A stretch of DNA of 62,415 bases, counting the filler, from Globobulimina sp. (lineage: Eukaryota): the NCBI GenBank assembly GCA_003354225.1. It is 31 parts of 31 records of this genome, joined end to end, with 100 filler letters (N's around TTAATTAATTAA, not from the genome) between each part and the next. Parts side by side here need not be neighbours in the genome. Positions count along the whole stretch, not along the records: positions 28,248 to 30,164 come from PIVH01010619.1; 30 more parts are not named here. One strand, written 5' to 3'. A program made the translations under genes and the position numbers. Positions 1 through 62,415 of the stretch are shown piece after piece. The notes below the pieces were generated by a model. That model was not told the origin of the DNA, did not search any database, and was given only the letters and a program-made list of their open reading frames with translations. Numbering within the stretch: the stretch's first letter is position 1; every line of letters begins with the position of its first letter.

Positions 1-1918
1 TATATTCACAGTTGAATATTTGAGTGAATTCTTACGAATTCATAATTTAATCACTGACATGGAAGTAAAATATAAAGGAGATACGTACAGATTTGATGAT
101 TTATGTTATCGATACACAAATGGAAATTGCCAGATTCAATCCATTCTGCAATTTTATGATTTTAATCAAACACTTATAAATGAGGCATTTAACGCAGCCG
201 ACAATCCTATAATATTTCCATCACAGTTTTCTTATTACAGTGACGATAATGTTCTGATGGTGTTATTGTTAGGACAGAGCATATCGTATGACCTGAATAA
301 TCATATCACTGCAACCCCGGCTCTCGCAGCCTTCTATATGATGGATTATACATTGTTTGGTGATGAATTATTGACGGCGTGGGAAGATAAATATATTTCC
401 CTCATGCAGCAAGAAAGTGATTCCAATTCAATCTTTGATATAACATTCCAAGCAGAGGGCTCATTCAATTTGGAATTATCTCGCAATTTATCCTCAGATA
501 TACCATCTTTTGTAATAGCTTTTGTTTTGATTGGTGTGTTTGCCTCATTTATATTGATGCGATTTACGAGGAATCCAACAGGAAAAGGCTTGTGTTCCTA
601 TAAAATAGATCCGTTGCGAAATAGATCACAGTTAGTTATCATGGGTATAATATCCACAATATGCGCTATCTTTGGTTCCTTTGGTGTAGTTGGTGGATTT
701 TTCGGTGTGAAATGGAATCCGGTCGTTGCTGTTAGTCCTTTTTTGTTGGTTGGTTTAGGAGGTTTGTAAATGTACATTACAAAAATAACAAAAATACAAA
801 TCTACTTCACAAAAATACATAGTGGATGATATGTTTGTGTTATTGCGAGCGTACGAATTGACAAATCCGAATGATTCCATTGCAGACAGGATTGCTTTGA
901 CAATGGAACGAGGCGGAATCTCCATACTGTTTACATCCATTACAGATTTAGTTGCGTTTTGTGTTGGTGCTACGTCTTCGTTTGGTTCTGTTTCTGCATT
1001 TTGTTTATACTGCGGTGTAGGTGTATTCTTCGTATGTTATATTTATATTATATAATTATCTACATTCATGACAGTGATGCTTGTGATATTATCCACATTC
1101 TAAATATATACAAAATTGTTCTAAACGTTGTCCCAACTTGACAAGCATCACTGCACTGTATCATATATTTATCATATTATATCAATATTTAAATAACAGG
1201 ATTTTGTATTTCAAGTCACTTTTTTTCTTGGAATGATGGTATACGATTCGCGACCAGACACGTGCTGTATTTGCTGTGTTTGTGGCGAAAAGAAAAACGA
1301 AAACAAAAACGAAAACGAACAAGTCACAAATACAGTTGAGAAGAATGAGAAAGAGCTTCAAGTTGTTATTGTTGATATTGATATTGATGTGAATGATACA
1401 AATGTTCTATTATCATATATGATTAATATTGAGTCCGCATCGATAATCATGAAGAAATTAGCACACTTAATATTAGGTTCAGTTTTAGTAAAAATATTAA
1501 TTTTATTATTATTTGTTGGATATTTAGTTGGTGCCTCTGTTGGCGTTACGATGTTATATGCATCGCAAGACCCAGCTGATTTACTGCCAAATGACTCGTA
1601 TTTGAGTAAATATTTCGAAACTTATGAAGTGTATTTTGATCAAATCGGACAACAATTAAAAATTGTGTTTGATAAACATTTGGATTACAGTGATGATGCG
1701 GTGTTTAACAGAATCAATGAGTTGGTGCTTGATCTCCGAAAGGATGAATGTTTCGCGGCAGCGCCATATCTGACCTCGTCATGGATACATTCATATCGAC
1801 AGTATTTATTAAATCATTATGGAAACAATACAAATTCATCATTATTTTATAATGTATTATATTTAGAATATTTAGTGTCCGAAGAAGGTGAATCGTTCAT
1901 TGATGATATATGGAATAC
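1..1918 (+). CDS. Patched/NPC1-family sterol-sensing-domain protein, internal fragment with 2 introns
   Basis: Spliced product reads PFLLVGLG|VDDMFVLL...ERGGISILFTSITDLVAFCVG...AFCLYCGVGVFF|DFVFQVTFF, then DLLPNDSYL. Introns ~763-822 and ~1032-1199 (GT-AG). Confidence 0.9.
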
Positions 1919-2018
1919 NNNNNNNNNNNNNNNNNNNNNNNNNNNNNNNNNNNNNNNNNNNNTTAATTAATTAANNNNNNNNNNNNNNNNNNNNNNNNNN
2001 NNNNNNNNNNNNNNNNNN
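1919..2018. other. Artificial contig linker (first of 30)
   Basis: 44 N + TTAATTAATTAA (stops in all six frames) + 44 N. Recurs at 3937, 5955, 7973, 9991, 12009, 14027, 16045, 18063, 20080, 22097, 24114, 26131, 28148, 30165, 32181, 34197, 36213, 38229, 40245, 42261, 44277, 46293, 48309, 50325, 52341, 54356, 56371, 58386 and 60401. Confidence 0.99.
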
Positions 2019-2311
2019 CATTGGGTTTCTATATGTTGCTGAAATTTATATCAAATACAAACATTAATGAAATCGAATTTGCTTAAAATTGGCAAACAGA
2101 CTAATTAGCACACCAGGAACAACATACTAAGAGCTTTCCTGCTCAATCAATAGTCAATACAAACTGAACAAGGTTTTCAGCTTGCATGGTTACATATTCT
2201 TGTTATTTAGTATTCTTGCATTCACAGAAACAAAAGTTTTATTTTTTGCCAAAAAAATGGAATATTATTTATAGTGACGTTGTTAAAGTTAAATATTTAT
2301 TATTTAATAAT

Positions 2312-3754
2312 TTATTTTGTGATACAAATCAAAGGAAGCAGCAGACTGACACTAAATGAATAAATCGCAGCGGTAATAAAGTATATGTCTCTATATCCAA
2401 GCAAACTAATTAAGCATCCTCCAGCCGCAGCAGATAATGTCCAAACAGTAGAATTGACACTTTCCAATGCATTCCATTTGCCTCTGTTCTTTTTATCCAC
2501 ATGGTCCATCAACACTGCTTTTTCCAATGGATAGGCACAGTTCATTGTGGCAGTACGAATCACGTAGGCACTCACTACAATCATATTGGCATACTTTGTA
2601 ATCTTTTTTGTCGTCAACGCCATTACAATTAGACAACAAATGCCAAACAGCTTAAATGTAATAATACCCATAATCCGACTAGTTTTATTTGCAAATCGTT
2701 CCACTAAAATTGTACACATCGCAGTGGCAAAAGGAGTTGCAATATAAATGCTATTCAATGCAATGGGTTCTAAACCAATAACATCCTCAAAAAATATCGG
2801 AAAAAATTTCACCGTCATACCAGCGCCGGTCGCCATTGTTAATCTGTGACATAACATTATCCACGGAACCAAATAATTATATTTATGCTCTACAGCTACA
2901 ACACAAATCTCTTCTTTTTCATCATTAATTTTGGTCGTAAGGTTCAATGTTTTTGTATTGAACCCAAATATTAATATAATTAGAGGCAAGCACCATAATC
3001 CTAAGCCGGACAGCAAAACTATATTCATCTCATATATTCGCCAATGATTCCCTAAAAAAAAGAACATGGCAACAATGATAATTGGACCCAATGTGGATGC
3101 CATTGTGGTCACAAACCATTTAAATGAAAAAATAAAATCACGTTTTCCTTTCGGTATTAGATCGGCGAAGACCGTGCTTATTATGGTATTGCTAAACGAT
3201 GCACAAATTCCATACATAAATAACCAAATATAATATACAGATTTATAGAGGATATTTTGTATTTGATTTGCGTTTTTATCGTCATATTTGCTGTTGACAT
3301 AAAGCAATGTAAAACATCCAATTGGGACAACCAGAAATAAGCCAATAGTGCCACTAAAACGGATTATAGCTATTCTGGATATGTTGCTATCGGTTAATAT
3401 GCCGGCTATGATTGCAGCGACCAAGTACGCGCCACCTTGGATTGCCTCAATAAATCCTAACGTTTCTGTGGAATTACCACTGATTTGAAATATGTAGGTT
3501 GCTAATAATTGTCTGTTCCAAATAGAAATGGACGCGCCCCATAATAATGTATACGTTAGTATTAATTTGATATTATATGATAATTGTTTCCATTGAGCAC
3601 ACCATCCTTTAGATGGACCATATTTTACATCTATATTTTGATTGCAATTGATATCGATATCATCTTCCTGCAATAATGATGCGTTGGCACCTTGGATTGT
3701 TGTCAGTGATTCAGAAAGCTGAGACTTTGATGATCTCATTATTGTGTTGCGCAT
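2312..3754 (-). CDS. Major facilitator superfamily transporter
   Basis: About 12 hydrophobic segments; GILTDSNISR motif-A-like; VFADLIPKGKR and LMDHVDKKNRGKW. Intronless ORF; start codon uncertain. Confidence 0.85.
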   Translation of the reverse strand: MRNTIMRSSKSQLSESLTTIQGANASLLQEDDIDINCNQNIDVKYGPSKGWCAQWKQLSYNIKLILTYTLLWGASISIWNRQLLATYIFQISGNSTETLGFIEAIQGGAYLVAAIIAGILTDSNISRIAIIRFSGTIGLFLVVPIGCFTLLYVNSKYDDKNANQIQNILYKSVYYIWLFMYGICASFSNTIISTVFADLIPKGKRDFIFSFKWFVTTMASTLGPIIIVAMFFFLGNHWRIYEMNIVLLSGLGLWCLPLIILIFGFNTKTLNLTTKINDEKEEICVVAVEHKYNYLVPWIMLCHRLTMATGAGMTVKFFPIFFEDVIGLEPIALNSIYIATPFATAMCTILVERFANKTSRIMGIITFKLFGICCLIVMALTTKKITKYANMIVVSAYVIRTATMNCAYPLEKAVLMDHVDKKNRGKWNALESVNSTVWTLSAAAGGCLISLLGYRDIYFITAAIYSFSVSLLLPLICITK

Positions 3755-4038
3755 GTAATGTGTCGTAAGTATTTTAATTTTGAAAACCGGCGATGTCACA
3801 GTGTTTGTAGTATAATTTAGCGAATGTTTATAATAATTTTTATAATATGATATTGGAAGTTATTTGGTTTGTTATTTTATATAAATAGTGTATTTTTTAC
3901 TGTTTTTTCTTCATAGTTTGACAAAAACTAGTGTATNNNNNNNNNNNNNNNNNNNNNNNNNNNNNNNNNNNNNNNNNNNNTTAATTAATTAANNNNNNNN
4001 NNNNNNNNNNNNNNNNNNNNNNNNNNNNNNNNNNNNCA

Positions 4039-4923
4039 TTGCATGTGCAGCCAAAACCATTCTCAAAACAGCAAATAAAAAAGCACAACTTGCTGCATAT
4101 TATGAACATGGAAAATAGATTGCAAGCAATTGACTTATCTCTATACAAACAACCATTTGATTATAGAATATTGGCAAAGATTATCAACAAAGTTCCAACA
4201 CCAACACCAACAGCACATATCAAACAGATCCGGTCATTCATTTTGGACCAAACAGATTTTATTGTAAATGTAAACCATAAATACAGAGTTAACAATCAAG
4301 TGATTCCACTCAATGATCATTTTGAATATGACAATTTTTTAAATTCGATTAAGCTCATTGATAAATTTCAAGATTTTAGCGCGCAAATTGCAAATACATC
4401 CAATGTAACACTGCAAACTAAAGATTGCATTGATTTGTCTGTTAAACATAATAATTCAATATTGGTTATTTTGGGCGGAAACGCAAATAACATTTTAACT
4501 CATGATATTTTTCGACGAAGTATTGCAGCAATTTTGAATAAAAGTTTGTTGGATACCGCTGAAGGGATATACATGGAAAATGTTACAGTATTCCGGCAAA
4601 GTGATCGAAATGGATACAGATTCAAAAGGAAACAACAAACACTCCGGAAAGTGTTGTTTGCGTCGTTTCAGAATATTAACTGCGACCATCTGAACATATC
4701 GTTGAATGCAAGGCTTAATAATATTATTGGTTTTATATCATCGATAAGCAGTGCAACAGATAACATTATAATAGAATTTATGGAGAATACGTTTTCAAAT
4801 GAATCAACTGCGAATTGCATCGATCAAATTGATTCAAAACATATTGCACAGATCATCAAAAAGAGCGTAGTGAGAGTTGGAATGTCAGTTACACTGAATT
4901 TTAATGAGCAGCACAGCATCTAA
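4039..4923 (+). CDS. Divergent TIGR02452/DUF2263 (microbial-type PARG) homologue, probably inactive, 5' partial
   Basis: NVTLQTKDCIDL...DIFRRS...GIYMENVTVFRQSDRNGYRF resembles the family motifs as recalled; the GGG...QEE loop is absent. Confidence 0.5.
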   Translation: MHVQPKPFSKQQIKKHNLLHIMNMENRLQAIDLSLYKQPFDYRILAKIINKVPTPTPTAHIKQIRSFILDQTDFIVNVNHKYRVNNQVIPLNDHFEYDNFLNSIKLIDKFQDFSAQIANTSNVTLQTKDCIDLSVKHNNSILVILGGNANNILTHDIFRRSIAAILNKSLLDTAEGIYMENVTVFRQSDRNGYRFKRKQQTLRKVLFASFQNINCDHLNISLNARLNNIIGFISSISSATDNIIIEFMENTFSNESTANCIDQIDSKHIAQIIKKSVVRVGMSVTLNFNEQHSI

Positions 4924-5005
4924 TATCGATAGACTTTTCGTTCTTAATTGCCATATTTTAAAAGTTTTACTTTTTTTGACTTAACTTAAGTCGTAATTCG
5001 TGAGC

Positions 5006-5954
5006 ATGGGCAACATTCAGGCCAGTCCAGGCGTGGACAAAAGTGATTTAATACAATTATTTGCATTGGAACTACCATTTGATACGCAATTTGAGCGCCA
5101 ATTGGGCCAAGGAAAAATACTAAAAACGGCAAAAGTAAAATCGACCTCACGCGATGGACATCTTGTCATCAAAGTTTATGTGAAACCAATCTTATCCCAA
5201 TCGAACCAGCAACACATGGAAAAGCTGGAAGAATTTATTGAGAAAAATAAACAAAAATATTTCCACATTCAAAAGTCGTGGAACTTGGATGTTCAGCCCG
5301 GACTGATCCCACTTATCCCCATCGAGAACAAAGACAAAGTGCAGTCCCATTTGCACAGAGGTTACTTCCTCGGCCGCCAATATTTTACCTACAATTTGCT
5401 CGACCGCTTCAACACTCCGCCGTACCTCACCATCATTGAAAAGAAGTGGATCATTTACCAGTTACTCCGTTGCATCAAACAAGCGCATGACAGCAGCATC
5501 GTTCACGGCGACATTAAGTCTGAAAACATCTTACTAACTTCGTGGGGCTGGTGCTTCCTCACTGATTTCAACCCATATAAGCCGGACAACATCCCCTTTG
5601 ACGACCCGTTCCAATGGAGCCAGTTCTTTGAGGACAGCAGGTCACACCCTTCCATTTCTATGCATATCTGCCTCTTCATGGCGCAAATTCGCTGCACACA
5701 GACGGCCGCGTTGCTACCTGGCGCCCGAACGATTTTACACGGGCAAAAACGACGGGTCTTCGGCCGCCACGCTGTTGCCGGTGAGCGACATGTTCAGCTT
5801 AGGATGCGTGATTGCGGAGATATTCATGGATGGGCAGGTTTTGTTTGATTTGTCGCAATTGCTCAAGTACAAAACGCACGGCTTTGACCAGTACGATCCC
5901 ACGGTATTGCTGGCCAAGAAAATCGACGATAAACAGGTGCGCGAACTGATTGAG
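5006..5954 (+). CDS. VPS15: VPS15/PIK3R4 N-terminal kinase-like domain, 3' partial
   Basis: MGN start (myristoylation Gly); GRQYFTYNLLDRFNTPPYLTIIEKKWIIYQLL; HGDIKSENILLTSWGW. Intron 5641-5701 restores DSRRPRCYLAPERF. Confidence 0.92.
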
Positions 5955-6054
5955 NNNNNNNNNNNNNNNNNNNNNNNNNNNNNNNNNNNNNNNNNNNNTT
6001 AATTAATTAANNNNNNNNNNNNNNNNNNNNNNNNNNNNNNNNNNNNNNNNNNNN

Positions 6055-7311
6055 TTAACTGCAGAAAAAATGCAAAAAAATGTAGATATTTCCAACAGAA
6101 AATATAGATTTAAAACATATAAACAATGTTTTATTGCCAGGGAAGCAATCCATGTTATTATTAATTTAACATTAGCATCAAATGTGCAGCAAGCCATTGC
6201 GTTTGGAAATAAATTGATGGCAAACAATATTATTAAACATGTACAACGTTTAAAAGAATTTAAAAATGGCTATTTTTTTTATGAATTTATCCCTGGTTAC
6301 AATGCTTCAAAATCCCTTACTTTACCACAAAACATACAAAATGTATTGTCGTCCTCTGCCAATCTTCAATTTAATGCGCAATTATTTGCATGTCATCAAC
6401 CAAAAAAACCCGAAAACGATATGCAACAAACAAGCATGAAAAAAAATGGACAAACCCAAGAAAAAGAAGAAAAAAAAGAAGAAGTACAGATTGAAAACGT
6501 GATTGACGAAAAAGAAGAAATCGAAGAATATCCGATTGGCGAATATATGGTGCCATTAAAAGCATTATTTGCCGGCGGACATCCTGGCTACAAAACAGAT
6601 TTGCAATTACAAGATGTAAATAGAGGGATCATTGGCATTCAATTAAAGTGTAAAGAGGTCGTAAACGATGAGGATGAAATGTTTACGTCTTATAATTACA
6701 TTGTCGACGTACAGGTATTTACAGGTTTTAATTTAGTTAAAACAGCCGCGAATTTATCTGCTTTTGTTGTGATTACTGCTTTGGATGAAACCCAAAAAAC
6801 AAAGGCAGTACAATATAATAGAAATTTTGTTGAATGGAATGAAAAATTAAATTTTGTGCTTGATGAACAACCCGAAATGCTATATTTTAATGTATATAAT
6901 ACAACGGATAAAGAGCGCAATGATAATGAGGATAAGGATGGGTATAAAATAAATATTGATGTAATATCTGGTTCTAATTTGAATATGTCGTTATTGCCAA
7001 TTACATATAATCCGTTTGTTGTTATTAAAGTATTAAATCAAGAATTCGAAACGAATAAAATTATGAATAATTCAGATCCAAAATGGAATCAAAGCAAACA
7101 ATTTGTTTTTAAGAAAACAGACAATTATAATGAGCTCAAACAAATATTATTTCAAGTTTATAATAATCGGCAATCGCCAGAGATTGCGCAGTTACTCGGT
7201 GAGGCGTATTATGATATTAATCAACAGAAAAATGGTAAAGTTGTAGATTTGGTGATCGTCAATGGAAAAGGAGCTGGAATAAAAGTTAAAGTGGATGCTG
7301 ATGCACAATAA
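6055..7311 (+). CDS. DEP domain + tandem C2 domain protein, 5' partial
   Basis: RKYRFKTYKQCF...QAIAFGNKLMANNIIKHV...FKNGYFFYEF (DEP). Two C2-like segments: AFVVI...KTK...EWNEKLNF and NPFVVIKV...NNSDPKWNQ. Confidence 0.8.
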   Translation, partial: LTAEKMQKNVDISNRKYRFKTYKQCFIAREAIHVIINLTLASNVQQAIAFGNKLMANNIIKHVQRLKEFKNGYFFYEFIPGYNASKSLTLPQNIQNVLSSSANLQFNAQLFACHQPKKPENDMQQTSMKKNGQTQEKEEKKEEVQIENVIDEKEEIEEYPIGEYMVPLKALFAGGHPGYKTDLQLQDVNRGIIGIQLKCKEVVNDEDEMFTSYNYIVDVQVFTGFNLVKTAANLSAFVVITALDETQKTKAVQYNRNFVEWNEKLNFVLDEQPEMLYFNVYNTTDKERNDNEDKDGYKINIDVISGSNLNMSLLPITYNPFVVIKVLNQEFETNKIMNNSDPKWNQSKQFVFKKTDNYNELKQILFQVYNNRQSPEIAQLLGEAYYDINQQKNGKVVDLVIVNGKGAGIKVKVDADAQ

Positions 7312-7653
7312 GTGGAGTACTATTTATTTATTTATTTGTTATTTGGTGCCTTATTTTCAAATTATATCTAAAATTATATCTTTATATCACTATATTAGTT
7401 TATTTTGGTTTTTGTTGTTGTTTTGTTGCTAATTTTATGTTGAAGTACTATGTGCTCAAAATTTGTTAATTAGTTTGCCTTACTTTTCCCTGTAGATTGG
7501 ATGAGAAGGATTTGGTTTCAGACTATCCTTGCACATAAAGGGAATCTGCTGAGAAATTGTGCACTGAGTGCGAGGATAAGAAAAAATGAACACTTTTGAC
7601 CAAAGGTGCTGAAGCTCAAAATTTAAACATTTCGTGTATACATTTATTGTTTT

Positions 7654-7972
7654 TTATGCTTCCGCATTACTATTTATTAATTCGATTGTTTCCTGTTGTA
7701 ATTGATTGTCATCATCGTTAATATTTTTATATTGTAATTGCGATGAGCCTCCACACGGCCCCGTTGTTAGTGAGTCAATGTGACTATGATTAAACATAAC
7801 AGATGTTTTATTACTGGACTGTCCGTCAATTGTTTCATTTTTATTCTGTTTATTAATAACTGCAGTATTCCTTAAATACGGCAATATATCAAATATCAAA
7901 ATAATATAAGCTGATATTAACATCATTACTGATATGATAACATACTGCGTCATAACATTTTGATGGCTTTTT
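7654..7972 (-). CDS. C-terminal fragment of a membrane protein
   Basis: Hydrophobic helix followed by a polar tail; open towards the contig edge. Confidence 0.45.
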
Positions 7973-8245
7973 NNNNNNNNNNNNNNNNNNNNNNNNNNNN
8001 NNNNNNNNNNNNNNNNTTAATTAATTAANNNNNNNNNNNNNNNNNNNNNNNNNNNNNNNNNNNNNNNNNNNNATGTTTTAGGACTGAGTTTAATTAAATT
8101 TACAACATCAAAACTTTTTTTTTAGTCAGTTTAGTGTGAACAGCTCAAGAATTATGCTGAAAAATAAAAGATGTCTTTACAAAATTGAAATGTAGATATA
8201 ATACTAAATAATACAACTGTACACAACTATATGCAAAATGGTTTA

Positions 8246-9990
8246 TCATTTATAATACAAATTGTTTGTTTTTAACAAATTATAAAATCTTGAACTTTGA
8301 TTCTTGACTAAATTATTTGGTTTATCATATTCTAATATTTTCCCATTTTCTAATAATAAAATATAATCATAATCCAAAATAGTTTGCAATCTATGAGCAA
8401 TACAAATTACTGTGGTATCTTCAAATTTTTCTGATCGTATTAATTTTTGTATAATATTATTAGTCAATTTATCGATGGAAGAACATGGTTCATCCATGAA
8501 AATGATGTTTGTTTTTTTTAAGATTGCTCTCGCAAAACAGATTAACTGTTGTTCTCCGACTGAAAAATTTGAACCCTGTGCTTCTACATTACAATAAAGT
8601 TTGTTTGGCCGATTAGATATTAAACCAAATAATTGAACATCCTTCAATGCCTCCCATATTTCCTCATCATCGCATTCCTTAAATGGATCTAAATTAAATC
8701 TTAACGTTCCTGTGAATATTATTGGTGTTTGCATTATTATTGAGATTGAACTACGCAAATCAAACAAACCCAATTGATAAATATTTAATGTATCAATAAC
8801 AACATCACTGTCCATTGAAGGTTCAAATAATCGAAATATGGAAACTAATATGGATGATTTACCACTGCCCGTTTGGCCACAAATGCCCAGTTTGCCACCA
8901 TGCTTAATAGCAATATCTTTAATATTTAATTGAAATGTTTCCCAATGTTTGCGATATTTTAATTGTAATTTGTTTATATTAATATCACTAACCGCTGGCC
9001 ACTGATTCCTGGCATTCTTTGCATAGTTTTCATACTTTATACTTTTTTGTTTTTTCGATTTGTAAATCTCATCAATATTTTCTTCATTGCAATAAAAAAA
9101 CATTCTTTGTAGCGACACAACAGCCACATCCAGGTCTGCTACGGCAAGGGTTGCAGTTTGGAGTTGGGAAAATAATGACATATACCACCAAATCGATAAT
9201 AATAGAAATTCTAAATTTTGTTGGCTGTTAAAATATAATATTTTGAACCCGAAAGATATGATAAAAATCAATAAAGCAAAGTTTAAAAATAATTGTTGAT
9301 ACAATTGAAGCCACGCAAAAACACTTCGCGATGAATATTTACATTTATAAACAGTATCAATTCGATGTTTAAGCATGTTTGAGAAATAATGTTCCAATTT
9401 ATAAGCTCGAATTGAATCTAAACTTGTAATTGATTCATTAAATAATGATAAAATCGGTGACAATGACATTTGTGCTAATACAGTTAACGGATAATACGTT
9501 TTTTTGAATTTACGATAAATAATAAAAGATATCGGAAATACAAAAAATACGAACATTAAAAGTACTGCCGGTGTTATAATTGTATTCAGCAGAAAATATC
9601 CAAACACTGTGCTCCAATTAACAAAGACATAAAATAACCATTGCGGCACATCGTTATCCATACAATTTGTGTCTGATGCTAATATATTTAATAATTGTCC
9701 TCTGGCGACAACATCGAAAAATAAAGTATTACATTTTAATATATTTAAAAATGTTTTTGTGAATATTGAATACGAGGCTTTTATTAAAATGGTGCTAATG
9801 TAATAAAGCAAAATAAAAAACGCAGCGGAGATAATTGCTAATAATAAAAGCCATATTCCCAAATACCAGGCAAGCTGAGCTGTTTGTGTCTGAATTGCAA
9901 CGGTGTCGACTTGTTGACGCCAAATTAATATCCAAATATCACATAAAAACAATGCACATGTAACTAAAAATAAAATAAATATGATGATTA
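8246..9990 (-). CDS. ABCC/MRP-type ABC transporter, C-terminal TMD2-NBD2
   Basis: Walker A GQTGSGKSS, GTLRFNLDPF, signature NFSVGEQQL, Walker B IFMDE, IAHRL. Confidence 0.93.
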
Positions 9991-10090
9991 NNNNNNNNNN
10001 NNNNNNNNNNNNNNNNNNNNNNNNNNNNNNNNNNTTAATTAATTAANNNNNNNNNNNNNNNNNNNNNNNNNNNNNNNNNNNNNNNNNNNN

Positions 10091-10665
10091 TAAAATATTT
10101 AAAATTTATGATTGATGAAGAGATTGCTAATAAATTTATATTATCCCTTCCTTCGCAAATTGATGCTTATATTTTACGTTTATTTCATCATTTTGCTATT
10201 AATGTTGGTGAGGTTATTATTAATTTGGATTGGATGGATATTGAGTTTTGGGGAAAGACACAATTTGGATTTAAAAAATTCCGATGTTTATTTTTTCGGG
10301 ATATTAAAGATAATAATACTTTGAATATACTTTATTTCTTAACATTTTTAAAAAATTTAAAATCATTTACAATATATCATCGAGATCGTGGTTATAAAAA
10401 AGCAATATTAATAAATGCAATTTTTTTACAAGAAATATTAGAAATTATTAAATATATTGATAATGATAAATATTTACGAAAATCATTTGAAAAAATTGTG
10501 ATTGTAAATCCAAAATTGGAGAAATCATATAATGTACAAAAGATAATTAAACAACATAATGCAGCATTTGTTGATTGCGGATGGGAATTAATACAAATTA
10601 CTTATAAAGATCCACAATTATCAGGACAATGTGAAGAAACATTGTGTATTAAAAAAACTGTTTAA
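10091..10665 (+). CDS. Hypothetical protein, C-terminal fragment
   Basis: 185-aa ORF in very AT-rich DNA; no recognised motif. Confidence 0.55.
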
Positions 10666-11080
10666 AATTGCTATATGTTTTTGTTGTGTTTTTTTTTACT
10701 TATTATTATTTCTATCTTTCCATTGAATTTGTGCTTATATCAAGATTCAAGAATACTAAACCAAATGGTCAGTAACCGAACAATTATTAAACGATATATC
10801 TCATTACATAACTCCCCCATGGCGACAAGTTGTATACATTTTATACAGAAACGGTTTGTGATAGCTTTGTCTTAGGTTTGCAAATCCAGCACAAAGTTAT
10901 AACAAATGTATAGTTGAATTTTCGGTGTACAAAGAGGTGAGTTATATCCAATGGGATATATCGTTAAAGTATAATATTAAGTACATTTCACACACACAAT
11001 CAAAATAATATTATATAAAAGCAATGTACATATGTTAATAATATATGTATAATATTTAATTATACGCAAAATCATTATAA

Positions 11081-12008
11081 TTATTTCTGGACAGAATCCC
11101 AAAAGCCATATTTTGATAAAAGTTGAAATGAATGTATCATTTCTTTAATATCAATTTGTGGATTTTCTGTGATAAATTCGGCGATATCAATCGGCATTGA
11201 ATTACTTTTACTGTGCGCTAAAACAATCGGAAGTCGTTTTTCTTTATTAATACCATCCAATGACGGCGATGCTTCGTATTCCACATCAAAATCCAATTCA
11301 TTCTCATTTCCTTTCTGCTCATGTTTACTATATATACGTACATACAGTATACGTTCGAAAATATGCAAATTATAATAAGTTGATTACATAAATACGGTAC
11401 ATGTGCCATCTTAACATTATATAACAACTAAACTTTGTAAAATCCGCTTTAAAATTGTTCATAACTGATCGCCGCAATACTTTCTCGCCGCTGCTAACTA
11501 TCATTCTATTAAGACTCACACTGTTGCTATACATGTGGGCATGCACTGATATTATAAATCACAAATATAAAACAAATCACATTCGATATTGCATATAAAA
11601 AGTATGATAACTTGAATTTGTTGCAAGTGCGGGACTTTGTGGTGTCTTTGAATTAGAATTTGGCGTCGCAGCAACGTTAACTGTATTGTCTTCAGAAACT
11701 GTTTTTATTTTTCGTTAACGTTTCTGTATTGAGCAATTATGTAATTTATAAAAATAAAAACTGCACAAACCTTTAGACTCAACATCAATTTGTAAACCTT
11801 CTGTTTGTTTGCTGTATTCGATAATTACCAAATCTTTGTCATCCTCATCAGAATCTTGCTCTTTGTTTAATGCATTTCGTGTTATATCTTGTAAACGAGG
11901 CTGTGATTGTTCGTCAGTTGGAGTCTGAACAATAATTTCCTTTTTTTCCTTTGATACTGACGTTAATTCGACAAGATTTGGTAAATTTGCATCATCATTT
12001 GTATCATC
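11081..12008 (-). CDS. Multi-exon hypothetical protein fragment
   Basis: Acidic coding-like segments (e.g. NELDFDVEYEASPSLDG) separated by AT-rich intron-like gaps; exon boundaries not resolved. Confidence 0.4.
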
Positions 12009-12108
12009 NNNNNNNNNNNNNNNNNNNNNNNNNNNNNNNNNNNNNNNNNNNNTTAATTAATTAANNNNNNNNNNNNNNNNNNNNNNNNNNNNNNNNNNNN
12101 NNNNNNNN

Positions 12109-12898
12109 CAATAGCCATATACCTATTTTTGGGCCATATGGATGATTTGTTTTTATTCCATATTTTCTGCAATAAAGGATGTCTTTTTTTGCTTTTCTGT
12201 ACAGTTTTATGTATGGTACAATTTGATACAGTTTCTTTTATCGAGGACAACGGTTTTAATTTTTGTTCAATATTTATGGACTTAAAGGACGTCGTTGGTG
12301 TTTTCGATAAACGGAGTTGATTCTTTTTGATATTATTGGTTTGTGTTTCTGCGTTAATTTGTTTTTCTTGTTTTTCTTCGTTTCCGTCTTCGTTGAGCTC
12401 AGAAAATAATGTATCAATCATTACTCTCTTAAATGGTGCAGATTTATTCTCATTTTTAGCTGCATTTTGTTTATGTGTTTCTGCGTCGACCGCTGAGTGC
12501 GTTCGTTTGTGGCTGTGCTTGGATGAAGGTGTTGCATTTATTGCTGCTGTTTGCATATTATTTGTAGATATTTTGTGATTATTATTTATTTTCACTACAT
12601 TGTCTTTTATAGGTTTCATAAAAATGGGGCCCGATGTTGTTTTATGATGATGTCGTTTGGTTTCATTTGAATATTTTTTATTCTTTATGGAATTTTTAGG
12701 TGGCTCAGCTTTATGAATGGCAGTAGATTGTTCCTGTAATATTTTGAAATATTTTGAACATTTCGACCAGTTTAAGCCTGGAATGTTTTTTTGTTTGCTG
12801 AATATGATAAGTTGTGTAGGATTTGCGGGTCGAATGGATCGTTGTTCAACATATTTCAGAAATGCGTGATGGACACTTGGGAAGTCTGTTGTTGACAT
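12109..12898 (-). CDS. Hypothetical basic low-complexity protein, 3' partial
   Basis: ATG at 12898, about 263 codons open to the contig edge. Confidence 0.65.
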
Positions 12899-12967
12899 GA
12901 TGTAAATGTGAGTGAGTTAGTGAGTTTAGGTTTTGCATGCAATAATTACGGATTGTATTTGAATATC

Positions 12968-13231
12968 ATGTCATGGAATCCGTTTAGGAAATCTGATGAG
13001 GAACAAAACTTACAATGGGAAATGCAGAAGCTCGAATATGAAGCAGTTGCAAACACATTACACCGTTTATCTGCACAATGTTTTAAACGGTGTGCACAAA
13101 ATGTGAATGATCCACAATTATCAACCGCAGAAATGTTATGTCTGGATAGGTGCACTCGAAAATACATTCATTCCATTAACGAGGTGAGTTTGCGAACAGA
13201 AGAAATCTCCAGAAAATACTCATCTCAATAA
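12968..13231 (+). CDS. Mitochondrial small Tim chaperone (Tim10/Tim9 family)
   Basis: Twin CX3C (CFKRC...CLDRC), LSTAEMLCLDRCTRKY, 87 aa from ATG 12968; most like Tim10. Confidence 0.88.
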   Translation: MSWNPFRKSDEEQNLQWEMQKLEYEAVANTLHRLSAQCFKRCAQNVNDPQLSTAEMLCLDRCTRKYIHSINEVSLRTEEISRKYSSQ

Positions 13232-13581
13232 AATCGATCTGAAAAATTTATAAATTATGTTATTGCACATTATAATTAACAGTCTAAAATTGATGGATAA
13301 TTGTTTAATTGCCAAATATAATCATATTTTTGGCCAAACCAAAGTTATTGTGGCTCCATAAGCTTGTTCATGCATATTTACATAAGGAATCTATCAGATT
13401 AAACTGGATCGAAACTTATATAAACACAAAAATAAACGAAAAAACAACACAAAAATAAATAACAGAGCGCACTGACATTTGCCATAACGTTTTTTTTGTA
13501 GTAGTATACCATGGCACAGTTTCCGTAACCATATCGATTTTATCGAGCCTAGGTTTCCTAAATAATGAGGCTGGGCGTTCT

Positions 13582-13647
13582 AAATAGTTACAAAAATAGT
13601 TACACTAACTATTTAGTAACTATTTAGTAACTAATTAGTAACTATTT
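13582..13647. repeat. Inverted micro-array: AAATAGTTAC x2 then (G)TAACTATTTA x4
   Basis: Read directly; right arm has an 11-nt period. Confidence 0.85.
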
Positions 13648-14126
13648 CCGTACTTTGATTAATGTTAAAAGATGGAAGAAACAAATTTCAATATTAAACT
13701 ACACACAAAAAGAGAATATTATATATAACAAAAAAAATGAATGTTATACATGAAGTTCAAATTATTAGTCGCGTAATCACCCCAAAATTATTAGTCACAA
13801 CACATACACACCTCCAAACTAATCATTCTCATCCACACAACAATCCGAAAAGTGCCATTAGCAGGAATCTAACCACGCACACATCGATCCAATCATATCA
13901 GCACACATCGATCAACACATCCACATACACATCCACATACATATGTTGACTGTTTAAATAGATCAGTTTGTGGTGTTTGTAGCACTGAAAAATATTCAGA
14001 ATATAAAGTGTTTGCGTGTGATTTGTNNNNNNNNNNNNNNNNNNNNNNNNNNNNNNNNNNNNNNNNNNNNTTAATTAATTAANNNNNNNNNNNNNNNNNN
14101 NNNNNNNNNNNNNNNNNNNNNNNNNN

Positions 14127-16044
14127 TTTGGCCTCTTTTATTGATTGGGCCAAATTAAAGGGATACTTTCCTCGCCACACATTTTGTTGAATGATTTTTT
14201 CGTTTTTAATATTAACTGTTTTGTGTTTGTTTTTGTAGGTTTTGCAGGAATTGGAATGAAAATATAAAGTTTAGTAATAATATATATATATATATATATT
14301 GTGTTGACAATGATGATACCAACTGGTACCCAGAAATATTAATAATTATCAAATGTTGATTCAATTCAAATCTTACACCTCTTCTGACCTTTTTTTTTAT
14401 TGCTTTTTTTCGTATTTCTGGATTATAATTTGTTGGTTTAATGGTTTTTTTTGATTTTGTTACAGCACAGCGGTCAGCCTTAGATTGCATATTATGAAGG
14501 ATTGTCATGATCAAATTGGGTATGTATTATGTACATCCTTTTAATAATTTGTATGATGACAGACCCATCAGAATATGTTGATTGTTGATGAAAATTGTCA
14601 AACGGACTTTGATTGAATTTGTTATGACTTTGCGGCCTCAAACTAATTTAAAATATAATATGGAAGAATGGCAAATTGGCAGAATGTGCATATAAATTTT
14701 TATCATTGCATCCCATTGTGTATAATTGCATTGGTAAAGAGAATAAAAAGCAATATTTGCGATCTTTCTTCGTTTGGAATAAATGGTATGTTTTGTACAT
14801 TGAATATAATTTTTTCTGGGATGAAGCAACGGAAATTAACTTGAGAGTAATCAATGAAAATACACTTTGGACGCCTGATCTGATCGCATTGTTTTGCTTT
14901 TTTATATTATACACAAATTAAAATATACAAACCTTCATTTGCTGAATTTGTTTTGTTTTTTTATTCTGTTTCATTACAGCACAACACAGCCATTTTTGCA
15001 GCGCAGCACATATTAATAATTGTAATCCAGGTAAGTATAAAACGTATAGTTGTATTTAACATTTTGTTTGTGATGAAAACTTTGGAGGAGCGTATGTCTG
15101 ATTTTATTTATGTGAAGATTCCAATGGCTGATAAACCAAAATATTTACATTTTACACATCTTTTTTTTGTTTTTATGAATTAACTCTTTCAGAATTGTAT
15201 AATATATAGTATTATATACAGATGTTAATAAAAAAAAGAATGATATTAATTGGATAAAATAAATTGCATTGATGCACATTTAGGAAAGATAATTGTAACC
15301 AATTGCAAGTTCAAAATATTTAAATGAATGGAATAATGCTTGCAAAATACTCAATGTTGCCGAAGAATTATTGGTTTTAATATAACGGAGAGGAGATGAT
15401 TTATATGAAAACTTAAAATGGTGCAGATAATTATATAAAATATGTTGATGGCGATGATAGTATATTTTATGAATATAAAAATTAACGGCAATCATGGGAT
15501 GAAGCAACGGAAATTAACGGCATTGAATATAATGTTTTCTGGGATGAAGCAACGGAAATTAACTTGGAGCGTATTTATAGTCTGATTTATGTTGCCGAAG
15601 AATTATTGGTTTTAATATAACGGAGAGATGATTTATATTTTATGATTATAAAAATTAACGGTAATTCATCAAAATTTGAGTTAACAGACAATACTTTTAA
15701 AATGGAACAAATATTGATTCAATGACAGAAATCAATGGGAGTAGACATTTATTATTAGATATTTGCTTATTGTATTTTTGTCTGTTTTGTTTGTTTTTGA
15801 TATATGAAATAATCACGATTTAGTTTGGGAAGTTTTCTTCGTCAACACAGATCGACTGAAACTTCACGCATTTTTTTAATTTTTGTCCTTATATTTTTTA
15901 GGACGTCTACAAATTTGAAAATATCAGTCTACAAATAAAATTATGCAACATTCAAGCTTTTAACAGCGACTTGACAATATTTGGGTTGTTTCATCATGCA
16001 TCAAATTGTTGTCTCTTTGGTCCCAAACGTGTTCCAATGCAATG
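14127..16044 (+). pseudogene. Degenerate coding-like region with internal mosaic duplications
   Basis: No long ORF; residual splice-like sites (ccag|gtaagt at ~15030); protein-like frame at 15283-15447 broken by several TAA; repeated blocks. Confidence 0.4.
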
Positions 16045-16144
16045 NNNNNNNNNNNNNNNNNNNNNNNNNNNNNNNNNNNNNNNNNNNNTTAATTAATTAA
16101 NNNNNNNNNNNNNNNNNNNNNNNNNNNNNNNNNNNNNNNNNNNN

Positions 16145-16975
16145 AATCAAACGTGGATAGGAGGCAGAGATTAAAAATTCTAACTCTTTGGTTTTAGAAT
16201 TAAATTTGACATCGCGTACATTGTGCACATTGACGCAGTCCGTCTGAAATGAAAACTGTTTCGCCGAACACCAGGAATCCAATGGCTTTCTAAAGGGAAC
16301 GAATCTGATTTTATTATCTGACGATGTTTTTAAAAATATGGTGCTCGAATCGATGGACTGTATGTAACTTATTTGTGTGTTATATGCGTCATATTCGTAG
16401 CTATTATCATTGTGATCAATATTTGTATGGTCCCACACTTTCGTAATTATTTCAAACATGGAGCCGACGCTTTGTCCAACGGATTGCGTTAATAATCGCA
16501 ACGTGTCCATACCCGTTAACTCGTCGGCTCTCTTACTCTGTTTCTTGTTTTTTGTGCCGTTGTTGTACACTTTGCCCTTTTTGGTGATCACTATGATACA
16601 AATTGCAATGATGGTTAATAAGACAAAGAAATATGTTAAATAGCGACATATCAATTTGACGCAATATAGCCAGGTCCATTTGGCCTGTTCTGTACATTTA
16701 AGGCAATTATTGTCGTCTTCATTGCTGTTGTTGTTCATGTTAATGTTTGTGTGGTTATTGTTGCTATTTGTATTTCGCGAGGATGTGACGGATACGTTTC
16801 TATGTTGCGGCTTTGTGTGTGTATGGTGATGGTGATGATACGATGGTGGATTATTGCGTTGTCGTTGAAGTTTTTTAATATTTTTTAGGTTTTTATTTTT
16901 TGCTTTGATCACTGCGTTTTTTAATTTTTCTATGTCGATTTCTGATATATTTAAATGTGACAGTGCGGATTTCAT
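16145..16975 (-). CDS. Single-pass membrane protein, 3' partial (possible further exon near 17152)
   Basis: N/H-rich region, TM helix YFFVLLTIIAICIIVI, then a globular region open to the contig edge. Confidence 0.65.
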
Positions 16976-17432
16976 TTTTTGAACTGGATTATCAGTGTCT
17001 TCATCTGTTTAATATTAATATTGTATCATGTTATCGATGTTAACATAATTAAAATCTCGAGCTCGCAATTGCAAACTGAAAATAAATTAACATTTTTTAT
17101 TGAGAGATGATTTTATGTCTTCGATTTGTTTATTGATTTGTTTCTGTGCCATAAACAAAAAAAAAAGACCACCTGATCAAACTAGCCGAGTTTCATGCCA
17201 TTAAAAATAATGACTAGTATGAAATAAAAAAACCTCATCCATCGACAAGATTAGAGGCTTTAGTGAGTCTGGACAAATTAGACAATGTATGCGTAGTTTT
17301 AACGGACGCAAACGCGCGAAAGTATTGCAAAATTTGGTAGATATTTATTTATTCAGTTTGATATTGATGTAAAAAAAAAAGTGTTCGTGTTTAGTGAGTG
17401 CGCAGCCGAGAGCAAGTGATTGAGAAACTAGT

Positions 17433-18062
17433 TCAGGAAATAATTTGTGATTTTGGTAGCTTTACACAATACACAGATTTACAATTGTTTAGACAACCTT
17501 TATCGTAGGGATTCTCCATCACTTGGAACGTGTTTTTAACATTCTCGTTGGTAGTTTCTTGATTACAAATCAGTGAACAATGATAAAACGCCAATGTAGA
17601 CACAGATAAACATATAAACAATGAAAAAAACGCCACGCCAAATGCAAATGGCTCATACTTTATCGTCTTCCAAATGACATTCTCCACAAATTTTTGTGTA
17701 TTCCTCTCCCCATCATTCATTCTCTTATACTCCCCGACCAATACCACAGTCGACACAGTCACACTATACGCCGAATAGCACGCGATTGAAAACAAAAAAA
17801 GCGAGAAATATTTATAATTCCTCTGACCGACACAAGTACCAACCCATGGACCTACATATTACCACAAATCATATAATACGGCCAATACCACACAACATAT
17901 AGAACATACAGTGGTGGTCGAACTTCCTTACACAACAATTGCAATAACGGCAGTGTTTGGCTCTCGGCGGCCTCCAAATCAGACACGTTTCGCAAAATTT
18001 GCTCCCGTTTGGCTTCAATTGTTGATGCGAAGGCGGTACAAACTCATTGCCGGCCGGCAAAT
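17433..18062 (-). CDS. DHHC palmitoyltransferase, 5' partial
   Basis: [29 protein letters not shown]; intron 17852-17909 restores [19 protein letters not shown] and NPYDKG motifs. Confidence 0.95.
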
Positions 18063-18280
18063 NNNNNNNNNNNNNNNNNNNNNNNNNNNNNNNNNNNNNN
18101 NNNNNNTTAATTAATTAANNNNNNNNNNNNNNNNNNNNNNNNNNNNNNNNNNNNNNNNNNNNTTGTTTTTGTTGCGTCCACCTTTGGCTTTCTTTATCTT
18201 CTTTTTTCTCTTTTGTCTTCCCGCCGGCGGCATGGTTTTGTCTGTTGAAGGTTTTTTAATTTAATTCAAAGATTGTAAAC

Positions 18281-20079
18281 ATGCCGTATGTTTTAAAAGA
18301 CGAAGGAAAATTTGGATGGGGTTTTGATTTAGATTTCACTGAATGGGATACACAAGTTATAATTCAATGGATTGACATTTTAGATGAAGATTTTGGTGAC
18401 GACTATGAAGACAGATTTGTCATTCAAGACATAACCGGAGAACATCTCAACAGACAGCAACTTGGCAACGCGCAATGGTGCCGACATGAATTAGGAATGG
18501 ATCAACAAACAGCTGACCAATTTTCACATATTGTTCAAGAAAGAATTGAAAAATATGAAACCATATCAAACCAATTTATCCAACCAATCCAACCAATGCC
18601 TCCACAACCAATAACAGATAAAATCGAGCCAAAATATCGAAATGGCTGTGTTTGTCTCCATAAACATGAAATAACCGCAAATATCAAAAATAGATACGCT
18701 AACATTGTGTACTTATTTCATTTTGAAAACACACATCAAAAGCGGTACAATCAAAGTAACGAATTAAAATTTGCGATAACAATTGATCCAAAAGCATTCA
18801 TTGCGAAATTTGAAGCAGATATTGATGGCGAACTATTTATTGGTAAAACCAAAGAAAAAGAGACTGCATCACAAGAATATCAAAACGCAAAAGAAAAAAA
18901 GGAAAATGCGATACTTATAAGTCAGTCACATAAAGATATTCCAAATGTATTTGAAATAAGAACCAATATTGATGCTGGAAGTAAAGTGTTATTAACTATT
19001 GAGATTCAACAATATCTTCAAAAACAATTTGAATTTAATCAAGTTACCATCCAAATATTGAAGAATTTTAGGAAATATAATATTGAACAAACCTTTGATT
19101 GCATCGGTTTTCAATTCAATGTTGAGGATGAAAGTGGAATCTATGACATTCGCACAAATGGGAGCAGCAATAATGGCATTTTTATTGATAAAAACGTTGT
19201 GTATGCAACTGATAAAAAATGTGAATTAAATGGCAGAGTTCTGAACAGTTCATCCAGTAACGAATTGACATTAAAATATAAAATCAAAGGAGAACAAACT
19301 GAATCATATGTTGTATTTGATAGGCAAAGCAACACATTTTGCCATATTATTTCTGATATAATCTCTGACGATGAAAAAGTAAACATTGATGTGTTAATCC
19401 CTCGGCGAGTCATGTTTGTATTGGATAGATCGGGCAGTATGTCCGGCGGCAAATGGAATAAAACAATTTCTTCCACCATTTTGGGGTTAAAACAGTTGCG
19501 GAAAAGTGTTGACAGATTTGGTGTTATTTTATTTGATGATAATATTCAATTACTGCCACATACTGATTTGAGAGGATGTGAGTTGGTGAGCGACAATGCC
19601 GTATATGATACAATTAAAGTATTACAACGTGAGGAAGCAAATGGAAGTACAAACATAAATGCTGCGTTATTAAAAGCGATTGAATTGATTAAAATTGATA
19701 TATTGTTATTGAATAATGACAAAAGTGATGAATATAATTTTTTCATCAATCAAATCATATTTATTACCGACGGCGAACCGAATTCTGGACAGACTGACAC
19801 AAATAAAATTGTGTTGAATGTTAAAAATGCAAATGATATCAGCAACATTGATACGTATAATGAGAAAATATCGATATTTTCATTTGGCGTTGGAACGGAT
19901 AGTAATGATTGCGAATGGATTAACGATTTAAATCATTCGTTTTTGAAGGTATTGTCTGTAAATAACAATGGATTTTATCAACGAATTAAAGAAACAGTGG
20001 CTGATGTTTCGTTGAATGAGTACTTTAGTATTTTATAAAAACCAGTTGCTACAAATATTACTGTTGAGTATACAAATAA
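18281..20079 (+). CDS. SAM-like module + VIT + vWA domain protein (ITIH/VWA5-like), in-frame TAA at 20036-20038
   Basis: VIT: AFIAKFEADIDGELFIGKTKEKETASQEY. vWA MIDAS: FVLDRSGSM, GSTNINAAL, IIFITDGEP. Frame continues KPVATNITVEY after the stop. Confidence 0.85.
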
Positions 20080-20186
20080 NNNNNNNNNNNNNNNNNNNNN
20101 NNNNNNNNNNNNNNNNNNNNNNNTTAATTAATTAANNNNNNNNNNNNNNNNNNNNNNNNNNNNNNNNNNNNNNNNNNNNAAAAATT

Positions 20187-20190
<4 letters not shown>

Positions 20191-20241
<51 letters not shown>
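20191..20241 (+). repeat. A51 homopolymer
   Basis: Read directly, near the contig edge. Confidence 0.9.
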
Positions 20242-20248
<7 letters not shown>

Positions 20249-20281
20249 AGAAATAGAACAAAAAAAACCAAAAAAAAAACT

Positions 20282-21932
20282 TCATTGATTTTGCGATAAA
20301 TACTTTGCATCCAACAACTTACAAAAGAGAGCATATTGATGTTTATTTGCTAACTTTGCATGTTCTTTTTTGCCCTTTCCACTGCCTAACAACACATTGA
20401 ATATGTCATCGATTTGTGGAATGGATATAATACAAATATACGCAAATCTCTCCACGTAATAATAATAAGATTGCGTCACTTGATCCAATTTATACAACTT
20501 ACTGAATTTAATAATTAACGTCTCAATAAACTGATAAATGGATTTGATTGACACCTTTTCCTTCTCCTGGTTTCTCTTAACATTTACCAGCCAATTCTTG
20601 ACATACATGGTCTGGATTTGGCAGCGTTGATCCAAGATGAACGAATTAAATTTTTCTTGCAAATGCTCCTCGCAAAAATAAGTCGTGGTCAAAACCAAAT
20701 TATCATTCGACTCATTATAATCCGTGGTCACCGTATTAAAAAAATAGATAATCGTTTGCTGCCGCACTGTATGGTCACACTTCGGCGTCGCCAACAATTG
20801 TTTGGCAGATTCGTACTCTTTCTGCAACGAACCAATATCTTCAACAACACATTAAATAAAATAAAAAGCAAAACAATTAAACAACTCACAAAAATGCACA
20901 TACTCTGCTTCACATTTTCAAGCGCCTTTTTCTTTGAAATCGTAGTGGAAGACACCTTCATTTTAGTCACATTCACAATGGTGTCCTTGACGAAGATTTG
21001 CAACCTTTGCATCTTCCATTCGTCCAAATTGGCCACCACGATGCTATGCGCTTTGCTCAAACTCTTCAACTTCTCATTGAAACACTCGATGTACGTATAT
21101 TCGATCTGAATTTGCGTCGACAAAAACTTGAACAACGCATTGAAATACTCATTGCCCAAATATTTGAGCTCCACAATGTACCATTTATTCCATTGATCCA
21201 TTTGTTTGCCGTGCTTCGCTTTCAATTTCTCCAAAGTGCGGCTGAACGAATCGATGCGTTGCTGATGGCCACGAATCTCTTTTTTCAACCGCGTAATCAC
21301 GGAAAACAGCTCGTTTTTCAAATCGTGCTTATTATTAAACCGCGCCAATTGCAAAAAAATAGTCTCGTGTTGGACCGGCGGAATGTCAGTCATCACACTG
21401 ATGGCTCGGCTCTCGCGGTTGTTGACGTCATCGATCTCTTCCTAAAAACAATTATCATACAATTTCTATATTTTTGCCCGGAACAGACACGATTTATACA
21501 CACTTGTTTATACTCCACGGACTGCTCCGTGTTCTGAATGTCGTTTGGTTGCGGCAGAGGGTTCCGGAGCGCACTCGTTTGGATCTCGGCGGTGGACGGA
21601 TGGTCGCGGGTCATTAACGAAGGTGACATGAGGGAGATGTTGGAGATACACGCCTCATTTTGGGCGTGTTCCATATTTACTTTTTGCTCGAAATTGTCCT
21701 CAACAGAGCCGTTGCTGTGGCTGCTCGCAGACAGAATCTGTACGTTATGCTGGATCATAGTCACATTGTTGCCGTGCATGGGCAGCGCCGTTCGCGTGTC
21801 GCCAGATTGCGAATAATAGCCACTTTGCTGCGAATCCTCCACAGTCACGCCGCCCAATTCTAAATTGCTCGATTTCGTATTTAAATGGTTATGGTCCACA
21901 TTTTGCGACTTATCCTCGTCAAACTCATCCAA
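20282..21932 (-). CDS. Multi-exon helical/coiled-coil hypothetical protein
   Basis: Three overlapping minus-strand ORFs reconcilable by short introns near 21440-21510 and 20820-20900; start not resolved. Confidence 0.6.
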
Positions 21933-22369
21933 TTCGGAGATCGCTTTTGAGTGAAATTCTTAAGGTAAAAACACAAAAAAAAATAGTTTTCATCCGCCAC
22001 CAATCGGAGGAGCCCCATTTGGAGGACGAAGATGCTGGTTTTTCAACATTTTGACATTGTTTTCTGAGATATTTGTAAAATAATTCAATTTGCCATNNNN
22101 NNNNNNNNNNNNNNNNNNNNNNNNNNNNNNNNNNNNNNNNTTAATTAATTAANNNNNNNNNNNNNNNNNNNNNNNNNNNNNNNNNNNNNNNNNNNNAAAA
22201 GAAAGTAACAAAAAAAAAGAAAAAAGTCACCAAAAAGAAAAAAACAGCAAGAAAATCAAAGAAATAAATTTCAAGCTTTCTTTTAAGATCCAATATATAT
22301 TTTTATTTTTTACCAGGTGTTTTTCAACACCACCAAAAAAAACATCTGTATCTTTGTAAGCATCAAAGC

Positions 22370-23728
22370 ATGGCAGCAATTGACGAAAAAGAGGAGTCTT
22401 CGGATGAAGAAGGTGATTACCAACAGTTATATGTGAAATCACCAGAAAAAATAGCCTCATTTGCTTCAGCTGAACAAATCCAATCTGAAGTGAGCCATAT
22501 AATTTCTTCAACAAAATCAGCAAAACAGGCAGCTGAGATTGATAGAGACGATCATTTGGTGATATTTGTGCATGGCTTCAATAACAATGATGACCAGGTC
22601 GAACAGCGTGCGGTTAAAATAGATAAGATTTATGGAACTAAAAATGTGATCACGAGAACATTTAATTGGAAGTCGGAATGTAAAACATTGAGATATGGCT
22701 CAGACCAATTTACTGCGTTATTGGTGGCGCAAACCTTTGCGAGATACATTGAGTTAATTCGAATGCATAACAAATTCAAACGGATCGACATTATTTGTCA
22801 TTCAATGGGCAATTTTATACTTTGCCAAACCATTTTGCATTACTGCGTTTTCCATAATAAATTGGATATATTCAAAGGATTTAATATTATTTGTTTAGCG
22901 CCTGATGTCGAAACAGAACAATACAACCAAAGCATACAAACGGTCAGAAATATAATCAGCAGTTGGTGCCATTATTGGTGTGCTGGGGATTACGCATTAT
23001 CTGCATCCAAATGGTACAATGACACAAAGAAAAGAGCGGGTTTAAGCAAGTGCGAAATGAGGCATTTGTCCGTTGTACATGATATTGAATGGAAGCAATG
23101 GTCGCGATTATTATTTTCCGGAAAGCTGAACCATGCATATATTGATCAGGTATTTAGTGACCAGGCGCTGGCAAATGACATTTTGGATCGATTGCGAGCG
23201 ATACAACCAATGGTTGGGAATTATGACGGTGGTCATCCTCAATTGGAACAGGCACAAATTGTACAGGATTTACCTGAAATGAAAGTTGGTTTAAACATTG
23301 AGAAAAATCAACCTTTTCTGTTGCAAATTGTTGGTGGATATGTTGGGTGTGATGAGAGTGGATGGTTGACATCGACAAAAGTAATATCTGATGCGATTTT
23401 GTTTGAGTTTGAATTATCGTCTGCAAAATATAAATATACGCATTATAAAGTGAAGAAATGTGCATATGGCCAATATAATGGATATTATGTATCATATACA
23501 GGCAGTTCTTGGTGTGCTGGTTTGTACAGACGGAAAGGGGACGCATTGTGTATTGAATATTGTTTGGCAGAGAATAAATTGATTGCGCGAGGAACAGAAA
23601 ATAGAATTAAAAATAATAGGATGGAAGCAAGAGAATTAAGGTCTCATTTAAAAAGTGATAATCATTATTTGTATTTCAGAAACGATTTTAAAGTTTGTCA
23701 AGTAATGTATGACTTTTCACAGAACTAA
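22370..23728 (+). CDS. Alpha/beta hydrolase, DUF900-like, with C-terminal extension
   Basis: IFVHGFNN, FNWKS, nucleophile elbow ICHSMGN, LAPDV, DYALSAS, candidate His in NHAY. Confidence 0.8.
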   Translation: MAAIDEKEESSDEEGDYQQLYVKSPEKIASFASAEQIQSEVSHIISSTKSAKQAAEIDRDDHLVIFVHGFNNNDDQVEQRAVKIDKIYGTKNVITRTFNWKSECKTLRYGSDQFTALLVAQTFARYIELIRMHNKFKRIDIICHSMGNFILCQTILHYCVFHNKLDIFKGFNIICLAPDVETEQYNQSIQTVRNIISSWCHYWCAGDYALSASKWYNDTKKRAGLSKCEMRHLSVVHDIEWKQWSRLLFSGKLNHAYIDQVFSDQALANDILDRLRAIQPMVGNYDGGHPQLEQAQIVQDLPEMKVGLNIEKNQPFLLQIVGGYVGCDESGWLTSTKVISDAILFEFELSSAKYKYTHYKVKKCAYGQYNGYYVSYTGSSWCAGLYRRKGDALCIEYCLAENKLIARGTENRIKNNRMEARELRSHLKSDNHYLYFRNDFKVCQVMYDFSQN

Positions 23729-24213
23729 TACTATTTTATAAAAAAACAAAAACATCCTTGCACTTACCGTAACACACAAGTCACTTTGCATTGGAACTGT
23801 AGTTCTTGTATATTCCGTATATTTCATTAAAATGGATGTTAGCTGTTACGGTTTGTTGGTTGATGTCTGGTTCGATGCAACATGCACTATCAATCGAGGA
23901 TGATGTCAAAATAAATGATCAACACGCAAATCGTGGCCAGGTTGTATTCAATTCAATTTTTAAAATAATCAGAGAAGGCGCAGACAATATCGATGAAAAT
24001 CCATCTTATTCTTATGACGAAATGTTTACTTTGGCATTTGGATTAAGGTAGTTGTGTACTTAAGATCGGTGTTTTTGTGTGTTTTCGGGTTTATCCAAAT
24101 GAATCCATGACTANNNNNNNNNNNNNNNNNNNNNNNNNNNNNNNNNNNNNNNNNNNNTTAATTAATTAANNNNNNNNNNNNNNNNNNNNNNNNNNNNNNN
24201 NNNNNNNNNNNNN

Positions 24214-25987
24214 GAAGACGAAGATGAATACAGTTTATCCGTCTCACAAAGCCGACACAACGTGGAGCCAAAAAAGGAATCAGATTTCGCCGGCGCTACA
24301 TCCAACCCTTCCGACTACAAAGAAGTCGAAAACGAAAACGAAAGCATGAAAATCAAGGAATCTGCAGAAAAACCTAAAAAAAAGAAGGCAAGCAGCAAAT
24401 ATCACTGGGTCATCGCCGAGCATGACGTTAAAGATGTGTACCACTACTTCGACATCGAGAAAGAATTAGGTCGCGGCGCCTCTTGCCGTGTGTTGAAAGT
24501 AAAGGAGAAATCGAGCGGCAACTTCTATGCCATGAAGGAAATGCGGCGCGACGACAAATGGAATCCGATGTTGTTCGAGCAAGAGGTCAATATATTAGGC
24601 AAATTATCCGGGCATAACGCCATTTTGCATTATGAAGACTGTTGGATGGACTCTAAGAATTTCTACGTACTCACCAGTTTATGCACTGGCGGAGAATTGT
24701 TCGGTATGTAATGTAAACTAACTATGCACACACGTATCAGTACGCAAATTCGCACCCAAACCACAGATAAAATCAAGGAATTGCGGCATTTCAGTGAACG
24801 GCACGCCGCTGACGTAATGCGCACTATTTTGGACGCGATGCGTTATTGCCATGAGCGCAACATCGTGCATCGTGACCTCAAGGTTTGTTTTATTTTAAAT
24901 ATATGAACAACATTCATTAACAGTGGCCAATCGCATCGATGCGTACTGTACAGCCAGAAAACATCGTCTATGCCGACGAGAATCACGAGGAATTGGTCAT
25001 CATTGACTTTGGCGACGCGAAGGAAGTAGAGGAGCATAGCACGCACGACGACTTTGTAGGCACTGCCTTCTATTTGGCACCGGAGGCCATCCGAACGAGG
25101 GAAGGCTGGGAGTTGAAGAAATCCGACATGTGGACCATTGGCGTGATTGCCTATGTATTAGTGACTGGGCGGCCGCCTTTTTGGGGGCGCGAGAACAAGG
25201 AAATTATCCGGAAAATTGTACGCGGCAATGTACGCTTTCCGAGCACCATTAAGCTATCCGATGAATGTAAAGATTTCATCCTGAGTTTGTTGCAAAAGCC
25301 ACCGGATAAGCGCTTGTCGGCGAGCGAAGCGTTGAAACACGCCTGGATCACCGGGGAGAGCGTGAGCGCCATCGGCGAGGATGTCTTGTTCAATTTAGCT
25401 ACGTTTGGGACCAGCAACCAGTTGAAACAGTTGATTGTGAAGACCGTAGCGGCCAATTTGGACAGGAAACATAGGAAAGAGTACGAGACTCAGTTTATGA
25501 ATTTGGATTTGCAGAATGATGGGCAATTGGACGCCGAGGAGTTGCAGGCGTTTTTGGTGAAATGTGGCTAGAATCAGAACGACGCGGATGTCAAAGCCAA
25601 GAGAGTTATAAAACATATATCGGGCGATGCCTCGGTGGCCATTAGCAAACAGGACTGGAATCATTCCAATGTGGCCAAATTGCTATCCTCTGATCATCTC
25701 ATTGAGAGACAATATAAAAGTATGTGGTGCACTGTATTTATTTTAGTGTTTGTGTGTTTTCGCAAATTCGCATTGTTATTGGTTATATAGAACTGGATGT
25801 GGATGAGGATGGGTTGATATCAGCGGACGATCTGTTGTCTATATTTGAAGGGTTGTCGAGGAAGGATATTATGGATATAATTGACGAAGTGGATCTTGAT
25901 ATGGATGGCACAATAAATTTTGAGGAATTTCGAAGAGCAATGAAATTTAAGCCAGCTTATTGTGATGAGGACGAGGATGATGATTAA
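24214..25987 (+). CDS. Calcium-dependent protein kinase (CDPK-like) with EF-hands, 5' partial, in-frame TAG at 25569-25571
   Basis: LGRG, AMK, GGELF|D, HRDLK|PEN, DFG, APE; EF loops DLQNDGQLDAEE, DVDEDGLISADD, DLDMDGTINFEE. Introns 24704-24766, 24883-24953, 25720-25790. Confidence 0.9.
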
Positions 25988-26316
25988 CGAACAAATTCAA
26001 ATACATTTATAATATTCATATATAATATATACATCAGATCTGATTGACTCACCATTGAAATGAATAATTGCCTTTTTTTGTATCATAATCGCTTGTTTTT
26101 TCTTTTTTTTTATCTTAAATTTTTGATATTNNNNNNNNNNNNNNNNNNNNNNNNNNNNNNNNNNNNNNNNNNNNTTAATTAATTAANNNNNNNNNNNNNN
26201 NNNNNNNNNNNNNNNNNNNNNNNNNNNNNNCGCGGCCCTACGATGTCTCGCGTTTATCGGATAAGGAGAAATGTAGCACACAAAAAGAGTTCGAGACTGG
26301 CACCGTACCCTTTAAT

Positions 26317-28147
26317 GTGTATAAGGAATTCTTTTGGAGCGCCATTCGTGATTTTGATTATGAATCCACTTGGTTTAAAAACAAAAAATACCACAATCAA
26401 ATGCGAGAGAGCAATAAGAAGAAAAACGATAATAAAAATATAATCTATATGGTGATTACATTGATAATATTAATCATTGCGCAGATCTGCGATCCCGTGG
26501 CCGATTTGATATTAGTTATATGGGCCACCAATCAGCAAAACGAGTCGGCACCGCACCATTCCTCGTATTGGTGGATATCATTATGGTGCAGCATCATAAT
26601 AATCATTGCCGTGTTGCGCCTAATCAGTGGATTGTGTATCAGTCGATGGCTAAGCCGAGCTGCCTTTCATTTGAATATGAAAACTTTGTATTATTGTTTG
26701 CGAGCACCAATGGTTTATTATGATACTACACCAAAATCAAACATATTAAATAGATTCACAAAGGATACCAACATAATTGATATAGATATCCCTTTCGATA
26801 TTGATATATTTTCATCGCAATTTTTAATTGCAATCTCTTACATTATTATTGTGTGTATATTCATACCGCAAATGATCATAATATTCATTTGTATATCGCC
26901 CATATTTTATTATCTAATACAATCGTATCGATGCACGTACATTGAACTAGTGCGACTATGTATATTCGGATTAGATCCCATCACCTCGATTTTTAGTGAA
27001 ACTCTGATCGGATTATCTTCCATTCGCTCGTATAAATTGCAAAAATATTTCAAACAAAAGATGAATGATCGGATCACAATGTTTATCAACTTTTGGTATG
27101 TACGCAACAGTGTGTATTCCTGGTTTGACTGCTATTTGGATGTCTTAATTGATTTCATTGTGGTCACGGCCACCATTTTGGGCTTCTATGCGCGAGATTC
27201 GTTTAGTTCGCCTGCACTCGTTGCGTTTGCCATTGTTTATTTGAACATTATATCTGGACACTTACAAGTGGCAATATTGCAACTGGTATGGCTGGAATCT
27301 GAATTCGGCGCTGTTCAGAGATTGTTATGGTACCATCCATCGCAAAATAATATTATTTATGAAGCAAATCCTATTAATCCGCAGTACAAATTAGCTAATA
27401 AAGCTACGCAGAATAAATGGCCAAACAAAGGAAATATACAAATTAATGCATTGAAATTAAGATATAGAAAGAAATTGAATTATGTGCTGGATATACGTGA
27501 TGTGATAGCAATATCTGGCGGTGAAAAGGTAGGTATTTGTGGTCGAACCGGTGCTGGCAAGTCATCATTGATGGTGGCATTGTTCCGGTTGGTCGAACCT
27601 GAGTTATGTTCGTCAGTTATTATCGATGAGATTGAATGTTGTAAATTGGGTTTATTTGAACTGCGAAAGAATTTGACCATCATACCACAAGATCCTATAC
27701 TATTTATGGGCAGTTTGCGATTTAATTTAGATCCATTTGAGGAATATTGTGATGAAAAAGTATGGAATGTGTTGAAAAAATGTCAGTTGGAGTCTGTGAT
27801 AAAAATAAGAAAAGGTGGTTTAAATTGCGTAGTGTTTGAGAATGGCAGTAATTTCTCCCAGGGACAAAAACAGTTAATTTGTATTGCTCGCGCATTATTA
27901 AAAGATACCAAATGTTTATTGTTGGATGAAGCGACGAGTTCGATTGATAAATATAGTGATTATTTAATACAACAATTAATTAGAAAGCATTTTAAAAATA
28001 CGACTGTTTTATGTATTGCACATAGATTAGAGACTATCTTAGATTATGATAGAATTTTGGTATTAAAACAAGGCAAAATAGTTGAATTTGATAAGCCCCA
28101 AATCTTAATCAAAAATAAAAATGGGTTGTTCTCAAAAATGATAAATA
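26317..28147 (+). CDS. ABCC/MRP-type ABC transporter, C-terminal TMD2-NBD2
   Basis: YYDTTP..ILNRFTKD, GRTGAGKSS, IIPQDPILF, NFSQGQKQL, LLDEATSSID, IAHRL. Confidence 0.95.
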
Positions 28148-28298
28148 NNNNNNNNNNNNNNNNNNNNNNNNNNNNNNNNNNNNNNNNNNNNTTAATTAAT
28201 TAANNNNNNNNNNNNNNNNNNNNNNNNNNNNNNNNNNNNNNNNNNNNTATATTAACATAACTGACTGATTAGAATGGCTTTTTTGCAAAATACCAAAG

Positions 28299-29036
28299 TT
28301 GAATGAAGAAGTTGGCGAAGCATGTAAAGTGTTGTGGAATGAACAAAAAACGAAAGAGATATATGACAGGAGGGCTACAATGAAACTCACTGACTCCAGC
28401 GCATATTTTTGGGACAGAATCGATGAAATAATACAAACTGAATATGTTCCAAATGATGATGATATGCTGTTGCTAAATTACAGAACAACCGGAGTAGTTG
28501 AGATGAATTTGACGATACAAAAAAACATATATCATATACTGGACACTGGCGGAGAAAGGGCGGAAAGAAAGAAATGGATCCATTGTTTTGAAGGTGTGAC
28601 GGCTGTGTTGTTTGTGGTGTCTTTGTCGCAATATGACGAAGTGATGTATGAGGATGAAAGCGTGAACTGTATGGTAGATAATCTACAATTATTTGAGACT
28701 ATTTGCAATAATGATTATTTGTTTGAAAACACAACAATGATATTATTACTCAACAAAACGGATTTATTCGCCGAAAAGATACATGATAATAAACCAATCA
28801 CTCTTTGCCCAGAGTTTGTAGACTATGCAGGGAATCCAACATCATTCGATGAAACAACGTCGTATATCAAAGAAAAATTCCTGGAGAAAAATAAATCTCC
28901 AGATGATAAGACAATATTTGTTTATTTAACCTGTGCTATAGACAAGAATAACATTGAGAAGGTATTTAATGATATTGTACATACCATCACTGAGGATATT
29001 TCCATAGTTTACTCTCACTTGGATTGTTTCGATTGA
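28299..29036 (+). CDS. Heterotrimeric G-protein alpha subunit, 5' partial, atypical catalytic residues
   Basis: DSSAYF, RTTG, DTGGERAERKKWIHCFEGVTAVLFVVSLSQYD, NKTDLF, TCAID. Confidence 0.95.
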   Translation: MNEEVGEACKVLWNEQKTKEIYDRRATMKLTDSSAYFWDRIDEIIQTEYVPNDDDMLLLNYRTTGVVEMNLTIQKNIYHILDTGGERAERKKWIHCFEGVTAVLFVVSLSQYDEVMYEDESVNCMVDNLQLFETICNNDYLFENTTMILLLNKTDLFAEKIHDNKPITLCPEFVDYAGNPTSFDETTSYIKEKFLEKNKSPDDKTIFVYLTCAIDKNNIEKVFNDIVHTITEDISIVYSHLDCFD

Positions 29037-29326
29037 TTTGTATATATTGATTGTTTTTTAAATCATTTATGTTGTGTATATGTATTTTTGTGATGAATTT
29101 GTGTACACCATCTGACTCGACGAGATCACTCCTGAACTACTATTGTTGTATTCCTGTCATTTCTTAAATAAACTGCCAGTCTGCCATTGTAAATACTCAG
29201 TGATTCGGTTGGAAGCAGTTTTTCTAGAGTTTTTCTGATTGTAAATCCTAAAACATCCAAGCTCTTTCAACATTATTTGTATTTTTGTATTTCTGTATAT
29301 TTTTGTACTGAACGAATTTCAACATT

Positions 29327-30164
29327 ATGCAAGATTGTAATGAAACAGTTAATTGGATTCGTTTAACAACCTGCCCGTTACAAACTTTCTGCAAACCAAT
29401 AGTATTTGGAAAGGATGAAGGAATAATTATTGCACCACATGGGAAATGTAAATCCATCCAAATATACCACATACAAAAAAACAAGTGGACAGATTTTGTT
29501 CATTTTAAAACTCAAATTGAAATGAAATACAATACCATTGTAATGAGCCCGTTATCTAATAATACATTGTATTTATACGACGGCAAACAATATGAATTGG
29601 ATTCGATCCAGAAAACTCTAATTAAAATTAAGAAGAAAGCGTTTCAACTCGACTTAAAAAATAAAAAAGGCGCATATTTAGATTCTTGTATTCTTAATAA
29701 AGCATTCCATATTATTGGAGGTGCCAATTCATTGACGCATTTATCATGGAATATAATCACCGATTCGATTACTAATCATTCATTTTATTCTGACAATAAT
29801 AATAAACCAAACATTAAAGATTTCGGTTTGATACCGGTACAATCTACAAATAGAATTATAATGTTAGGTGGCAGAGACGACTCGAGATTTAGAGGCTATT
29901 TAAGATCCATTTATATTGCTCAATTATCACAAAATGATAATACTACATTTATTTGGTCCAAATCACAGTACGAAATGCCTCATGCAATGAGCCATTTTGG
30001 TTGCATCATAACGGACGATCAAAAATACATCATTGTGTTTGGAGGTAAAGTACATATTATTTGATAATGTATGTATATTTTTTGTTTTTTGTTTTGTGGT
30101 TGTAGGCAAAACCAAATCGAGGGGATCAATCGACGAGATTTCAATATTAAATCTTGAAACATGG
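29327..30164 (+). CDS. Kelch-like beta-propeller protein, 3' partial
   Basis: HIIGG, IIMLGG, YIIVFG|G repeats with downstream Trp; intron 30045-30105. Confidence 0.75.
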
Positions 30165-30376
30165 NNNNNNNNNNNNNNNNNNNNNNNNNNNNNNNNNNNN
30201 NNNNNNNNTTAATTAATTAANNNNNNNNNNNNNNNNNNNNNNNNNNNNNNNNNNNNNNNNNNNNGTTACTTTTTTTAAAAGTATGATGAGAAGTTACAAT
30301 TATGTTTATAATATAATACTTTTCATCAGCTTTTAGAAAACGTACCAACCCCTCTGCGACTGTCAAATATTTATAA

Positions 30377-32017
30377 TTACGTGTCGAATTTATCAATAAA
30401 AAATTTCAAATGATTTTTTAACAAAAAATGATTTTCTGTCCATCCATGTTTTTGATGATACAAATAATATTTTGCGGATTTTAGTAACATATCAATTACA
30501 TTCTTATTCCATCCCTTATTTCTATCTACATCCACCTCATTTGAATGTGCACAAATTGCTGAACAAACTCCCAATAAATGCTGCAATTTTACATAGGTTT
30601 GATGTTGCTGTTTAGCAACAATTAAATCACATAAATTATTTACCACTCTATATATATTATTTACTAATTCCTCATCGTATGCGATTTTACTCAAAGAACA
30701 AATAATTGCAAATGCACATTCATGTGTGATTTCCGTATTGTTTATCTCCTTTAAGCACTCTAACATTTTGTTAATGTGTGTCACAATTTTAGTATCTTCA
30801 TTTCCTTCAAATTGAATCATAAATTGCTTAAATTCCACGACAATCCTTAATAAAAAATTAATGATATTCGCATCATTCATATCTATTTGATTTAAAACAT
30901 TGATAATAAATTTAATGGATTTATTTTGTACATTTTGTTCCCTGTCATCACTATTAATTATATGTACCTGCTGCTCATTAAATATTTCATTTTTAAACAT
31001 CAATATTGCTGACAATATATTTATGGAATATTGTGCTGACTCAGTAATGTATACAGAGCCATCACTGACAAACATAACAATGGAATCAAACAGTTTAATA
31101 TAATTGGTTGTGTCATGAGATTTAATTATGGTATCATGACAAATTGAGAATGACCAACAAATTGTTGATATCCATTCTGATTTACTATTTGCGCATGCTT
31201 TTGACTGTAATCTGTTTATTAATATTTGAGCATTTTTAGCACACCAAATCATGGAATCGCGTATTAATTCTTGTTTATTTTTGTCGATTAAATATGAATG
31301 AACATTAGCAATGCACCACGAATATTTACCAAGTAAATTACCATTTATCTCACTGGGATTTAATTTTTTTATTATAATACAATATAAATCTTGCCAGAAA
31401 TTATAACTTTTAAGTTTTATGAAGCCAAAGCACCAAATTAATTTTCCTAATTCAGAGGCACTAAAAATATTTCTTGTGTTTATTTTTAGCGATAATTTAT
31501 TAAAATAAAATAGCAATGCTTTGGCACAAATTGACAATAAACTTTTTGACGATGCTCCATTAGATACGTATTGCTTAGCAATTGCAATGGAAATGGATAT
31601 GAATGCTCTCTTTATTTTAATAAATTCTTTATCATTTACAATACGAATGGTGCATTTTTCTATGATTCCTTTAAATATTTCTTTTTTTGATGCAATAAAT
31701 TCGATAAAATTGTTAAAATAATCTGCTTTCAGGATTTGTGTGATGACTTTACTGAGCACAATAATATCAAATTTTTTCTCTTCAAATAAAGCACAACATT
31801 TTACATATAAACTATAGCGATAATTGAGATTTGTAGGCAATATATCATGGCATTTATCGCATGTAATTAACATCAAACATACAAATTGTGGATGAATATC
31901 AGTAATACGACCGGTGTTTGGATCCATTATATAATGTACTAAATTAATAATAAATGTATTGAGTGGTTGCGATTTGTTTGATACATTTATCATTTGATTT
32001 AAAATATGATATAACAC
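30377..32017 (-). CDS. Helical-repeat protein with OPR/FASTK-like repeats, 5' partial
   Basis: FSASELGKLIWCFG, INGNLLGKYSWCIA, SKSEWISTICWSFS at roughly 39-51 aa spacing. Confidence 0.55.
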   Translation of the reverse strand: MLYHILNQMINVSNKSQPLNTFIINLVHYIMDPNTGRITDIHPQFVCLMLITCDKCHDILPTNLNYRYSLYVKCCALFEEKKFDIIVLSKVITQILKADYFNNFIEFIASKKEIFKGIIEKCTIRIVNDKEFIKIKRAFISISIAIAKQYVSNGASSKSLLSICAKALLFYFNKLSLKINTRNIFSASELGKLIWCFGFIKLKSYNFWQDLYCIIIKKLNPSEINGNLLGKYSWCIANVHSYLIDKNKQELIRDSMIWCAKNAQILINRLQSKACANSKSEWISTICWSFSICHDTIIKSHDTTNYIKLFDSIVMFVSDGSVYITESAQYSINILSAILMFKNEIFNEQQVHIINSDDREQNVQNKSIKFIINVLNQIDMNDANIINFLLRIVVEFKQFMIQFEGNEDTKIVTHINKMLECLKEINNTEITHECAFAIICSLSKIAYDEELVNNIYRVVNNLCDLIVAKQQHQTYVKLQHLLGVCSAICAHSNEVDVDRNKGWNKNVIDMLLKSAKYYLYHQKHGWTENHFLLKNHLKFFIDKFDT

Positions 32018-32280
32018 ATTTATTGTAAATAAATGATTATTGTTTTGTAGAAAGTGTTTTAATGAATTATTTTCATTTAGTTTTGTGAAAAATTGATCTA
32101 AAATCTGATTTCCATCAAAATGTCTTTGAAAATGGATAATTGAATCAAATAAACGAATAAAATGATTGGCATTGATAGCANNNNNNNNNNNNNNNNNNNN
32201 NNNNNNNNNNNNNNNNNNNNNNNNTTAATTAATTAANNNNNNNNNNNNNNNNNNNNNNNNNNNNNNNNNNNNNNNNNNNN

Positions 32281-34195
32281 TAATATTAAAATAAAAATAA
32301 TTTAATGAAATGCTCCCTGATTTACCATCACTGTCTCCGCTTTCTTCACTTTCTTGCTGACTCACATACACATCACAACATTCCTCATAAACAGACATTT
32401 TCACTGCCAAAATAATGCCATTCTCATAATTGACAGTTTCTGCGGAAAAAACAACCCAAAAATCATTTGATGTTAACGGCACAACCTGAATGTCACTGAC
32501 ATCTGAAATTTCACCCAATTCCGCAAATTTACTCGAATAATGTTGCATAATATACTCATTCACTTTGTTTTCAGTTAAAAATGTTCCTGGATTATCAATC
32601 AACGCATCGCCATTAATGTCATACACATACATCTCACCCGCAGCTAACTCGCACACTATGACACCGGATCGAGATGTCGCATAACAATCTGCGCTGTAAA
32701 TCGTATCCGCACCAAAACTAAACTCATTCACAACCACATTCCCATTCAGATCATACACCGCCGCAGACATATACCACGGACAGCAGTCATAGTCCATGCC
32801 GCCAATTTGCATGAAAAATTTGTCATATCCTGGCGTTATTATCACCGGCGAGTAGGCATCGTCCACCTTATAATTCCCGTTATAATCCACATCGAATACG
32901 TCTTTCACAATCGATATGGAAACAGATGCCGTGTTTCCATTTGTTCTTTGTACCGCAATCATGGACGCTAAGGAGTACTGCCATAATGAGGAAGAAGTGT
33001 CTTCCACGTAATTCAATAAACAAATGTCGTGCGTCGCATTAAAGCCACATGAAATGCCATACACAGAGCTACCAAATCCATCCGATCCGACATAATCAAC
33101 TTCAAAATTGATGCCATTTTCATTTAAGATATTTCCATTCGAATCAAAAATAATTACACCTGCTCGCGATGAAGATTCTCCTCTTCCAAATATAATAAAC
33201 GCGTCCGTTTGGAACAAATATGATGACGAATAATAATATAAATATAAATCAGCATCGTCAGCTATGGTCGGCGCAAATTCTTTCTTTTCATAAACATTGC
33301 TAATTGATGCACCATCAAATTCGCATAGCGTATATTTAACAATATCATCATAATCATATCGATACATGACCATAAATTGTGTAATATCTTCATATTCATC
33401 CAATTCAATCGCTTTTTTAATTACTATTTCAACGTCAGCCAAGTCGTTATTTTCATGGATATCATCGCCGGTAATATTAACAATCACGTGATTGGATACA
33501 ATATGTTTTCCATAATTGTCAAACAAATCTGTATATATCACTTTTTTCGACACTTCCATATAAACGACGAATAAATACAATTCGTTATCCTTCCACAACA
33601 TTGCTGCTTTTGGTCCACTCGAATGCAAACCCTCGCTGTCAAACAACTTGCTGTCAGAATCAATATTATCTAAGTCGACCATATCGCATATTTGTGCATC
33701 ATCAGTCAAACTCAATGAATAATCGCGCTCACAAAAATCATTAGTTTTACTCAATTCGGGCGTAGTGGGTTGTGGTGTGGGAGCAGCTGTGCCTTCAGCT
33801 GAGGTGCAGAATGTCGATTGGTCCTCGCTACAAAACCAAATATAGCAATCATAACAAAATATGGTATTACCGATTGTGGTACATCCGCAACTGTCACTGT
33901 CTGTATCATCATACGAAAAACGATATAACTCATTTTTATTCAGTACCGAGTTGTCGTCATAATATAAACAATCTGTGTTTGAATCGTAAACGGACGGTTC
34001 GACTGTGATTGTTTTTGTAGCCCACGAACCAGCTTCGATAATGAATCCGTTGATGGGATCAATAGTCTGATATTCATCATCGCTAATACCAGAACAGAAT
34101 AATGGATCTGAGCATGCATCATAATTAATTCTGTAGTACGGATCTGTGTATGTCTTGCTCCCTAATTCACGACATGTCGAATATTTAACACGTAA
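32281..34195 (-). CDS. Acidic Asp/Tyr/Cys-rich, probably extracellular protein, partial at both ends
   Basis: Frame is open across the whole contig (extends upstream of the track's 33754 start through LRVKYSTCRELG...APTPQPTTPE); ends SGDSDGKSGSISLNYFYFNI. Confidence 0.8.
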
Positions 34196-34541
34196 TNNNN
34201 NNNNNNNNNNNNNNNNNNNNNNNNNNNNNNNNNNNNNNNNTTAATTAATTAANNNNNNNNNNNNNNNNNNNNNNNNNNNNNNNNNNNNNNNNNNNNATAG
34301 AGCAGAAAATGTGCTCTGTATCAAACGCAGAAGGCGGGAAGGTGACGAAAGGATGCTTTGGACTTAGTGACTTCAAAAAAACTAGTAAGGTTTGGTTTTA
34401 AAATGCAAGTCTTCAAATATCACTGCACAGTACACAAACAAATCGGAGAAATCTGTCCATTGTGCACATTGTACACGCTCAGCGTCAGATACAAATTTAG
34501 TCAGTAAAAAGAACTTGAGTCGGACACTTGCGAAGCACTAC

Positions 34542-36101
34542 ATGTTTCTTTTTGTGTGCCTTATTCTCGTTCATATCATTGTATTTTTTGAGTACTGTTC
34601 ATCACAACATACCAACATTGGTAAATCAGTATTATTAACAGGTGCTGCCACTGACAAAGGCGCAGTGTGTTTGGACGGTTCTGCAGCCCGTTATTATATC
34701 AATACAGATGTAACTGAACCACAGAAGTTTGTAATGTTTATAGAGGGTGGTGGTTGGTGCAGTGGTTTATACACTGCAAATGGCAAAGGATTTAATGCAT
34801 GCTGGCATCGCCGTACTACAGATCGCGGTTCAACGCGGAATGACGATGAAACTCGCAATCTTAATTCAGTTGCATTTTTAGAAAATAATCAAGAAACAAA
34901 CCCACTCTTCTTTTCCTGGACTAAAATATTTGTTAGGTGTGCATTCAATTAATATTAACTTTCTTTACATTAAAATGTATCACATTAATTAAAAGGTACT
35001 GTGACGGAGCAAGCTTTTCTGGCGATGTTGAGCAACCATTACAGGATATTAACCATCCACATAAATCATTATTTTTCCGTGGAAAGCGAATCTTAGACGC
35101 AGTGTTTGAGAGTTTGATGCAAGATTATCATCTAAATAACGTAACAGGTAACAGCTCATTCATTCATTTCCCTCTATTATAAATTCTATGTTCTATATGC
35201 ATTTGATGCAGACTTTGTGTTTGGCGGTGGGAGTGCTGGTGGTTTGGCAGTATTTTTACATTCCAATTACATTGTTGATAAATATTTCGATCTAAACAAT
35301 ACAAAATTTGTGGCCTTACCTGATGTTGGTTTTTTTATTGATTATGATGATGATGAGAGACCTACAAATTATTCCGATGCAATGAAATGGATATTTAAGC
35401 ACCAAAATGTAACCTCATCATCAATATCAAGTCCATATTGCTTTGAGCATCATGCAAATGATACTTCTAAATGTATTTTCGCACAAAATATTGCCAGAGA
35501 TATAAGAATACCAACATTTGTGTTAAACAGCCAATTTGATGAATGGCAGGCAACGTATATATTAGGCACAAATGATACAAACCCAGCTTTATTAAACGAA
35601 TATGGACGAAACTTCACAAGGATTATTTTTAATGATTTCCTGTTGCAAAACCAGTACAATGGCAACATATATGGTGCCTTTATTGATTCATGCTACCATC
35701 ACGATTCTCAGAGTGTTGCGTCTTTTACGGAGTTATATATTGATAATTATACTCAGTCCAGCGCATTCAAGCAATTTTATGATTCATTGGGGATGCATAT
35801 GAATAATTATAATACAAGGAATATATGGTATGATTCGGCTGTATTCCCTTGCCATCAATGCTGCCATCAGTCCAATCATCATTGGTATCACAGCATATTT
35901 GGGACAAAGTTGCCGTCAAATATTGTTTTTGATATATTTATTGTGTGTTTGATTGTTGTGACTGGACTGTTACTCATTGGCATATTATTTTGGTGTGGAT
36001 GGTTGAAAGGATGCACTGACGTTATATGGAATGCGTGCTGTTGTGGTCGATACACTCAAATTCAACAATCCAATTGTAATGATTCCGGAGATGACAGATG
36101 A
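34542..36101 (+). CDS. Pectin acetylesterase/Notum-family carboxylesterase with signal peptide and C-terminal TM helix
   Basis: GAVCLDGS, EGGGWC, R|YCDGASFSG, FRGKRI, GGSAGG, FIDSCYHH. Introns 34937-34995 and 35148-35211. Confidence 0.93.
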
Positions 36102-37101
36102 GGGTAATCCAGAGATAGAGATTAATTCCACCGCAATACATCCACATAATATTTTGCCATAACTATTAAAAATAGATTACAATTTTGTCAAAACTACAGT
36201 TTTTTAATTCTTNNNNNNNNNNNNNNNNNNNNNNNNNNNNNNNNNNNNNNNNNNNNTTAATTAATTAANNNNNNNNNNNNNNNNNNNNNNNNNNNNNNNN
36301 NNNNNNNNNNNNCACATCATCGATAAAGCACAATTGCACGAAAATGATTAAATGAATCGTCAGAAATGTTATCTGCATTTTGTAATTAGTGTCAATTTTG
36401 TAAGCTAAGGGTATGCACTATTATAGTTTTGATATGTACATAATATTTCATTAATTTGATATTCTGTGGTTTGGAATAAGATATCTTCGTTCGATATCAT
36501 GAGGCAGTTTTTGTTTATTATGACAGAATCAAATCAAAGACTCGGTTCAACCGTCCCATAGAGGTTCGACCAAAATTTGTGCACAAGATACGCATAGGTT
36601 CAAGCACCTCAAAAGAATCAGGAAGTGCAGGAGAATCACGAATGACCCTCAAATAAGCTACCCAGGATTTGAAAAAAGTGAACACGTTCTTTGAAAGGCA
36701 GTGGCAAAATATGAGGAAAATATTGTTGATCACTGGACGCATTTGTATACAGCATCCAGCCACTGATCAACATTTATTACCACTGATTTTCACGTTTGAA
36801 TTGCTTTTGTTAGTAAGATGATCATATAATTCCGAAATATTACGATTCACAAACAGTAAACAGCGACACAACACGTTTCTCAGCAATGAGCACAATATTA
36901 TTATGAGGAACACAAAATTATGAATTATGTCAATACTTAATACTAGTTACTGCTTTCAAACATATTATCGGATTTTATGATAATGATTACATCCATATTT
37001 GTTTGTGTTTAACATACTGACACCAAAAAAAAGGAATATATTAAAACAAAACTCAAGCAGCAATGTTTAAAAATCAGTGACATGAACATTCACTACATTG
37101 A

Positions 37102-37557
37102 TCATACAAATTGTTTCCTGCTTTTCCAGAGTCCATTTAAAGGTAATACAGGAATATACATTGGTCTTTCAGTAACATCTTTTTTTATCAATTTAAAACA
37201 CCCTAATATCGGTCTATCTTTTTGAATAATTTTAGGACTGTTACTTTTCGAATTTGCAATTGCCTGTGGTTTCATTTTTGGTCTACGATGTTTATTAATA
37301 TTATACGACGCACATATCGCATTATTATTATTTGCGCTTTTTAAGATGTGAATGTTCAATGCTTTATACTTGCCGGTTGCTGAATTTCTAACACATTCAA
37401 AGGATACTTTAGTACCACTTTGAATATTTGTTGGGATGGGATATTCAGAAAAATGAAAAAATAAATCATCTAATTCTTTATTATGGTGAATAATAAAACC
37501 ATATCCTTTATCTTGATACAATGAGCCAATTACACCTGATCCCGCTCCTAATTGCAC
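37102..37557 (-). CDS. Cold-shock-domain-containing exon
   Basis: KGYGFI (RNP1), DLFFHFSE (RNP2), GTKVSFE, GKYKALNI; flanking exons not resolved. Confidence 0.8.
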   Translation of the reverse strand: MQLGAGSGVIGSLYQDKGYGFIIHHNKELDDLFFHFSEYPIPTNIQSGTKVSFECVRNSATGKYKALNIHILKSANNNNAICASYNINKHRRPKMKPQAIANSKSNSPKIIQKDRPILGCFKLIKKDVTERPMYIPVLPLNGLWKSRKQFV

Positions 37558-37801
37558 CTGAAAATCATACAAAAATATCATAACATAAATAAAATACAGC
37601 AAGCAGTATTACGATAAATACAAACATAATTTTATTTTTTGCATGGCAAAGGTCAAAAACGTCATAATACAATACATGCAAACAAAATAATTAGTGTCAA
37701 AATAACATAACTCTCCTTTTTCTTTTCGGCAGCATGATGCGAAGCTAAACAAATAAGTTTTTTGCTAAGAAAATTTTTAATTATTGTTCATTTTGAAAAT
37801 A

Positions 37802-38228
37802 ATGATAATGATTGGTTATTTCATTGTAATTGCGGTGATTACCACATATTCTGCAGATTTGATTGCACAAAGTCAACGATCAAACAATACACAAGCAATC
37901 AATCAAATACACAGTGAAGTTCAATATCTTGTTAATCAACAAAATTATCCGGCATTATCAAGACGTCTTTCCGCTGGTTCTCGCTATTTTGGCCATTTGG
38001 ACACATTGAATAATGTGTTATCATCATTATCCAGAGCTGATGCAATAATATTTATTTCCAATTTATTAACTGATTTGTTTGCAAGAGAACAATTCTTAGT
38101 GGTTTTGCGTTTAATTCATTCTGTAATGGATACACATTCCACATTACATTTTAATAGAAATAAAATACCATCAGAATGGAAAGCAATGCAATCTCAAGCA
38201 CTGCACCAACAAATCAGGGATCACGTAC
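37802..38228 (+). CDS. Hypothetical protein with probable signal peptide, 3' partial
   Basis: MIMIGYFIVIAVITTYSA then an open helical region. Confidence 0.55.
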
Positions 38229-38328
38229 NNNNNNNNNNNNNNNNNNNNNNNNNNNNNNNNNNNNNNNNNNNNTTAATTAATTAANNNNNNNNNNNNNNNN
38301 NNNNNNNNNNNNNNNNNNNNNNNNNNNN

Positions 38329-39095
38329 AGTGGTACCTGTATGGATGGTGCGCCTGGCCCGGGGGGCAAAGAGTGGAGTGAGCTTTGCCAATTTGAAGGT
38401 GCTTGAGGCTCTCCCGTACTGCTTGAAGTCCCACCGGGTCCGGGTGTCACACGGTGTGTGTTGACATAATAAGTAGACAGTGGTGGTGGTGGTGGTGGAT
38501 CTGGTTCCTTTATGTCTGGATTTAGTGGTTGTGGAAAACCAAATTGATTTGGTGGTGGTTGCTGTAGTTGCAATGGTGAGCCCAATACACCACTCAAAGG
38601 GGAACCTACATTTGGCAAAGGTTGCAATGGTGAGCCTAATGCAGGGTTATTGCGGTTATTGTTGTTATTGCCATTGCGATAAATATTGCGATTGCGAGGT
38701 ACGTTCTCAATGTGTTTTGCGTGTGGAGATGGTATCGGTTCTACATCTTTGAGGCTAACAGTTTTTTGGTTTTTGTTGTTGGCCTTGTCACGCATAATAT
38801 TCTCATAGTTTGTGATTCTTTTTCTTACAACGGCTGAGAATGAGTCTGCGGTTTGTGGATCCATTCCCAATTCGTTGCGACACCATTGAGCATTGCCAAG
38901 TTGGTTTCTTTTAAACTGTTGTCCGGTTATGTTTTGCACATTAAATTTCTCCTCGTGATCTGGGCCAAAATCCTCATCTAACACTTCAATCCATTGCGTT
39001 ATCACTTGATTATCCCAGTCGTTGAAATCTATGTGAAATCCCCAACCATGCAAACCTTCGTCTTGCAGGTTGTACTTCGCTTTGGGGGCTGCCAT
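38329..39095 (-). CDS. SAM-like module + proline-rich protein, 3' partial
   Basis: N-terminal module 58/91 identical to that of the 18281 protein; then N-rich, GSPLQ-repeat and poly-Pro segments. Confidence 0.85.
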
Positions 39096-39146
39096 GTTAA
39101 AAGTGAAGTAAAAGATTCATTATCAAAACAATATTGGTCGAACGTA

Positions 39147-39188
39147 GGGAATGTTCTAGTATTACGTAAAGGGAATGTTCTAGCATTA
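39147..39188 (+). repeat. Two truncated copies of the MITE left end
   Basis: GGGAATGTTCTAGTATTACGTAA (39147-39169) and GGGAATGTTCTAGCATTA (39171-39188). Confidence 0.85.
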
Positions 39189-39219
39189 TCATTATCAAAA
39201 AAATAATTTCGTCGCCTTA

Positions 39220-39401
39220 GGGAATGTTCTAGTATTACGTAATTGGAATTGATACCTAGGACCTAGGTGTCGTTAATTGTAATAAATTGTAATAACTTGT
39301 TTTTGCAAGCTGGTCACTCCGATCTCAATTGTAATAAATTGCAATTGATGACACCTAGGTCCTAGGTATCAATTCTAATTACGTAATACTAGAACATTCC
39401 C
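39220..39401. mobile_element. 182-bp MITE, PIF/Harbinger (Tourist-like)
   Basis: 60-bp terminal inverted repeats starting GGGAATGTTCTAGTATTACG with 3 mismatches; TTA on both sides (39217-39219, 39402-39404); no coding capacity. Confidence 0.8.
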
Positions 39402-39453
39402 TTATGTGTTTTGTTCTTATTATAATTTTTATTCAACGTTCAGCCATATTGGT

Positions 39454-39526
39454 GGATCGAAGGTAAAATCGACCTTGTCCGAATATAGCAAGGGGATCGA
39501 AGGTAAATCGACCTTGTCCGAATATA
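39454..39526 (+). repeat. Near-tandem duplication of about 33 bp
   Basis: GGATCGAAGGTAAA(A)TCGACCTTGTCCGAATATA twice. Confidence 0.85.
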
Positions 39527-39606
39527 TCAGAAAAAGTATTGAAAAAAAAGCTAAAAATAGTTTCCCACCAATAAATGTTCAATTGTAAAAATATAAAATA
39601 AATGTT

Positions 39607-40244
39607 TTATTTCAAAAATTTATCCCATCTTCCTTTTCCACTTTTATTTTTCTTTCTTTTTTTTTGATTCTTGATACCAACATCGATTTTTTCATACACA
39701 AAATCTATCTCAGATTGGAATTCTTTCAAATCAATGGTACCATCTCCATTATGATCCATATCAACAAACGTTTTTGTAAATTTCGCAGCAGTTTTATTAT
39801 CCAACCTATTCAGAAACATTTCATATTCACTTTGATTCAAACCTTGAGTATCGCCATCATCCCGAAATTCCAGTTCATAAAACAAACTCAATAGATTTGT
39901 TTTCTCCACCTGGATTTGCAATGCTTTAAATTCACAAAATAACTTACTAACATCAGCCAAAAATTGTGCAATTTCTGCATTCTGCGATTTGGACTCAACT
40001 GTTAGCGCATTCTCTAATTTCCGAAAAGCTTTGATTTGTGCGGTTAAATCGTTATTACTGTCCATAACCTCATCCACGTCCTTTTGGAATGCATTGACGG
40101 ACAGTTGCAAGTTATCAGTGTCTTGCGATAGGTCCGACAGTATATCCTTCAATTTATCATTCTCTACGTCCAAACTCTGCATTTGTTCGTCAACTGAGCC
40201 ATATTTAAAAGTGCCATACATTCCAACTACTGCCCCTATTGCAC
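39607..40244 (-). CDS. Coiled-coil + EF-hand protein, 5' partial
   Basis: Canonical loop DHNGDGTIDLKE and a degenerate loop DDGDTQGLNQSE; coiled coil upstream. Confidence 0.8.
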
Positions 40245-40345
40245 NNNNNNNNNNNNNNNNNNNNNNNNNNNNNNNNNNNNNNNNNNNNTTAATTAATTAA
40301 NNNNNNNNNNNNNNNNNNNNNNNNNNNNNNNNNNNNNNNNNNNNA

Positions 40346-40576
40346 GAGCAGAAAGAGCCATCCAAATCGCAAAGAGAAGGGTTCAGTCCGTTTACTAAAC
40401 CAATGTCGCGAAAGGAGTCAGCAAAACAGTTGAACGGAGTGCGAAAATCCATTGCTTCTCAGCCGGATGATTTGAGTGATTCGGAGTTAATGTACGCACC
40501 GGGTCCGGCTGCCGATGATACGCCGGGACGTAATCAAACACCGCATACTCGGACTCCTCTGGACTATGGTTATTGA
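40346..40576 (+). CDS. C-terminal fragment of a hypothetical protein
   Basis: GC-richer open frame from the contig edge to TGA, followed by T-rich UTR-like DNA. Confidence 0.45.
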   Translation, partial: EQKEPSKSQREGFSPFTKPMSRKESAKQLNGVRKSIASQPDDLSDSELMYAPGPAADDTPGRNQTPHTRTPLDYGY

Positions 40577-40917
40577 TGCATTGTAATTTTGTTTTTTTTT
40601 CTTAAATTTGTTTTTGTGTTCGCATTTCATAAAAATTTGTACAATATTTCATAAAAATGTTTGTAATGTTATGATTACCGAAATTTTTTTATGTGTTTTT
40701 TCCTAAATTGTCTTTTTCTGATTTAATTTGAGAATGCATGTAATTTGTAATTTATTCTGGGCCGGTGTCAGATTTTTATGTTTGTTGATATTATGCATGT
40801 ATTCTTTGTGTAGTTTTGTTCTCCTTTCTTTTTCTCATTAATATTATATTTCCTTTTAGGTTTAACGTTTTTTTTCGAAAATACAAAAGTCGCGTCAGTG
40901 AGTTAAAAAAATCCTTA

Positions 40918-42081
40918 ATGTCGGCGGCGGCAAAAAAAAGAAATAAAAACAAGCAAAACAGAAGGAAAAATCCCAAAAATATGCAACAACGCAAAAGACC
41001 GCATGCAAAAACATCTAACAACAAATCAAAGAAAAAAGCAAAGACTGCAGGCGAATTAGAAACAAATTTGTCGTGGGGGATAGCAGTATTATTATTGTGT
41101 TTGATTGCATTTCTATTTATTTATTCCCAGCGCAACAAACAAACCATTGTTTCTATTGAAGCAGAACAAGAAAATGAAAACATTCAATCAGCACTGCGAT
41201 TAAAATACGATCATTCGTTTACAAAGCATAATAAACATTTAATATCCTCTGCCACTGACACAACAGCACCAACACCTTTTTTATTCAAAGCCAAAGTGCT
41301 ACAGCAATGGGGTCATAATAAGAATGATTTCACACAAGGTTTGGAAGTATTTGGTTATGACGGCAACAAACTAATTGTTTTAGAATCAACCGGTTTATAT
41401 AAACAATCTAAATTAAAATACGTCGAATTGGAATTGGGGGATGGCGGCGGGACAAATGTGAAACGGCTGAAATCTTTGCGGGACGATTATTTTGGGGAAG
41501 GCTGTACATTGTATTTTGATATTGCAACCGGAATGAAATATATTTATCAGTTGACCTGGAAAAAAAGGAAAGTCATTGTTTACGATTTGGAATTCAATGA
41601 AATAAAAGAGATTGAATTGCCAACAGAAATGAAGGAAGGGTGGGGAATATATTATGATTATAATTCGGGAGAATTTATAGCAACGGATGGCAGTACGAAT
41701 ATATTCTTTATTGAGGCAAAAAGATTCATTGTTACTCGACAAATGAGCGTTAAATATATGAATAATGACAGAGAGGCAAAGGAAAATAAGATTATAAGTT
41801 TAAGGAATTTGAATGAAATCGAAGTTGTCAATGGCTGGATTCTTGCAAACGTGTGGTACAATACAAATATTTATGTTATTTCTCCTTTTAATGGATTTGT
41901 GTATGGCATTATTGAATGTTGGGATATTTTCCCTGTTTCTATAAAAGGAGCAAATCATGCAGTTCTGAATGGGATTGCTTTTGATTCAATCAATAATCGA
42001 TTAATTATTACTGGCAAAAATTGGCCCAATATATTTGCGATTGAATTACCTCAGTTTATCATGGATAAATCAAGAGAATAA
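40918..42081 (+). CDS. Glutaminyl cyclase (plant/bacterial beta-propeller type) with N-terminal membrane anchor
   Basis: FTQGLE, ESTGLY, FGEG, QLTWK, EGWG, TDGS, LNEIE, ANVW, VLNGIA, TGKNWP; TM WGIAVLLLCLIAFLFIY. Confidence 0.93.
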   Translation: MSAAAKKRNKNKQNRRKNPKNMQQRKRPHAKTSNNKSKKKAKTAGELETNLSWGIAVLLLCLIAFLFIYSQRNKQTIVSIEAEQENENIQSALRLKYDHSFTKHNKHLISSATDTTAPTPFLFKAKVLQQWGHNKNDFTQGLEVFGYDGNKLIVLESTGLYKQSKLKYVELELGDGGGTNVKRLKSLRDDYFGEGCTLYFDIATGMKYIYQLTWKKRKVIVYDLEFNEIKEIELPTEMKEGWGIYYDYNSGEFIATDGSTNIFFIEAKRFIVTRQMSVKYMNNDREAKENKIISLRNLNEIEVVNGWILANVWYNTNIYVISPFNGFVYGIIECWDIFPVSIKGANHAVLNGIAFDSINNRLIITGKNWPNIFAIELPQFIMDKSRE

Positions 42082-42761
42082 GGCTAAGCTAACAATTTTA
42101 TTATATAATTCAAGAGTTGTTTTACGTATAAATAGGGTCAGTATACAAATGATTGATTTATTTGACTAAGTTGTTTAAAGTTTTTTGCAGGGCCGCCCCT
42201 AGATGCAGCCTAATGTAAGTCAATCGCAAAAGAAGTGAAATAAATTGTGAAGTCAGGTATNNNNNNNNNNNNNNNNNNNNNNNNNNNNNNNNNNNNNNNN
42301 NNNNTTAATTAATTAANNNNNNNNNNNNNNNNNNNNNNNNNNNNNNNNNNNNNNNNNNNNAGCTCTCGAACCATCGATATCCATCTATATATAATACATA
42401 TTCAAAAAAAATCATTCTAACCATTAGTTTATTAATATAAACATAAAAACATCTTGTTTTTCTCCGAGTAAACCAACAATATTTTCTGCTTTGAATGTTA
42501 AAATATTATTAAATGAATCAATATTTTTTGATAGTATTTCGTTTGATTCATTTATTTCGGATATTGCTGACATTGTCTGAATTAAAATTATTAAAGGCAC
42601 AGTTTTTTTAGTAAAAGATTTTTGTTTAGTTTACCAACTATTATTATGTGCGCAATGGAGCGTACTGCAATACCTTGTTTTTGAAGAAGAAATCGTGGAA
42701 TCCAAAAATGGCTGATTGGTTTATTATTATTATTATGCAAAGAAGCACTACAAATACAATC

Positions 42762-43820
42762 TTACATTTTACGCATCAATAACTCAAACATTTTATGCAT
42801 CAACAATTCTTTCCATCCCTCATTTTGAATGGTCTCAACATCCAATTGCCGCAATTCTTTGCATAACATTTTCATTTTCTTGCCATCAATTTGATCAATT
42901 CTAAATTGTAAAGATATTGAAAAAACGTGTTGGATAACTTTGAGATATGTTGCATCATCAATCAGGTCCTTGTCATTGTCCTGTAACAACCTGGCAAACC
43001 TACCATTATTTAATCCATATTCACCATGGCCATTATTTAATCCATACGATAATATGGTTCGAAATAAATCTGTTCTTCCATAGAAAATAACAGATTCAAT
43101 TGCTTCAGCAACAAATTCAACAGAAACATCAGCTTCAGAAAAATCCAAAACATATTTTATTACCGCAACATTCCTAAAATCAATATTATCAGCACCTGTT
43201 GGTATCGGTTTACCAGCACGCATTCCGGTATACCAATATCTAAATGACTGCAGTCTTTCATATAACGTTCCAAATAACAAAGTTGCCAAAGGGGTCAACG
43301 TTTCAATTTCAGCCGAAAGAGTGCAATTTTCCACACTGGAATTATATGTCATTTCCCAAATAAGTTGTAATGAATCTAACTTATCCTGGTTGACACCAAT
43401 AAATTCCAGGACGTCCTTTGGTGCATTGATGTAACGCTTCAAAATTTCAATATTTTGGGAAAGAAACTCGCGTAAAATATTAGCGTTTTTCACTTGTACC
43501 ATCATTCTATTTAACTTTGAAAAATAAAATTTATCCAATCCCAATAAATATTTTTTATGAATTGCCGCGAATTCCTCGACATCAACATCAACATCAACTT
43601 TTATGATATTTTTTACAACTCGAAGATCTGTGATAATTTGTTTTTGTTTTGAGTTCCGAGCACTTGCGCTGGATACTAATCGAGACGCTGTTTGTGAAGT
43701 GATAGGAAGCCAACTTTCAACTTTCTGATAAACGTCACGTGGTAAATTAGCACTTTTGGTTTTGGATAAGTATGTAATTGACATAAAAATAACAATGATT
43801 TGTATCATGTTTTGTAACAT
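42762..43820 (-). CDS. Putative secreted protein with F-box-like and degenerate ankyrin-like motifs
   Basis: MIQIIVIFMSITYLSKTKSA | NLPRDVYQKVESWLPITSQTASRLVSS ... AIESVIFYGRTDLFRTILSYG. The ORF is solid; the domain calls are tentative. Confidence 0.65.
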   Translation of the reverse strand: MLQNMIQIIVIFMSITYLSKTKSANLPRDVYQKVESWLPITSQTASRLVSSASARNSKQKQIITDLRVVKNIIKVDVDVDVEEFAAIHKKYLLGLDKFYFSKLNRMMVQVKNANILREFLSQNIEILKRYINAPKDVLEFIGVNQDKLDSLQLIWEMTYNSSVENCTLSAEIETLTPLATLLFGTLYERLQSFRYWYTGMRAGKPIPTGADNIDFRNVAVIKYVLDFSEADVSVEFVAEAIESVIFYGRTDLFRTILSYGLNNGHGEYGLNNGRFARLLQDNDKDLIDDATYLKVIQHVFSISLQFRIDQIDGKKMKMLCKELRQLDVETIQNEGWKELLMHKMFELLMRKM

Positions 43821-43999
43821 GTTACTGTTAGAATAATAATAATAGTCTGAGTTTGTCGGCGATTTAAAAAGTGTTTAATTTTTTGGCTTTGTTTTTGATT
43901 CTCCGCTTTGCGAATCAGCGTTGCTGTAATTATCATAATATTAGTAAACAGCTACATGGCTGATTTTGCAATTGCATTATTATCGAATTAATTTGATAC

Positions 44000-44105
44000 T
44001 GTAAAGATATTGAAAACACGTGTTGGATAACTTTGAGATATGTTGCATCATCAATCATCTTTCTGTCCTGTAACAACCCGGCACACCTACCATTATTTAA
44101 TCCAT
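44000..44105 (-). pseudogene. Duplicated fragment of the 3' part of the 42762-43820 gene
   Basis: Near-identical to 42907-43018 with a 6-bp indel; translates GLNNGRCAGLLQDRKMIDDATYLKVIQHVFSISLQ. Confidence 0.85.
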
Positions 44106-44514
44106 GACGATGCAACTATGCTAATATGGTATCCATGTGCGTAAAATACTAAAGGGGCCCCCTTTGCTGTCCCGGTAAACAGTAGGCCTCCGTTTCGTCT
44201 GACCGCTATTTCAAAAACACAATAATCGTCATCAAAAACAAAATATAGACATAGTACACAGGATATATTGTGTATTNNNNNNNNNNNNNNNNNNNNNNNN
44301 NNNNNNNNNNNNNNNNNNNNTTAATTAATTAANNNNNNNNNNNNNNNNNNNNNNNNNNNNNNNNNNNNNNNNNNNNTATTTTTCTGAAAATATTCTCCAT
44401 ACGAAAAACGACCCCAATAAGGTATTTTGTTTAGAAACGTATACCTAAATGCTATTCTGCGCAGTTACTAAAAATAGCATACATTAAAAGAAGACTCAGC
44501 GTCTTCACAGAAGG

Positions 44515-44523
44515 TATATAAAG
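44515..44523 (+). promoter_or_regulatory. Candidate TATA box
   Basis: TATATAAAG about 250 bp upstream of the zinc-finger ATG; weak evidence in AT-rich DNA. Confidence 0.25.
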
Positions 44524-44767
44524 GCTCTGTTTCGGCCATTGTTGACTTATTATTAGTATGTTTAGTTATATTCGTTTTAAATTTGTTATCACATCGAAAT
44601 TTTCCCTACTATATTTATGATTTGGTAGAAAAGAATTAAAAGGTTAAAAGAATTATTTATTCAAAAACATTAACGTTTTTAGATTTGGTAGGTTAATTTA
44701 CACCATTTAGGTGTTTCGATCTACAATGTTCTCATGTATTTCAGTTTGTAACAATACCGCTTACAAA

Positions 44768-45610
44768 ATGGTTAAAAATCAAAATCAAGGTATATGTAAA
44801 ACATGTAGAAAACTGGTTAAACATTTGCCAAACCATCGACGCAATCTGCACAATGAAAACCTGATTATTTGTGGATATTGTAATAAGAGTGTGACCGAAC
44901 AAAATCTGGCTCGCCATACAAAAACACATCATCCAGGCTTCAAGCCGAAACAACTCAATCAAGAAAAAATCTGCCCACATTGCAACCGAAACTTCGACTA
45001 TTCATCCAGTGAATTTTATGTGAACCATATTACTAGTTGTGTTAAAAATCCGGCATCAGACTTTCAACAGAGAGGTTTTCACTGCAATTTTTGCCCCAAA
45101 ATGTTTCTTACTGCGCACAATTTACTCCTTCATACGAAAAGACGACATGAATCAGATGCCGTTGAAGAAGGAGAGCCAGCGACCGAACTCGAAATTACAA
45201 CATTTGAAGAAAACCTTGACCCCGAAAAATTGTTTGTAAAAACAAAAGAGCATGGTAAAATTAGCGAAAGGTTTAAAGCATCTGAAAAAAATGTGCAGTT
45301 CAGGCTTAGTGAACTTGCGCTACGACTCTGCAGGGCTGGTTTGATACTTCCTGTTGTTGCAAAAATACTGACACATCTTATTGATATTGGTAATTACAAC
45401 CCAGAGAGCTTAATTGCTGTTACATTTGACAGTCATGGACTGGACCATGGTCACATTAGTCCTCTCCAAAAAGTGAAACATTTCCAAACTGAACTTTTCC
45501 TGATGGATTTCGAAAAGATAATAAACAGCAGTGATATCATTCGACTCCAAAATGAGGAATTAAACATTGAAATCCGAAACATTGACCTTGAAGGAATATT
45601 TGCAAGATAA
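44768..45610 (+). CDS. C2H2 zinc-finger protein (4 fingers)
   Basis: CKTC..HRRNLH, CGYC..HTKTHH, CPHC..HITSC, CNFC..HTKRRH; start could also be 44726. Confidence 0.85.
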   Translation: MVKNQNQGICKTCRKLVKHLPNHRRNLHNENLIICGYCNKSVTEQNLARHTKTHHPGFKPKQLNQEKICPHCNRNFDYSSSEFYVNHITSCVKNPASDFQQRGFHCNFCPKMFLTAHNLLLHTKRRHESDAVEEGEPATELEITTFEENLDPEKLFVKTKEHGKISERFKASEKNVQFRLSELALRLCRAGLILPVVAKILTHLIDIGNYNPESLIAVTFDSHGLDHGHISPLQKVKHFQTELFLMDFEKIINSSDIIRLQNEELNIEIRNIDLEGIFAR

Positions 45611-45987
45611 TAATATTCATAAATTGTTGATATTTTTGATATATACTGTATACATATATGCAGTACATTGCCAGATGATTACTTTACCACTGTTTTCAAA
45701 TAAAAACTAGATGAATTTACTTGTTCTGCAGATAAATGTTTACAAAAACATGATCACCTATCTGAGTAAGGTATTTATTAACCTTTATTATTAGATGAAT
45801 AGATGATTTGTAGTCGACTTAGGTATTTGACATTACTCTATGCATAAGGCGCCGCCCCTATTAACCATACAGTTTTCAGTCACCACTCAGTCGCCACAGA
45901 TCGTGTACAAAGTATAGGCCTCCTATACTTTGTGTGTGTTAGCACTCGCCACTGGGGCGGCTGAAATCGTGTACAAAGTATAGGCCT

Positions 45988-46292
45988 GAAACTTATAGAA
46001 AACATGTAGAAACCTATCAAAAACCTATAGAAACCTATCAAAACCTATAGAAACTTATCAAAAACTATAGAGAAACTATAGAAAACCTATAGAAACATAT
46101 CAAAAACCTATAGAAACCTATATAAAACCTGTAGAAACATATACCAAACTTATAGAAAACCTACATAAACATATCAAAAACCTATAGAAACCTATGTAAA
46201 ACCTGCAGAAACATATACCAAACTTATAGAAAACCTATAGAAACCTATAGAAACCTATCAAAACCTATAGAAAACATATAGAAGCATATCAA
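45988..46292. repeat. Minisatellite of 10-11 nt (AAACCTATAG-like) with a 74-bp higher-order unit
   Basis: Variants AAACCTATAG, AAACATATCA, AAACTTATAG; block at 46093 repeats at 46167; runs off the contig end. Confidence 0.92.
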
Positions 46293-46436
46293 NNNNNNNN
46301 NNNNNNNNNNNNNNNNNNNNNNNNNNNNNNNNNNNNTTAATTAATTAANNNNNNNNNNNNNNNNNNNNNNNNNNNNNNNNNNNNNNNNNNNNACACTTTA
46401 AAGTTTAAACTAAAAAAAAAACCTACTTTAGATACA

Positions 46437-47669
46437 ATGTCTATCTGTCTGTTTCTAGTTTTATTATTTTTCTGTTGTAGCAATGGCCAGCAATATAATG
46501 TTACAGTAATAGATCTCACAACACATCCAATTATATCCTATATTGATGGCAATAGTTTGTTCCAGCAAGTATTCAATCCGTCATTCATTATATCATCACC
46601 ATCCGTAGCCGCACCCGGATTAATTATGCGTAGCCAAAATTGCACTGCCAAAGTGAATGGGGATTGCGTACATTGTGATGGTCCCGGATCGGCAGCCAGT
46701 TTGATGACATTTGTAGAATGCAGCAATATAACCACAGGAATATGTTCAGCAACCTCATCCAATCCACTTTCAAATAATTCAATTGTGTTTGCGCCAACTT
46801 CTCAATTTGATATCAAAGGAACTGAGGATCCACGCATCAAATTCAATAAACTGGATGGATATTATTATATGTTTTATACATCATTTGGTTATGCAGACGA
46901 ATCCAATCCAAAGCAGCAAACAGTTTATTTATCATTAGGTGAAATGTGAAATCTATTTTTTTTCTTTAATTCAATTTTATCTTTGTATATTGTTTCCTTT
47001 TCAGCAAAATCAATGAAACCAAACATTGCTGGTTCATGGACTAAGTATGGAGCAGTATTCCCGCCCAATTCAGATGGGTCTAAATCAGCTGCATTGTTGA
47101 TTGAATTTGATAAAACAATGAATGATTATGGAGTGGGGTATTTATATTGGGGCGCTGGCACCATTCGGTTGACGGTTACACATAATCTAACAAGCTATGA
47201 ATACGACACTTCAAAGACATATTTAACCAAAAGACAGAATGGATTTGATTCCGATTTGGTTGAAAGTGGGCCACCTCCGTTACAATTAAGTGTCAAAGAT
47301 AAGAATGGGGAAGAACATTATATATTTTTTTATAATTCAATGAATTCACAAGGATATCATCCTGGATTTGTGATTATTGACAAATACAACAAAAGTGATA
47401 TCATTCAAAGAAGTGAGTTGAATCAACCTTTAATATCAGCAACATTGCCTTGGGAAGAAGGTGTTGGACCGTATACATGTAATGTGAGGAATGTTGTCTT
47501 TTTGGAAGCTGCGGAAATGTTTAATCAACAACAAAAAATGGAGTATATTGAAATGAGGAAACAAAAAGATGCTGTTTATATCGATGAAGGGAGTGATTTA
47601 ATTCGTGTCTATTTTGGTGGAGCAGATGCAGTCGTTGGCACAGCTGTTGTTCAAATTACGTATGCATAA
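46437..47669 (+). CDS. Secreted GH130-like glycosidase
   Basis: Signal peptide; VFNPS, GTEDPRI, SKSAALL, LVESGPPPL, NVVFLEA, VYFGGADAVVG; intron 46939-47004. Confidence 0.82.
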
Positions 47670-47705
47670 CATCATGAGTCTAAAAATAGCACACTTTTAT
47701 ACTTC

Positions 47706-48308
47706 TTGTCTATTTCTGCACTGTTTTCTGAAGATATGCTTCATCTCATCCCTGCTTCGTATGCGTCTTGCACCAATCTTTATTTTAGTTCACAGAAAGG
47801 TTTTCACAGAACATCAACAGCGCGTGAATTGAAAACAAACTGGAAACGCAAAAAATGGAACAAAGTCATTATTCAATTTGAAAAATTATTCGAAATGAAT
47901 TCGTGTTATGTTAAAGAATATCATGGCCATTTTATGTTAGCAATGGAGAATCATATCAATGATAAACTATCCAAATACATAGAGATTAAACCATCTGACC
48001 ATGTTATTAATAAGTCCTTCAAGACACAGTTAAAATGCCTTCTTCTCTATCACTTGTCGGGAATGCCAAATAATAAAATATGTCAAATACTCTGTGAATT
48101 TAAACGATGGAGAAAAATGATCAAACAATATCTCATGAAATATGAACACATAATTGATTGCCAAGATTTATATTATAATATATTCGAACATGAGAGAAAT
48201 TTCTGTTTATTAAGTCCTTTATTTTTTTATACGAAAGGAATTTCTCACATTTTATATTGTGAAAATAAAATAGTTGAATGCAAACCAAATAATTACATTG
48301 TTGTCACA
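47706..48308 (+). CDS. Hypothetical protein, 3' partial
   Basis: About 200 open codons; no motif recognised. Confidence 0.45.
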
Positions 48309-48408
48309 NNNNNNNNNNNNNNNNNNNNNNNNNNNNNNNNNNNNNNNNNNNNTTAATTAATTAANNNNNNNNNNNNNNNNNNNNNNNNNNNNNNNNNNNN
48401 NNNNNNNN

Positions 48409-50279
48409 ATAAACATTCAGGAATATTTGCGTTAATACTAACACCAACGCGAGAGCTCGCCTGTCAAATTGGCGACCAATTCATAGCATTGACAGCCAAC
48501 ACCGGCTTCTCCACCGCCATCGCCTACGGCGGTTCAGGCTACATCACCAATACTGGAGAGATCGAGGCCAGGCCACACATTTTAATCGCTACACCCGGCC
48601 GCTTAGCGGATTTAATCACAATGGGCATGGAATTTGACGTTGAATGCCTTAAATACTTAGTTATTGACGAAGCGGACCGATTACTTTTGGACAGGAGCTT
48701 CAGCAAAGCGTTGTTGACCATATTCAAACCATTGCCAAACAATCAAGAAAGACAAACTTTATTATTCAGTGCCACTTTGGACAAATCTATGCAGGCAATA
48801 TTCAAAGTGATGAAGTACAATCCCAAGAATAAAAAGGATAAACAACGCGTTGTGTTTATACAAACGTCGTTGCATAAACTCTCCACTGTTTCCAACATCG
48901 AACAAAGTTATTGCTTCATTCCGGAGATGACCAAAGAAACGTATTTAGTGATTTTGCTATCCAAGCTGGCAGATATTAGGAAAAAGAAAAAATGTGTCAT
49001 TATATTCATATCCTCCAAGGAATATTGCATGATCATAGCTCGGTTACTGAAGAACTTTCAGTTTGAGGTGTCAGAGTTGCACGGTAACCTGAAGCAGAAA
49101 AAGCGTTTAAGTGAGTTAATGCGGTTCAGGTCGGGCGTGACAAATATTTTGGTGGCTACGGATTTGGCCTCGCGAGGCCTGGATATACCGCGCGTGGAAT
49201 ATGTGTTTAATTTCGATGTTCCGACCAATGGCTTCGAATATATTCACCGCATTGGTCGGTGTGGCAGAGTGGACCGCTGCGGACATGCAATTACGTTTAT
49301 ATCTCAGTTCGACATTCGGTTATTACAAGCCATTGAAAAGGAGATACAATGCAAGCTGACTGAGTTCAAAACAGATGAATATCAGGAATTGGTGTTGGCG
49401 AAGATGGAGAGAGTGCTGATTATGAGAGCGGGCATTATCAATTCTGTGGAGACGCGGTATTTGTTGGATCCGTATAGTTTCAAACGGGATGCTACGCTGA
49501 GATGGGATGGAAAGTTCACTGATCCTCGGATTTTGGGTAAAGTTAATTATGGGAATCATAATAAAAAGTTGCCCGCAGCACAGAAGAAGGCGTCGACAGT
49601 GGCGGAGAATAAGGCGTTGTATCAAGATTTTAGAAATGCGTTTGAGAATAAATTTGATGCTGTGGAGGAGAGTGAGAGTGCGGCGCAGAAAAAGAGAGAG
49701 AAATTGTTTTATAAAGATTTGCGGAAAAAGGAGCGGCGATTAAAGGTGGAGGAGAAGGAGGTTGTGAAGGAAAAGGCGGCAGATGCTTTTTTTGAAAGTA
49801 ATGCAGTGGATTTGGATACAAATGTGGTTGTCATGGATGAGGATGTTCGATTGAATAAAGAGGAAGAGGCAAATATGGAAAATGAGCATAAAGAGGAAGA
49901 GGTTGGTAAAGATTATCATAAGTTGTATGGATGGCAGTCGTTTAGATTTGGAAAAAACGGCAAGAAAATTAAGCAATTGGAGCGAATGCAGAGAGCCAAG
50001 CAATTTAATTCGAAGAGGAGAGCGACGGAAAAGTGGAGGAGTAGACGTGAAGGGAGACAAAGTGAATTGGGCTTATTTAGTATTTGTGAGAAAAAAAAGA
50101 AATGGAATAAAACGAAACGGACAATGTTCGAACTAAGAAATCCAGGCTATGTTCAAAAGAAAAAGCAATTACCGAAACTGTCAAAGACTTTGATGAAGAA
50201 ATTACCGGCTGAGGAAATACTGAAACTAAGGACTAAGAAACACGCATGGTTTCGTGGCAAAGATATTGAATGGAAATAG
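48409..50279 (+). CDS. DEAD-box RNA helicase, DDX49/Dbp8-like, 5' partial
   Basis: FALILTPTRELACQIGDQF, ATPGRL, DEAD, FSAT, ATDLASRGLDIP, HRIGRCGR; long basic C-terminal tail. Confidence 0.9.
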
Positions 50280-50518
50280 ATTATTGACTTGATTTGATTT
50301 GATTTAATTTTACTTATTTGCAGTNNNNNNNNNNNNNNNNNNNNNNNNNNNNNNNNNNNNNNNNNNNNTTAATTAATTAANNNNNNNNNNNNNNNNNNNN
50401 NNNNNNNNNNNNNNNNNNNNNNNNATTCTGATTCCGATTGGGCGAAAACACACCATTTTACTAATGAAATACCATTTAAGTTGCCATATTATATATCTAC
50501 AGAATAAGTGGTGATTAT

Positions 50519-51962
50519 ATGATTACACATGGTGGGAGCTGCGTGGATACATTTTTGCATTTTCCAATATGGATTTGTGACAAATTACATGTAAATCATG
50601 ACATATTACACAATTTAATACATGAATTAACATCGATAGGACAAGAAAATAATGACTGGAGGGAAAAAGCACCGATTTTAAATATCATTGATCCTGAATT
50701 ATATACTTATCGATTGGAGAGAAACGTATTTGGCCAACAGTTGTTACAAATGTTTGAAAAAGCAAAAAAAGAAAGTTTTAGCCACATTGATTTTGATCTT
50801 TACGGCCTGTGTTTTGATAAAGACAAGCAATTAACAGCAAAATCATTAAAACAAAATGTAACAGAATACGTTGATCAGTTTGACAGTTATATCGGTGAAC
50901 AGGATCAACAGATATTTTATAAATATGAATTGTTTCGCAAAATAAATTTACCAAAATTAATATCATCCGGAAAGTTTATCCGCGGCAGTTATCAATTTTT
51001 AGCAACAGAGTTTGTTGAGTTGAATGACAATAAAATTAGAATCATGTCACCGATCCATAACTTGCCACCAAAATCAAAGTGCAGAAAATTGTATAAAGCT
51101 ATTCAACATATATTTGAATGCATGCTACCGATTTTTAATAAGTTCAAACAATTTAAAGATAGAAAAAATAAACAATTTCAATGTATTGTTAAGTCACAAT
51201 CATATATTTTAAACCCAAACGCTGGATATTCAGGTATATATACATGTGTTTGTTATTTATTTTTGTCTGAAATAGCTATATATACAAAGTTGTCATAACT
51301 ACTAAATAGGGGAATGGCATCAAGAGGGTTTAACCGAAAATATAATATTAACAGGTCTGTATTATTGGCGCTATGACAGTGGATTAACGGGTGGAAATTT
51401 AAAATTTCGTAACAAACGAATACCGGAACAGTTGGCTGATTTTAATGAAAAGTATCTCTGTTATAAAGAGGTCCGTTTGTGTAACGGTAAAGCGGTGGTT
51501 TTTGATAACATGGAATTGGTTCATAGGTTAAGAATATTGAAAAACTTGACGGATTTGCCAAATCAAACAAAATCTTTTTTAGCATTTTTTATTGTCGATC
51601 CAGAGAAACCAATTAATTCTACGGCGACGTATCCTTCCTTGAAAAGGGAATATTATGTTGCTTTGCTTGCAAAATTGTTGTTGAAATATCACATTGGATT
51701 GGATATTTGCTCACTGATTTGTGAATATGGAAAGAATGGAATGACATTGGATTTTGCCAGAAGATTTCGTGAAAACTCAATTCATTTAAAAAAACAAATG
51801 AAAGGGAAATTTGGTCATATATGTTTTGGTAATGCTGGACAAAATGTTTATTTCCCACAAGGTAAAATGGTGCCATTTATGATTAGTAAACCATATGGAA
51901 GTTACGAATGTAATTATGTTACATCCAATGAATTCGCGCCAACTACCAACTCTGAATTATAG
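50519..51962 (+). CDS. DUF4246-like protein (putative metal-dependent dioxygenase fold), 5' partial
   Basis: NIIDP, SPIHNL; intron 51234-51309 restores YSGEWHQEGLTENIILTGLYY; FDNMELVHR, LAFFIVDP. Confidence 0.75.
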
Positions 51963-52069
51963 CTCAAAGTACACGTGATCGAACGTGTTTGTATCTGTTT
52001 TTATTAACGTGTTTGTATCTGATCGAACGTGTTTTTCAGCTTTTACTACCGGTTTTTTTTTCAAGCAAG

Positions 52070-52340
52070 ATGTACGATTTAGTTCCGTTGCTGTTTGGCT
52101 TAATTTTAAAAATAACAGCAACAACCGGTCAGTATTGCATATTTGGATATTGTTCTTTGTTAGAACCAAATTGCTCATCATTGGAAGATAGTGGATGGAC
52201 AAGAATGTCAATTGATGACATAAAATATAATGAAACAATAAAAGATCAATTTATGTGTCAATACAACAAAAATCCAGGATTTCCAATATTAGAAAGTTAC
52301 ACAGCTGGTTGGAGTTGCATCAGTATGGCAGATAATTCAT
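52070..52340 (+). CDS. Probable secreted Cys-containing protein, N-terminal fragment
   Basis: MYDLVPLLFGLILKITATTG then a Cys-containing open frame to the contig edge. Confidence 0.4.
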
Positions 52341-52599
52341 NNNNNNNNNNNNNNNNNNNNNNNNNNNNNNNNNNNNNNNNNNNNTTAATTAATTAANNNN
52401 NNNNNNNNNNNNNNNNNNNNNNNNNNNNNNNNNNNNNNNNTCTCCAATTAAATCTTTCCCAAATTGCTTCACCATCTTAACAGTTTCACAACAAGAAATT
52501 ATCCATTCACTTAAATAAATATAGGAAACTATCCAAATATAACTGTCATTTTCTTTTTAATATCACACACAGCGCACAAAATACCACCGGACACAACAT

Positions 52600-54348
52600 C
52601 TATTCATCAACATTCATACCATTTGTATTGTGATTATTATTGTTATTATTCTTCAAATTTTCATTATTATTCGCACCAAATCTATTTGTATTTGTATTTT
52701 TATTATTGCCATCAAATGCATTTTCTTTATCAATGTCCATTTCTTGTTTTTCCTCGTTTTCTTTTTTATCTTCGTCGCCATGATATAACCTCCACGATTC
52801 ATCAAAATATTCGTTCGGATGACTCCATTGTGAATTAATATCATCGATTTTAATGTTTTTCTTTTTCATAATATCCTTATGTTGCACACTAAATACATGC
52901 CGACAGCCTAACTGATAATGATTACCTTTCACAAAATTCAATATAGTGTCAACATCATTGCTATTCATCTTCTTATGTAACAATAAGTATTGCCTCAAAT
53001 TATTAGGATCGAATATCTTTAATGGACAGCCATGGAAATCACCGTTGTTCGGTGTGCATGATATGATTTTATTGCATGAATACGGTGAATAATCGATCCG
53101 TTTCCCTTCCTTTCCATAATTATGCCGCACATTGTATGCGTACTGTTTGTTAAATTTATCCCCGCCAATCTTTGTAAAGGAGAGCCGCCAATACACCAAA
53201 GACTCAGACAAGGACAAACCAATACCTTTTAGTTTCAACAAAAGTGTAAAAAAATTCGACAAAAAAATATGCAAAACAGTCCGATAACGCATACCTTTTA
53301 GAAACAGGCCTAAATGCATTCTGCCGCCATGTTTCATGTGGCCGTCACTTTGTAAATGTTGAATGGATGATTGCATGCATAGAGGATAGTGAATGTTTGC
53401 TAATTTGTTCACATTTTTGGCAGTAATTTGCGATTTCTTACCTTTGTTTGTTTTATATTGCGGTCCGTTTGTTATCTTATATAAGCCGTCGATGATATGG
53501 TCAATCCGCGACATTGTAGCCATGGTAATTGGATCGCATTTCATTTTATGAATGGCTTTCTGTGCATTTATTAAGCCTTTATTTAAATGCGCACGGAATT
53601 TGCCAGTAATGATGCTAAAAAAACGGTTATTTGGAACATAGGCGAATCCATCCAATATATACACACTTCGTCGGCCCACTAAGTTGATGACCTCAGTAAA
53701 GGGCACTTTGTAATATGGCAACATCTCTTTCTCAGAGCGTAGTTCTACCTTGCTTTGGAAGAAAGGAATAGGTGTTTTTCCATTTAAATATTCATCACTG
53801 ATTATCATTTTTTTTGACAATACATTGTAAGATGCATAGCCACCACACAATTCATTATGGACCATTTTGATTTGCGCTGTGTTGGCGGTTTTATATCGGG
53901 TTTCGAATAATATCTTTTCGGTGTTTAAAAACCAACGTCTTCGCTCAGTTCTGTTGTGTATATTGATTGCAATCGGAATATAAAAAAAAAAAAGAAAAAA
54001 AATATACGTTTGACAAAAGCATAAACGACCAATAAAATGAGAGATTTGATCATTGAGAGGAATGTGAAGATTGTTTATACGCATTGCTTCATTCAGTTTA
54101 TCTCTTATTGGCTTGCCGAGCCCTGTTTGCTTCTCAACCCATCGCAATACTTTATGTTTATGTGTTTGTTTAATGTTATTGATGTACGAAATGAATACGG
54201 ACATACCATTCAATCGAGATAACGCATATGATTCGAACTCATCAATACTGAATTCAACACTGGGAGGCTCTGTATACGCAGTTAAGACATTTTTGGGTAA
54301 GGGTTCACTGTTGGATGGCTGTTTCGTGTTTCGTGTTCCAAACTGCAT
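52600..54348 (-). CDS. PRIM2: DNA primase large subunit, 3 introns
   Basis: DQISHFIGRLCFC, YKVPFTEV, YPLCM, HMKHGGRMHLGLFLK|GIGL, YAYNVRHNYGKEGKRIDYSPYSC, HGCP, HYQLGC, HPNEYF. Introns 54150-54206, 53951-54007, 53226-53294. Confidence 0.96.
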   Translation of the reverse strand: MQFGTRNTKQPSNSEPLPKNVLTAYTEPPSVEFSIDEFESYALSRLNGMSVFISYINNIKQTHKHKVLRWVEKQTGLGKPIRDKLNEAMRINNLHIPLNDQISHFIGRLCFCQTYIFFLFFFYIPIAINIHNRTERRRWFLNTEKILFETRYKTANTAQIKMVHNELCGGYASYNVLSKKMIISDEYLNGKTPIPFFQSKVELRSEKEMLPYYKVPFTEVINLVGRRSVYILDGFAYVPNNRFFSIITGKFRAHLNKGLINAQKAIHKMKCDPITMATMSRIDHIIDGLYKITNGPQYKTNKGKKSQITAKNVNKLANIHYPLCMQSSIQHLQSDGHMKHGGRMHLGLFLKGMRYRTVLHIFLSNFFTLLLKLKGIGLSLSESLVYWRLSFTKIGGDKFNKQYAYNVRHNYGKEGKRIDYSPYSCNKIISCTPNNGDFHGCPLKIFDPNNLRQYLLLHKKMNSNDVDTILNFVKGNHYQLGCRHVFSVQHKDIMKKKNIKIDDINSQWSHPNEYFDESWRLYHGDEDKKENEEKQEMDIDKENAFDGNNKNTNTNRFGANNNENLKNNNNNNHNTNGMNVDE

Positions 54349-54456
54349 TGGACATNNNNNNNNNNNNNNNNNNNNNNNNNNNNNNNNNNNNNNNNNNNNT
54401 TAATTAATTAANNNNNNNNNNNNNNNNNNNNNNNNNNNNNNNNNNNNNNNNNNNNA

Positions 54457-56052
54457 AGAGAATATAGTCCGCCAGAACAGAATTGCCATGTAAGGCAAAG
54501 ACCTTCAGGTTCAGAAAAGGATTTTCAAACAGTACATCAACCTCCAAAGCACAGAATACCTGCGAAAGGAAAATTACCACATTGGCATGACAATGGTCTA
54601 CCAAGTGATGTTGTACAAACACCTCTGGGCGAAATTGAAGAAAGATATGTCTCATCATACCCTCTCCACATTTCACACAGAAATAATTTGAGAAAACTAC
54701 CCTACCAATATGAGAATTGGGTAGATATATATGATGGATGGACGGGAAGAAATGATTGGGATAGAATTAAAGCCAGAGAGATGGAAATGCGAAGAATAAT
54801 GAGAAGAGATCCAAAGATCTTCAGCATCACTAATCAAAGGCAGGCAGATGAAAGAGTCGCGCAAAAATGTAAAAAAATGACAAAATGGAAAGCAGAAGTA
54901 GAAGCAGGTAAAATTAGTAGCAGTGATTTACTCAAAAAGTGGAAAGAAGTGACAGCAATATTGAAAGATAGAGCGATAATTCATGAGTACTGCACAAATG
55001 CAGATGATGAAGATAAAAGGGCGGAATTCGAAGAGATGGAAAAACTAAGAGCTGATAATATTGAAAAAGAGAAGTATGAACGAATGTGGAATCCAGCCAA
55101 TAAAACAATGCCACCTGCATTAATAGAGGCACAGAAGAAAGTATTTGAGTACGAAAAGAGAAAATCAAAAATATTTGAAGAAAAAGACATTATGAACATA
55201 ACATATAAGAAAGTGCCAAAGTATAAAGAGAGTGGTCAAAGAGAAGAAAGAAGTTCAGAAAGCCAATGGCCTAGAAACTCTCAAAGAAATGATCAAAGGC
55301 ATAGTAGTACTCAATATAAACAGCCTCCCCAGAAAGTGCATAATAAGCTGAGAAAAAGTAATCAATCTCAAGGTGTACATTTTGGAAGTGACGGACCAGA
55401 AAGAATAGTTCATTCATATAGTGATGAATTTGATGAACCAGAAATGACACCGTGGCAATGTCGTCATGAGACAAGTGTCAGATTTAAAGAATTACCAATA
55501 GAACACACCTTTTGGAGAGTAGTGGAAACACCATTCCATAATTATGACCCGACAGTAGATCCATTTTTCTTTATCCCAGAAGACGAACTAGCAATTCAAG
55601 ATGTGCTCTACTTACAAAAGTGGAATACGCCAGATGGCATCACGAGATCCAGATGGATGGAATGTGAGAATCCAATCCAACTGTTGATTGAGTTTGCATT
55701 GGCACCCATGTACCCAAAATATGTGGTACACATGGCGATTGAAAAGCTAAGACAAAAGTATGGATGGGATGATGAGGAATTTAGAAATGCTGTTCCGTTC
55801 TATGAATGGTCGCACAGAGCAGACCCAAATGAACAGGGACAATATGAAATGGCAATCTTCGAATTTAAAAGTTTGTGGATGAGGTATATTCAGAAGTGTA
55901 TAGTAGATAACAGACAAAGTAATCACAGAAAAGGTCCAGAGTCACACAAGGAGACACCAGCTCAAAAGCAGCAGCAACGCCCAAGATGCTCACATAGGAA
56001 GAGAAAACAGACGCAAAGATATGCGCAAGAAATGTCACAATATTATTATTAA
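54457..56052 (+). CDS. Orphan intronless protein, 5' partial
   Basis: Frame open from the contig start for 531 codons; purine-rich sense strand; no motif recognised. Confidence 0.75.
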   Translation, partial: REYSPPEQNCHVRQRPSGSEKDFQTVHQPPKHRIPAKGKLPHWHDNGLPSDVVQTPLGEIEERYVSSYPLHISHRNNLRKLPYQYENWVDIYDGWTGRNDWDRIKAREMEMRRIMRRDPKIFSITNQRQADERVAQKCKKMTKWKAEVEAGKISSSDLLKKWKEVTAILKDRAIIHEYCTNADDEDKRAEFEEMEKLRADNIEKEKYERMWNPANKTMPPALIEAQKKVFEYEKRKSKIFEEKDIMNITYKKVPKYKESGQREERSSESQWPRNSQRNDQRHSSTQYKQPPQKVHNKLRKSNQSQGVHFGSDGPERIVHSYSDEFDEPEMTPWQCRHETSVRFKELPIEHTFWRVVETPFHNYDPTVDPFFFIPEDELAIQDVLYLQKWNTPDGITRSRWMECENPIQLLIEFALAPMYPKYVVHMAIEKLRQKYGWDDEEFRNAVPFYEWSHRADPNEQGQYEMAIFEFKSLWMRYIQKCIVDNRQSNHRKGPESHKETPAQKQQQRPRCSHRKRKQTQRYAQEMSQYYY

Positions 56053-56629
56053 AGACAGTAAAGAGGATGCAGAAATTAAAAATGTTCGCTGTAAGGAATG
56101 ATGCAAAGCAAAGAGTACTCAAGAGTGGAAATGAATAAATGTGTTCTCAAGTACCCTAAAAGTGTGAAAGTAACTGAGTATGAATGAATCCCAAGTCAAG
56201 CCAAAGGGGAGTCGACACCCTAATGGTATCGTTTTCTTAATGGGATTAGCTACCCCAAGAAGCAAGCGATGTTGCGTACAAGGTCAAAATTGAATGAAAG
56301 AAATGATTCTGGTAGTGGGCAACAAGACACACAGAACTTATTCCACTCGATTAGTACTATGAGCTTCACTNNNNNNNNNNNNNNNNNNNNNNNNNNNNNN
56401 NNNNNNNNNNNNNNTTAATTAATTAANNNNNNNNNNNNNNNNNNNNNNNNNNNNNNNNNNNNNNNNNNNNATTCCAAAATAAAACATATGTTCGCTCTTT
56501 TAAATATTAAGGAGATGTATTTTTTTGAATATGCTAAGCTTATTTCATTCACTATGTAAGTCCGTTGAATTCCTTCAGTATTAAACCGAAGAGGTTTTCT
56601 AACCTTAGCAAGTTCCGAATTTATTCATC

Positions 56630-57421
56630 ATGCCAGTGTCACAAGATAGCCTTCTTGGAAAGTATCCTTTAACAATTTTGCAGCCTGGTTATTATAGAGC
56701 AGCAACAACGTCACTAGCAATGGCTCTGAAAGAATTAGGATTTGGCCCAGTTTGGCATTTTGTGACTATCGACGGGCGCACACTCAAAAAAGGACAAACA
56801 TTCTTGATAAACAATGCTGAGAAATTGAACAGCAATGAATATGTTGATTTTGACGAATGGTTAGAGACGATACAATGTGCAACGATAATGGATACGCCTG
56901 TGGTATTTTATTGGGAGAAGATATTTGCACAATATCCTGAGTGTAAAGTCATTCTTTCAATTAGTGATTTTGAGGGTTGGTATAAAAGTATCCGATTATT
57001 GGTGTCGGAACTTGTCAGCGTAAGATCAACAATAGCCACTTATTTGGATGCATTTCATCATTTTGATGTCAATTTATATTGGCGCAAACATATGGACCTT
57101 GACATGTGTTTGGATGGGAATCGAAAACAGGAATTTAAAGAATTGTATTATGATAAACACATTGATAAGGTTCAAAACATTGTGCCAAAATCACAATTAT
57201 TGTTATTTAATGTAAAGAAAGGATGGGGGCCGTTATGCGAGTTTTTGAATGTACCAATTCCTAATACCGAATTTCCGAAATATAATAGTGGTCAGAGTTT
57301 TAAATTATTTGTTCGAACGTCTCAAAATGAACAGATTAAAAAAGGATTAACTCGCGTTCTTATAGTATCTGCATGTTTTTTGTTCTCATTCCGCGTTTGT
57401 GTCAAGAGATTCAACCAATAA
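56630..57421 (+). CDS. Sulfotransferase-like protein (Sulfotransfer_4 type) with C-terminal hydrophobic tail
   Basis: GYYRAATTSLAMALKELGFGPVWH, DTP, YPECKVILS, GWGPLCEFLNVPIPNTEFPKYN. Confidence 0.85.
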   Translation: MPVSQDSLLGKYPLTILQPGYYRAATTSLAMALKELGFGPVWHFVTIDGRTLKKGQTFLINNAEKLNSNEYVDFDEWLETIQCATIMDTPVVFYWEKIFAQYPECKVILSISDFEGWYKSIRLLVSELVSVRSTIATYLDAFHHFDVNLYWRKHMDLDMCLDGNRKQEFKELYYDKHIDKVQNIVPKSQLLLFNVKKGWGPLCEFLNVPIPNTEFPKYNSGQSFKLFVRTSQNEQIKKGLTRVLIVSACFLFSFRVCVKRFNQ

Positions 57422-57496
57422 TTAAATGTTATTTGTAAATATATAGTGGTTATTTCACTGTTATTTTTCAGTTTGATGCGTTTAGTTATGGCAGAA

Positions 57497-58186
57497 TTAT
57501 TTGTGTGTCTCATCTTGCAAAACATCATTCAAATCAATATCAACATTAGTAGTAAGTCGCTGAGGCAATAGGAAGCTGGACATATGCAAATAATCATCGT
57601 CGCTAAACTCTGGAAAATATGATATACTCCAAATACAAACACTATAAAATGCTATGCAAAGCGACATAAAAGCTGCAATCACGGTGATATACATTGAGAT
57701 ATACCATTCACATTCCGTTCCGATATATTCTTTCGTAGTATTTAAGTGTGTATACCAATACTTGCAACACTCCTCAGTCGTTTCCCAGTCCACAGCAGCA
57801 ATGATCCATGCCACTCCGCATAATAATGTCCCAAACCGAATCATGGATATTTTTGATTTTTGGAGGTAATGATGGCGCCTAAAACACGGCACATAATAAA
57901 ATATGATCGGCATAAAAATAAAAACTGTCATTATATATCCGATGGAGATCCATATTATGTATGAATGACCAGCTTGAATCGTGCTGTCATTATTTCTGTA
58001 TTTCTTTGTATATTTGACAGAGTCAATTGAAATATGAATTTGTTGGTAGCCACATTTTAAAACAATGTGTTCATTGTATGGATTGCGGACAGATTTATTT
58101 ATTGATAGTTCGTCAAGCAATGTGCCGGAACCCTTTACCAATGTTGATATTACGAACGTAATTATTTGTTTTTTGAAAATATTCAC
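57497..58186 (-). CDS. Multi-pass membrane protein
   Basis: Three or more hydrophobic helices and a Cys-containing loop; 5' end uncertain. Confidence 0.6.
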   Translation of the reverse strand: MNIFKKQIITFVISTLVKGSGTLLDELSINKSVRNPYNEHIVLKCGYQQIHISIDSVKYTKKYRNNDSTIQAGHSYIIWISIGYIMTVFIFMPIIFYYVPCFRRHHYLQKSKISMIRFGTLLCGVAWIIAAVDWETTEECCKYWYTHLNTTKEYIGTECEWYISMYITVIAAFMSLCIAFYSVCIWSISYFPEFSDDDYLHMSSFLLPQRLTTNVDIDLNDVLQDETHK

Positions 58187-58634
58187 TTAACGCAAATTAA
58201 TGCACATAATAATATCAACGCATATATTATCCACTAAATTAAATTATGTGTTGAAGACTGTAGGATAATAAAAAAATTATTTTCACCAAACTGGTCGAAT
58301 TCGAGAAATATTAGCCATTCAAAGAGCTTTGCGAAAAAATATTTAGTGTACAGTTTTCTGATTTATATTTTACAATTTATCCACGNNNNNNNNNNNNNNN
58401 NNNNNNNNNNNNNNNNNNNNNNNNNNNNNTTAATTAATTAANNNNNNNNNNNNNNNNNNNNNNNNNNNNNNNNNNNNNNNNNNNNTTAACACAAATGCAA
58501 TTATTGTAATATTATAAAATTTCATCAAACATTGCATATTTTTTAAACAATTTGGCAAAGATGGATCCATTACAGATTTAAGTTTCTTTTCAGTGCAAAA
58601 AAAATTGATTTTAAAAAGTTGATATGATGATTTT

Positions 58635-59231
58635 TTATATACAAACTACGTATACCTTAAATTTTGCCGTATCCTTCAATATGAACCGTGGTAAAATAAC
58701 CAATGAGATCATAAATACGGCATCAGAGACGGCCATACAATCAACGATTTCATTACTAAATATAACAAGATATAATTGTATATAATAACCAGTGGGAATG
58801 AAATCTGGTTCATGCGTATATTCATGAAAGGACCATTCAAATGCACTCGTTGTAAGAACAATGGCTGGTATTATTATACTGTTTATTGTAATAAATACAA
58901 TGTATGATTGGACTGCCGTGAATATAAACATTTCACCATTGGTCCCTGCGTATAGTGATAGCATTAGTTTCTTTATGCCAAATAATCCAATTAATAGAAA
59001 CGGGTACGATAACCATATGGCAGATGCAGCAATCTCCATTCTGCTTCGATATTCTTTTGACGACAATAAATTATGGAGTGTAAGTACTTCTTCTTCAGTG
59101 TTCACAGAATACACATCATAATCAATGGAATACATAAATACTGCAACTAATATTAAAAGTTGAGCGCAAATAAATGAACATCCTGAACATTTCATTTCAT
59201 ATCTGTTGGGAAACGGGTTTGTCTGTGACAT
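58635..59231 (-). CDS. Multi-pass membrane protein, first exon
   Basis: ATG at 59231, four hydrophobic helices, probable donor AAG|GTATAC near 58655. Confidence 0.65.
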   Translation of the reverse strand: MSQTNPFPNRYEMKCSGCSFICAQLLILVAVFMYSIDYDVYSVNTEEEVLTLHNLLSSKEYRSRMEIAASAIWLSYPFLLIGLFGIKKLMLSLYAGTNGEMFIFTAVQSYIVFITINSIIIPAIVLTTSAFEWSFHEYTHEPDFIPTGYYIQLYLVIFSNEIVDCMAVSDAVFMISLVILPRFILKDTAKFKVYVVCI

Positions 59232-59396
59232 GATTAAACTTTAATGCTTTGGTTATTGTAGTTAAAAACTGTCAGTAAAGTCGCAGTTTTTAAATATATT
59301 TGACATTTTGTGCAAGGATAAATTAAAGTTCGCTTTAAATAAAGGTAATCAATCAATCCACGTCAAACATATTTAGCGGACACTGTTCGATGTATA

Positions 59397-60400
59397 TTAT
59401 TTATAAAAACATCCTCTGCTGTCACACCATTCACATGTTCGACAATTAATGGTGTTGTTCTGGCGCGAATGATTAACAATTGGATTGATAATACGTTTAT
59501 GTTTTTCCTTATTATGTGAAATAATCTTATTTAAAATCATTGTTAAACACTGTGATCGCTGTTGATATCTTAGATCAGCTTTGGATGCATCAAACAGTGC
59601 TTTTTGTGCTCTGTAAATACTATAATCATTAATCAATATATGATCAATTCCGACAAAATATTTCTTGCCATCATTTAGCATGGCCATTGATAATACCATC
59701 GATATATCATCACAATGTGCGATTTGTTCATCAATAATTGTCAATAAATCGTATTCTTCCAATAACAATGCTAAGTTTGGTAAATATTGGCTGTTAAACA
59801 TACTCATTCCTGGTAATAACATGTCAAAATATGGCAAATTCTCATTTTTATATTCAAATACATCCTCCCCACCGTCACCAACACCATTTACAAATTGGCG
59901 CGTTGTGCGCATTGAAGTGCGAGAGGGCGCAATGATTTTGAGTTTGTTCACTAAAAATGTCTCTAACATACACGATATGGTATATTGATTGAGATACATA
60001 TCATCGTCGATAAATACTGCGGATAAAGTCTTAAATGTATGATGACGAGATATGAACCACCGATTGGCCATGGAATTCTTTCTTTGTTGGTATACATTGA
60101 TTGGGATTTTATGTGTTATGCTGTCAATATGCAACGATGAGTGACTGTAATTAAATAATAATATCGGATTGTTCCATACAATCACTATCTCATGGATTAT
60201 ACCACCAAATTTGTTACAGTCATTGTATTGTGATAATATTCTCATTAATGCTTCATTATTTGTATAAGACATTATTACCAATGTCGTTAAATTTGTTGGG
60301 TCTGCTATTGCGTCACACACTGCTCCATTTTGCAATTGTTCATTAGAATGTGCACTGGGAAGTGGTGTATAGACGGTAGAGTGTTCAAAATAGTGCACGA
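59397..60400 (-). CDS. Glycosyltransferase family 64 (EXTL2-like), 5' partial
   Basis: EIVIVWNN, NSMANRW, FIDDD (DxD), HCDDI, RSQCL. Confidence 0.82.
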
Positions 60401-60500
60401 NNNNNNNNNNNNNNNNNNNNNNNNNNNNNNNNNNNNNNNNNNNNTTAATTAATTAANNNNNNNNNNNNNNNNNNNNNNNNNNNNNNNNNNNNNNNNNNNN

Positions 60501-62266
60501 AAGCTTTGAAATATATCGCAGAAAGAATAGAAATTATGGATATTACGGTCGATGACATTCAATGGGTATTGACCATTCCTGCATTATGGAACAATGAAAG
60601 TAAACATATGATGAGGCAATGGGGCTTAGCGTCAGGTTTAATCAATGAGAAAATTACAAATCATCTCAAAATTGTATTAGGTATTATATAATAATCTGTA
60701 TTCTGTCCCCTTTGCATGTGTACATATTGCTATATATAAATAGAACCGGAATGTGCGAGTCTCCAAATACAGCATGAATTCCATAACGATAAAGAGGTGA
60801 AATTTGATGTCGGTGATAAATATATATTGGTAGACGCCGGAGGAGGTACCGTCGACATCGTAGCTCATGAAATCTATTCCAAATTTGGCGTAAAAGAAAT
60901 CATAGCAAGTTGTGGCGGCCCCTATGGCTCAATCAATATCGATAAAAAATTAGAAGAGTTATTTGATACAATATTTGGAGTGGAAAATATGAATACTTTC
61001 AGGGAACAGCGAGCCAAAGAATATGTAAAATGGATTGAGAATGTAGTGACAGCGAAATGTGGTTTTTATTCCAGTTATTCGAGCAACACAACCTTGACCG
61101 ACGAAAGCAAAAAGGATCTCTACCATTCGATTGAATTAGACCGCACATTTTATAACTCGATCAAAAATAAAACGTTTAACAATCAGAAATTCTCAAAATA
61201 TTTGAAATCCATCCAAGAAATATTTGGTGTGAATGGCAGAGATATTGGCATTAAAATTGATGAAAAAGAAAGGATGTTTAAAACATCGACAATGGGCATA
61301 GATTATGCATATTTACAGATTCATGAGAATGTTTGGAAGAAAATATTTGATGATAACTGCTTAAATGGCATTATTGACATTGTTAAGACCATTATGACCC
61401 AAAAAAAAGATATTTTGAATGACACAAAATATATATTTATGGTTGGTGGCTTGTCGCAAAGTAAATGGTTCCAAAAAAGAATGAAAGACGAATTTAAATC
61501 AATCGCTATTGTAATACCTAAGAATCCCTTATTATGCGTGGTTTGCGGTGCTTGTCGTTATGGCTATAAAACCGATTTTATTCATACGCGAATATTGAAG
61601 AAAACATATGCTGTTCGTATATCTGCAACATACGATTCGTTAATGCTGGAGCACAGATTAATGGATTTGGTGAATTATATGGAAAATGAGGATGGAAACG
61701 ATGCTAAAGACGAAGAGATGGAGGGTGTTATAAATACATTAATTACTAAATTTAAAGAAGATGGAGATGAAGATATGAATACGAATGATAATAAATTACA
61801 ACGAGAGAGAGTTTGTAGTAAAATTAAAGAGCAATGTGACGAAGCTCCAATACCAAAAGAATGGATAAATGAAAATGTTACACTGAGTGGGATGGCAAAA
61901 GAATTAATTTGTAACCGGTTATTATCAATTTTAGCAAGAAAAGGAGATGAAATTGAAATAAATTCCAGTAATAAAATTACGCGAACATATCAGAGATGGA
62001 GTAAAGAACAAAAATTATCAAATATTGAAATATATTGTAGTGATGAAAAGAATCCGCGAATAATTGATGATGCAACAAAACTTTGTGAGGGGGTCTTGAA
62101 ATATGCTGAAATTGAGAATAATAACGAGAATGATGGGGATGATGGCGATAATTTAGCGGTAATATTTGAAGTGTCATTTGATGATAGTTTACTGATTGCT
62201 TATGTTTATCCGAAAGGAAAAGAAAATCAAAGGGCTGAACTTGCCATGGAATATCAAACAAATTAA
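60501..62266 (+). CDS. HSPA12-like atypical Hsp70-family protein, 5' partial
   Basis: WVLTIPALW; intron 60681-60743 restores IVLEPECASL; DAGGGTVDI; FMVGGLSQS. Confidence 0.9.
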
Positions 62267-62415
62267 TCTAATTATTTATTTATTGAGTATGTACAGTATT
62301 GTGTTCAACTGTGTTACGATGTTTTGCTTGTAATATTTGTGATCTATTTTTTTTTTTTTTACTTTAGTTAAGAGTAAGAAAGAGTAATGCTAGTTTTCCG
62401 TAATCACTTTGTTCA

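Follow-up and report, generated by a model that had tools for sequence, protein, structure and literature searches.

The window analysed here is a stretch of 62,415 nucleotides, filler included, from Globobulimina sp. (GCA_003354225.1), in which 31 parts of 31 records are joined end to end, and the gene described below lies on the part that comes from PIVH01010619.1 (positions 28,248 to 30,164). On the plus strand, positions 28299-29036 hold the last exon of a G-alpha gene of a foraminifer-type protist, with a frame that stays open for 245 codons in DNA of 34% GC and ends in a TGA stop. The open reading frame matches the Pfam G-alpha family (PF00503) with an E value of 8.9e-78 and 262.2 bits (cut-off 48.8) over profile positions 107-333 of 333, and it matches solved Go and Gi1 chains with E values of about 7e-59; with E values of 1e-20 or better, it matches 335 solved G-alpha chains. 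The window protein is 64-68% identical to foraminiferal G-alphas and belongs to the same family and, judged by sequence, has the same fold as the canonical Gi/o G-alphas (Go, PDB 8tzq chain B; Gi1, 1agr and 1gia) and the foraminiferal proteins P0001, P0002 and P0010. The exon encodes part of the helical domain, switches I-III, G4, G5 and a remodelled α5 tail. The helical domain precedes switch I, and the Pfam match begins inside it (profile position 107); the contig of the window carries only the C-terminal part of this domain, the upstream loose end of contigs from public runs encodes more of it, and the P-loop and N-terminus lie upstream of the contig. A tblastn search of the window with two full-length relatives as queries found no second G-alpha piece.

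The 5′ boundary of the exon is defined by comparison with contigs from four public runs of two studies (X1-X4). Contigs of X2, X3 and X4 depart from the window upstream of 28294 and continue in frame there with VAILQRVKN (translated by hand), where relatives have VTILQSVKD; because they switch to the expected G-alpha residues at this point, these contigs look spliced. The preceding stretch, 28248-28298 (+), is assigned to the 3′ end of an intron that reaches the start of the contig, with an AG at 28297-28298 and CTGAC and a T-run upstream of it, and one X1 contig continues through this putative intron from 28258. The exon thus starts at about 28294-28299, with the acceptor at either 28294 or 28299. 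An acceptor at 28272 was rejected, because the contigs do not diverge from the window until upstream of 28294 and because this site would fall too close to the branch-point-like CTGAC; accordingly, the first nine residues of the open reading frame (28272-28298), previously read as protein, are intron. Record 9 of X2, of 1194 letters, continues for 368 letters beyond 28294 on the upstream side; towards the other end it spans 28294-29119 without a joint, and the beginning of the 3′ untranslated region (29037-29119, +) varies among contigs, with six substitutions and four insertions, among those listed, within 29042-29059 in record 23 of X4. In the neighbouring gene, contigs of X2, X3 and X4 also omit a GT..AG stretch of 61 letters. 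As the runs are not recorded as RNA, it is from the spliced look of the contigs, and from that only, that the window gene is apparently transcribed.

The G-alpha subunit is the textbook signalling switch with a built-in timer, the timer being an arginine (the arginine finger) and a glutamine, and G-alphas that lack one or the other are familiar chiefly from cancer mutations, bacterial toxins and plant XLG decoys, the last of which have lost nucleotide binding as well. In the window protein both are replaced. Switch I with G2 (28461-28493, +) reads DMLLLNYRTTG, in which AAT at 28476-28478 (+) places Asn at the position of Go R179, and G3 with the start of switch II (28542-28577, +) reads DTGGERAERKKW, in which GAA at 28554-28556 (+) places Glu at the position of Go Q205; DxGG is retained there, with Thr for Val. 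These positions come from an ungapped alignment to solved Go in which residue 13 of the query corresponds to residue 123 of Go. Go Q205 corresponds to Gi1 Q204 and Go R179 to Gi1 R178. The observation of the sequence-only reading, that Arg is replaced by Asn and Gln by Glu at these codons, is hence confirmed. Arg and Gln are both present in 30 of 30 aligned relatives; among the best 120 database matches, 119 have Gln, and Arg is found in each of the 117 whose switch I can be recognised. Across a broader survey of 284 G-alphas, Arg, the Val of DVGG and Gln (R/V/Q) occur together in 252, and the combination N/T/E is that of the window only, so that the Asn/Glu pair occurs in none of the 284 other than the window's own. 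A homologue search confined to residues 58-102, from switch I to switch II, gave one candidate, unscored, and no database protein whose switch sequence is the same, which is a weak negative.

The consensus DxLRxRxxTTG, against which switch I had been read, applies in part. The finger Arg is indeed replaced, but the first Arg of the animal DxLRxR is missing from normal relatives too, because the normal switch I of this clade is DILLVRYRTTG. Nor does the Arg two residues downstream of the finger position, previously suggested as a possible substitute, offer any special compensation, because all 31 aligned sequences have it, canonical relatives included.

Both codons are genuine. AAT is unchanged in the five listed contig records that cover it and GAA in the four listed that cover it, in each case from four runs, and in the records that cover both codons the listed differences all lie elsewhere, their totals matching the counts of "other letters" exactly. 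It had been proposed that two separate changes make a sequencing error unlikely and that CAA in the reads would overturn the Glu assignment; the contigs give GAA, and with both codons unchanged in four runs from two studies a sequencing error is ruled out. The window is a chain of contigs of about 1.9 kb with spacers between them, a poor assembly that could in principle produce artefacts. However, identical codons recur across the runs of both studies, Arg to Asn takes a minimum of one base change and usually two, besides the change from Gln to Glu, many other changes surround both codons, and a second protein, P0121 (below), has Asn and DTGG independently. We consider the chance that the two residues are artefacts of this highly fragmented assembly negligible.

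The same contigs bear on whether the gene is maintained. Among the listed differences between contigs and window, with three further differences falling outside them, there are 19 distinct coding differences, of which 14 are synonymous and five non-synonymous, the latter all conservative (E>Q, D>E, I>M, K>R and F>L). With an expected synonymous fraction of 0.19-0.25, the binomial P is 4e-7 to 1e-5. The count is pooled and its members are partly non-independent, and the variants seen in the contigs may represent alleles, strains or very recent copies. These differences show that the window gene is under purifying selection.

The Mg-binding Thr of G2 (RTTG), the DTGG of G3, the NKTD of G4 for guanine recognition (28752-28763, +) and the TCAID of G5 (28929-28943, +) are all present, and NKxD and TCA are intact, as had been noted at the outset. 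Furthermore, the Gβγ/effector face of switch II, ERKKWIHCFEGVTA, is unchanged from that of canonical G-alphas, with which the window protein also has the G2 Thr, DxGG, NKxD and TCA in common; canonical proteins differ in having Arg, Gln and DVGG where the window has Asn, Glu and DTGG. Canonical foraminiferal G-alphas also have the usual α5 tail followed by a C-terminal extension typical of the clade, whereas the window protein lacks the extension and has a remodelled, shortened tail. Highly conserved columns are altered at 24 of 109 positions in the window, compared with 0-5 in foraminiferal relatives. Of these altered columns, 12 fall among the 21 in residues 68-97 of the open reading frame, compared with 12 among the 88 elsewhere (Fisher P 8e-5, for a region picked after inspection). 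Change is concentrated between switch I and switch II, unlike the pattern of a uniform decay. With its long end branch and its remodelled, shortened tail, the protein could also have lost its usual partners.

Could the gene nevertheless be a decaying or functionless duplicate, in which relaxed selection after duplication erased the catalytic residues while the frame, as a relic, stayed open? Its end branch is about six times the median (0.9 versus 0.14), the altered conserved columns are many, the C-terminal extension is gone, and none of the runs is recorded as RNA. On the other side, the excess of synonymous over non-synonymous variant sites (P 1e-5 or less), the absence of any stop or frameshift from 245 codons of AT-rich DNA, the spliced-looking contigs, the clustering of changes in the switch segment and an Asn in common with the slowly evolving Bolivina protein P0121 all argue against decay. 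The conservative nature of the five non-synonymous differences, the open frame and the contigs make the gene unlike a pseudogene, the outcome that would have undermined the sequence-only reading, and we regard decay as very improbable.

P0121 of Bolivina argentea (EukProt EP01084, 869 aa) is the nearest relative and is 70% identical to the window protein. It has in common with the window the Asn at the arginine finger, DTGG, SLSQYD, VNCMVDNLQLFE and TCAIDKNNIEK. In two trees the window and P0121 are sisters, with SH-aLRT support of 97.8, and of 93 after the trait columns are removed, and the change from Arg to Asn, as these trees read, is most simply common to both by shared ancestry. The two proteins differ in other respects. 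P0121 retains the catalytic Gln where the window has Glu, it retains the usual tail ending in SLISAGLMGDFGES where that of the window is remodelled, and it has evolved slowly, with an end branch of 0.11-0.14 compared with 0.67-0.73 for the window; it is 81% identical to a canonical G-alpha. P0121 also has an altered P-loop, GSGLSGKS. Its architecture joins a multi-pass membrane region to a G-alpha, with an N-terminus of about 500 residues containing six or more hydrophobic segments, although the sequence is transcriptome-derived and the fusion may be an assembly chimera. No Pfam family was found for the membrane region, and its atlas look-alikes, with a best score of 0.76, have no family.

Losses of this kind recur in foraminiferal G-alphas. 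Long or fused members are often without the hydrolysis residues and frequently carry N-terminal membrane or ankyrin parts: in Nonionella stella, Gln is replaced by Leu in P0123, and in P0133, an ankyrin-G-alpha, Arg is replaced by Gln and Gln by Ser. These long or fused proteins belong to the same radiation as the window protein and have lost hydrolysis residues, but none has the Asn/Glu pair of the window. Thr in DxGG is found in five of the 284 G-alphas, all of them without the arginine finger (four with Asn, one with Tyr), and in none of those with it. Asn occurs with DTGG in the window, P0121, Bolivina P0238 and the ENA-sourced P0179, and Tyr with DTGG in P0163; P0238, P0179 and P0163 likewise count among the long or fused foraminiferal G-alphas. 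The free tree gives the five DTGG proteins three origins, and a tree constrained to a single clade is not rejected (p-AU 0.55) and scores 4.35 log-likelihood units above the quick free tree. An association of Arg loss with Thr in DxGG is found in at most three of six independent pairs (p 0.25 or more, the pairs being few). We propose an Asn/DTGG group of foraminiferal G-alphas, characterised by an Asn (or Tyr) finger together with Thr in DxGG, into which the window protein falls by its sequence. Because its nearest relative is membrane-fused and extra-large, and because the losses recur in foraminiferal G-alphas, the window gene reads as one case within a wider pattern and no lone oddity.

On balance, we think it probable that the G-alpha gene to which this last exon belongs is real, under constraint and apparently transcribed, and that its product, going by the residue pattern, would bind guanine nucleotide and hydrolyse GTP very slowly or not at all. 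In the scenario that we favour, the window protein and P0121 would together make up a small offshoot of the G-alpha radiation in foraminifera, one whose arginine finger became Asn and whose DVGG became DTGG. The window lineage would then have evolved about six times faster, chiefly between switches I and II, with Glu replacing the catalytic Gln. The protein most likely keeps nucleotide binding and the conformational change that goes with it, its GTP hydrolysis would be very slow or nil, and, once loaded with GTP, it would remain active, with its output set by expression, nucleotide exchange, tethering or turnover instead of by a built-in timer. Because both switch-off residues are replaced, the protein is probably "on" for far longer than usual or works independently of hydrolysis. 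The earlier proposal of a natively GTPase-deficient G-alpha thus gains from the changed residues, the genuine codons, the constraint on the gene and the Asn in common with P0121, and loses its caveat that the downstream Arg might compensate.

Hydrolysis might still be achieved by other means, with the Glu acting as a general base or with a GTPase-activating partner supplying Arg and Asn or Gln in trans, such that the protein still cycles. RapGAP supplies the missing residue in trans for Rap, and, because the Gln61-to-Glu change of H-Ras raises the intrinsic rate, a Glu at this position is not necessarily dead chemistry. Strong conservation of switch II and of the RGS-contact residues T, G, E and K would also fit a cycling protein. 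Against this, RGS proteins to our knowledge supply no arginine finger, and no candidate GAP was found in this analysis. In addition, Pasteurella multocida toxin turns the Gln of Gi2 into Glu, a change that inhibits basal as well as RGS-stimulated GTPase, and R178 and Q204 are described as the two essential residues (PMC3202810); Q204R and R178C abolish hydrolysis (10.1101/795088). We therefore hold such hydrolysis to be unlikely. The toxin-deamidated G-alphas (Gi2 Gln205 to Glu, Gq Gln209 to Glu) carry the same change at the same position and are locked on (PMC3202810). Their change is post-translational, in proteins that retain the Arg and are otherwise normal, whereas that of the window is encoded in the genome and accompanied by the loss of the Arg.

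Arabidopsis XLG2 offers another comparison. According to 10.1101/795088, neither the arginine finger nor the catalytic glutamine is native to its G-alpha-like domain, a canonical G-alpha exists in the same lineage, and XLG2 binds GTPγS 100-1000 times more weakly while still binding RGS1 and Gβγ. By analogy, the window protein would be a nucleotide-independent decoy or scaffold that does not usefully bind GTP and works through Gβγ, RGS or other proteins. In favour of such a role, the sister P0121 has an altered P-loop and that of the window protein is off the contig, P0121 is extra-large and fused as XLGs are, and the α5 tail of the window is remodelled. However, XLG2 has Glu at the Arg position and Arg or Lys at the Gln position, hardly binds nucleotide and is additionally without DVGG, the Ala of TCA and the Gly and Lys of the P-loop (10.1101/795088). 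The window protein has its G2 Thr, G3, G4 and G5 intact; the Mg-binding Thr, DxGG, NKxD and TCA are retained under purifying selection, and XLG-type loss is not seen in the visible DxGG, NKxD and TCA. Kinship between the two is at the level of the family only, and a decoy of the XLG2 kind seems to us a doubtful explanation.

The reading of a GTP-binding, hydrolysis-deficient G-alpha has a parallel in mechanism elsewhere. Rnd proteins and RhoH natively lack hydrolysis residues, are GTP-bound and are controlled through expression, localisation and turnover; the analogy is one of mechanism only, as they belong to the Rho family and have no helical domain. In the window G-alpha, the visible nucleotide- and partner-binding elements are kept, both timer residues are gone and the gene is still under purifying selection; if the protein does bind GTP, it would offer a natural experiment on the uses to which a cell puts a G-alpha that is always on. 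Full-text searches of one literature library found, among the papers listed, none describing foraminiferal G-alpha proteins and no description of a natural Asn/Glu G-alpha, and nothing on the subject was found in PMC9283941 or PMC3971589; a survey of odd G-alphas, reportedly by Anantharaman and colleagues in 2011, may bear on this novelty. Considered with its membrane- and ankyrin-fused relatives, the gene points to a large, undescribed diversification of G-protein signalling in foraminifera. More tentatively, we suggest, as a possibility that we rate well short of probable, that these proteins form an undescribed foraminiferal class of self-tethered, timer-less G-alphas, in which an Asn and DTGG domain is joined to a membrane or ankyrin module that replaces the receptor. 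The window protein would be an extreme member, also without the Gln, GTP-locked or hydrolysis-independent, and controlled by tether or turnover. The membrane region of about 500 residues in P0121 differs from the Cys-rich domain of plant XLGs.

The frame at 28269–29036 on the plus strand is open in the window and matches the Pfam G-alpha family with an E value of 8.9e-78 (262 bits; cut-off 48.8) over profile positions 107–333 of 333. At E 1e-20 or better it also matches 335 distinct solved G-alpha chains, the best being Go (7e-59). In the ungapped HMMER alignment with Go (query residue 13 to Go residue 123), the window protein has Asn at Go R179 and Glu at Go Q205, positions that we take to be Gi1 R178, the arginine finger, and Gi1 Q204, the catalytic glutamine. 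On translation of the plus strand, switch I (28461–28493) reads DMLLLNYRTTG, with the Asn codon AAT at 28476–28478, and G3 (28542–28577) reads DTGGERAERKKW, with the Glu codon GAA at 28554–28556; NKTD (28752–28763) and TCAID (28929–28943) follow, and the frame ends with TGA at 29034–29036. These letters, and the intact NKxD and TCA, are the same as those in the sequence-only reading. The Gβγ/effector face of switch II, ERKKWIHCFEGVTA, is retained. The α5 tail is remodelled (…HTITEDISIVYSHLDCFD), and the acidic C-terminal extension typical of the foraminifer-type clade is absent.

One search located the G-alpha stretch in five sequencing runs from two studies, none recorded as RNA. Logan contigs of four of these public runs were compared with the window contig, X1, X3 and X4 being from one sample and X2 from the other study. 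Among the contig records listed (six further records lie outside this count), AAT is covered by records 2 and 3 of X1, 9 of X2, 13 of X3 and 23 of X4, and GAA by records 2 of X1, 9 of X2, 14 of X3 and 23 of X4. The differences in the covering records sum exactly to the counts of other letters, and none falls within AAT or GAA, and both codons are confirmed in the second study. The sequence-only reading had held a sequencing error unlikely and had named CAA in the reads as a finding that would refute it; the contigs of the four runs, from two studies, carry the window's AAT and give GAA at 28554–28556. An artefact has next to no likelihood.

Elsewhere, the contigs do vary: X2 record 9 differs from the window at 13 of 826 places. 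From 28299 on, 19 distinct coding differences are listed, pooled and not fully independent and with three further differences outside the tally, comprising 14 synonymous changes and five conservative replacements (E>Q, D>E, I>M, K>R and F>L). The expected synonymous share of all single-base changes is 19%, or 25% with threefold transition weight; the binomial P for the excess (4e-7 to 1e-5) and a rough count-based dN/dS of about 0.1 both come from variants that may represent alleles, different strains or copies of very recent origin. The window protein carries both catalytic changes and retains, under purifying selection, the Thr that binds Mg as well as DxGG, NKxD and TCA.

The X2, X3 and X4 contigs omit 61 letters with GT..AG ends (30045–30105 after shift) in the downstream gene, whose frame runs on across the joint. 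On the G-alpha gene, they depart from the window sequence upstream of 28294 and extend at least 228–255 further letters, of which the last 30, hand-translated in frame, give VAILQRVKN where relatives have VTILQSVKD. Because of the 61-letter skip and the G-alpha-like residues encoded upstream, we infer that these contigs stem from spliced mRNA. The segment 28248–28298 is probably an intron, with the exon starting at 28299 after the AG at 28297–28298, although a start at 28294 may apply instead. A single contig of X1 continues without a break from 28258, the pattern expected of DNA or unspliced RNA. Loose ends of the X2, X3 and X4 contigs encode DVGGQKS and DVGGQR and touch the window at 28560–28606 through the conserved ERKKWIHCF only; the samples therefore also contain canonical G-alpha paralogues, and a GC-rich canonical paralogue contig may come from another organism in the sample.

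Of 834 candidates from a search across 5.8 billion protein clusters, 691 matched the window G-alpha at E 1e-10 or better. The best matches have 55–68% identity, and the named ones are foraminiferal (Ammonia sp. transcriptomes, EukProt). Arg and Gln are both kept in all 30 relatives aligned with the window protein; among 120 matches listed, Arg is present in 117 of the 117 with a recognisable switch I (the remaining three lack the region) and Gln in 119, the exception, P0086, having Thr. The usual switch I in this clade is DILLVRYRTTG, so even normal relatives lack the first Arg of the animal consensus. The Arg located two positions past the catalytic one, which had earlier been suggested as a possible compensation, is invariant in all 31 aligned sequences and so offers nothing peculiar to the window gene.

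In a tree of 58 G-alphas, the window protein falls within a clade of 25 foraminifer-type G-alphas (SH-aLRT 100), with an end branch of 0.9 against a median of 0.14. Of 109 columns with at least 90% conservation, it departs from the consensus in 24, compared with 0–5 in 26 aligned relatives (within P0001 to P0030), and its changes are mostly conservative. They cluster in ORF residues 68–97, which hold switch I, β2-β3 and the start of switch II: 12 of 21 conserved columns are changed there versus 12 of 88 elsewhere (odds ratio 8.4, Fisher P 8e-5, for a region picked after viewing the list). A decaying copy is very unlikely, opposed as it is by this clustering, the spliced-looking contigs and the 14 of 19 synonymous differences; the window G-alpha is most probably neither an error nor a dead copy.

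The top match overall, found in a search among longer proteins, is P0121, an 869-residue protein of the Bolivina argentea transcriptome (EukProt) with 70% identity to the window over 233 residues. Ahead of its G-alpha domain (residues 506–852) lie some 500 residues that include at least six hydrophobic segments, in an assembly product that may be a chimera. No Pfam family was found for this N-terminal region and no Atlas look-alike for the membrane region (best score 0.76), and for these reasons it is an orphan membrane domain linked to G-alpha. The region, of roughly 500 residues, has relatives in two further B. argentea proteins: P0150 (864 aa), which bears a degenerate G-alpha, and P0144 (1236 aa), which matches it in seven stretches. 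The longest run contig over the window G-alpha stops 368 letters upstream of 28294, roughly where the P0121 G-alpha domain starts.

P0121 has Asn and Thr in common with the window protein, in switch I (DILLVNYRTTGV) and G3 (DTGGQKSERKKW), as well as SLSQYD, VNCMVDNLQLFE and TCAIDKNNIEK, but it retains the Gln. The two are sisters (SH-aLRT 97.8; 93 without the three trait columns), with end branches of 0.11–0.14 for P0121 and 0.67–0.73 for the window protein, and the shared Arg-to-Asn and Val-to-Thr changes are therefore older than their split. The Asn-bearing domain is well conserved in Bolivina; after the split, the window's lineage accelerated and changed Gln to Glu.

With P0121 as query, a full HMMER search across 1.84 billion representatives found 13,349 relatives at E 0.001 or better. 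The best 150 of these, the matches of the longer-protein search and two added cluster members made up a survey set, biased to P0121 relatives, with residues at both catalytic columns in 166 proteins. Above 450 residues, 13 of the 34 proteins in this biased sample are non-canonical at the catalytic columns; among the shorter proteins, 6 of 132 are (Fisher P 1.5e-6). In many G-alphas of foraminiferal or related origin, the Arg finger or the catalytic Gln is natively absent: Gln is replaced by Leu, Ala, Thr, Arg, Ser or Glu, whereas at the Arg position Asn, Tyr, His or Gln is seen. Nonionella stella has P0123 (1403 aa, Gln to Leu), P0133 (1002 aa, ankyrin repeats and G-alpha, Arg to Gln and Gln to Ser) and P0163 (950 aa, Tyr and DTGG); B. 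argentea has P0238 (644 aa, hydrophobic segments and G-alpha, Asn and DTGG); P0179, from ENA, has 538 aa with Asn and DTGG, and P0211, from JGI, 721 aa with Gln to Glu and Arg kept. Further native losses are seen in P0139 (N. stella), P0168 (B. argentea) and P0135, P0207 and P0086 (ENA). The window gene thus belongs to a wider, undescribed group of foraminiferal G-alphas that lack hydrolysis residues and are often tethered.

Thr in DxGG (window 28545–28547), which makes the motif resemble the DTAGQ of Ras, is found in 5 of 284 G-alphas with all three columns filled, and all five lack the Arg finger (four Asn, one Tyr). Asn, Thr and Glu occur together in the window protein only among the 284. 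Structural coupling of Thr to Arg loss and the mark of one clade are both possible: Thr arises three times in the free tree, long branches being involved, and a constrained tree holding the five together is 4.35 log-likelihood units higher and is not rejected by the AU test (p-AU 0.55). The pair test of Arg loss versus Thr is underpowered.

The consequences of either single change, Arg or Gln, are textbook knowledge. Gi1 R178 and Q204 (the latter equivalent to Gi2 Q205) are the two essential residues, positioning the γ-phosphate and the attacking water, and Gln-to-Glu deamidation by Pasteurella multocida toxin inhibits the basal and RGS-stimulated GTPase of Gi2, which is held active (PMC3202810). 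Hydrolysis is likewise abolished by Q204R and by R178C (10.1101/795088). Judged from its motifs, we slightly favour a window G-alpha that still binds nucleotide and switches conformation, with its timer lost. Once GTP-bound, it would stay on, and control would come via expression, exchange, tethering or turnover. The protein is known from its C-terminal part, the N-terminus being off contig, which limits this reading of its activity. Hydrolysis rescued by Glu acting as base, for which Ras Q61E is a precedent, or by a dedicated GAP is improbable. A nucleotide-independent decoy like plant XLG2 is also doubtful: in XLG2, DVGG is gone as well, the P-loop has lost its Gly and Lys, and TCA its Ala (10.1101/795088), whereas the window's visible motifs are kept, with DxGG and TCA intact. 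G-alpha-like proteins natively without both catalytic residues are already known from plants (the XLGs). Full-text literature searches turned up no account of a G-alpha whose gene encodes the Asn/Glu pair together with intact binding motifs, nor of foraminiferal G-alphas. Anantharaman et al., in 2011, reportedly may list inactive G-alphas of protists.

The window (62,415 bases, 34% GC) strings together about 31 contigs, each roughly 1.9 kb long, with spacers made up of TTAATTAATTAA flanked by 44 N on either side (e.g., 28148–28247 and 30165–30264). Since the contigs are joined by spacers, genes across a spacer are not neighbours, and apparent gene neighbourhoods there are meaningless. The G-alpha piece sits on the contig 28248–30164, together with the downstream gene (29327–30164, plus strand), which matches a Kelch-repeat family weakly (PF24681, E 1.9e-4, below cut-off) and continues past the contig end. 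The previous contig encodes, at 26233–28147 (plus strand), the C-terminal portion of an ABC transporter (ABC_membrane, E 3.5e-25; ABC_tran, E 7e-19), which is unlinked to the G-alpha gene, and the next contig holds a 615-codon open frame (30377–32224, minus strand) that covers nearly its entire length.
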